This document shows, piece after piece, positions 1 to 64,000 of a stretch of DNA of 64,000 bases (position 1 is its first letter; every line of letters starts with the position of its first letter). A program made the position numbers and the translations under genes. The DNA is taken from NCBI RefSeq assembly GCF_009914755.1, contig NC_060947.1; one strand, 5' to 3'. The notes beneath the pieces were generated by a model. The model worked only from the letters and a program-made list of their open reading frames with translations, searched no databases and had not been told where the DNA came from. This DNA comes from the human T2T-CHM13v2.0 reference genome, Homo sapiens.

Positions 1-3000
1 CCCAAGGCTCTCTGACTGACTCCTTCCCAGATCTTCTTGGCTCAGCGGCTGAAGACTGATGCTGCCCGATCGCCTCAGAAGCCCCGTAGACCATGATGGA
101 CACCGAGCTTTAGGTAACTCTCACAGTGGAAGATAAGTCCGTCCCCTTCTTAATCAATACGGGGCTACCCACTCCACGTTACCTTCTTTTCAAGGGCCTG
201 TTTCCCTTGCCTCCATAACTGTTGTGGGTATTGACGGCCAGGCTTCTAATCCTCTTAAAACTCCCCAACTCTAGTGCCAACTTAGACAATACTCTTTTAA
301 GCACTCCTTTTTAGTTATCCCCACCTGCCCAGTTCCCTTATTAGGCCGAGACACTTTAACTAAATGATCTGCTTCCCTGACTATTCCTGGACTATAGCTA
401 CATCTCATTGCTGCCCTTCTTCCCAATCCAAAGCCTCCTTTGTGTCCTCCTCTTGTATCCCCCCACCTTAACCCACAAGTATAGGATACCTCTACTCCCT
501 CCTTGGTGACCGATCATGCACCCCTTACCATCTCATTAAAACCTAATCACCCTTACCCCGCTCAATGCCAATATCCCATCCCACAGCACGCTTTAAAAGG
601 ATTAAAGCCTGTTATCACTCGCCTGCTACAGCATGGCCTTTTAAAGCCTATAAACTCTCCTTACAAGTCCCCCATTTTACCTGTCCTAGAACCAGACAAG
701 CCTTACAGGTTAGTTCAGGATCTGCGCCTTATCAACCAAATTGTTTTGCCTATCCACCCCGTGGTGCCGAACCCATATACTCTCCTATCCTCAATACCTC
801 CCTCCACAACCCATTATTCTGTTCTGGATCTCAAACATGCTTTCTTTACTATTCCTTTGCACCCTTCATCCCAGCCTGTCTTCGCTTTCACTTGGACTGA
901 CCCTGACACCCATCAGGCTCAGCAAATTACCTGGGCTGTACTGCCGCAAGTCTTCACAGACAGCCCCCATTACTTCAGTCAAGCCCAAATTTCTTCCTCA
1001 TCTGTTACCTATCTCAGCGTAATTCTCATAAAAACACACGTGCTCTCCCTGCTGATCATGTTCAGCTGATCTCTCAAACCCCGAGAACTACAAAACAACA
1101 ACTCCTTTCCTTCCTAGGCATGGTTGGATACTTTCGACTTTAGATAGCTGGTTTTGCCATCCTAACAAAACCATTATATAAACTCACAAAAAGAAACCTA
1201 GCTGACCCCATAGATCCTAAATCCTTTCCCCACTCCTCTTTCCATTCCTTGAAGACAGCTTTAGAGGCTGCCCCCACCCTAGCTCTCCCTGATTTATCCC
1301 AACCCTTTTCATTACACACAGCTGAAGTGCAGGGCTGTGCAGTCAGGATTCTTACATAAGGACCGGGATCATGTCCTGTAGCCTTTTTATCCAAACAACT
1401 TGACCTTACTGTTTTGCCTAGCCCTCAAGTCTGCGTGCAGCGGCCGCCGCTGCCCTAATACTTTTAGAGGCCCTTAAAATCACAAACTATGCTCAACTCA
1501 CTCTCTGCAGTTCTCATAACTTCCAAAATCTATTTTCTTCCTCACACCTGACACATACTTTCTGCTCCCCGGCTCCTTCAGCTGTACTCACTCTTTGTTA
1601 AGTCTCCCACAATTACCATCGTTCCTGGCCCGGACTTCAATCCAGCCTCCCACATTATTCCTGATACCACACCTGACCCCCATGACTCTATCTCTCTGAT
1701 CCACCTGACATTCACCCCATTTCCCCATATTTCCTTCTTCCCTGTTTCTCACCCTGATCACACTTGGTTTATTGATGGCAGTTCCACCAGGCCTAATCGC
1801 CACACACCAGCAAAGGCAGGCTATGCTATAGTACAAGCCACTAGCCCACCTCTTAGAACCTCTCATTTCCTTTCCATGGTGGAAATCTATCCTCAAGGAA
1901 ATAACTTCTCAGTGTTCCATCTGCTATTCTACTACTCCTCAGGGATTATTCAGGCCCCCTTCCTTCCCTACACATCAAGCTCGGAGATTTGCCCCCATCC
2001 AGGACTGGCAGATTGGCTTTACTCAACATGCCCCGAGTCAGATAACTAAAATACCTCTTAGTCTAAGTAGACATTTTCACTGGATAGGTAGAGGCCTTTC
2101 CTACAGGGTCTGAGGAGGCCACCACAGTCATTTCTTCCCTTCTGTCAGACATAATTCCTCTGTTCAGCCTTCCCACCTCTATCCAGTCTGATAACAGACC
2201 AGCCTTTATTAGTCAAATCAGCCAAGCAGTTTTTCAGGCTCTTGGTATTCAGTGAAACGTTTATATCCCTTACAGTCCTCAGTTTTCAGGAAAAGTAGAA
2301 CAGACTAATGGTCTTTTAAAAACACACCTCACCAAGCTCAGCCACCAACTTAAAAAGGAATGGACGATACTTTTACCACTTTCCCTTCTCAGAATTCAGG
2401 CCTGACCTCAGAATGCTAGAAGGTACAGCCCATTTGAGCTCCCGTATAGACGCTCCTTTTTATTAGGCCCCAGTCTCATCCCAGACACCAGACCAACTTA
2501 GACTGTGCCCCCAAAATCTTGTCATCTCTACTATTTTCTGTCTAGTCATACTCCTATTCACCAGTTTCAACTACTCATAAATGCCCTGCTTTTGTTTACA
2601 CTGCCAGTTTACACTGTTTCTCCAATCTATCACAGCTGATATCTCCTGGTGCTATCCCCAAACCGCCACTCTTAAAGTGAATAAATAATCTTTGCTGGCA
2701 AGGCTATGCTGAACCTCCTTAGGCACTCTCTAATTAGATGTCCTAGGTCCTCCCAATTCTTAGTCCTTTAATACCTGTTTTTCTCCTTCTCTTGTTCTGT
2801 TTAGTTTTTCAATTCATACAAAACTGTATCCAGGCCATCACCAATAATTCTACACAACAAATGTTTCTTCTAACAACCCCACAATATCACCCCTTACCAC
2901 AAAATCTTCCTTCAGCTTAATCTCTCCCACTCTAGGTTCCCACGCCTCCCCTAATCCCGCTCGAAGCAGCCCTGAGAAACATCACCCATTATCTCTCCAT

Positions 3001-3080
3001 ACCACCCCCAAAATTTTCACTGTCCCAACACTTTACCACTATTTCTTTTTATTTTTCTCATTAATATAAGAAGACAGGAA
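1..3080 (+). mobile_element. HERV-H internal region (end of gag, pro, pol, env remnant); 5' part lies outside the window
   Basis: Protease-like VTLTVE..SVPFLINT (113-161), RT fragment, RNase H TWFIDGSS (~1763-1786), integrase-like SIQSDNRPAF and SGKVEQTNGLLK (~2180-2320), env TM remnant ~2620-3060, polypurine tract AAGAAGACAGGAA 3068-3080. Many stops and frameshifts. Confidence 0.95.
503..1069 (+). pseudogene. HERV-H pol reverse transcriptase fragment, non-functional
   Basis: ORF has YRLVQDLR, LDLKHAFF (normally LDLKDAFF) and LPQVF (normally LPQGF), but the YxDD region is missing after SPHYFSQA, as in the common deleted HERV-H form. Confidence 0.9.
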
Positions 3081-3492
3081 TGTCAGGCCTCTGAGCCCAA
3101 GCTAAGCCATCATATCCCCTGTGACCTGCACATACACATCCAGATGGCTGGTTCCTGCCTTAACTGATGACATTCCACCACAAAAGAAGTGAAAATGGCC
3201 TGTTCCTGCCTTAACTGATGACATTATCTTGTGAAATTCCTTCTCCTGGCTCATCCTGGATCAAAAGCTCCCCTACTGAGCACCTTGTGACCCCCACTCC
3301 TGCCTGCCAGATAACAACCCCTTTGACTGTAATTTTCCTTTATCTACCCAAATCCTGTAAAACAGCCCCACCCCTATCTCCCTTCACTGACTCTCTTTTC
3401 GGACTCAGCCCACCTGCACCCAGGTGAAATAAACAGCCTTGTTGCTCACACAAAGCCTGTTTGGTGGTCTCTTCACACGGACGTGCATGAAA
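3081..3492 (+). mobile_element. HERV-H 3' LTR (LTR7, short 412-bp type)
   Basis: Starts TGTCAGGCCTCTGAGCCCAAG and ends GCATGAAA. 24-bp U3 repeat GTTCCTGCCTTAACTGATGACATT at 3151-3174 and 3202-3225; AATAAA 3428-3433. Confidence 0.95.
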
Positions 3493-3699
3493 CCCATCTG
3501 TCAGTGTTTTCAAAGATTCTTTTACTATAGCTTTGATAGGGATTGGATAAGGAGTGAAATTATGAGTGGACTGAATTTTTCATTTTTACTCGTGAGCCTA
3601 TTGCAGTATTGAATATATACTTATGCGTAGTAATGTGGAAAGACTTCTATGAAAAAAATTCTAATTGACCAAAGCAAGCAGCGGAACAATATGGGAAGT

Positions 3700-3905
3700 G
3701 TGTGGTCCACCACTCACTAACTGAGTAAGCTTTTACAAGTTGCTCAACCTTTCAAACCAACTTCATCGTTCATGAAATGGTGATTAAAATAAGACCTCCT
3801 TCATAGGTGGTGAGCATAAGGTGGAAAAAATCACCATGTAATAGTTGCTTAGTAAGTGTCTGCCATGTAGTAAAAACCCTCTAAATATTGTTAGCTATTC
3901 TTATT
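3700..3905 (+). mobile_element. MIR SINE remnant
   Basis: MIR core-like CAAGTTGCTCAACCT...ATGAAATGG and 3' end AAATATTGTTAGCTATT; approximate ends. Confidence 0.6.
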
Positions 3906-4037
3906 ACTATAGTATACCTTTTATTGTTCCATTTGTATTTCTTAAAACCCTTATGCTTACTTTTTTATGTCATGACTGGTAATTTCAGTCCCCAAATTCA
4001 GGACTGAATAATTTTCTTTGTTCAATAATTGATATTA

Positions 4038-4330
4038 GGCCGGGCGTGGTGGCTCACACCTGTAATCCCAGCACTTTGAGGGGCTAAGTCGGGCAGATCA
4101 CCTGAGATCAGGAGTTGAAGACCAGCTTGGCCAACATGGCGAAACCTTGTCTCTACTAAAAATACAAAAATTAGCCAGGCGTGGTTTCAGGTGCTTTTAA
4201 TCCCAGCTACTTGGGAGGCTGAGGCAGGGAGAATCTCTTGAACCCTGGAGGCGGAGATTGCAGCGAGCCGAGATGGTGCCATTGCACTCCAGCCTGGGTG
4301 ACGGAGCGAGGCTCCTTAAACAAATAAATA
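4038..4330 (+). mobile_element. Alu (AluSx-like)
   Basis: GGCCGGGCGTGGTGGCTCAC start, dimeric; TSD AATAATTGATATTA at 4024-4037 and 4331-4344. Confidence 0.95.
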
Positions 4331-5287
4331 AATAATTGATATTATTTCAGTGGTGAGCCTCCATATCAAGTTGCATAGAGCATCATTGTAATATATGATA
4401 TCCACCTCACTACACACTTTCCTGTGCTTGTTGATATGTTCCAGGCCACTTAGGTCTGTTTATCCTGCCTCATGTTTGAATACAATGTCTCTTTGCATCT
4501 GCTTACTCTCTGTACAATGTCTCTGCCACTTTCATAAACATGGGAAACATTCTGAGAACCTATACTACTTTAGGGTCTGGGACAATTAGCTTCCGTATCA
4601 AACTCAGAAACGTGCCTATTCCATCATAATGACACCACAAAATGGTGTGGAAAGTCCTGTGAGACTGTCTCAAACATATTGGATCGACAAAAAATGGACA
4701 CAGCTTTTATGTTCTTGCAGGCCTTCTAGCTCTCAGCTCTCCAAACCTACAGGGGTTTCTATGCACTACTCTACCTGAGTCAGGGCTTTGTGTCAGAGAA
4801 GGGGCAGGAGCAGGGAGCTCAGAACCTCTTCTCAGGACTCAACAGCCTGTAAGCTCTCATTACCTTCCCTCTGGATCTGCTCTTCCCTCAGCCCAAAGAG
4901 TCTCATCTAGACTTGAGTCAAAGCTTTTCTCTGAGTTATCATCTTCTCTATTTCATTCTAGAATTAGGCTTCCAAAATGCAAAGGACAAAACTGATTCTT
5001 CTTCTTAAAGAATCTTACCATTTAGAAGATAATATATCTAGCAGAATTGAAGGAAGGGTGGGACGAACTAGAGATACCAATAACAAAAAAGATCTGCTAA
5101 TATATCTAGTTATAATATATTTATATTTAAACCTGCTTTAAATGCGTATGTTTGTAAAGCCTAGAAAAGCCTTATGAAGTATTATTCCAAATCACGTAAC
5201 AAGGTTACCTCCAGAAAAAAAGGCTATTGCTGAACAGAGGCTTTCATTTTTACTTTTATTCCCCAGAATTTTTTGAATGCTTTAGAA

Positions 5288-5445
5288 CATTGATTCTCAA
5301 ACCGTATGAATCAAAATCACTTCAAGATCTTGTTAAAATTATGACTGCTGGACTCCAACCAGTAATTTGCATTTCTCTCTAATTCTCAGGTGATGCTGAC
5401 ACTGCTGTATTGCCAGAAGTAATACAGATTTGCTCTAAAGCAGTG
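5288..5445. mobile_element. MER5-like hAT-Charlie MITE remnant
   Basis: TGATTCTCAAAC...CTTGTTAAAA...TTGCATTTCT...CAGGTGATGCTGA pattern. Confidence 0.55.
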
Positions 5446-5729
5446 GCAAATATTAAAATGTTTTTAAAAAGTCTATGATTCTTTGAGTTCTCACTGACTC
5501 TACGCTGAAGAACTCCCCATTCCCTAATGCAACAATTTTTCATATGATGCCAAGAGAATGGTCATGTGCCATGCCTCTGCCCTCTTCTATACCAGCCCAT
5601 GTATAAGCTAAAACGAACTTTCCCCATCAAAGAAGGGCCTTCTTGTAACAAACTAAAATTCATTCTGCTGAAATTATTATTTTTCATTATTCTTTGAAAT
5701 TTTCTTCCCTAAGTATTTTTCTTTTTTTC

Positions 5730-6490
<761 letters not shown>

Positions 6491-7636
6491 TCTTTTCAAA
6501 AGAGAAACAAAAAAAATATAGTGAGGCAGCAAAAAAATATTAAAACTTAAAAAAAAAAGCTAAACAGATAGTTTTATTGGATTCCCTAGTCAATTCCATC
6601 AATATGATTCATTTGTTCTGGATATAAAATGATCATTTCCATTTGCTGTAGACATTAAATGATCATTTATCAGCTTCCTTTTATTATCTTTTTGGGGGGA
6701 AGGGAGACCTGATTCCCGTCATAACTAGTATAACTGCAGAATGCCTTCTTAGAATTCTTCAGTACCTTTTGCAAGCAGCATTACTTTCATGCCTCAGAGT
6801 CTAGTTTCTTAAATTTGTCCTATAAAGTAATGTGTGTGGTTTCAGTTTTTTTGAAAAGATCTCCTTAGAGACCTGGCCTGGTTTCTACCTTTTACGGTTT
6901 TCTCATTTGCCTTTCATATCTCTGTGCAGTGCTAGGTTTGGCTACAACTCTTACACTTCCTGATGTTTCTATATTCTGGCAGATGGAATCTTATTTTTGG
7001 GAATTGCTTCTGTGGATTAATACTTTTACTTGATATTCTCCCCTGGTTCAGTGAATCTAACCAGTAAACTGACTCTTCTCACACCATTTATTTGCTTACA
7101 TAGCCAATTGAGTTTTCCAAATATATGGATTATATTCATACCAATTTCTTTTTAAGTTTTTCTTCTAGCATGACTGGGACTTTCTGTCACAGGTATTTTC
7201 TTTCTACATTAGCTTTCATTTCTGTTTTGTCTATTCTACTTTTGGGTATGTATGTTGCAAATACCTCAAGTCTATCTTTGCCTACTAGCTTGTTTTGCAG
7301 AAAAAGTGAATAGCAGCACTGAAATGATGTAGTCCTAATGCGAATGTGTTTTAATTAAAACTTCATGTGTAGGCTGATGAGAATGTCTAATTTAGCTGGC
7401 TCTAAAAACTCCATTATTTTAATTGTGACCGTAGAGTGGCATGTTGTTTAAAGCTGCTGCAGGTATACTCTTTGGAGGCTAATAATAAAGAACCGGGAGA
7501 AATTATTATTTTAGTATATGTGCTGCCGAAGTGAGCGTGAGAAATTATTATTTTAAAGTGAGATTTGGCATTAGCATATTTTAGCCCTTTCAAAACTGTT
7601 TTTCAAACCCAGCATTTCTACTTGTAGATACAAGTT

Positions 7637-7970
7637 TGTCTCAGTCCATTTGGGCTGCTACAATAAAGCACCATAAAATGGGTAGCTTATATAAAATCAC
7701 AGAACTTTATTTCTCACAGGTCTGGAGGCTGTGAATTTCAAGATCAAGGAGACAGCAGATTTGGTGTCTGCTGAGGGCCCATGTTCTGGTTCATAGATGG
7801 CACCTTCTTGCTGTGACATCACATGGTGGAAGGGGCAAGTGATCTTTCTCAGGCCTGTTATATAATGGAAGTAATCACCTCTCAAATGCCCCACCTCCCA
7901 AACCATCACCTTGAGAGTTAGGTTGTCAACATATGAATTTTAGGGGGATACAAACATTCAGACCGTAGCA
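7637..7970 (-). mobile_element. MLT1A-type MaLR solo LTR
   Basis: TG...CA ends; the reverse complement begins TGCTACGGTCTGAATGTTTGTATCCCC, like MLT1A0. Confidence 0.8.
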
Positions 7971-8495
7971 ATACACAACAGAAACATAAATATATATTCA
8001 CCAAAACACATGTATTAGAAACTTTATAGAAGCAATATTAGTAGCAATTCAAAGCTAAAACATCCAATTGCCTATCAACAGCAGAATGGGTAACTTGTAA
8101 TGTTGTCATATAAGGGAATATTACACAGCAATTAAAATGAACAATCAAAAAATACACGTGTTAGCATGGATAAATCTCATAAACAATTTTGAGTAAAAGA
8201 AATCGATCACAAAGAAAACCAGCCACAAAAGTACATATTCTATGGTTTCATTTAAAGTTAAAAAACAGGCAAAACTAATCCATTGTTAGGGGTCACCCTT
8301 CAGTGGTCATTACCCTCGGGGGGTGGTTAGTGACTGGAAGAAAGCACAAGGAAGTCTTCTGGGAGCTGTTTGTTGACCTGGAAACTCTTTACAGGATTAT
8401 GCTCAGTTTTATAAGTTGATTGAACTACATAATTATGATACTTGCACTTTCTCGTGTGTATATTATACAGCAATATAAAGTTAAAACGAGAAAAG
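7971..8495 (+). mobile_element. L1M (L1ME-like) 3' region, split by the MLT1A
   Basis: CCTATCAACAGCAGAATGG, GCATGGATAAATCTCA, CAGGCAAAACTAATC motifs; a left stub lies at ~7600-7636. Confidence 0.7.
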
Positions 8496-8569
8496 AAATT
8501 TTGTTTTGCACTATTCTCTTAATCCTCTCTTCTTAACTTATTTCCTCCCCAAACCCTGTGTTTCTCTTT

Positions 8570-9065
8570 TCTGGGGAGGTGATTTATGTTTCTCTCACAT
8601 TTCTGTACATCTTCCAAATGAAATGAAATGCACAATAAAAGGCATTGACACCTTTTATTCTGTGCTCTCATTTCAAAGATGTTTGTATAGCAAACAGTCT
8701 TGGACAATAGAGATGGTGTCTCCTTCTGGGAAATAAGGAATATCTATTTGCTATTAAGAGTAATAAAGATAATGTCTCCCTCCAGAACGAAGGTTGAGCA
8801 AGTTTGCTAGCAACCCTCTTTAAAAGCCTGAGATTTGCTAAGCACAAAGTTCTTTGATTATGACACAAAGCCACTGCATGTGTAGTATTCATCTGGACTC
8901 AGTACAAACAAGATGCTCATGCTGCGTGCTGTGCTGTGAGTAATAAAGTCCTTTGTCTCTGATTCAGGAGTCTCACTTCTTCTTCAAATGTCCACGAAAC
9001 TGTGGCAAACTACATTGGTAGCTTGCAAATATGGTACAATTTCAGAGTCTTCATAGTGGTTGACC
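8570..9065 (+). mobile_element. LTR40-like ERVL solo LTR
   Basis: GATGTTTGTATAGCAAACAG, AATAAAGATAATGTCTCCCTCC and AATAAAGTCCTTTGTCTCTGA match the recalled LTR40a consensus. Confidence 0.65.
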
Positions 9066-9189
9066 TTCTTCTAGCCTAGCAACCCAGGTTGGCTTCAGTT
9101 GCTATAACTTTTTAGTCTCACTATGTTATATTGGCCTGACTATTACAGTAATTCAATATTTTATAATAATAACCATACCGGGAAACAGA

Positions 9190-9430
9190 GCAATAGTTAA
9201 TATTTGTTGAGCATATACTATGTGTGAGACATCACACTAAAAGATATGCATACATGTATTGTTACTTTAAAAACTTTCAACAGTCCATACTATAGGTATT
9301 TTTTTCTCCAGTTTATAGTTGAGGAAACAGGTTCAGAGGTAAAGTAACTTACCATGTATCACACAGCTAGCAAATGGCTGACTTGAGATTTAAGCCAAGT
9401 TGCTCTAATTTCAGAGCCCATACTTTCAAG
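9190..9430 (-). mobile_element. MIR SINE
   Basis: GAGGAAACAGGTTCAGAGGTAAAGTAACTT...CACACAGCTAG core. Confidence 0.75.
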
Positions 9431-10759
9431 TCTGTAGTCTCATATCTGAGCCAACTTCATATAACAGGAGGGGGAAAACCACATCTCATTTACCTAGCGT
9501 AGTAGAACTGGTTAAAGTTCAAACAGACAAGTTCAAAAGAAACCATTTGCTGAAGCCATTTGTGGAAGCATCGCAGCTTCGTTGTTAAGAAACTACCACT
9601 CATACCAGCATGTAGGTGTTTGTTCTTTCACAGAGCATTGGTTCTGAAAAATATTGCGATGTGGAAATAGTCATCTCTAATAGCTTCTTCTCATTATACC
9701 CTGGAGTCTCCTAATCGAAGGGATGGTATGGTCCACCAGTCTGACATTTACATTGTAAGTTCTTTCTATTTTAGGGTACACCTAGGAACAGATTAGACTA
9801 AACAGGCAATAAGGTGCAACTAGAGAATCTCCACACAGAGCAAGATGTTAATATTTAGCTTTCTTCCTTTTTTGTACTATCATATTTTACTATTATCAGG
9901 ATTTAAATAACATATTTTTCTTCGAAAAGAAAAAAGTCAAATGTTCTAAGTATAGTTATTCTGTGTCTCAGTTTAGTTTCTTTTGAACCAGAAACCTAAA
10001 AAAAGGGGGGGTGGAAATTTGTCTGTTTGGTTGGCTGCTATATGTCCACCACTAGTTGATGTTAGGTATATTGCATAATATTTTATTTGGAAATTTATTA
10101 AGTTAAATATTTCTCTCTGTGAAAAAGAATTAACCAAAGAAAACAGTTAAGTTTTCAGTGGCTGGGAAAGGTTTTGTGAAAAGGATTACAAACACCTCAG
10201 CTGAGAACAGCTAAGACAAAAATCTACTACAGGTCTATTTTTTGTGTGTAAGATGTATGTTCTAGTATGTACATGGCTGAATATACTGAAGGTCTCTGAA
10301 ATCACAGACAAAAAATATACATACTTATTGAAGGTAAGGAACACATGCTGAGGGGCAAAAGCTACTTTTCCACATAAAATAGAATGCAAAATAAGGGAGA
10401 GCCAGGTGATAGATCAAGCCTCCTCCCCACCTGCTCCCTAGGCCCTGCTGCTTGCCAGATTCAGTTAGTTCAGAGAAGCAAGGGAGTGGAGGCTACCTGG
10501 AGAATCATGAAAACATGAAAATCATGAATCAGGATGCAGCCTAGCTTTATGGCAACTGAGGGTGACTGCACAGTGAACACCAGCTAAACTAGAATGCTAT
10601 CTGTTCCCTCCCCACTTACAGGAACCTCTTATAATTAACTGGGCAGGAAAACTGAACCCATAAGACAATAAAATTACAAAACAGTAAGTACCACATCCAT
10701 CCAGACAAAGACAATGTAAGAAAAACAAGAAAAAGAGCAGTATAATTCATTTAATTCTA

Positions 10760-11612
10760 TTTTAAATCTTTTTAGTTATCAAATATAACATACATACTGA
10801 AAAATGCACAAAATAAATGCACCACTCAATTATTTACCATAAAACAAACATCCACATAACAACCACCCCGTCCAAGAAATGGAATATGATTGGACCCCAG
10901 GAATCACCATTATCTTCTCTCTCTCTGTCTATCCTTCTTTCCCTCAAAGGTAACCATTATCTTGACTTGTATGGTAATTATGTCCTTACACTTCATTATA
11001 ATGTTTCAATCTACTCATGAATTCTTAAACACTATAGCATAGTTGTGGAGATTTTTTTTCAATTTTATGTAAATAGAATCATATATATATATATTCTTTT
11101 GTGTTTAACATTATGCCTATGAGATTTATCCATGTTGGGGTGTGGACCTGTGGTTTATTTATTTTCAAGGAATTGAATTTTTGGGTCATAGGGAATGTGC
11201 ATCTTTTAATTTACTAGATAATGCCAAACTATTTTCCACAGTGCTGGTGGTCAACTAACCCCTAGCAGAATATGAGAATGCCTGTTTCTGCAAACATGCA
11301 ACTTCACTTGGTATAATCAGTCTTATTTTAGCCATTCTGGTGTGTGGCTGGTGGTATCATATTGCATTTCAATTTTATTCTCCTGATGATTAGTGAGGCT
11401 GAAGGTCTTTCACATGTTTATTGCCCATTATGTAACCTTGTTTTGTGAAATAGCCATTCAATTCTCTTACTTATTTTTCTATTGGGTTGTCACTCTTTTT
11501 CTTAGGCGTTTGTAGTGGTTTTCAAAATATATTCAGAATAAGACCCTTTGTCAGTTATATGTATTAGAAATATACTATTCTACTACTATATGCTTGCCTT
11601 TTCACCCTCTTA
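10760..11612 (-). mobile_element. L1ME-like 3' fragment
   Basis: TGAGATTTATCCATGTTG, CCAAACTATTTTCCA, TTTTCTATTGGGTTG motifs. Confidence 0.7.
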
Positions 11613-11614
11613 AT

Positions 11615-12071
11615 GCTCTGGAGGAAGCTAGCCACCATGAAGGAAGTTTGAGTGTCCTAAGGCTTCCATGTTGTTAGGGAGTCCAAACTGGCCACATAGA
11701 GAGGCTACATGGAGAGATGCTTGGCCAGCCTCAGTGTTCCAGCCATCCCGGTGCAGACACCAGACATGTGAATGAAGAAGTCATCTTGGACATTCTGTTT
11801 CCAGCAGATGTGATGTGGAGAAGAAAAAGAAACACAGCCAGCAGCCAGAGCTGAGACCTAACATATAAGACCTCAATTGAGCCATCCCAGGCATCTCTAG
11901 CCATTCGAACCACCCAGCTAAGACTCCAGTCATTGCAAAACAAAAATGATCTATCCCTTGGTGGGGCTTGCCCAAACTCCTGACTCAAGATATTGAGCAT
12001 AATAAAAATGTTTGTTGTCTGATGCAACTAAGTTGTGAGTGGATTGTTCTGAAGTGATAGATAACTGGAAC
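11615..12071 (+). mobile_element. MLT1G/H-type MaLR LTR
   Basis: CCAGACATGTGAATGAAG, AATAAAAATGTTTGTTG and end GATAACTGGAACA. Confidence 0.7.
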
Positions 12072-12736
12072 AGAGGATTCCATGGCGAGTGTGGGATTTT
12101 GAAAAACTGAAGTAAATGCAGGAAAAGAGGGGTTCTGGGAGAGAAAAACAAATTAGTCAAGTTGGCGAATGCAGAGTACACTTGGAGTCTTAGAGTATCA
12201 GTGAAGTGACCATACCAACAAGGTGGAAACATTATTTTAAGATAAATGTGGCAAGATGTTTTTCATCTTTCACTGGTTAGAGAAAATAAAGAGAGACTTT
12301 GCATAACAACAAATTAAAAAGAAGCTATGATAGTTGCCCATCATGTGGAGAAAAATGTTTCATATCTGAAGAATCGGAAGATACAGCTCCTTGGATGAAT
12401 CTGTGCCACTTTTAGAAAGAAAAAGAGAGAATGGAGAAAAAAATGACCTCCTGAATGTTTATCTGAGGTATGCTTGGTATGTACTAAATGAGTGACTCCA
12501 GGGGAAAAGACTTTTGTTTGTTTGTTTTTTGTTATTAATCTCCTAGTAGATTCTGAACTCAGTGTGTATTCATTATCACAGCTGATAGTGACACTCACAC
12601 TCTGGAAATGAACTTTCCCTACAAGCTGTGTAATATTTACCAAATCTAGGCATAGAAATATATTAGCTAGAAAGAAACCAAATCATGAAAAACCTTGAAA
12701 TCATGGAACAGGTGTTTAGAAGTAATTTTAGAAATA

Positions 12737-13096
<360 letters not shown>

Positions 13097-14583
13097 TTAG
13101 TTAAAGGGGTAATATATACTGCAAACATGATTCCTGTAAAACTTTGGGAAGAGAAGGAAGGACAAAGAGACAGATGAACTTGTTGAGTATAGAACTGGGT
13201 AGAAAAATGCACTGATGAATCTGGCACCAGAACAAGACCAAGAATTAACATAAAGAGGCAATGACAATGAGACAGAGTTGCCATTTCACTGTGTCTCATC
13301 CCTTTCATCTATCCACCATGAAAATTGCTTTTGAAGCCATGAGTGGAATAAGGTGGTTATTTGAAAGAAAGTGTATGATAACTGCGTGTCCTCACTGTGA
13401 ATAATAGCTTGTGGAACACAAACTGATAGAAATAGACGCATATTGAGTTTTGTCATCAACATCTTGTATGATAGCTTATCTCATAATGCTGGCGTTTTGA
13501 ACCATAGTAAATAAAAACTTTCTGAACCAGGAAGAATATATTTTTATCCTTAGTGATACATAACTTTAGGTATCTTTAAAGGAAAGGAGAACATCCTGGA
13601 GTTCAATAATAAAATGTTTATTATAGTACTGAAAGTGAAAATGCCTCAGCCGTAGTTTTAAAAAATGTATGATGAGAATACACGGCCCTTCAATGCAGTG
13701 ATGATAAATAAATAAATAAAGCCCAGAGGCAGAAAAGCCCAACCAGATTCTGCAGTCAAGATATGACCAAAAAAAGATTCATAAAATAGAAGGTTAACAG
13801 TGAGACTCATATTCCAGTATATATTTCCTCCTCTGAAATCTTCAGTCCATTTCTGAAACCAAATTAGAGTATTAGACACTTCAGTACAGAAAAAAGAAAC
13901 ATATATTTCAGTTTTTGTTTTGTTAATTCTCTATTGTGGTTAATAGTAGATTTCGTGTGTGCTAGATTTTGAGCTATTACTCTAGCTGATTGGGGGCATC
14001 AGGAAATCTGGAGTTTCTGAAATCTGTTTGTTGTTTTTCTTTTAATGTGAAAATATTATCATCTGTGGAAATGCACAGTATTACTGATGTCAATACTAAT
14101 TTGAGATAACATATAGAAAGCTTTTTGGAAACACTGATTTATGATGTAAGACATTAAAATAATATCATTGTTGATCATGATAACAGCATTGCCAGTTACA
14201 CATCGACTTGCTTGCATTTTAAACATCGTGTATTCCTAGATGTTAAGTAGAAAAAAAAATTGTCATTTTTCTTTTTTTCTATTGGAAAAAGGAGCACTGA
14301 GATTTTCCCTGGCCATGGTATTTTAACATAGACTATTTTCTTCATAATAGTCTGTCAGCCCGTATTTATTAGATCCACTGTGTAGAATTCATTTCTTGCT
14401 GTTTTGGAGAATTGTAAAAAGTAGTAGTGAAATATCTGCACAGGAGGAATTTATTTTCTAATGGGAAAGACAGAACAATTTCATGTACCCAATATGTGTA
14501 TGAAAGCATATGTGTGTGCTAAATCATAAACATAACTCTATGTATGTTTTTCACCCACACATCCACTTTTTAAATTATTTAAT

Positions 14584-14765
14584 AGGGGAGGTGGCAAACT
14601 ATGGCTTGAGGGCCAAATCCAGTCAGTGGCTAAGTCCTTGAGCTAAGGATGTTTTTTACATTTTTAAAGAGGTGCAAAAAATATAAAAACCAACAAGAAT
14701 ATACATCAGAGAGAGTATGTGGCCCACAAATCCTAAAATATTTACTATCTGGCCCTTGATGTAGA
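14584..14765 (+). mobile_element. MER58 (MER58C-like) hAT-Charlie MITE
   Basis: GGCAAACTATGGC...GGGCCAAATCC and CCTAAAATATTTACTATCTGGCCC. Confidence 0.75.
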
Positions 14766-16590
14766 GTAATCCATAAAACTATGAAGTTTTACTAAATTAG
14801 AGAGATGATAACTGTCTGAGGTAGTGTGAGAGTGAGTGCAGGACAATCTCTAACCACACTGGGTGAAGCTTGGATAACTGACCTTTGTACTGCAGTGGCT
14901 TTCAAAGGCCTTCCTGAATAAAAAGCAAAAAGATGCACTGAAGTCATCACTACAGGGGGTTTCACGTGTTGATTTCCCATGCAGGTGCATAAATTTCTGT
15001 CTTCTCTGATAGTACAGACTATTAAAATTAAATAGGTAAATCTAGGTCTTGTCCTTACCACCACGCTAGTTTTCAAGATGTTAGCATTCTCTTTATAAAA
15101 TGTGCCCACAAAGACCTTGGGGTGGGGTAATTGCTCAAAGACGTTTAACCTTCTACAGTCAATTCAGCAGCTAATTGTGGCATTACTGCTAATTGAAGTT
15201 GCCATTTGGTGTGACAGACAAAAAAAGCCTATATTTTCCCAACATTTCTTTGGTTTCTGAACTAGAAAATTGTATTTTGATTCAGCACTGCAGCTAGAAT
15301 TTGCAGTGCGTGTGACTCAGCCATTTGTTGCATGGTCTTTTCAATGCATAGTTCAGAGGTCAGTGAGAGATTTAGCCAGGGTTTACATGCAGAATTTGGA
15401 ATTCCCATTGTTATATATCTTCTTTCCAATATTTTTCCCTTACTTTCCAGCTGCTGTGGTCATTTAACCTCTCTTCTCCCTCTTCATGTTTTCCATCCCA
15501 GTTTTAGCCACCTTACATGGACTGACTGAAGCTTGTAATGAGCAAAAAACTTTAAAAGGAGAAACTCACCCCATTCCATTTCCTACTTCCAAGTGTAGAC
15601 TCTCCTTTACTCTCTGATTGTAGTTACTCTCCAGTGACTCCAAGTAGTTTCTTCTATTTCATCTGGCATTTGAAGTTGTTTTCTGTGGAAAAGTTGGTCC
15701 CAGAGGAGCTACTCCCCCATCGCCAGATTGGGAACCTACCCCCACATTTATTTCTAGTGAGAGTGATCCATGATGTGTCACATAATATACACAATAGATG
15801 TATATTATGAGGATAACTTGTACTTCATTAAGCAGAGAGTGAATAGCGGTTTCCTGCTATGGTAAAGAAATTTGTTGCAAATTAAATTTCTACCATCCCA
15901 CAAATAGAAGGTCTGCCTACATTCCAAATGTGTATGGCAAGAAAAATTGGTGCATTGTTTTAATTCCAAGTATATTCATGTGAAGAATGAAGCCCTCCCC
16001 AAAAAACAGATTTATTGAAACCAAAATACTTCTATTAATATTTTGTACACAATTGTTTTAAATGAACATCACTTTTGTCAGACCCACTTACTGTCTAGAA
16101 AGACAGCCCCACGCAGCAGATAATGGTTTAAAATGAGAAAGAGGCAGGGGGAGAGAGAGAGAGAAAGAGAGAGACATTCCCAAGGAATTATTTTAAAAAT
16201 TCAAAGCTCATTTCCCCATAATTAGTCCATAAATGCACCATCATTCAGGGAAAATTTGCATGAACTTTTCTCCTTTTCTCACCTGTAATTCTGCCTATTG
16301 TGATATTTTTGCCTGTTTCATGTTTTTCCTTGAGGCCTATTACAACTTTGTACTTGAATTCCTCTATAGAAACATTTTAGAAGAGAGAAAGGAAGAGACA
16401 GTGAAGCATATCTTGTGATTGGCTGGGGTATATGTGTCTCTATATTACAGATCTGGAAAAAGTCTTTCTTGGGCAAATCAACAGTGGAGACAGAACATGT
16501 GCATGCCTTTCTTGTTGTTAATACTGCCTGAATAATGGGAAGTGATGACAAAGTTCTTCTGTTTGTCTATAAATCACAATTTTAGGTATA

Positions 16591-18954
16591 CAAGTACACC
16601 TTGTTATATTGCACTTAAATTTACTGTGCATTGCAGATACTGCATTTTTACAAATTGAAGATTCGTGGCAACCCTGAGTCAAGCAAGTCTATCAGCACTA
16701 TTTTTCCGAAAGCATGTGCTCACTTCCTGTCTCTGTGTCACATTTTGGTAACTCTTGTAATATTTCAAACTTTTCATTATTATTTTATGTTATGGTGATC
16801 TGTGATCAATGCTCTTTTACGGTACTATTGGAATTGTTTTGGGGCACCATGAACTATGCCTACATAAGATGACAAACTTAATAAATGTTGTGTGTTCTGA
16901 CTACTTCACCAACTGGTCATTTCCCCGTCTCTCTCCCCGGGACTCATTATTATTTAAGACACAATAATATTAAAATTAGGCCAATTAGTCATCCTACAAT
17001 GGCTTCTTAGTGTTCAAGTGAAATGAAGAGTTGCATGTCTTTCACTTTAAAATGCTAGAAATGCTTTAAGCTTAGTGAGGAAGTCATGTCAAAAGCTGAG
17101 ATGCAATGGAAGCTAGGCCTCTTATGCCAAACAGTTAGCCAAGTTGTGATTGCAAAGGAAACATTCGTGAAGGAAATTTAAAACGCTCCTCTAGTGAACA
17201 CACAAATAATAAGAAAGCGAAAGAGTCTTATTGCTGGCATGGAGAAAGTTTGAGTGGTCTGGATAGACAATCAAACCATTCACAACATTCCCTTAAACCA
17301 AAGCCTAATCCAGAGCTTCTATGGATTCAATCCTATGAAGGCTGAAAGAGGTGACAAAGCTGAAGATGAGTTTGAAGCTAGCACAGGTTGGCTTATGAGG
17401 TTTAAGGAAAGAAGCCATCTCCATAACATAATAGTGCAAGGTGAAATAGCAAGTTCTGATGAAGAAGCTGCAGTAAGTTAACTAGAAGATCTAGCTAAGA
17501 TAATTAATGAAGGTGGCTACACTAAACAACAGATTTGCAATGTAGATGAAACTGCTTTCTATTGGAAGAAGATGCCACCTAGGACTTTCATAGCTAGAGA
17601 GGAAAAGTCAATGTCTGGCTTCAAAACTTCAAAGGACAGGCTGACTTTCTTGTTAGGGGCATTAGCAGCTGGTGACTTCAGGTTGAAGCCAATGCTCATT
17701 CTAAAAATCTGATGGTCCTTAAGAATTATGCTAATTCTACTCTGCCTGTGCTCTGTATATGGAACACTGAAACGTGTATAACAGCACATCTGTTTACAGC
17801 ATAGTTTACAGCATATTTTAAGCCCATGTTTGAGACCTACTACTCAGAACAAAAGATTCCTTTGAAAATATTACTGTTGATTGGCAATGCACCTGATAAC
17901 TCAAGAGCTCTGATGGAGATGTACAAGGAGATTAATGTTGTTTTCATGCCTGCCAACACAACATTCATTCTTCAGCCTAAGAATCAAAAAGTAATTGCAA
18001 CTTTCAAGTTTTATCGTTTAAGAAATACATTTCATAATGCTATAGCTGCCATACATAGTGATTTGTCTGATGGATTTGGGCAAAGTAAATTAAAAATCAT
18101 CTGGAATGTATTCACCACTCTACATGTCATTAGGAACAATTATGATTCATAGGAGCAGGTCAGAATAGTAAAACTACAGGAATTTGGAAGAAGTTGATCC
18201 CGGCTCTCATGGATGAATTTGAGAGATTCAAGACTTTGAGGTAGATGTTGTAGAACTAGTAAGAGAACTAGGAATAGAAGTAGAGTCTGAAGATGCCACT
18301 GAATTTTTGAACTCTCATTATAAAACTTGAACTGATGAAAAGTTACTTCTTATGGATGAGCAGAGAAGATGATTTCTTGAGATGGAATCTATTGCTGGTG
18401 AAGATGTTATACATTGTTGAAATGACAACAAAGAGCTTAGAGTATCCCATCAACTTAGTAGATAAAGCAGCAGCAGGATTTGAGAAGACTGACTCCAGTA
18501 TTGAAAGTTCTACTGTGGGTAAAATGCTATGAAACAGTGTTTCATGCTACAGAAAAATCTTCTTGAAAAGAAGAGTCAATCGATGCTGCAAACTTTATTG
18601 TTGTCTTGCTTTGAGGAATTGCCACAGCTACCTCAGCCTGCATCAATCACCACCATGATCAGTCAGCAGCCACCAACCTCAAGGCAAGACCCACCACCAG
18701 CAAAAGGATGAGGACTCGCTGAAGGCTCAGATGATTGTTTGCATTTTTTAGCAATAGAATATTTTTAAATTAAGGTATGTACATTATTTCCTTAGACACA
18801 ATGATATTGCAAACTTAATAGGCTACAGTATAGGGTAAAGATAACTTTTATATGCACTGGAAAATCAAAAAATTTGTGCGACTCACTTTATTATGATATT
18901 AACTTTATTGTGGTGGTCAGGAACCAAACCCACAATGTTCCCGAGGTGTGACTG
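16591..18954 (+). mobile_element. Tigger1 DNA transposon, near full length, transposase disrupted
   Basis: Degenerate TIRs CAAGTACACCTT / CGAGGTGTGACTG with TA at 16589-16590. Transposase ATG at 16999 has a stop at codon 4. ORF pieces [14 protein letters not shown] (17254-17481) and [17 protein letters not shown] (17826-18152). Confidence 0.95.
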
Positions 18955-21900
18955 TTATTCATGAGGAAAAATCAGCAGTTCTTCCTGAAGGAATATTAGG
19001 AAATACGTAGTTTCATTTGCTTTCTGTAACTTTGACTACCATATTCTCTCCTACATGACGATTTTCTGCTTTTGCAGCAGGAGTTTGTTAATTACTAAGA
19101 AGCATTGACTGCAGTCCAACCCTCTTTCAACCTGACTGATACTTAGGAAAACAGAACAAACAGCATTGTAATCTTTTTGGAAGGGTAAATGATTATTCAA
19201 GGGAAATATATATATCAAAGCTAGGCTGGATTGGCTCTGATGTATGATGAGTAGTTTTTATGTAAGTCAAAGTAGATTCTGAAAGGATTGACCTTTCCTG
19301 TTAAAAAAAAATTTTTTTTGCATTGTTTGGCAGACAGAGCCCTTTGCTTACTCCAAATAAAGTAAGCTGCTTCTTCCAATTCATTGATGCTTATTTGTGT
19401 GTTTCATCTTTTGAAAGACAGACTGTTTCAGAATAACAGCTATATAACTTTGTCAGAGCTGATTAAAGGCAGTTTATCTAGCAGAGGGCTTTGCACATAT
19501 GTTTGTCAATAAATGGTAGTAATTATGGTAGTAGAGACTTGTCTACATCTTTCAATGAAGAGGCAGAAACTAAACTACCAACACAGCAATGCATCAGTGA
19601 CCCAACGTAGACAATTTGAGGCACTAAAAATCATGACAAATTGTTTTTGCAAAAAATATGTTCTTTCCCCACTACCGTATTTCGGGCAAATAATTTTCAG
19701 TTCCTCATACTTGAACTTTTCTACCTATATGAGAAATGTCCACATTCTTGATACATTTTAGATATAAAAATAACTATCTTGAAAAATATTAAGTGAAAAA
19801 GATAACTTATACACTATCATTTAGGTGATAATTTCTATCAAGCTAATGAATTAAAAGAACGTTTTGCCTACAAAAAGGCAAAAACCTTATGTTCATTTTC
19901 AAACAAATCACAAGAAATTATAAAGGTATAAAATTATTCTATAGAATGTCATTGTCAACAAGGATAATATGTTAAATAGAGTCAGAACTACTGGTGTTTT
20001 GCACTTTCGCCTTATAGAGACACTTGGCAGAAACAGAATAATGAGGGTCACTTGACTTTCTCTACTTCATTAAAATGATGAAGCCAGATTTAGTCTTGAT
20101 AATTTAAAAGTGCGAAATGATGCATATAACTGACAAAAAAAAGCAATACAGAAAGGAATAACTTTTCTCAATATAATGTTTTAAAATCTCCTTAGAGTTA
20201 TAGAATGATGACTTACTAATAAAAGGATTGGCTATTTGCAATCAATTCCATACTTATTTGTGTTAATTAATACTTCTTTCTCACTATGGGAAATTGATTC
20301 CCCACAAGCCATAAATACAATGCATCCTCCATAAATAGAATATTTTTAACAGATGTATGTCTAGCTGAAAAAATCTAAAGGCAGAAGAACAAAAATAAGT
20401 TGTTTTTAAAAAATTTACATTTTATGCTGCTTTAAATTTGTAAAACATTTAAATATATTAGTTTGTGTGATTTTTCATAATTATCCCCTGCAATAAAAGG
20501 AGCAGATGTATTCTTTCAGTTAAAAAACTGAATCTTAAAAAACCTAAATGATTTACTCAAGATCTAAGTGTACATGGGAGAGATGGAGTTGAAAGTAAGT
20601 TTTCGATGCTCTTTTATTAAAGTACTTAACCATTTTTAAAAAATGATGTATATGCCTACCTCTTGCATGAGACAGAAACCTCCTGGAGAGCAGGGATCTC
20701 CTATGTGAATCTCCACTGCTTAGCCCATCTCTTACTTCACAGAAGGTATTCACCTTATGCTTCCTGAGTTAGAATGGGATGAACTAAATTGATGACCTGA
20801 AGCTTATGAGAAAATTGTACACTCATCATAATATTTATTAACTGAAATTTACGTTAGTTAGGAAAGTGTTCATTACAAATATTTACATGGCCCTTGGTTG
20901 CACCAATACATCCTTATACACACAAAATATGCAGATCCAAGCCTCCACGGAGTCATAGTAGTCTCGTTTTGCATATCATTGGCAATGGATTTTTCTGGCT
21001 TTCTTTCTCCTTATTATTAGTTATTCCCTCTTTGGTAGGCTGCATGTCCAATTTGTAACCCTATCCAAAAAAAATTCCTTTATTTACATACTATATCTCG
21101 GCTTCCTTTTAGTGGGAAACTCAATCTATTATTTTTAAGCACATGAGATAGCTTTTTGTATCTAAGTGAGACTCATTGCTCTTCATTGTAAAATGGCCCC
21201 CAAAAGCCACTTTAACTCTGATCACTAGCTATAACCTACCCTTGGGATGGCTGAGATGAAAACCTTTTATGTAAGCCCACTATTTACATCAGTTTCTCTA
21301 ATGTGCTGGCCTCAGGAGAGTGAAACACAAGCAGGTCCATTTCCAAGGGAAAAATGCTGCTTCTTAAAGATCAAATCGCAGTTCTGGATCCTCAAATAGA
21401 TGAGTCACAGCACAATGTAAGATATTGAAAAATACCAAAAAATGCTATGGAAAGTTTCCTGCCCTCAAGGACATAAAGATCTATTTAAGGAATCAAGATT
21501 CTCAACATAATTAGCAAGCAATGCAGAAGTGCACTAAATTATGTTGCATGGAATTCAAGTGCTATAGGGAATAAGAGCAAGGAAAATTGCTGCAGACTAG
21601 GGAAATCACAGAAGAAAAGGGTTTTGCAGGGCACCAGCTCTTGCCCATGACCCTCTTTCCAGCTCTAAGTTGGGCATATGCCAGACTACTCAGGATGCTT
21701 GTTCTAACGATTCATCAAGAAATGCTCCTTTCTTCTTGCCCTCCTTTTGATCAATGCAATCTCATTTGAGTCTGTTTGGCTCCCTATTTCACAACACTGC
21801 ATTTTTAGTACTCTGAGCTTGTATTGTTCATATCCTTTATACACACACACACACACGCACACTATGTATATATGTTTGTATATTCCATTTTCAAAGTGTT

Positions 21901-22011
21901 TAGGGCAGGTACACATTGTTTTCCCATTACATCATCCATTGCATTAGTATAGTGTCCCGCACAAATTACTCACTCAATAGAAGTTGTTGATTGATAGAAT
22001 AAGATGATTAG

Positions 22012-22331
<320 letters not shown>

Positions 22332-23020
22332 TAAATATTTTGATAAAAATCTGTTTAGCTGTTAATTGAATGGATTCACTGGTCACTTTTCATTGCTTTA
22401 TTATCAATTTGATTAGTCAACCAATAAGTTAGTTTTACATAAGCAGATAACAAAGAAACAGTTAATTAGGTTACTGTAAGTATACATGACTTGAAAGTTG
22501 ACTGTTGCAATTGGGATATATTACCTCAGAAATACATGTAGATATACATAAATACGTTGCCATAAATACAGAGCTTGAAGCATGTTACAAGAGCTATACC
22601 TTTGTACAACAATTCCTTATTTTTAGTGTAAATGAGGTTATATAAAGTATTTGTTCTAAAAATTAAACACTACCCAACCGTTTTTCTGTGTCACTTTTAT
22701 TAATTGTCATATTGATTCATTACTTGCTACATTTAAAAACAAAAGACAAAAACTGGAGTAGGCTTTAGAAAATGCCTTGTAGGGAGTAATATATTACAAT
22801 CAAAAAATGCTTAATGCCTGTTATATTTCTTCTATTGTTAGAGTATAAAATATGTAGAGCAGTGGATTTTCTAATTGGACTTAAATTGAAACTCTGTCAC
22901 TTACCAGTTGTGAGAGCTTGGGTCAGTTGCTTAATTTCTTTAAGCCTCAGTTTCCTCATAAGTAAACACTGGGTTAATAATGTATATTCCATGACCTAGG
23001 ATTTCCACTCTTAGGCATAT

Positions 23021-24082
23021 AACCAAAAGCAAATGCAATAAAAACAAAGATAAATAGCTGGGACTTAATTAAACGAAAGAGCTTTTGCACAGCAAAAGGA
23101 ACAGTCAGCAGAGTAAACAGACAACCCACAGAGTGGGAGAAAATCTTCACGATCTATACATCTGACAAAAGACTAATATCCAGAATCTACAACGAACTCA
23201 AACAAATCAGTAAGAAAAAAAAAAATCCCATCAAAAGTGGGCTTAAGGGCATGAATAGACAATTCTTAAAAAAAGATATACAAATGGCCAACAAACATAT
23301 GAAAAAAAATGCTCAACATCACTAATGATCAGGGAAATGCAAATCAAAACTACAATGCGATACCACCTTACTTCTGCAAGAATGGCCACAACCAAAAAAT
23401 CAAAAATCAATAGATGTTGGCGTGTTTGCAGTGAACAGGGATCACTTCTACACTGCTGGTGGGAATGTAAACTAGTACAGTCATATGGAAAACAGTGTGA
23501 AGATTCCTTAAAGAACTAAAACTAGAACTACCATTTGATTCAGCAATCCCACTGCTGGGTATCTACCCAGAAGAAAAGAAGTCATTATTCGAAAAAGATA
23601 CTTGCACACGCATGTTTATAGCGGCACAATTCATACCCGCACAATCGTGGAACCAACCCAAATGCCCATCAGTCAACAAGTGGATAAAGAAACTGTGGTA
23701 TATTTATATGATGGAATACTATGCAGCCATAAAAGGGAATGAATTAACAGCATTTGCAGTGACCTGGAGGAGAATGGAGACTATTATTCTAAGTGAAGTA
23801 ACTCAGGAATGGAAAACTGAACATCGTATGTTCTCACTGATACGTGGAAGCTAAGCTATGAGGACACAAAGGCATAAGAATGATACAATGGACTTTGGGG
23901 ACTTGGGGGGAAGAGGGGGAAGAGGGTGAGGGATAAAAGATTACAAATATGGTGCAATGTATACCGCTTGGGTGATGGGTGCACCAAAATCTCACAAATT
24001 GCCACTAAAGAACTTACTCATGTGACCAAATACCACCTGTATGCCAATAACTTATGGAAAAATAAAAAAATAATAATAAAAA
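23021..24082 (+). mobile_element. L1PB1-like 3' fragment (~1.06 kb)
   Basis: ORF2 C-terminus ([10 protein letters not shown]; ETIILSEVTQE) plus an L1PB1-type 3' UTR and A tail. Confidence 0.9.
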
Positions 24083-24383
24083 GAAATGTCTGCCTGTATT
24101 TTCACCAAAAGGAATGTACAGGAAACTTAATAGTAGCAATATACATAATAGTCCCAAACTGGAGAGTTCCTAAGTGCCCATTGATAGTAGAATGCATAAA
24201 TATAGTATGGCATATTCAAACAGAGAAAACTGTACGGAGCTAAGAAGAAACTATAACTACATTCAGCACTATGCGTGATTCTTACAGACCTGGGGTTGAG
24301 TGAAAGAAGACGGACACAGAAGAGTACATATTGTATGATTCTATTAATGTAAAATGTTAATGCTAGTAAAACTAATATGTACT

Positions 24384-24692
<309 letters not shown>

Positions 24693-26496
24693 AAAACTAA
24701 TATGTACTATTAGAAGTAAGGGTATTGGTTCCCTTGAAGGGGGAAAGTTTGTGATGGAAAGGAAGCAGAGGGACAGCTTCTGCGGTGCTGATCAAATTCT
24801 ATTTCTTGGTTTGGCTGCTAGTTTCCCAGGTGTGCTCAGTTTGAGAAAATTCAAAGAGATATAGAATTACGGCATACTAACTTACCTGTATTTTATTTTA
24901 TTGTCACAAAACATTTACAAATTAGGTTAATATTTATCTCCTAGAGTTAACATGAGGATTGAGTCGAATGGCATTCATGAAAGTGCTGAGCAGTCACTAC
25001 ACTAAATAAACAGTCCTTTGTAATATGTTTTATACCTATACCCCAAATATCTTGCAGATAAAGTCTTTGTATAATCTGTATCATATATATTTTTAATACA
25101 ATACATGACATAATGAGGCTTACACTAATACCTTTCAGAACATATTTGTTCTTTCTTCGTCTCCCATCCTGCAGACATTCACAAACAGAAAAAGGGTACC
25201 AGACTACTCAGAGTGCTTGTTCTAACAATTCTAATAAAGCTTCATCGTCAGATTGCTATCTATGAATTTTTCCTTGCCAAAAATGTGCACACACATAGCA
25301 ACTATGTAGTAGTACCCATCATACACTAATAACAAGTGAACAGCAGCAGAATGGAGCTTATAATAGAACAAAACCAAACTACAGTCAGAGCAAAACGCCC
25401 TCCTAGTTTTTCAACTAGCAAGAAAAATATTGCTTGAAATTGTGATCTGGCAGTCCATTGCAAAGAAAATAAGATGAAATGACTTCCTACATCATCAATT
25501 TACAGATCAGAGCCCAAAAGATGTAAACATTGTGCTGTGCAGTTCTTTTTGTCGCTTAAACTGAACAGAGTGTGCTGGAGACTGATATAATCCCTGAATT
25601 CTCTAACTGAGCATTAACTGCAAATTGCCCTAAAGATTGGATAATTTTTAAAGAAAAGAATCAAACATGACTACTTTTATTTGCCAGATTTCTATCTAGG
25701 TATACAGTAGTGAGTAATTTTATTCTGGGTTGCTCACTAACAGTAGTCAAACTGTTCCTCATTACATATCCATTACTCAATCTAATTAATACATTGAAGT
25801 TAAAGGATGGTGATTGAATGGTTGAGTGTTATAAAGAAAGCATTATACCCTAAAACTAAGCATCCCTAGTAATTATTATCATGCATATATGCTACATGCT
25901 TAGACCTCCATGTCTCTGTAAAAAAAATTCCTGGGGAAATAGTATTTCGTGGTTCCTGAAAATGCTTTGCATTTACTTTTTTGATCAATACAAATAACTA
26001 TATTAATGTTTCAAGATCAATGTTGAACCTGCTTCTTGAAATCTTTAATCAACTTTTCCCTAGTGAAAGCAAAAACAAAAAACATTAGAGGCCTATTATA
26101 ATCGATTTTTCTTAGAACTGCTAAAATGTTTGTGAAGCAGCAAGAGAAACGAAGGGAAAAAATCTAAAGCAATTAGATATGACATTTCAGAAGGTGGACC
26201 TGTTTATCTGGAGACAAAACACCAACTGCAAAATTCTTCTTAGCTAACTTTGTGACAACACTCCGCCAAAGCAATGATACAATCCCATTTAGAAAATGAA
26301 GGACAATCCTATTGAGTTAAGCTAAGAGATGAGAAAAAAATGCTGATGTTTGATGAAGTAAATGGAATTCTAATGTATTGCTACGGATTTCCATGATCCT
26401 CATAGACTAGCTTTTCTGAAGTATACTACATGATTCACCCCATCAACCATGGTTGGTTTTGTAAAGTAAAGAACGTTAGCAGTCAGAGAAAGTGCC

Positions 26497-27248
26497 TGAT
26501 ATAGTTTGGATGTTTGGCCCCTCCAAATCTCATGTTGGCATGTGATCCCCAATACCGGAGGTGGAGCGTGGTGGAAGATGTTTAGGTCATGAAGGGGAAT
26601 CCCTCATGAATGACTTGGTGCTCTCCCCATGGTAGTGAGTTGCCAAGAAATACGATTGTTAAAAGGAGTCTGGGACCTCCCCGCTGTTTCTTTTGCTTCG
26701 TCATTCTTGCTCCCTCTCTTACCATGTGACACTCCTGCCCACCTTTCACCTTCCATCCTAAGTAAAAGCTTCCTGGGACCTCACCAGAAGCCAAGCAGAT
26801 GGTGTTGCTAGGCAGAACTGTGAGCCAAATAAATCCTTTTTTCTTTTTTTTAATTTAACTTTTATTTTAGGTTCAGGGGTACATGTGCAGGTTTGTTATA
26901 TAGGTAAACCTGTGTCTTGGGGTTTTTTTTGCACAGATTATTTTGTGGCAATTCCTCAAAGACCTAAAATCAGAAATACCATTTGACCCAGCAATCTCAT
27001 TACTTGATATATACCCAAAGGAATATAAACCGTTCTATCGTAAAGACGCATGCATATGTTCACTGCAGCACTATTCACAATAGCAAAGTCATGGAATCAA
27101 CCTGAAAACCCATAAATAGTAGACTGCATAAAGAAAATGTGGTACATATACACCTTGGAATACAATGCAGCCATAAAAAAATCTCTTTCCTTTGTAAATT
27201 ACCTAGCCTTAGGTATTCCTTTATAGCAATGCAAGACAGACTAACACA
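26497..27248 (+). mobile_element. MSTB-type MaLR solo LTR interrupted by an L1
   Basis: TGATATAGTTTGG start and GACTAACACA end; TSD GTGCC/GTACC. Confidence 0.85.
26845..27180 (-). mobile_element. 5'-inverted L1PA fragment
   Basis: Minus-strand 3' end (26845-26943) joined to a plus-strand ORF2-end segment (26944-27180). Confidence 0.8.
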
Positions 27249-27698
27249 GTACCCTGAAGCAGGCATGCTTCCCTTTGAAAGACTAATGTTTTGAAGGGAG
27301 TGACGATGTGATTGGTCTCCTTATTCAAGGTTGTTCACTCATGAACACTAGGCTTATACAGCAAGATCTCTGTTTTCCTACAAGCAGAAGTGTTACAGAT
27401 AATATAACTGAAATCATGTGCTTTCAAGAAGTTTGACACCTCAGAAATTATTATTCCTTTTTGAAAGTCTACAGGATGACAGAAAATGTGAGTGGAAAGA
27501 TTATAGACACTGTTTGCCCTTCCTTGCCCATCTCCTTTCACCACTCAAGAGGGGCACAAGCACTTCACTAGGTGCAATATTGGGACCATTAATTTCTTCA
27601 GACCACATCCAATTCCTTAATTCTTTCAGTAAGATTGAGATATTGGAGCAGTGTTTCTTAATTACAGGTATGTGAGTAGGTGTCATTGGGAATGTGAC

Positions 27699-27700
<2 letters not shown>

Positions 27701-27729
<29 letters not shown>
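27701..27729 (+). repeat. (TG)14 microsatellite
   Basis: Pure TG run. Confidence 0.95.
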
Positions 27730-27732
<3 letters not shown>

Positions 27733-28237
27733 GCTTTTCCTAACTTTGTATCATGAGTGTCTCCGGTTTTATCAGATTCTCAAGAGGATCCACCAGCCCC
27801 AAAAGTTTTAAAAGCATTGTTTTGCCAGTTTGAAAAACATTACCTAATTTATGCTTCTTGGATTCAAACATATTGCACTCCCTCTAAATCTTGATTCCTC
27901 TTTTCTTTCTCCCCAATTCATCTTCTTTTAAAAAAAATTGTTTATAACATTCACTGCTGGATTCTCTTTCTCTATATCTCTTTCTCCAAGTAATATGAAT
28001 TCATCACTTGATATCTTCATATCTGTTCAGTTGCTTTGGAAATCCAAATACGAAATCTGAAATAAACCAACAATGCAGACAGGAAGAGAAGACCTTCAAA
28101 AGGCTATCGAAGTGGCTAACTACGTCTTATATTATTCATATATTTGACTACAAGAGACCAAAGAAACAAAAATGACTCATGTTAAACTGCAGAATTTCAT
28201 GGAAACATAAATACCACATTTATCTTAAATATAATCT

Positions 28238-28497
28238 TTAATCGATGAAGTTAGGTATAGAAATATATGGCTCCATTGCAATAGTTAAAAAAATTATTGG
28301 TTTAGAAGAAAGTACGATTTTCATAAATTTGTTATTTGAAGGAAAATTAACAAAAAATGTTTCTGGTGGTTCTTCTATTTTCAAGTTATTCTTAGAGTTG
28401 TCTTTCCATTTGAGTAAATTTTTTGTTTTCCGGAATTTCCTTAATGCAGAACCCAAAGTCATTAGTAGAAATCTGCCAGTGGTCAAGTCCATGGTAC
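28238..28497 (-). pseudogene. Cytoplasmic-tail exon remnant (GTMDLTTGRFLLMTLGSALRKFRKTKNLLKWKD)
   Basis: Acceptor CTTTTCTAG; the frame stays open to TAA at 28238; motif spacing matches the recalled CDHR3 DPVTG-x11-RK...KWKE. Confidence 0.6.
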
Positions 28498-28540
28498 CTA
28501 GAAAAGCCCAGCTTAAATGAAGAAAACGAAAGAAGCAATG

Positions 28541-28610
28541 GACCTTGCATATGTTCTTGTTTCTTTTTGGGATAAGATCTTGCATATGTTTTTGTTTCTT
28601 ATTGGGATCC
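28541..28610 (+). repeat. 35-bp tandem duplication
   Basis: GACCTTGCATATGTTCTTGTTTCTTTTTGGGATAA / GATCTTGCATATGTTTTTGTTTCTTATTGGGATCC. Confidence 0.9.
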
Positions 28611-28613
28611 TAC

Positions 28614-28724
28614 CATTACAAGACGATGATACCCTATTCCCAAATGGATGGTTCATACTCCAATTTGGCATAGAGTATCATTCTTGAACAATGAGAAAAG
28701 TGGCATAGTTTAGTGGCCAATCTT
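28614..28724 (-). pseudogene. Exon remnant (111 nt) upstream of the tail motif
   Basis: Poly-T+AG acceptor and AATG|GTAGGA donor; the phase-1 join gives SSSCNG|TMDLTTG; one in-frame TGA. Confidence 0.5.
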
Positions 28725-28995
28725 CTAAAAAAAAAAAAGTCCACTTAGTTATTTCAGTCATCTATACCTACATTTTAGAATGATCCAAAGAAACACTTTA
28801 CGAATTAAAATTCCTTTGCATGATTCTCTCCATTTACTTTGGGTAAATGAAGAGATTTGCCACGAACTAATGCATGAAAACCACATATCTATTACTTATT
28901 TATCAACATGCTAAGATATGGACATACAACATGAATTAAACTTAGTCCCTGCCTATAAGGAGCTCACACAGTCTAGTGGAAGAGACAGACATTCT

Positions 28996-29470
28996 GTGAA
29001 TATAGAGGAATAAACAAACTCAGTTTTTCCTATTATACTGTCACAACACATCTGGTTCATCTGTGGGGGTTTTCCCCCACACATCAAGCCAGCAATTAAT
29101 TCTGCAGTGGACACCAGCCGGGTGTACTCTAATTCAATTCAATTCTGACCCTATTTACACTTGAGATAGCATCAGATTCCACAGGTTAAGGGCTCAGTCC
29201 CACAAGATGACCCCCTCCCCCAACTTCTGATGCCAATTGCAAGCCCCAGGTTATTTTACCTGTGCTTCTAACTTACCAGCTATAAACTGGAGCAGCTCAC
29301 AGAACTCGGAGAAATACTTGCTTTAATTATTGTAAAAAATAGTACAAAAAAAGTACATATGAAGAGATACATCGGGTAAGGCACATGGGAAGGGGTGCGG
29401 GGCTTCCATGCCCTCTCCAGGTGCACCACCCTCCACAAATCTCCACACGTTCAGCTATCTGGAAGCTCAA
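28996..29470 (-). mobile_element. MER21-type LTR, partial
   Basis: CAATTCAATTCTGAC, CACAGGTTAAGGGCTCAGTCCCACAAGA, GCTTCCATGCCCTCTCC motifs. Confidence 0.75.
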
Positions 29471-30584
29471 ATTACAGAGGCAACTGAAGAAATTTGCTGG
29501 GAAATATCACCCAGGGAATTATCGCTTGGGAATCTGTTCCAACAGCATCAACAAGGGGCTGTGATAAACTTAGGCAATGTCAGGTATTTGCAAAGACCTT
29601 TCCTGCATCAGGAAGAATAATGGCAATGCCAGTTCACTGCAAGTAAAAGGTGTGGATGCTGTTTAAGTGCCTTACTTTCAGAGCACTGTGTTTTTATTCA
29701 GAGCCTCACTTCACCACTAGATTCTGTAAGGAAAAAGTGTGCATAAATAATTAACGGACACCTTGTTTGGTAAGATCAAGATCATAATTTCTTTTTTTTT
29801 TCCTCCTCAGAGTTATAGGCACAAATCTGCCTTTCAGTGAATTACACAATTCCAATTCAATTCTTAAATCAAGAGGCACTGTTTAGAGTGTTTTATTTTA
29901 AAATCCATATAGAGAAAAATCTTCTAATGAGTTATCTAAAAATGGGCTGATTATTATCCTAGTTTATATAGAACTGAATATCCTTTGGGCAGCAAACATT
30001 ACTCTTCTCCTAGCTGTGTGCATTATGTTCAGGACTTACCTTCATTAGGACTTTTACCTGAGGGGCTGAGGTAGGTTCCGGTGTCCAGACTTGCTGGAGA
30101 GGTTCACACTCTGGCTAGGTAAGTAAAGAATGCTCATATTTATTCTTCCTCATTGTCTCCTGTTTATGTGTCCTTTTAATAGACATTCACACAGCGCTGA
30201 GGCTGTAAACCTCCTATCCAGATGGCAGACCACTCTTTGAAGGAATATTTTCAAAGGTCCCTGCCCAAATGACAGCAGTTAATTTCTTCCTAACGTGGTT
30301 ATTTGTGCCATAGAGCAATAGGAGGCACCTAATTTGGGCCATATAGACTTGGCAATTCATGTATAATTGTTGGCTTATTGAGCCAATGGTATTTTCAGTT
30401 GCATGAATAAACTCACTTTAATATTCTTGCTGATGCGTTTTCTGGTACCTAAATGTAAGCCAAAACTGCTTCCATATTTATCGGTCATTATTCACAGCCG
30501 GAAATTCCTCATGTTTTTTCATATGCAGCATGAACAAGAAACAACAGAACCAATGAATAAACAACTCTTGCACTGCCAACTTTA

Positions 30585-31083
30585 AAAGTTTTATTGAAAA
30601 TATATTTGTTTATATTATATATATTTAGAGAAGTGCACAGATCATAAGTGTATGCCTCAGTGAATTTTCATCAAGTGAACATATTTGTGCAACCAACACT
30701 CATATCAAGATACAAACTGTTACCTAGAAACCTCACTTGGTAAGCTTGTAGTCACAACCCCTCTTCCTGGTATAACCATTATCCTGACATCTAACACCAT
30801 TTACTAGTTTCTCTGTATTTGAACTTTGTAGCAATAAAAAACATATATATTCAATGTGTATTCTTCTGTGTCGAGCTTCATTTACTCATTTTGAGATATT
30901 TGCCTTTGCACATGTGAGTAGTTATAATTTGCTTGTTCTCACTGCTTTATAGTATTCCACTGTATGAATATACCATGATATATTTATCTTCTCTATTGTT
31001 GATAAGCAACTGGGTGCTTTTCAGTTTGGGGCTATTACTAACAGGGCTGCTATGAACATTTTTGTCTGTGTCTTTTGGTGCAC
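30585..31083 (-). mobile_element. L1M (ME/MC-like) 3' fragment
   Basis: TAGTATTCCACTGTATGAATATACCA, CAGTTTGGGGCTATTA. Confidence 0.7.
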
Positions 31084-31245
31084 TTTATTATTATTATTAT
31101 TATACTTTAAGTTTTAGGGTACATGTGCACAACGTGCAGGTTTGTTACATATGTATACATGTGCCATGTTGGTGTGCTGCACCCATTAACTTGTCATTTA
31201 GCATTAGGTATATCTCCTAATGCTATCCCTCCCCCCTCCCCCCCA
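31084..31245 (-). mobile_element. Young L1PA extreme 3' end
   Basis: TATACTTTAAGTTTTAGGGTACATGTGCACAACGTG...GCATTAGGTATATCTCCTAATGCT. Confidence 0.9.
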
Positions 31246-32569
31246 TTTTTTTTGACCTGTCTCCATCTTGCTATAATTAGAAGAAAAATTATGAAGTGAA
31301 GTGAAAATACCAATCTGAAAAAGATAAACCAATGATGCCACTGTTATCTGGGACTTGCTATGTGACTAATTATATTTTGAGCATAAACAACTCCCTCTGC
31401 CACAGTGCTTTTCCTCAGCAACCCAAACTCATTGAGTAACTTAGCAAAATGGCCCCGAGACACTCCTGTTCTCATTTGAAAATCAACCAAATAGCAGTTA
31501 GGGATGAAAGCAAAACTTAGGATAAATATATGCAAGTTTAAAGCCATATAGAACAGCACAGCCAAAAACACTCATTAAAATTACTCATGGACAAAAGAGA
31601 TTTGCACTAATTAAAATGCCCAGTCACTGTATAGTGGGCTAAGAGAAAAGACTGACTTAGCACCAAATGACTTCGTTTTATGGCTTTACATCAAACTTTT
31701 GAAAGATTTTCAGTTAAGGAAATGAAAGAAATATGAAAAGCAAATCTTCACAGGGAAACAGATAAAATATCACAGACCTAAGGAGATGCATTATCATCAT
31801 TATGGCAGCATTTTCTATAACATTTATGAATTTGGGCAATTTTTATTGCACTTGTTGTGAAGGGACAATTGAGCAGGTGCCATTTTATGAGGTACTTATT
31901 CTGTAGTGATTCCCAAGTGGAGAATCCACACATAAGGGTCAATTATTACGAGTCTAATAGAAATGCTGTGATTGGGAAAAATGCAAAGTAGCATTAATCT
32001 CCCCATTGCTCCCTTGAGCAGAGTTCAGCTGTCAATTTTAGTCCTGAGGAGCTTGGAGACCACCAACATGGCCAGAAGGATTTCAGATTTGTTACATCAA
32101 GGACAGAGTGAGCTGAATATTTTTAATCTAACCTGGAAAAACCAGTGCCTAATTTTAAAATTATAAGAATATATAAAAGAAAAGAAGATTAAATATTATT
32201 ACTATCATTGAAATATAGACTGGATGTTTCAGCATATTATCCTGAAATTTTAACCTTCAAGTTCAAAATCACTCCTATTTAAAACCCAACATCCTGATTC
32301 TCTGGCTTCTATTTGAGTGTTTATGTGACTAATCCTAATCATGGGGGATTTTATTCAGGTGATATGGGATTTATATTCCTACTTCTCATGAAAATCAGAA
32401 CGGCCACAAATTTTTCTAAAAATTGAATTAATAAATGTGAAATACATACCACCATTATTACACATTTGTTACTTATTAAGGTTAGATTTCATCCAGCATG
32501 TGTTTGCATGATATTCACATATAGTACCATTTACCACATACAGATGGGGCCGTAGATGTGGGGAAAAAA

Positions 32570-32830
32570 AGAGGGAAAGGTGAAAAGAATCTAGCATTTA
32601 TTGATCACCTATTATGTTTGAGGTAACAAGCTCAATATTTTATATGTGGCAGCTCATTTAATCCTTTCAGTAATGACTCAGGTATGATTTACTAAGCTCT
32701 CTACAGATCAGAAAGTTGAGGTGCATCGAGGTTAAACATCTTGTATCAGTGTTACCCTCTAGTGAATGGTGGATTCAGGAATCAGAGCCATGTCTGCCTG
32801 CGCACAATACTTTTCTGCCACACCACTTGG
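32570..32830 (-). mobile_element. MIR SINE
   Basis: CTCATTTAATCCT...TACAGATCAGAAAGTTGAGG..GAGGTTAA core. Confidence 0.65.
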
Positions 32831-32963
32831 CCTTCTCATTCTAAGGACCAATTCTCTGATAGTTAACATACTTAATGTCCTATAAGAAAGCTTGAAATTA
32901 ACATGCTCATGCTCACCTGCCAGTGCACCAAACAGTTCTCCAAGTTCAAGGCTATTGTCTCTC

Positions 32964-33905
32964 TGTCTTAGTTCATTTGTGCTGCTATAGCAAAATACCT
33001 GACACCGAGTAATTGATAAAGAACAGTTTTATTTCTTACAGTCAGGAAGCCCAAGATCAAGGCACTGGCAGGTTTGGTTGTCTGGTGAAGGCTGCTATCT
33101 CTGCTTCCAAGATGGCTCCTTGTTGCTGTGTCTTCTGGATGGGAGGAATGCTGTCCTTATGTTACAGGAAAGGGGTCCTGATCCAGACCCCAAGAGGGGG
33201 TTCTTGGGTCGCATGCAAGAAAAAATTCAGGGCAAGTCTGCAGTGCAAAGTGAAAGTAAGTTTATTAAGAAAGTAAAAGAATAAAAGAATGGCTACTCCG
33301 TAGACAGAGTAGCCCCAAAGACTGCTGGTTGCCCATTTTTATGGTTATTTCTTGATGATATGCTAAACAGGGGGCGGATTATTCATGTCTCCCCTTTTTA
33401 GACCATATAGGGTAACCTCCTGATGTTGCCATGGCATGGCGCTGGTGGGAGTGTAGCAGTGAGGATGACCAGAGGTCACTCTTATCGCCATTTTGGTTTT
33501 GGTGGGTTTTGGCTGGCCCCTTCACTGCAACCTGTTTTATCAGCAAGGTCTTTATGACCTGTATTTTGTGCTGACCTCGTATCTCATCCTGTGACTTAGA
33601 ATGCCTTATCCGTCTGGGAATGCAGCCCAGTAGGTTTCAGCCTCATTTTACCCAGCTACTATTTAAGATGGAGTTGCTCTGGTTCACATACCTCTGACAT
33701 TTACATGGTGCAAAGTGGAAGGTGGAAGAGCAAGTGAGAGCTGAATGCTGGTTGAAGCCTCTTTTATTAAGACCTTTGACCCATTCATAAAGGGAAGAGC
33801 CCTCATGAACTAATCATCTTTTAGGGCCCCAATTCTTACTGCTATCACATTGGCCATTAAGTTTCAACACCTAAATTTTGGAGGGGACACATTCAAACCA
33901 TGACA
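32964..33905 (-). mobile_element. MSTD-like MaLR LTR interrupted by MER41
   Basis: TG..CA ends; TSD CTCTC at 32959-32963 and 33906-33910. Confidence 0.8.
33160..33699 (-). mobile_element. MER41 (MER41A-like) solo LTR
   Basis: Reverse complement starts TGTCAGAGG..GAACCAGAGCAACTCCATCTT; 540 bp; 4-bp TSD CTTA/TTTA. Confidence 0.9.
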
Positions 33906-34689
33906 CTCTCATATCAATTTTGACACCAGCAAAGTTTTTTTGAGGAATCTCAAGGGATGCTTACCAACTTCCAGTTATGGGTTTCAGAACAGCAAGGAAG
34001 GTTCAGCCATCAGTTGCAGACTGGCCTGGACCAAAGTCAAGATGTCAAGAAGGGACAAGACACAATCCCCAGGCCAATACTACCTCGATTTGAAACAGTC
34101 CACATCCCCATTTCCTCATGCCTTACCCAAGTTTGATCTTTTCCCTGTATCCAGTCTCCTCCAACTCCAAAACATCCTCTATGCTGCTGCCAGAGTCTTA
34201 AGGCTTCTAAAATGCAAATCTATGCCACCTTGACTCTGAAAAAGTATTTAATGATTCCACATAGAATTATGACAACATTTAAAATTCTTAGATCAGCACA
34301 CAAAAATGGGGCCCCTTCTTCCCTCTTTGGCCTTGCCTCTCCCCGATCTCCCTTCACCCTCACATCTTTGTCTCTGGCCATTATTTCAGAATATCCCTGT
34401 ATGTGACAAGCTGCTTCTTATAGCTATGCCTTTTCCTATGCAGTTTATCTACCTAGAATACTTTTCCTTCCCTTTTTTCCTAAGTAAATCCAACTTTGTC
34501 ATTCATAGTTCAACTCCAACATTAATTCCTCTAAGCCTCAATGTCTGATTTGTATGTCTTGATGTGTACTCAAATATGATAGAATTACATTATTGAATTA
34601 TAAGAATTTACTTCCGGTGTTTCCTATTATAAGGTAAGCTTCTCGAAGACAGGAACTATAATTTCAGGAATGTTACTCTCTGTAAATAG

Positions 34690-34910
34690 CATGAGAGCAT
34701 GGGCTCTGCTTCATGTGTCTTGAATTTAAATCTAAGCTCTATCATTTACTGAACATCTGACTTCCTCCTCCTAAGCCTTGCTTCTCATCTATGAAATGGA
34801 GCATTATCTCCCTTGCAGGGTTATTGTTAGGATTAAGTGATATTAACCCATGTAAATAAAGCACAGTGCCTGCCATATGGTAAGTACTCAATAAATGTTA
34901 GCTATTATCA
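34690..34910 (+). mobile_element. MIR SINE
   Basis: CTCATCTATGAAATGG...GGATTAAGTGA...AATAAATGTTAGCTATTAT. Confidence 0.75.
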
Positions 34911-35161
34911 TAACGAGAAGAAAAGTAACCATTTACTTAATGAATAATTATTCTCAATGTATAATAGTAATGACTGAATGCAACAACATATTAATAGTGT
35001 TTTGAAAGACTTTTACCTTTGTCAAAATTATTATAGGAACTCTTAACAAGAGATAAAAGTTTTGGTAATTAATAGAGGAAGGAAACTAAGATGTCTTTTG
35101 GTATCCTTGTTCCATTTTGTAGATTCAAGAATTTATAGAATTGAGGCCCTATAACATCAAA

Positions 35162-35772
35162 TGTATCAGTTAGGGTTTGATTGAAGAAGCAGAACATGAA
35201 ATAATGGTTTTCTTCCATGTATTAGACCTTGGGCAATTGAAGAAGTCTATGCAAAGCTATTGCTTTCATGTCTGGTGGTGAGTCCAAGGTCACTGTGGGT
35301 CAGCAGAATCAGCAACCAGGAAGCAAAGCTGGACCTGAGATGAAAGAGTGGGAGAAGACAAACTAGAACTTTCGCAAACAAACTGGAACCCACCAGGACA
35401 AACTGTCTCCCACTAACTCCAACCTTAATAATATAAATAACCTGAAAAAGGAGACAGTATCCTTTACCATAGAATTATACACATCCTTGGCTCAAGTCTT
35501 GGAGAAACTGAAGGGCACGACCTGGTGGAAGCTGAACAAGTTAAGACCTGGTGGATGCTGGAACCAACAAAGTGAGCCAGCAGATAGGCAACGATATGCG
35601 TGAGCAATAGCAGTGCTTGAAGCCCTGCGCTGGCCTTTAGGTCATAAAGGCTGCTCACTTGCACCTCCTTAATCTCACGTAAGTTTCTCTTGGGGCCAAC
35701 CCTAGCCACAAGGGAGAGGAAATATTGGAAATGCAGTTCCAACCCAGGTGAACTGACACACCAAGTAACAAC
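35162..35772 (-). mobile_element. MLT2-type ERVL LTR
   Basis: TGTATCAGTTAGGGT start and GGAAATGCAGTTCC..ACTGACAC end. Confidence 0.6.
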
Positions 35773-36543
35773 TCTAAAGATACATACTTGTAAAACTGTC
35801 CCTAGAAGCCAATTTTCTTCCCATTAGATTACTCTCCCATCAATAATAGTATCAATCTCAAGGATGATAAGAATGTATATTTTACTTTGGATGGATGAAG
35901 TATTAAAATTTTGAAAGTAGACCTCAAATCAGCAGATTTTCATCAAAAGAATGCTATTCTTTCCAGTAATTCTCATGAACTTTGTTTTGTAGTAGCAAAT
36001 GGTCTGTGAAATCATTCAGGCCTAACCTCCTTACTCAATACATCAACCACGTTGGAAAATCTTGGCTTAGCACCAATCTATAGAATATTCTACCTCTTGA
36101 CAAAATAGGAAGGGTTATTTCCAGAGAAATTTTCAGAGAAATTTCTGAATTTTTCAGTTTTGTTCAAGATCATAGAAACCCATTTTTACTTACTTGGAAG
36201 CTTTTGGTCTCTCAGAGTTGGTCTAGTCTAAGACCATAAAACCACAAGTAGCCACCAACCTTTTCTTTAAAAATTTTGTGAAAACCCTTTCAACACTCCA
36301 AACTCTACTACTTTAATAGTAAGGAAAATTTTACCTATAGGAGAACCTGGGTTTCTATGCAACCTTTGATTTAAGTAGCTTCATCCAACTAGTTACATAT
36401 TGCTCCAAAAGCTGTGAAGTACAATGAACAAAACACTCAACTGAAATCCATGTGATTTTTTAAGAAGTACCTCTAGGTGGCCCCAGAGTTCTGCTTCTGC
36501 TCTGAAATCTGGGTTCTTAGTCTTCACTAACATGGCGACTCCA

Positions 36544-36770
36544 GGGGAGGGGGGAGGGATAGCATTAGGAGATATACCTAATGTAAATGACAAGTTAATG
36601 GGTGCAGCACACTAACATGGCACATGTATACATATGTAACAAACCTGCGCGGTGTGCACGTGTACCCTAGAACTTAAAGTATAATTAAAAAAAAGAAAAT
36701 TCCATCCAATAACTAGATAACATTTATTAAAATAAATAGCAAAAAAAAAATTATTAGCAAAAAAAAAAAA
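36544..36770 (+). mobile_element. 5'-truncated L1PA with a 3'-transduced segment
   Basis: TSD AACATGGCGACTCCA at 36529-36543 and 36771-36785. Confidence 0.9.
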
Positions 36771-37859
36771 AACATGGCGACTCCAAAACATTTTCATCGT
36801 GATAATTACTCATTTATGGCAAGCTATAGCCCCTTACCTCCATTCCATTCCATCCCATTCTAACATAATAATAAGTTTTTTTAGTGCTCTTTTTTTCACA
36901 ACACATTTCTTCAATTCTCCTCACACTTAGCTCTTGTCTTGCCTTTCCTTTAGATGATTTAGCACAAAAAACATGAATCAGTAGAGTCTCCTAATACTCC
37001 ATTTTGTATATAGCATATAAAGTACTTGTTAAATATCCTGACTGATTTTTGAATTTTCATTTGCTTTGAGAAGGACAGTAAAGGCACTTTAACCGTGCCT
37101 GGGCACCATTTTTCCCATGATAAATGGCAGATTTCAAGAATGTGGCTTCTTCATCTCTGGCTGAACCTCCACTTGAAGGGCTTTGGTTATTCACATAAGA
37201 CTTTCCATGACACATTCAGGGCTAATTCACAGGGCATGTTTGCCTGAGACAGCCGGATCTCCAGGGGTTGGACTGAGATGTTAGAAACCTCAGTGTGAGG
37301 ATGGGAACTGGCTTCAGAGTACAGTTTTAAAGCGCTTGTTTTTCTGAACCGGGGAACCAGAGTTCAGCAGCATCTTCAGAGTAAGGACCTTCTGCTTGGG
37401 GATCAGTATCAGGAATATTTCCATGCAAAACTCTACTCATGTCCTCCCCTGTAGTTTTTTTTTTCCCCTTCTGTGACCAGTCCTGTCTGCCATTCTTGCT
37501 AATTCTTTCTATGCTATTAAGTGGAACAAGAATATTTACTGATGATTGCCTAACACACCATGTGTCCCAAAGATGTTTTAGTTTAATGATATAGTATCTA
37601 ATATTAGAATAAAACAGTGGTTAATACCTTGGGGTTTAGAGTAAGAGAGATGTGTGCTGAATTCTAGCTCTGCCATTCGCTAGCTGTGCCACCTCAGAAA
37701 AAGTAGTTGACTCCTTTGAGTTTGGTTTCCTAAATGATATTATAAAAACAATACCTCAGGGCCTTTCTGCGAGGATCAAATAAAATGTTAGTGGATATAA
37801 TGATTAGCACTGAGAGTGCATGCCATAAAGTGGTAGCTCTTACTATTTTAATATTGATT

Positions 37860-37986
37860 ATACTGAAGTGAAATTAATGGCACCAGATAGGAACAAGTTT
37901 AAAGCCTGAATAGAAACACAAGATGTGGTACAGACTCCATGCTTTCAACTTGTTCCTATCTGGTGCCATTACTTTCACTTCAGTAT
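37860..37986. repeat. Inverted repeat, 46-bp arms (44/46 match), 35-nt loop; TA-flanked and MITE-like
   Basis: Arms at 37860-37905 and 37941-37986, compared by hand. Confidence 0.9.
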
Positions 37987-39215
37987 TTCACTGTTTATGA
38001 ATTGTGAGACCTTGGGAACATTACTTAACCCCCTATGTGTTTGTCTCTTCATCGGCAGATTGGGGAGAATAGCTACTTCTTTTGGGCCATTGTGAAAATT
38101 AAAAAAAAAAAAAAACATAATGTACTTAAGAAGGATATAGTATATAACCAATACACAATGAAGCTTCTAATCATCCCTCAGAATGAGCTATCTGTGTACA
38201 GAAAAACCTGATTTTAATATGTGCTTTTTCATTTGTTAGACATTCTTAAGTAAAAAAGCAAAGCACTCTGATTGAGGGTGGCAAGCTATGAAAATTTAGC
38301 CTCTAAGCAACAAACTGGACAAATTTTGAGAACAGGACAGAGAAAATGGCTCTCATATCTTTCATATCACACACATTTTTTCCCAGATTGCTTTGCAAGT
38401 TATTATAGGGGACATGATATTTAAATAACTGTCATTGCATGTAGGTGTCCACAGATTTCAGGAAAAGGAAAAGTTGGAAGTAGAATTAGATATTGCTGAG
38501 TGTAAATAACAATCATGGGGAGGTTGTTTAAAAATGCAGAACCTCAATTCTCGTCACACAGAGTCTAAGTATATATAGGTCATGCTCAGGAACCCACATT
38601 TTCAGAAGAATTCCAGGTGATTCTAGTACCCTACTTTGAGAATCATGACAGTAAGGACCTTTAAAACTTGTAAAATTCCATTTCTAGTAACTCAGACTCT
38701 AAAACCAAGATGTTATCACTACTTATTCTAGTCTTAAAGAATGTGCCCAACTATTTGTGTACAAATATATGTGCAAGAATGTTTGCTATTGATAAGGGTG
38801 AAAGTTCAGCAGCAGTATAAATGTCCAGCAATAAAGGATTCCTTAAGTAAATCATGTCAGTTCTGTCTACATGCTGGAATGCTATGTAGCCATTCAAATT
38901 AAGACAATTTTTACATGCTCATAATTTAGTGGTAAGTGAAAAGAGAAGATAGTGTAGATGTATACAATATGCATCCATTTGTCAAAAAATATATGCACAG
39001 AGGCTAAAGGATATATGCCAAAGTGCTATTGTGCTTAGTTCTGGATAGAAGGTTATGGATAATTTTACAATTTCCTTTGTGCTTTCTAGTGCATTCAAGA
39101 TTTTATGCATTTAATGTCTGTTAGCTTCACGATTAGAAATTTTAAAGTATATTTTTAAGATTAAAAGTGTCAGTATATACATGCATTGCTCAGTAAATAC
39201 AATTGCCAAGAGAAC

Positions 39216-39741
39216 TGTAGTAGGCAGAATAATGGGTCTCCCAAAATATCCATGTTCTAATTCTCAGAAACTGTGAGATCTTACCTTACGTGGCAAAAGG
39301 GACCTTAAATATCTGATCAAGGGTTTGTCAGAGACCTTAAGATAGAGATCATTCCAGTATCTGGTGGACCCAATTTAATCAAATGAGTCCCTAAAAGCAG
39401 AGAATTTTCATGGGCTGCGGTCAGAGAGAGATGCAATGACAGAAGGGTCAGAAAGACAGATGTGAGAATGACTCAACCTGCCTTTGCTGACTTTGAAGAC
39501 GGAGGAAGGGAACCCCAAGACAAAGAATGCTGATGGTCTCTAGAAGCTGGAAAAAGGAAGAACACAGATTTTCCCCTCAGGGCTCCAGAGAGGAGTGAAG
39601 TTCTTACTTACATCTTGATCTTAGCCCAGTGAGATCCGTGTTGAACATGAAGCCCAGAGAACTGGAAGATGATAAATGTGTGTTGTTGTAAACTGCTAAG
39701 TTTGTGGTAATTTGTTACAGCAGCAACAGAAAACTAATACA
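39216..39741 (+). mobile_element. MLT1D-type MaLR LTR
   Basis: TGTAGTAGGCAGAATAATGG start and GAAAACTAATACA end. Confidence 0.85.
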
Positions 39742-40304
39742 AAAGCAAAGCTAAACATCTCCCAACGTTTAATCTTTTTACCGCTGTGTAGACCCTCTGC
39801 CACAATCAGTAATCAAAAGTTTTGACTCACCCTGATGCATACAAAAAGGAGTTTTACTATCTCACATAACCAGAAACAGGATGGACTTTATCACAGAGTC
39901 ACAGAACTCTGGCTGTTGACAGTTCTCTTGGCCCTGGACTCTACTGTGTATTGACAAGATGACTGCCCCAGCACCAGGCCTCACTTCCACACACGATAAT
40001 GTCCAGAGAAAGAGCAGGACTGTCTCTTCCTGTGTCTTCTACATGAGAGTGAGGAGGTTTTCCTAACACCCCTCAGCTATGTATGTTGTGATTCTGAGCA
40101 TGAAATCTAGAACCAGACTGACTGGATTAGAATAACAATGCTGCTATTTAGCAGCTGTGTAGCCTTTCTTGGACAAGTTACTTAACCTTTTTGTGCCGAA
40201 TTTTCCTCAACTGTAAGGTGGAATAAGTACATTTTATTCTACCTAATTGAGGTATTACATAAGTTATTATTTGTATAGAGCTTAGAATATTAGTTGGCAC
40301 GTAA

Positions 40305-40782
40305 TGTATATAGTAGATTGTTGTAGTATTTGTTCAAGTCTCCACGTATTCACATCCTTGGGTCCCTTCCACACTGACTTTGGGCTCAGCCATGTAACTT
40401 GCTTTGGCCAATGAAAGGATAGTAGGCATGACATAAGCAGAGTTATGCAAAGCACTTGCTTATTGGGGGCTTGCCTTTTCTTGCTACTCTGAACACCGTC
40501 ATATGAAGCAGCCCAGGGCAGCCTGCTGGAGAGGAAAGACACACTGCTTCTGTTGCTCTGTCCAACAACCAGACATACGAATGAAGCCATCCTGGACTAA
40601 CCAGTCACCAGTCATCCATCCAGCTGACCACAGATACCTGAGCAAGTTCAGTCCAGATTAGCCAAGTCAGCCCAGACCTGTAGAGCCTCACAGCCAACCC
40701 ATAGAATTGTGAAATAAATAAAGTCACTCAGTTTTGGGGGTGGTTTGTTATGTACCAAATATTAATTAAGGCTAACTGATAC
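40305..40782 (+). mobile_element. MLT1H/I-type MaLR LTR inserted into a MIR (~40080-40810)
   Basis: GCCATGTAACTTGCTTTGGCCAATG; end GCTAACTGATACA; the MIR tail resumes GTGAGCACTCAATAA. Confidence 0.65.
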
Positions 40783-42293
40783 AGTGAGCACTCAATAAGA
40801 ATTAGCTATAATTTGCTATTGAGCTTCATTGACCAATCACCAACAATGAGGTGATTAACGAAACAGTCATAACAATGATCAATTTAAACCAGAGGCTCTC
40901 CACCCTGGTATCATTAAAGGTAGGTGAAGCATTAGCAAGATACAAAGGTATTTCTAGTGTGCAGTCAGAGTTGGACACATTTGATTTGGAGTAATCATTG
41001 AGAGGGAATATATATTGATATGTCAGTCATTATGATCATTACATGCATGGTCACATAGCTGGTCAATGGCAGAGCAGTGACATTGGCTAGATCTCCGGAG
41101 ACCCTGCCTGGTGTTTTTTTTCTATCATTTCATGCTGTGGAAAACAGTGATATCCTCAGGCATTCACAACAAGTTAATTACTGGGCATATTGTCCAACAG
41201 CAGAAGAAAGCTTGTTCACACTGTTTTTCTTTGAGCTCCACATATTCTGAGGCAAAATTTTTTTTAAAAAAACTTCAGATAACATTACTGAGACCTTTTT
41301 TCTTTTTTTCCTGCATGCCCAGCAGCTGGTGAGTGTTCAGCATTAGATATGAGAAGTTAAGCTGAATAAACTGGAGGAAAACCTTCTGGAGAAAGCAAGC
41401 TCAGCTTTAAAAAAAAAAAGTGCTAAGTTTGCCGACTCAAGAGCCCAGGACAGCTTAATAAAATTGAACGGAGGAAAACCAATTAAACACTTTAAACTGC
41501 TATTCTGGAGCTCACCAAAACAACACAAATCAAAAGAGAAAATATTCAATTATTAGTAGCAGCTGGATCTTGGTGAAAGTTTTTTTAGTTAAGTCAAGTC
41601 CACCCTCTTGCTGTTGCTTCCCAGAGGGCCAAATGATTTTTCAATCTCCAGAAAGTACTTCACTGTGGATTTACCCACAGGGATAGTCAAAGAAACACTA
41701 ATGGCCTAATGCATAGCTCTGAACGTCCTACTTCTCCTTTCAAAAACTTTCAGGTGCCCCCCATGGCTTATCAATATCCTTTACCTGCTAGAGAAAGCCT
41801 TTTGCAATATGACCCTCACCCCCATACCTTTCCTACTTTATTACTTTCCCTACCTGTAGCCTGAGTTCTTGGCAAACTGTGGGGCTCACTGTCCCCTAAC
41901 AAACCCTGTTCTCTGTGGCTTCTTTGTGCTTATGCCCTGCTCCAACTCATCCTCTCCATATATCCCCACTGGTTAAATAACCCATTTTTCAAAGCCAACC
42001 TCAGATGCTAACTTCTTAAAGGCTTTCCTTATCTTTTGTAAAAACTCACCAGCCACAGACCACCTGTGACACAACTGTAGTCAATGTGGATTTAACTTGC
42101 TGTAGTTCAGAAGAATGCATCAGAGGAACCATCAGTATTCGGGTTTGTGCTGAACGATTTAAGAAGGGTTTAAAAAGGTTGGGGGCATTTCTGGATTGGA
42201 TGCTGTCAAGAAGCAGGGACCACTTGGTAATTAGGTATCTTGATACATTTTATCCAAAGGGCAGGAGAATTAAAGCAATGTTAGAATTGTCAT

Positions 42294-45032
42294 TGATGGC
42301 AGCGGTGGCCCGTCTGGAGTGGTCACTGCCATGATGCTTGCTGCAGTGGGGGAGGCGTGGCCGGGGCTCTGCACTCCATGGAGCTGGCAGGAGCCAGGAA
42401 CAGGCGGGAACCCTGCCCCATTGTGAGTTTCAGGGGCAGAAGCCCCGCCCTCCTGGGTGCAGCTGCAGTTGCAGCTGCCCAGCCTCATGGACCCGGGCAT
42501 CCCTGCGCTCTCGGGGACCCAGGAAACCCTCCTGCCCCATAGGCTCAGAATTGCCTGCTCCTGCTGCATGGCCTCTCCCCACTCCCAGCACCCACCCTGA
42601 TTTAGGAGAAAAGTTGAGGCTGAGCCCAGACGCTGTCAAGACCCGGCCAGGTGTGCGTGCACTCAGGGCAGCACTGACATGCCAGCCCTCTGCCACCTCA
42701 GCTCCCTCCAGACTTTAGGTACCTAGGAGCACGGGAGGGAGGCCAACGTGGGGGTGAGGGCAACTCAGTGCAGGCCTGCAGGTACCCCTCAGCAGGAACA
42801 GCCTGGGCGCCATGAGTGCCATGGACGGCAGGTTGATGGCAGCAGGAGGCAGACAGGCCTCTGGGCGGAAAGGGGTGGGTCTCCAGTGAAACCTCACCTT
42901 CAAGCAAGGAATGGCCTGCAGCCTGGGGACCAGGCTGCCAGTTCCGTGGACCAGAGTGAGAAATTATGATGTTTTCTCCAGGCCCACTCATGGCCGGCCA
43001 TGGACCAATCAGCATGCGCTTCCTCCCCTCTGAAGCCCATGAAAACCCTGGATTCAGCCAGACTTGGGCAGATGATGGGATGACCTGCCTGCAGATAGGA
43101 GCTACTCACTCCCAAGTCTCCTCTCCACTGAGGGCTGCACAGATGTCGGGACGACCTGCCTGCAGACGGGAGCTACCCATTGCAGATCTCCTTTCCACTG
43201 AGAGCTGGACACTCATCGGGACAACCTGCCTGAGGAAAAAAGCTACCCACTTCTGGTCTCCTGAGAACTGCTTTGCTGCTCCATGAAGCTCCTCTCTGCC
43301 TTGCTCACCCTCCAGTTGTCTGTGCTCCTATCAGGGGAACCAGCCACCAATATTTCAATGTAGATTCTTTTCTATTTTCCCTAAGTGTTGGCCGGTCTGA
43401 GAAATAAAGAGAAAGAGTACAAAGAGAAGAATTTTACAGCTGGGCCGCCAGGGGTGACCTCACATATCAGCAGGTTCCGTGATGCCCACCTGAGCCGCAA
43501 AACCAGCAAGTTTTTATTGGGGATTTTAGAAGGGGAGGGGGTGTACGGACAGGGAGTAAGTCACAAAGATCACATGCTTCAAAGGGCAATAAAAGATCAC
43601 AAGGCAGAGGCAAAAATTAGAATTACCGATGAGGGTCTGTGTCCCACTGTGCACGCATTGTCTTGATAAGCATCTTAACAGGAAACAGTGTTGGAGAGCA
43701 GACAACCAGTCTGACTAGAATTTACCAGGCTGGAATTTCCCAACCCTAGTAAGCCTGAGGGCACTGCAGGAGACCAGGGCATATTTCAGTCCTATCTCAA
43801 CCGCATAAGACAGACACTCCCAGAGCCGCCATCTATAGATCTACCCCCAGGAATGCATTCTTTCCCCAGGGTTACTCCATGCTGGGAAAATAATTCAGTG
43901 ATATTTCTCCTACTCGCATATCCATCTATAGGCTTTCTGTGAGAAGAAAAATATGGCTGTATTCTGCCCGACCCCGCAGGCAGTCAGACCTTATGGTTAT
44001 CTTCCCTTTTTCCCTGAAAATCGCTGTTATTCTGTTCTTTTTCAGGGTGCACTGATTTCATATTGTTCAAGCACCCATGTTTTACAATCAGATTTCATAT
44101 TGTTCAAACACACGTTTTACAATTTGTACAGTTAATGCAATCATCACAGGGTCCTGAGGTGACATACATCCTCAGCTTACGAAGATAATGTGATTAAAAG
44201 ATTAAAGACAGGCATAAGAAATTATAAGAATATTAACTGGGGAAGTGATAAATGTCCATGAAATCTTCACAATTTATGTTCAGAGATTGCAGTAAAGACA
44301 GGTGTAAGAAATTATGAAAGTATTAATTTTGGAAACAGATAAATGTCCATGAAATCTTCACAATTTATGTTCTTCTGCCACGGCTTCAGCCAGTCCCTCC
44401 GTTCGGGGTCCCTGACTTCCCGCAACAGCTCCTTATTCTACCTGGATGCAGGACAAGAACTCAGGACCTGCCAAATGATGGGACTAAAAGAGCTGTAACA
44501 CAAACAGGGCTGAAACACTCCCTCCCACTTGCCACATTGCAGATGACAAGAAGGAGAGAAGAGCTGCAGCTTTTGGGGGACCCCAGACCTGGGGGTTCCT
44601 CGAGCCATGGCTGTGACACCCTCTTTGGGGTTCTGAGGTTCCTGGCATCTCCAAGTGTCTGGGTCCCACTGCATTCCCGTCGTCCAGACATGGGTGCCCA
44701 CAGTGGAAGCCAAATGCAGTACACCTGGTCCAGCCACAGCCTCACACAGAGCCAGTGCCTGTGCTGGCATGTGGAGCTGCCCACCCCACCTCAGCAGCCA
44801 GTGTGCCTGGCTGTGAGCATTGACTGGACCCTGTGCTCACTTGCCCACACTCTCTCACCACTCCGCACCTGCCTCACACTTGGCAGGTGTGGGATAGAGC
44901 CAGTAGCACAAGCTGAGCATAGCCTGCTGGGCCGAGTTGGCAGAAGCAAGTGTGAGCAATACTCAGGCAGAAGGCACCACTAGCCACAGAAGTTTCTAGC
45001 TGGTGAAGTGGCACCCTAAGGATCCTGTGACA
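42294..45032 (+). mobile_element. MER52 (MER52A-like) solo LTR interrupted by MER11
   Basis: TGATGGCAGCGGTGGCCC start and GATCCTGTGACA end; TSD TCAT at 42290-42293 and 45033-45036. Confidence 0.85.
43329..44427 (-). mobile_element. MER11 (HERV-K11/HML-8) solo LTR
   Basis: Reverse complement starts TGTTGCGGGAAGTCAGGGACCCCGAACGG; ~1.1 kb; TSD GCTCC(T). Confidence 0.9.
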
Positions 45033-45313
45033 TCATCAGGGAAGAAGAGCATATATTAGTCAGAAGAAGAGGTGGTTTAGTCACTTTGCTTTTGCAGAGC
45101 ATCCTTGCCTCTGTGGCCCTATTTGATCATTGTTTACATACTCTGTGTGTGCATATGTATTGTTTATATTTCTTGTGCGTTGTTTATGTTCAGTGGGAGC
45201 ATCCCAACTCTCAGGGATGTTTATTTTTTCCAAATTTTCTTACTATACAACTGGTTATGTCCACCTTCTCCTTAGAATCTCCACAGTAGAGAGGTTAGAA
45301 AAATGCCTTACAA

Positions 45314-45615
<302 letters not shown>

Positions 45616-46368
45616 TTAGATACATTATTGGTGGCCCTTATAGGTTGTTGCTTTTAGTTTCTAGTCAACTCTTAAGTCTGTTATATTTCATATTAAAAAC
45701 AGTTTGTTTTAAAAATGTAGCATGTCTTGCAAAAGAGGAAAACTTAGCATGATCAGACCTGGAGATCTGCATGGAATGAGCTCCAGTTGATCACAGTCCC
45801 AGCCACTTATACAATTTAGGCTTGTCTGCTTACACTGGTGGCTTCACTCATATTCCTTACCTGCTGATGCCTATAGACGTTTGAGTCTGAGATCTCTTCT
45901 TACTCATTTTTCACAGCTAATTAAGAGACTTATGGGACATGAGAAAGGATGGAAAAGTGGCTTGTAAAGGGCCAGTTATCAAGCATTTTAGGCATTGTGA
46001 ATTAGACAATCTCCTTTGCAACTACTCAATTCTGGCATTGTAGCAAGAAAGCAGCTGGAGACAGTACATAAATGAACTGAGTTCTAATAAAACTTTACTT
46101 CTAAAAAACAGGTGGTGAACAGGATTTAGCCCATGGGACTAGTGCTAACTTCAAGGCCCACTCCTGCCACCTGATCACAAGCCAATGACCATTTCTGGAT
46201 TCTTCACTGTTGTCTGTAAATTGGTGATAACACTTGCTTTACATGCAAATTGGGATATTGTTATGTGAAAAATCTACTTTAAAATATGAAGCACTATGTG
46301 CTCCCAAGATATTATTAACTTGTTATATATTTGGAGAACAGAACTGTTCATCATTCTGCAGCAGGACT

Positions 46369-46787
46369 GTGGTAGATATGGAAATATGCCACCAAGATGT
46401 CCCTTTAAGGAAGGGTTTGCTCCCTAGCTGTGAGCAGCGTGGTCAGCAGACATCCTCCATCTGGCAGCTGCTTCAAGGTCAGCCTCAACTGCTGAGAGCT
46501 GCCTTATCAGAGGACCGTTCTCTTCTCAGATCAGCCTGTGCCCAGTGACTGAGTCAGGCAAGGGTATAAATGCTCAGCCATTTCTGCCTCAACTCTGATA
46601 CACAGTACTCCTTACAGAGTTCCTTGCCAGATTGGCAGAAGCTTCATGGGACCTGCATGTCAGTTCAGTTTCTCCCTCTGCTCAATCACGCTTCTTCCTC
46701 CTTCCTTTCACAGGGTAATCCTTAATAAATACCTTGTACTCTAACTCCCATTGCAGGGTGTGCTGCTTGAAAGCACAACCTACCACA
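46369..46787 (+). mobile_element. LTR16A/B-like ERVL LTR
   Basis: TATAAA, CCCTCTGCTCAATC..CTTC, CTTAATAAATACCTTG. Confidence 0.6.
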
Positions 46788-47649
46788 CGGGTGATTTGTT
46801 GCGACACTACTATGTGTTGTTCTTTTTGCATGTTTTCTTTCTCCATTCCAAAAATATAATCAGGCCTTGCCTTGGGGCCATTTGTGTTCTTTCAAGACAA
46901 TCCCGTTTTCTAGCCAAAATTTACGATGGAAATGTGCTTGGGTTTTCTAAGGGTCTAGATGGAGAGAGGGGATGAAAGGCAAGTGGCTGACCTTGGGAAA
47001 ATAGCATTACTCTGGACTGTATCAATGATTTGGGGTTCTGTGTTCTATAAGCTACAAGACCTGCCCACCACATATTTACACTTCAACAAGACCTCAAAGG
47101 AGACAAGCAGAATTTTGCAACTTAGAGAGGCTGGACATGAGAAATTGCAGTATTAACCCCAGCAAAATTACTGGGCCTGCAGGACCTCTTCAAGGGAATA
47201 TGCAGGCTTGGACCATGAACAGGTCAGCATGATGGGAGCTGAGAATCAAATTGAATTTAAACGTTGAAAAGTGAAGTAATGTGATATATCTTGTATACCC
47301 TAGTTATGAGTAAAATTTAATCTACTGCATTTATATCCTTTTAAAAATATTTTCTGAACAAATAAATTCAGTGATTTTGAGGAAGTCAACAAAAAAATGA
47401 TCAATCACCCATTGATTTAGCAAATACATGTTAAGCGCCTACTATATCCCTGGCATTCTGCTGACACACAGTGTTGAACAAAGTAGATAAGGTCAGCAGA
47501 GAGTTTGCAGCCACTTTTCCCTCTGCTGCTATCACGGTCAGAGGGTCAGACAACTGACCTAACAGGAAATTGACAGGACCTTCAGAGATTGAAGGGGTCC
47601 GTGTGGCCTCATGCCACCTCCTGGGAGACTCTGATTCACTTCAACACAG

Positions 47650-48110
47650 ATAGAACACCTCAGAGGCTTCCCTGGCTGCCCTTACGTGCACTCTCTATCT
47701 GAAAGCTTTCTCTAACAGAAGGAACATGCTCAACACATGTGCAGGGCAGGCTTGAGGTGCTAGTGTGTGGGAGTGTGATGGGGCTGTGGGTAGAGTGTGA
47801 AATCCATGTCTCTGAGAGCAGCACTCAACCATTGGAGACAGAAGTTGGTGGGTAAACACCCTTGCTTGCCCAAGAGTGGAAAAACTCAGAGATGTGCTCT
47901 GTACTGTATCTCAGAGATTCCCAATTTGATTCAGCCACAGTTGTGCACAGCAATAATATGCTCATTAATGCAATCCGACGTGGCTTCCTTCCCTTCCCTG
48001 TCTCATTTTCCCGCTCCTGTTGTGATGATTCAAATCAACTATTACCTCTCAAATCAACTATTTGCACTTAAGTCCTTATCTTGGTGTCTGCTTTCTGGGG
48101 AAACTAAGAT
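47650..48110 (+). mobile_element. LTR16C/E-like ERVL LTR
   Basis: GGCTTCCTTCCCTTCCCTGTCTCA and GTCTGCTTTCTGGGGAA. Confidence 0.6.
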
Positions 48111-48584
48111 TCCCACCACTTTCAGACATGCTTCAGCTTGGGGAGAAGAGGCACCATGTCCACCTCAGCATCATGCATGCAGAAAGGCTCCGTCTCTGGG
48201 TAAAAAATTGATAAATGCATACGCTTTTAGAGGAGCCGGGCTCCAAGCATTCTGATTAACATATGGCTGAAAACAGCAGGCAAATAATTTGCTCTTCCTA
48301 CTTAAGCCCATTCAGTACAAGTTTTGTGTTATTCATTCTTCCACCAGCACCAAGAATAATCTTAAGCACCAAGTAAATGCTCAAATGATGCAACTGGATT
48401 CCTTCCCCCAGGGAGTCAGTCTAAGAACCACAAGCCTCTTAATTCACATTTTTAGTTATTGTTTTAGAGCCTGAAGGAATTGTCTGTGTAGTCTCTTGCG
48501 TTAAGGAATTAAATGCCTCCGTGAAGTCTTTGGGAATTTCCATGGAAAAGTTTCTAAACTGAGATGATCTAAAAAAGTCTGAAG

Positions 48585-48806
48585 CAGAAGTCAGCAAACA
48601 TTTTCTGTAAAGGGCCAGATTCTAAATATATTAGGCTTTGCAACCAGATAGTTTCTGCTGCTAGTACTCATCTCTGCCATTGTGGTGCAAAAACAGCCAG
48701 AGACAATACCTAAATGAATGAGTTGAGTTGCAGTAAAACTTTATTTATAGAAACAGGTGGTAGAATGAATTTACCCCATGGGACTTAGTTTTTTGACTCC
48801 CGGCCT
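48585..48806 (-). mobile_element. MER58A hAT MITE (followed by a MER3-like element ~48810-48977)
   Basis: TTTTCTGTAAAGGGCCAGAT and TAAAACTTTATTTA. Confidence 0.75.
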
Positions 48807-49779
48807 AAGGCAGTATTGTCTAATAGGAATTTCTACAGAATGAAAATATTTTATAATCTGAGCAATCCAATATGGTAACTGATATGTGGCTAGTGTTACG
48901 GAGAATCAAAAAAATTTCTTATTTAATTTACATTTAAATAGGCACACATGGCTAGTGACTACCATATTGGACACTGTATGGTATTGTTTTGCCAATCTTG
49001 GCAAATCCCTGACCACTTAATCATGTTTTTGTCAACATTTCTGCCCCAACTGCTTATTCACTGGGAAACACAATGTTGGAAACAATGAAAATGAGTACAA
49101 CATATGCTTTGTCTTCCAGGTGAACCTGACAGCCTCCCTTTTGCTTTTGGTGTGGATGGCTGAGCATAATACATATGCAGCAGACAGGCCATTATTTTAC
49201 CCTGGGCATGCCAAGGTGTGAGAAAAGCTCTCAGGGATCTAGTTCATGAGCTGCAGTGTCCCTGCCAATAATTCTGACATCTTCAGGTGGCCCTGGGTAC
49301 TAGTGGAAGTCTCATTAAGGTTAGGCTTAAGTTTCCTTTCTCAGTGGGCATTTTCACTTTACTAGCACTGTCATCTTCAAAATTCTGGCCTTTTAATGGT
49401 TGACGACTCAATTCTGGCAAGCTGAGTTTCAAACCCCTCCTTCTCCATTTTAAAGTTTGCTTTTCAAAACCAGCCTAACGGGCATCATTTCAGTGTGTGA
49501 TGAAGTAGGCACTTATTGAGCAATAAACCTGTGGATTTACGCTTATGGGTTTCCAGAAGCAACTTTGCCACAATCCTGTGAAATCTTGCTCACAGTTCAT
49601 TGAGCTCTGACTGGATCTTGAATTATAGCTGATGCTCCAAACAGAAAGTAATATTTGTCACATCCTATAACTGTATGTTCTTCAGCTTTGGAAAACCATG
49701 GATTGAAACATTCACTCTGCTGGGTCTGAAGTAACCCCCTAAATCCTGGATCACAAAGTTCTAAGGTGCCACTGTATTT

Positions 49780-50900
<1,121 letters not shown>

Positions 50901-51146
50901 ACTAAGTTCAAAAATAATTTTAAAATATATTGCAAAATATATCATTTCCACCTTTGTCCCATGTTCATTCAGTTAGATCTCACTCCTCCTTTTCCCATGA
51001 GGGACTATTTTTTATTAGTTTTAAAAAATTAGTTTATTTTATTATTTATCAGTTTTCTATATTTTCAGAGCTCCTTTATGGGGATATTCCTATTTAAATG
51101 TTTAACAAGCTTTCCATGGAAATTAGTGGAAAGTCTGGACAATTAC

Positions 51147-51321
51147 CCTATTTTGAACAACCCAGGAGGTGTGTTCTTTACTTTTTTTTGTGCTGCTAAT
51201 GCTACAGAAACAGCAGTTGAGATGATAGCTGTTATGTACAGTAATAAGACAAGAGCCATAATTTGCACAGTATTCCAGACAGGATGTGCACATGTTATCT
51301 AATCCAGCTGTTTTGTCAGGA
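51147..51321 (-). pseudogene. Transmembrane exon remnant (ITCAHPVWNTVQ-IMALVLLLYITAIISTAVSVALAA-QKKVK)
   Basis: TTTAG acceptor and AGG|GTAATT donor; 24 uncharged residues (51191-51262) followed by a basic cluster; one TAG upstream. Confidence 0.6.
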
Positions 51322-51849
51322 CTAAATAATTCAGCTTTTTAAACAGAAAGCTTAAAAACCACATATCTAAGTTGTAAGTCAGTCCGTTTATCCTCTAAGC
51401 TGTAAATCCTCTAACCAGAAAGATTCATTGGCATTGTAGGACTCACATAAGCAAGGATGTATGTTTTGCTGCAGAAGTGCTGACTTCACTGATACGGAGC
51501 TCTTGACTCCCCAATTCCTCAGTTACTCACTGGTAGTAAGCTGGACCCTTAGGGAGGTGCATTAACTCTTTTGAGCTACCTGGGTAACATTACCACACAG
51601 AAAATTAACGTAAAAGAAGATTGCCTTCTCTATAAATGTTCCTTTTTGCAAGCTTGCTTAAGTACCAAAGTTCCACTTTGAGGCAGTCTGGATAACTTAC
51701 TTATGAAACTTTGAAAGTCTGTGTGTGCACAGTGTTGCAACAGTCATATGTCAAACTTCAGGAGAAAAGGCTTATGCACTCTAGAAGAGTTAATTTACCA
51801 AAGGTAAGACGTTGTCAAAAGTAGCATATGTCCTGCATATATCAGCCAC

Positions 51850-52102
51850 CTAGAGTAGTCAAATTCATAGAAGTAGAAAGCAGAAAGGTGGTTGTCAGGG
51901 ATTGGAGGAGGAAGCAAATGGGGAATTGTTAATGGGTACAGAATTTCAGTTTGGGAAGTTAAAAAGGTTCTGGAGATGGATAGTGGTTATGGTTGCACAA
52001 CAATGGGATTATATTTAATTGTTACTTAACTGTACATGTAAAAATGGTTAAGATGGTAAATTTATACTATGTATATTTTGCCACAATAAAAAAGAAAAAA
52101 AA
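51850..52102 (+). mobile_element. L1MB-like 3' UTR
   Basis: GTTCTGGAGATGGATAGTGG..GGTTGCACAACAATG; A tail. Confidence 0.8.
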
Positions 52103-52178
52103 TTAAGGTAGTTTCAGTTCTGATAGGCAATTACAGAAAAATCGTTTTAACTTTTCCTTTAATTACACATATCTGTAA

Positions 52179-52525
<347 letters not shown>

Positions 52526-52821
52526 ATTTTGAATCTTAACTATAGCTGATGAAAGTAGAATAGTTATTATTTGGGAGTTTAAGAATAATTGTGATATAAT
52601 TGTTATTTCACTGTCAATATGATATCATTATATTTCCTATGAAGATCCACAATTATTTTTCATCTGTCACAGATTTGAACACTTGATTAAAAGACAAAAG
52701 TTTTTTAAAATATAAAGAATACACTTCTTTCCTGTCTTAAAAATAAGTAGCTGATAGATAATCCACTTATGGTTATAGGTGATCACATGCATACATTTCA
52801 GACCAATTAAAAACAATTTAC

Positions 52822-52990
52822 CAACAAAATTATCTTGATTGCCCTGCAGCTGTGGTAGACATGTGGGAAAATCCTTACACTGACATCTGATAAGAAGAAC
52901 CTCAGGTGTGGGGTGCATACTTGGGGAATATTGGCTGGAATTGAGGCTTGAATTCTACCATGGAGTATGTTTAGATTCATACATATTTTG
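52822..52990 (-). pseudogene. Extracellular exon remnant
   Basis: TCTTCCTAG acceptor and TTG|GTAAAT donor; one frame reads TYSMVEFKPQF (NEFxPxF-like); its phase-1 end joins the TM exon in frame. Confidence 0.4.
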
Positions 52991-53447
52991 CTAGGAAGAG
53001 CCTTCAAACACCCTTTATCACTCCCCAGGAGAAAAAAAAAAATCTGACTAGAGCCATTCCTGAGTCAGAAAAGCAACTGAATATAGATGTCATCATGCGG
53101 TTTCAATGCCAACAGATGTAATACATAAATGGGAGAATAGTTCAACTAATGCCAGGTGCCATACAACAGAAGTAACAATCTCTTAGTAACTATTTAGGCA
53201 GCTGAGCTATGTGCCAAGATTCTTAAGGTATTTTTGATACCATTTTAAATAAAGAACCCTCGTGGATTTCAGTGAAAACTCAATTCTGATAATTATTGCA
53301 CCTATTTAGATCTAGAACATATTATGTATTTATTACATATTAATACATATTTGCATAATCAATGAATTATATAATAAACATATTAACAAATATTATTTGC
53401 ATCCACTAAAAAATTCTTTAGTTATATATAAAATTATATAATAAATG

Positions 53448-53857
53448 GTATTAGGCCATTATTGCATTGCTACAAAGAAATACCTGAGACTGGGTAATTT
53501 ATAAGAAAAGAGGTTTAATTGGTTCATGGTTTGGTTCTGCAGGCTGTACAGGAAGCACAGCACCGGCATCTGCTTCTGGGGAGGCCTCAGGAAGCTTCCA
53601 ATCATGGCAGAAGGCAAACAGGAAACAGGCATATCACATGGCGAAAGTAGGAGCAAGAGAGACAGAGAGTGTAGGGGGAAGTGCCACACACTTTTAAAAG
53701 ACCAGATTTTGCAAGAACTCACTATTGTGAAGACAGCACCAAACTATGAGGGATCCACTTCCATGACCCAAACACCTCTCACCAGGCCCCACATGTGGCA
53801 CTGAGGATTATATTTCAACATAAGATGGGGTGGGGGACAAATATCCAAACTATGTTA
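53448..53857 (-). mobile_element. MSTB-type MaLR LTR
   Basis: AAAGAAATACCTGAGACTGGGTAATTTATAA and GGGACAAATATCCAAACTAT. Confidence 0.85.
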
Positions 53858-55146
53858 TGAATATTATAATTATAAAACTTTTAGCACATTTCACAGTTTT
53901 CAAACTGTAAGTCAAGTCACACATTTATTTTTATTCTAACTCCCTATTTTAAATGAGGCACTCTGCTAGGCCAAGCCACACCTAAAATTTGTGGGTCTCA
54001 GAGAAAGTTATAAATCAAGCTGGCAGAGAAATAATGTATGTCCATCTTCCTACCTTGAGCAGTAAAGAAAGAGCCAGTGTCAAGCCTGCCCCACTTCTTT
54101 TCTCCTCACCTTGTTTCTGTTCTACCAGGGGCTACATACATTAGGCATGTGAACACTCAGCCCACACGTCCAAACATTATACTCCATCCACCTACTCCCC
54201 TGCCAACAGCCACCACTTAGCAAATTCTCAGAACCAGGGGTGCACATACCAGCAATGATCACTTTCAAACTGAAAAAGAGGCACATAAATGCCTTGGACA
54301 CTCAAATGAGGTTAGAATAATTTGGGAAGGCCCTGAGTTCCAAGTAGATCTCTCACTCCGGTTGGTAAAAGACCAAAGCAGTCCCTCAAAAGTACTGGAA
54401 CCAAGGCAGGATCTCTTCTTATTTTATTCTAACAACAGTGGTACTGTTAGGCTGCTAGGTACAATGAAGAATGTAAGGAAAGCAGCAGCGGCAACAACAA
54501 CAAAGATTCCACCTCTCCTACAGCTTGCAGTTTCATTGGTGGAATAAGTTCCTCATAAGAATGAGCACAACTCTTAATTACATCTTACAAGGAACTTAAA
54601 AATCACTTTTCTAAGCTTAAGGCAACCTTTTTCAGCATACAGAACCAGGTCTTCCTTTTAGAAAAATACTGGCAAGCAGCTTCTTTTTGGAAACTTTCCT
54701 ACTGCCCACACCCCTTCATTGCAACCCCAATAATCCACCAGACAGGTATATTCTCATCAGAGCTTCCAAAGCACCTGTGCATGCTTCTACCCAGTGCATC
54801 ATCTCATGTTAATGTCATGTGTTTCTGCCTCTTAGTCACATCAAAGGAGCAAGGAGAGGAATGAGGTCATCTCTGTGGTTGTATACCAGTGCCTAAGAGA
54901 GAATAAGTGAAGAAAATTTATCTTTTATTAGCCTCAGTAGTGATCCATCAGTGCCCACCAATAATTCCTGTTCTGAAAGCCCCCCAGTAAATTTTCTCAT
55001 CTTTGAAAAAAATGAATCTGTTACTTGAACATTTGTTACAGTTTATTTTGCAGCTTTTCCATCACTTTTGCCAACACTTTTGCAAGCACAGAACTTTACA
55101 TTTTCTCAGAGCAAGTCCCAGTGACAAGGAATATATTTAATCTTAC

Positions 55147-55353
55147 CATTACAGGAGCATATTTACATGCACCTGGAGGAAGTATCTGATACTATTTCTA
55201 AAGATTAAGTAACAGTGCCTCTTCACTCTTGAATCTAGGTCACACCCACTGATACATTGAAGTCAATATATGGCGTTTCACCATTTTGGAAGGCATTTAA
55301 TATCCTTTCTGTTGCTCCTTGCCTCCTTATTTATTCCTTCCCCATTAGTGCAT
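55147..55353 (-). pseudogene. Cadherin-repeat exon remnant
   Basis: TCTTATCCTTGTTTCAG acceptor and ATG|GTAAGA donor; begins R|CTNGEG (CTDxD-like); frameshifted pieces CDLDS and YQIL/LQVHV. Confidence 0.5.
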
Positions 55354-55818
55354 CTGAAACAAGGATAAGATGGCTTTTTTCAGTGGTGTCTCCAGAGCCA
55401 CAGAAAAAAATAATTGGATAATTATTTTAGGACAATAAATAAGGCGTCCACTCGTTCAATTAAAGTATACATTTCTATTCTAGTATTTTCTAAAGAATTT
55501 TTTTGAAACACCACATTCAGGAAACAATGTTAGTGCTTAAAAGGTGGAAGGAAGGGATATGATTAACCACTTTCACAACCACTGAGCTTACTCAGCTTAC
55601 AGGATTTATCAGAACTCCTCAAATGCTAATGTTTATTTTAAAACTTGGAGGTGGGCAGAACTGTAGGTTGCAGAATTTCCCAAACTTATCCCACAGAGAA
55701 ATTTGTTTCATGAAACGTCCCCATGAAACAAGTGTTTTACTCAACATGCCTTGGGAAATGCTTCTGAATTCAAAAACAAAAGTATTTTAAATATATACAA
55801 TGTATTGATCACTTACAT

Positions 55819-56048
55819 TAGGGGTCATTAAACTTCTTCTGTAAAGGGCCAGATAGTAAATATTTCAGGCTTTATAAGCCATATTATGCAGTGTCTGTTA
55901 CAACTACTTAATTTTGTATTTGAGGTGCAAAAGCAGACATAGACAATAGATAAGCAAATAGGGAATAGTTGCGTTCCAATAAAAACCTATTTACATAAAC
56001 AGGAAGTGGGCTGGATTTGGCCCACAGGCCATAGTTTGCCAGCCTCTG
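55819..56048 (-). mobile_element. MER58A hAT MITE
   Basis: AGGGGTC..CTGTAAAGGGCCAGATAGTAAATATTT...GGATTTGGCCC..TAGTTTGCC. Confidence 0.85.
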
Positions 56049-56706
56049 ATCTAAATTATGGTCAAATAAAGAAGAAAGATAGGAATGGGAGGTAGGGAAT
56101 GAGAAGGGAAAACTCTAGGAAAAAGAGACAAATATACAGACACAAAGGGATAAATATGTTTTTTAAAAGGAAAAAAACCAGGATGTCATAGAATGATATA
56201 CCCATGAAATGATTATAGATATATACATGCACATGCATGTGCACATGCACACACACACACACACAAAGACATATACACAGAGAACAACAGTAGAAAGTAT
56301 AATAGACAGAAGTAAAAGCATAGGTGAACATACTGGTTCTATTGTATAGATGTATTCATATTTTTTATATGTGGATATATGGAAGAAAATTGCAGTAAAT
56401 TATTTAAAATATTTTAGCCAACTTCTGACATTTACTATCTAAACCTTTTGAAGTCCGCTCTTTGTCTCATTTTAATATTTTCAAATTATCCAATTTCCTA
56501 TTCTAAAAGATAATGCTGCATTTTATTTTATATAAAAATAACTATATTTTAAAATAATATCTACTTCTTATCGTGAGACTTTTGCCATCAAAAGCTTGCA
56601 ATGCCATTTTGAAAGTTCAAAATGTGCTTCCAATAGAGATTACCTTGGAGGCTTGGCCTAATTAAACAGAAGGCTAGCTTAAGCCTGAGGAACAGAACAT
56701 CCTTAC

Positions 56707-56897
56707 CTATGAGTTAAACATCTAAGAGGATCCCATTTCCTCTCTTGAATCAAAGAATTACTGGAGAAACATATCTTGATTGAGGAAAACCTTATCGAAA
56801 TTGGGATGTTTTCAATAATGTTATGAACTTCAGTAATTGTTTGCTTTGCATTGGTTGGCTCTCTGCTATCAGACACAGACATGGTTTTCAAGGACAT
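56707..56897 (-). pseudogene. Cadherin-repeat exon remnant
   Basis: CCAG acceptor and TAG|GTAAGG donor; SVSDSREP..TITEVHNIIE, then frameshifted HPNFDK (VxDxxxP...DxNDxxPxF-like). Confidence 0.55.
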
Positions 56898-57570
56898 CTG
56901 GATTGTGAAAACTTCAGCAAATTCATCCTTGACATTTCAGTGGGGGCAGGGGATAAAACATATTTGCTAATGTGAAAGTTTATTACACGTTGCATTTTAC
57001 CTTGAGAAAGTGTTGATTCTTTCTGATATGTGGATAGTCCTGAAAGTTACATTTAAAAATAAAAAGTATATTTTAAGTTAGGCCATTACTGGGAAAGGGT
57101 GCTTTTCTTTCACTGTGTGGAAGGAGTGTATTGCATTTCTATAGTGCCTCTTTAAAGAGCAGCTATGAATTTGCAGAACTTCTCCACTAAATATATATAT
57201 ATATATATATAACTTGCTATCCCTTCAGCCTCACTCTTTCAATATTTAAGAACTACATATCAGATTATTTTGCTATTCCCAGTTTCCAAATATCAATTTA
57301 ATTTGTTACGAGTTGGACAAATGAAATGTTTTGATCCCAGACTAGGAAAAAATTTTACTAAACTCACAAAATAAATGGAAAATCTAACTCCCAGCCCTGG
57401 GTCCATCTTAATATTTAGTCAGTGATGTTAAATCCATTGTTTGGTTTCCAAGTTGTCAAAGATAAAAGAAGTTTTAAGGCTCATCTTATCTAAATGGCTT
57501 CTTTGACACAGAAATGACTTATGCAAGTTTCTGTGACTGATTCGTAAAAGTGGAAAAACTCCAATCTTAC

Positions 57571-57650
57571 AAGCCTCAGGATCCTTTTCACTCTGTTGTA
57601 ACACAGCTCCCATATTTTCATAGTCTATATTTTCCATAGTCTTCCTTCTG
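57571..57650 (-). pseudogene. Cadherin-repeat exon remnant (IDYE)
   Basis: TTTTAACAG acceptor and CTT|GTAAGA donor; TMENIDYENMGAVL resembles the LDYE motif. Caveat: it overlaps a short internal duplication. Confidence 0.45.
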
Positions 57651-58432
57651 CTGTTAAAACCATTCATTTAAGCAGTTACTGAACCCTTACAATGGGACAA
57701 ACGTCTGTTAAAACTAGGGCTATGAGGGAATGTATGATGAATGAGGAGTCACAGTCTTGAGAAAGTCTTGACTGTTGAGACTTGTCTTTAAAGCATCACA
57801 TTAGTTTTGGGACTAATATGTAACTAATATCATAATCTTTATAAAACAATATGTGCTGGTGTTTTGGGAACATATATGAGAGGGTAACCCATTCTCGCTG
57901 GATTCATGAGTGATAAAAGCTTTGTTACAGTGACTCAATTTAGCCATACAGGATCAATCATGTTCCTTGGTTTATTGGTGTCTGAATGATCAGTGTGTAC
58001 TTCCTACACTTTGTAATCTTCATATATTTAATCTACATTTGTTGCCTATGCACAGCTTATATATGAAGTAATAAAATGTAAGACATGGACTTTGCATAGT
58101 CTTTACACTTAGGCAACTTACAACCAGAAAAGATAGACTTAAATGCATCTTAACACAGCCTGTAAAAAACATATGAAACAAAGTAGGACTTGATGGAGAA
58201 GAGAAGGTAGGGTGGAGTTAAGGAAAAGTGTATAAATAAAAATATTCCCTGAAAAAGTGAAGACATAGAAATTCCCTGAATTAAAGAAATATAACTAGTA
58301 ATTTGTATCATAAATGTAAATATATTATTTAACAAAAATTTGAAATTGACATAGTTGAAAAAAAAATCCCTGCAGCACAACCATGTAGAGATATAAACAT
58401 TAATATTATGGTATTCAGTTGTTTTCACTATT

Positions 58433-58751
<319 letters not shown>

Positions 58752-60496
58752 TAGGGACACACAAACACAATTTTTCTCTTAGAAACACTGGGCTCATATT
58801 GTAGATACTATTTTGTAATCCAAAAATTACACTTGATAATATATTGTGAACACTTTTACTCCATGTAATCCCCTTCTAAAATGTGATTTTGTAGTAGTGT
58901 ATATTATGGAAGTAATTTATTAATATATTAAATTAATTCCCTATATTAGTCATTAAAGTTGTTTCCAGTGTTTTGCTATTATAAGTAACACCATAATGAA
59001 TACACTTTGCAATTAAATCTGAGTTTAAATGTTTGATTCTTTCAGATTCCTAGAACTTGAGTCATTAGGTCACACTTTAAGCTTTTGATACACACGGACC
59101 ACTTACCTTCCAGAAAACTATACCTGTATTAATCCCACAAATAATTCACCCTAGGCAAAAGTTATCACTTTTTAAAAATCCTTTCAGAGGCATAAATGAA
59201 ATATTATTTTGCAATTTGTTTTCCTTCATTTTATAGTTAGGTTTAATAATATGTGGTTATTTTCTACTTGTATTTTTTATCATTGCGAGTTGCTTATTCA
59301 TGTCCTGGAACAAATAACTAATTTATTATATAAGTAGTTCTTGTTTTATTTTTTCTTTCTTTTTTATTTAAAAAAAACTGTCTACATTAATGTTGTTAAA
59401 ATTGTTGTGAATATTTGTGTCTGTCTTTTCCTATTAAATTTGTTTGTGATGCTTTTATGATATAGAATGTAGAGTTATTTCGTTTCCTCCTCTTTCCCCC
59501 ACAAAAAATTGTTAATCAATTGTCTCAGAACAACTGATGGCCCCTTTCCTGAAAATTTTCACCAAAAATGTTACATGTTTCATGTACTAAACTGTTTTAT
59601 GTACTTGGATTTGTTGCTGAGCTTTTTATTTCATTTAACTGATTATTTTTGAATTTGTTTCAACTGGTAACTTGCTATGATTTTAAAATGTTATATTATT
59701 GGCGGTGTGAACTTCACCATTCGATAACACAAGTGTCCCTTTGCAAAATTATCATGGCCGTTTATTCTTTCATTCATTCTACAAACACCTACTCAGCTCT
59801 ACTATTTGCTATGCTCAGTTTCAGGCTCTTGGTGCCAACTTGTAATTTTTATAGCATTACAATAGTATTTGTTATTTTACTATAAAAATAATATATTTTC
59901 ACTGGAGACATTTTAGAAAATTCAAGTATATACAAATTAGAAAATAACAGTACCTACAATCAAATTACCCAGTCATAATGCTATGGACTATAAACTTAGA
60001 GTGATAACTATTCACAATAGATGGTAGATTTTTTGCAGTATGTACTTAATATATAGATGACTTTGATTCTAATTTTAAGTATATTATACAGATTTTCTAA
60101 TGTAATTAAACATTTTTGACAGTAGCATGTTAATGACTTGGTTGTTTTCCTTAGTATGGATACACCATAATGCATGTACACATATTAGATATTTTTAGAT
60201 TTTACTATTGTAAAGAATGCCATGATCAATATCCTTATGCATATGTCTTGCATCTGAGCATTCCTTTAACACATATTTGTGGAAACAGCTCATCTATTTG
60301 AAACTTTCAAAGAAAATTAAAAAGAGTTTTGTCAAGTTTCTAAATATCCCATTGACATTTTGGTAAACATTACATTTTAAATTCATAAGTTATTTTTGTC
60401 TAGTTAACATATTTGCACATTAAATTTTTCTGCTCTGATATATAATTATCCACTTATTTAATTACTCCTAATTTAAAATATTGTAATTTTCCTTTA

Positions 60497-60879
60497 AATG
60501 TTTTATTTTTATTTTTATTATTTTTTATTTCAATAAGCTTAGGGGTAAAAGTGGTTTTTGGTCACCTGGATGAATTGTATAGTGGTGAAGTCTTGGTTTT
60601 TAGTGCACCCATCACCTGGTGTACATTGTACCCAATGGGTGATTTTTTTATCCTTCACCCTGCTTCCACTCTCCTTGCTTCTGAACCTCCAATGTCCATT
60701 ACACCACTCTGTATGCCTGTGTGCACCCATGGCTTTGTTCCCACTTATAAGTGAGAATATGCTGTATTTGGTTTTCTGTGTCTGAGTTACTTCATTTAGG
60801 ATAATAGCCTCCAGTTCCATCCAAGGTGCTACAAAAGATATTATTTCATTATTTTTATGGCTGAGTAGTATTACATGGC

Positions 60880-60914
<35 letters not shown>

Positions 60915-61240
60915 TTTTCTTTATCTGTCATTGGTGGGCACTTAGTTTGATTCCATATCTTTGCAATTGTGAATTGTGTTGCAATAAACATACAAGTGCA
61001 GGTGTCTTTTTAATATAATGACTTATTTTCCTTTGGGCAGATAGACAGTAGTAGGACTACTAGATCGAACGGTAGATCTACTTTTGGTTCTTAAAGAAAT
61101 CTTCATATTGTCTTCCATAGAAGTTGTACTAACTTACATTCCCACCAACAGTGTACAGATGTTCCCTTTTCACCACATCTGCGCCAGCATCTATTGTCTG
61201 TTGACTTTTTAATGATGGCCATTTGACTGGGGTAAGATAG
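60497..61240 (-). mobile_element. L1MA1/2-like 3' fragment with an internal (TA)n(CA)n
   Basis: ORF2 end MELEAIILNEVTQ; 3' UTR GGATGAATTGTATAGTGGTGAAGTC. Confidence 0.85.
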
Positions 61241-62629
61241 ACTTTTTACTTCTTTTTAAAATATTTTGTGTTACTATTGAGAATGGCATCTGTGTTTGGC
61301 AATATTAGATGGTAAGCCATGATCCTACATTCAAACTGCCTTGTTTTTACTTCACTTCCACATTTTTCAACAGCTTATCCAACTAGGCCTTACATAACAA
61401 GTAATAGTCTCCAGATGGAATGGCAAAACAACTCTACCAGTGCACTACATCTGTAACTCAGCTCCTCTATCTCTGTTTCTCTGCCTGGATCTTCTTCCTC
61501 CTCCTCTCTCATTGCCTTCTCTGCCTGTCCACTCTTATTCAAAACAAAAACTGTCTTCTGGCTTGTACTAATTCCCCTTTTCCCTGTATGTGTCTCAGTT
61601 TCTGAGATATTCTAGGGATTATGCCCCTAGGTGTGTTCACATAAATAGAGAGGATCCGGTTAGTTCACAGAGTCATTAATAAAATAAGGGTCACCTCATT
61701 TGGGCAGGCCAGAAGTTTCTGGTTTACTTATGCATGACTGCTCTTGGGAGCCACCCTTGATCAAATTTTCTGTGGATAGGGAAATGAAGTCATGTAGCAT
61801 AAAGTCTAGCAAACTATGCGTTGGATACGTGCTAAGAAGGTGGCTGTGGATACAGTAGGCATACAGACTGTGATGTTTGTTAAGAATCTTGTTCTACTAT
61901 ATTTTAACTCATTATTGTTGTTTTATAGAAACAGTATTAATTTTTTATAATTAGTTTGTAACCAGCTGCTTTGTTGAGATTTATTGTTATTCTAATAGTT
62001 TTTAAAGTTTTTCCTATTAAGCTTCTATGTAGATATTTTCTTCAGTGACTTTTTCCCTCCACATTTCTAATATTGACAGCTCATTTCTTTATCTTGGTGT
62101 ATAAAATTGGATAGATGCTCCAGAAAAAAAAACCTGAAATATAGTAAAGATAGAGACCATTCTTGCCTTGCTCCTGAATGTAGTGGGATTGCCTCTATAC
62201 TCAGTATTTAATGGGTATCGGCTCCTGGGTTGAGACACATACATTTTATCTTACTATGGAAGTACCTTTCTATTCCTAATTTACAAATAATTATTATTAA
62301 AAATAGATGTTGAATTTAATAGCATGTTGTTTGGGCACCTAATAATTTGATCATTTGGGTTTTCTTTTTCTCCACTCACTAATTGGTATGATAAATCATA
62401 TTCTATTTCATATGGCTGTATGGTTTATTTTTGTTAATGTTTTCATAAGATGGACTTACTGATTCCTTTAATCTTTCTGACTTTGTTTTCCTTGTTATTC
62501 TGTAGGAAATACATAGTTTTATTTGTTTATCCAATGTATTTTTTCAATAAAGAAAAGTTTGATCTTATCTTTCTCTTCTTGTTTCATACATTATGACTTT
62601 CATGCTTCCAAACATTTAATTTTGCCAAG

Positions 62630-63062
62630 TGTAATAGATTTTCCAATTAACTGCTCCCCTCCTATAAGAGGATAGTAGATCCTTGCCCATTGCCACGTGA
62701 TCTTTAAAAATGCCCTGTGAGAAGTGTATGTGACACTTCTCCACTGATGTCAGATGTGGGTACATGACTTGATTTAGTAAATGTAATGCCAATGGACTGG
62801 TTATACCTTATAACTGAGTAGAAGCAGGGGGAAAAGAAAGGCCTTTGTGTATTTTAGTCTCCTCTTTTTCCCTCTGAAATGAGGAGTACCTGTTCCATAT
62901 AGGGGATGATCCCTTCAGAACTAATCCTGAAATGAAGACATGTGGGGCAGAGCCTCAGCCAAAATGTAACATGAGTGAAAGGTAAATATTTGTTGTTGTA
63001 AGACACTAAAAATTAAGGGTTGATTTTTTTCTACAGCATAGTCTATTGAAAGCTGAAAATAC
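62630..63062 (+). mobile_element. MLT1I/J-type MaLR LTR
   Basis: CATGACTTGATTT..AATG, GAAGACATGTGGGGCAGAGCC, TTTGTTGTTGTAAG. Confidence 0.6.
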
Positions 63063-63229
63063 CAAGAACCTGTCTTTTAAAAAATATGCATGGTTAGGTG
63101 GGTTTTTTCCAGAAGCCTTCTAATTTAGCTACAGAATTTAACTAAATATTCACTATATTAATTTCTGACCCATTCGCAAACCAATCTAATGGAGCAGAGG
63201 CATTTAGATAATGACTCAAGGCCTTTTTT

Positions 63230-63480
63230 ATGTTCTCACTCATAGGTGGGAATTGAACAATGAGAACACTTGGACACAGGAAGGGGAACATCACACACCG
63301 GGGCCTGTTGTGGGGTGGGGGGTGGGGGGAGGGATAGCATTAGGAGAAATACCTAATGTAAATGATGAGTTAATGGGTGCAGCACACCAACATAGCACAT
63401 GTATACATATGTAACAAACCTGCACGTTGTGCACATGTACCCTAAAACTTAAAGTATAATAAAAAAATTTAAAAAAAAAA
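63230..63480 (+). mobile_element. L1PA (PA4/5-like) 3' end
   Basis: ATGTTCTCACTCATAGGTGGGAATTGAACAATGAG...ACTTAAAGTATAATAAAA and A tail. Confidence 0.92.
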
Positions 63481-64000
63481 CGGAGAGTGATCCCAATTGC
63501 CTATCTTCTCTAACCTTGTCCCTGAGTAGAATATTTTCAACATCTGATGCTCTTTGAGATACAGATAGTATAAGACGGATGTGTAATACGTTAGTTATGC
63601 ATCTCAAGCCATGCTTTATTTGCTGCTGCCAATTTCTCAGTTGCTTGTATTTAATAAGAATGACATGGGTTTTTAAATTCTAAATCAAAGCATCAGTGAA
63701 AAATATATGAGCTGACCTACAGTACTACAAAGAATTTTACGATCAGAAGGAGGAGAGTTTTTGTCTTATTACCTCATTTTTTCATAAAGTGTGCTGTGAT
63801 GAATGGGATCACAATCATCATTGACCCTATTCTAGCTTACATAGGGAATCAAAGTTTATACATAGAATAAAGTCATTTTGTATAGGGTGTCACTAATCAA
63901 TAAGTTTCCTTTGATTCCAGTTCACATATTGCAGTACATTCTAAATCAAAACATAATAATCTAAATCAAAACATCAGAACATTCATAATCAAAACTTAAT

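What the first reader, a model, noticed from the sequence alone, without database searches (positions are those of the whole stretch)
52822..57650. Four clustered exon remnants spelling cadherin repeats
Motifs appear in cadherin order across the exons: IDYE (57571-57650); SVSDSREP..ITEVHNIIE/HPNF (56707-56897); CTNGEG..CDLDS..YQIL/LQV (55147-55353); VEFKPQF (52822-52990). Some readings need assumed frameshifts, so each is weak alone; the order plus the splice signals is the evidence.
Basis: partly seen in the sequence, partly recalled or inferred. Interest (0 to 1): 0.7.

Follow-up and report, generated by a model that had tools for sequence, protein, structure and literature searches.

The report
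Decayed exon of lost X gene
This unannotated stretch of the human X chromosome holds a conserved, frameshifted block that is likely a broken exon of a lost protein-coding gene of unknown family; the proposed cadherin repeats did not hold up.

Summary
There is no Pfam or own-HMM hit. A frameshift-aware test puts three of four segments at or near chance (26, 75, 172 of 300 shuffles; B 7 of 300, trypsin 10 of 300). The stated exon order is not the best of 24.

Segment B is real. Two unnamed database proteins (P0003, P0005) are homologues from two other lineages. They agree gap-free over 63 codons where human has frameshifts, and P0003 has no cadherin score. Codon positions 1+2 differ at 16 of 184 sites inside and 13 of 56 beyond the donor (p=0.008), while third positions change at the flank's rate. 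That is a coding signature.

Best reading: a 333-nt minus-strand exon of an unlisted lost gene (unitary pseudogene) of unknown family. A, C and D may be its neighbours but have no homologue evidence.

The parts
56707..57039 (-).
   Evidence: Homologues P0003 and P0005; positions 1+2 differ at 16 of 184 sites, visible third-position changes 8
56701..56706 (-). Splice donor GTAAGG ending B'
   Evidence: Score 10.1, 99.6th percentile; the GT is fixed by a Thr codon shared with P0005; divergence rises beyond it
57040..57053 (-). Likely acceptor (TTTCAG) starting B'
   Evidence: Score 3.5; compatible with P0005, whose alignment ends at 57053, so the upper edge of the block was not seen
56749..56906 (-). 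Four frameshifting indels relative to P0005: human shorter by 1 (near 56905), 16 (near 56803), 2 (near 56776) and 4 (near 56750) bases
   Evidence: P0003 and P0005 agree gap-free across the last three
57571..57650 (-). Segment A, possible upstream exon; its only stop-free frame ends in phase 1, matching the start of B', but the junction codon is a stop in human
   Evidence: Sequence only; purine 0.68; weak acceptor; no homologue
55147..55353 (-). Segment C, possible downstream exon (207 nt, 69 codons); stops in all frames (6, 3, 5)
   Evidence: Strong splice scores, purine 0.58; no homologue found
52822..52990 (-). Segment D, weakest exon candidate
   Evidence: Moderate splice scores; stops 1, 0, 5 by frame; no homologue search run

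Best explanation
The block at 56707-57039 is conserved in two other lineages and frameshifted in human, and is likely a decayed minus-strand exon of a lost multi-exon protein-coding gene of unknown, non-cadherin family. Shown: homology, indels, higher conservation than the flank, a shared donor. Inferred: it was once spliced and translated in the frame of P0003; selection held codon positions 1 and 2 while wobble positions drifted; the human lineage then lost the gene long ago, so the DNA now makes no protein. Untested: that A, C and D are exons of the same gene. A low-confidence model predicts the encoded piece to be helical.
For: P0003 (E 1.9e-6 among 1.84 billion proteins) matches B across two human frames. 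P0005 (E 1.1e-6) aligns over 56624-57053. The two fit gap-free at 55 of 63 codons and conflict at 8, so they are separate lineages sharing one indel state. Over 92 codons away from indels, minimal changes by position are 6, 10, 8. The neutral model at the flank's rate (t 0.3) expects 20, 22, 7.6, and a uniformly slowed model (t 0.1) expects 7.8, 8.4, 2.9. The third-position share 0.33 was reached in 29 of 1500 runs at t 0.1 and 62 of 1500 at t 0.08. Block versus left flank p=0.008. The divergence step falls at a strong donor. No paralogous DNA was found.
Against: Only protein translations of the homologues are held, not DNA, so synonymous changes are not seen directly. The flank is 28 codons; codons next to indels were dropped before counting. 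The upper boundary was not seen. P0005's lineage has a forced stop at codon 63 of P0003, and P0003 falls out of register after codon 65, so no intact copy was seen. No longer protein with this frame was found among proteins of 136-2000 residues (8 candidates) or in the representative library; whether those libraries hold vertebrate proteomes was not shown. B' is not purine-rich (0.50). The phase-matched frame of C has the most stops (6). No family was identified in Pfam, PDB or the human genome.
Confidence: 0.55

Rival explanations
1. A conserved non-coding element (enhancer or untranslated exon) with no reading frame; the third-position excess is a fluctuation.
For: The block is about 2.7 times more conserved than the flank. 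Several frameshifting indels are present and no intact copy was seen. The region downstream of IL1RAPL1 holds known enhancers such as HAR3094 (PMC10543033, passages).
Against: Uniform slowing predicts about 3 visible third-position changes, not 8. The edge falls at a strong donor. RefSeq's only element in the window is at 39729-40023.
Confidence: 0.2
2. Ordinary neutral orthologous DNA; the homologues are chance open frames in host DNA, and the patterns are noise.
For: P0005 is one sequence on one 1416-base contig. The flank sample is small, and only open frames can enter such databases.
Against: Block versus flank p=0.008, plus the position pattern.
Confidence: 0.1
3. A very old lost cadherin gene, too decayed for profiles.
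For: B scores 7 of 300 shuffles and the corrected model 5 of 200. The spliced search beat 99 of 100 and 100 of 100 shuffles. One frame of C has protocadherin-10 as its only PDB match (E 0.49) and scores 1 of 500 on an EC1 profile (circular, because the profile includes that protein). My test loses power at 0.3-0.4 substitutions per site.
Against: 56 of 68 real tiles of the 104 kb scored above the region's 28.2 bits, and that path used other segments, one in a repeat. Simulated decay of CDHR4 exons keeps z>=5 at 0.2 substitutions per site, whereas the real set gives z about 1-2, and positions 1+2 differ from P0005 by only 9%. P0003 lacks the P-x-F motif and any cadherin score, and its model is all helix (pLDDT 64). 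Equally weak matches point to trypsin (E 0.2), HPS4 (E 0.04) and guanylate cyclase (E 0.067).
Confidence: 0.07
4. The real gene was on the plus strand and P0005 (151 aa, with a hydrophobic stretch) is its product.
For: A long open frame; its wobble positions coincide with those of the minus-strand frame, so the position pattern fits both.
Against: P0005 is unusually rich in Trp, and 5 of its Trp codons in the block are TGA in human, as expected of a shadow frame. The frame runs through the poorly conserved flank. No plus-strand donor scores above 2.5 there. One member only, no Pfam family.
Confidence: 0.05

Closest known systems
Human unitary pseudogenes such as FSIP2LP (PMC9825485, passage) and TMEM274P, PFN5P (PMC6886504, passages)
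   Same: Single-copy exon remnant decayed in place, with frameshifts, and homologues in other lineages
   Different: No intact orthologue was identified here. It is not among the chrX rows of Supplemental Data S3 of PMC6886504 (1 row) or of the table passage seen in PMC2864566 (2 rows)
[quoted passage not shown]
   Different: That locus has ten PhyloCSF regions and a coding mouse orthologue; this one has no cadherin profile signal
Cadherin repeat PF00028 (FAT, CELSR, DCHS, protocadherins, CDHR4)
   Same: Short look-alike motifs (IDYE, VSD, P-x-F)
   Different: No HMM hit; motifs not kept in the homologues; spacing broken in the larger exon; predicted helical rather than beta

Membership tests
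Cadherin repeat (PF00028) | Profile match over an about 110-residue repeat | tested here: not met
   Pfam on 12 minus frames: no cadherin family; own HMM of 179 segments: best domain in 104 kb 4.9 bits, outside the finding; P0003 -1.4 bits
Cadherin repeat (PF00028) | Calcium-binding linker motifs (LDRE, DxNDNxPxF, AxDxD; recalled definitions) kept in relatives | tested here: not met
   No DxND or AxDxD in human or P0003; P0003 lacks the proline of HPNF
Cadherin repeat (PF00028) | Colinear tandem order across exons | tested here: inconclusive
Cadherin repeat (PF00028) | All-beta sandwich fold | tested here: inconclusive
   Single-sequence model of P0003 is four helices, pLDDT 64; Foldseek gave 0 matches at E<=0.001
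Trypsin-like serine protease (PF00089) | His, Asp and Ser motif exons | tested here: not met
   No AAHC or GDSGG-type motif on the minus strand in 40-75 kb; spliced profile best 18 bits elsewhere; the Asp-like position differs in P0003
Unitary pseudogene | Disabling lesions in human | tested here: met
   Four frameshifting indels relative to P0005; three confirmed by P0003
Unitary pseudogene | No working paralogue in the genome | tested here: met
   DNA and protein searches of the own genome found only the locus itself at E<1; these searches score few candidates
Unitary pseudogene | Past coding constraint | tested here: inconclusive
   Position pattern p about 0.02-0.04; block versus flank p=0.008; one pairwise comparison at protein level
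Unitary pseudogene | Intact, syntenic orthologue in another species | not testable with these tools
   No other mammalian genome is held; both homologues are short unplaced translations with lesions near the 3' end

The most novel reading that the evidence does not exclude
These segments are the remains of an undescribed mammalian multi-exon gene of no known family between IL1RAPL1 and the MAGEB cluster, lost independently in the human lineage and in at least two other lineages, and still intact but unannotated in some mammals.
Probability: 0.3. Interest if true: 0.55.

Novelty: new member of a known kind. Interest (0 to 1): 0.33.

Why it matters
If confirmed, it adds a gene loss missing from RefSeq and from the two unitary-pseudogene lists I checked, and points to a mammalian protein of no known family. 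Catalogues built from mouse orthologues would miss a gene that several lineages lost. It would also mean that conservation here reflects old coding sequence rather than an IL1RAPL1 enhancer. It is a fossil, so the direct consequence for human biology is small.

Tried and rejected
Cadherin: Pfam, own HMM, frameshift-aware and spliced aligners, and order permutation; weak at best.
Trypsin: prompted by E 0.2, rejected.
HPS4 (E 0.041), guanylate cyclase (E 0.067) and lysozyme (E 2): taken as chance among many frames tried.
P0001, P0002, P0004: tandem-repeat proteins that score by summing weak stretches; dropped.
The chr4 match of P0003 (E 1.2) lies in apparent intron sequence; chance.
Transposon origin of the four segments: no other genomic copies.
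Pfam on 24 flanking minus frames: only one E 0.03 match. Rfam: 0 matches. Homologue search with one frame of C: 2 candidates, none scored. Relatives of P0005 in viral and prokaryote contigs: none. The protein Atlas gave no result.
Literature searches found no description of this locus; the library lacks most subscription papers.

Full report
Observation. The nine motifs are on the minus strand at the stated places, inside four AG...GT segments: A 57650-57571, B 56897-56707, C 55353-55147, D 52990-52822. Splice scores are strong for the B donor and both ends of C, and weak for the A and B acceptors. Such pairs are common in the surrounding 104 kb (179 minus-strand donors with a candidate exon). 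The segments have no other genomic copy. Two repeats sit between them, at 53448-53853 and about 55810-56060.

Cadherin test. Pfam found no cadherin family in 12 minus frames. I built an HMM from human FAT, CELSR, DCHS and protocadherin loci (179 segments; gene names recalled from position). It found nothing in the finding. A frameshift-aware, codon-decay aligner scored the intact CDHR4-region control 236 bits. Per segment, shuffles reached the real score in 26 (A), 7 (B), 75 (C) and 172 (D) of 300 cases; a trypsin profile gave B 10 of 300. The spliced four-segment model was reached by 11 to 45 of 300 shuffles, and other exon orders scored higher.

The spliced search of 52.6-58.4 kb beat 99 of 100 and 100 of 100 shuffles, but 56 of 68 real tiles scored higher. 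One frame of C matched protocadherin-10 at E 0.49. Simulated decay shows the test keeps z>=5 to 0.2 substitutions per site and fades at 0.3-0.4, so only a very old cadherin could hide.

What is there. The 77-codon open minus frame over B was searched against 1.84 billion representatives. It returned 4 proteins: three tandem-repeat proteins, which I dropped, and P0003 (76 aa, E 1.9e-6). P0003 matches B across two human frames. A second search, with three other frames of B and a control row, returned P0005 (151 aa, E 1.1e-6, 1 of 291 candidates, one 1416-base contig), a plus-strand reading of the same DNA over 56624-57053. P0003 and P0005 are compatible gap-free at 55 of 63 codons and conflict at 8, so they come from two lineages, probably mammals (inferred). 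Human is shorter by 1, 16, 2 and 4 bases at four places and longer by 6 at one.

Coding signature. The block therefore extends to a second acceptor at 57040 (score 3.5). Over 92 codons, with those next to indels dropped, minimal changes by position are 6, 10, 8, against 8, 5, 2 in 28 flank codons; positions 1+2 give p=0.008. At the flank's rate the model expects 20, 22, 7.6: third positions match neutrality and the other two are about threefold lower. Uniform slowing would give about 3 at the third position; the observed share was reached in 29 of 1500 runs at t 0.1 and 62 of 1500 at t 0.08. These third positions are the wobble positions of P0003's minus-strand frame. They are also those of P0005's plus frame, but that frame looks like a shadow: 5 Trp codons in the block are TGA in human and no plus-strand donor is present. 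An earlier simulation gave a stronger result but conditioned wrongly on human stops and counted codons beside indels; I rely.

How it likely worked. Inferred: a minus-strand, multi-exon gene in which A (ending in phase 1) joined B' (phase 1 to 0), then C (207 nt) and D. Selection kept the frame for part of mammalian history. The human lineage then lost it, long enough ago to gather four frameshifts in 333 bases. Against this: neither homologue is intact near the 3' end, the phase-matched frame of C has 6 stops, and no full-length protein was found. That search covered only 136-2000 residues, and the control row was expected near E 100, so the presence of vertebrate proteomes was not shown. The family is unknown: Pfam, PDB and own-genome searches gave nothing significant, and the single-sequence model is helical at pLDDT 64.

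Known or new. RefSeq has no gene here (hub note). I saw passages of PMC9825485; passages and supplement searches of PMC6886504 (files 1 and 8 not searched, and they may bear on novelty); one table passage of PMC2864566; and passages of PMC10543033. None lists this locus. HAR3094 is given at chrX:30371544; by recalled hg38 gene positions that is outside the window (not lifted over). Searches were seen as listings only and found no description.

Verdict. Cadherin not supported (0.07). Decayed exon of a lost gene of unknown family 0.55; non-coding element 0.2; neutral 0.1; plus-strand gene 0.05. A new member of a known kind, interest 0.33.

Noticed in passing
window 53448-53853: Interspersed repeat with at least 40 genomic copies near 80% identity, not in the hub's masked list; looks like an LTR (family recalled, not tested)
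   Followed up: partly
window 55810-56060: Second unmasked repeat, at least 40 copies near 75% identity, between segments B and C
   Followed up: partly
window 42300-43300: GC-rich stretch (0.57 in 42-43 kb) that reads like a retroviral LTR of the MER52 type (recalled), followed by further LTR-like sequence; not masked in the hub list
   Followed up: no
window 49500-52200 and 60200-63200: Translations resemble decayed LINE-1 ORF2 fragments (recalled resemblance, no Pfam hit) flanking the unique 52.6-58.4 kb block
   Followed up: no
window 52795-53020, + strand: One plus frame over segment D gives a weak guanylate cyclase match (PF00211, E 0.067); probably chance
   Followed up: partly
   Followed up: no
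window 1-4000: Strong negative GC skew (-0.4), consistent with the masked retroviral-like sequence at the window start
   Followed up: no
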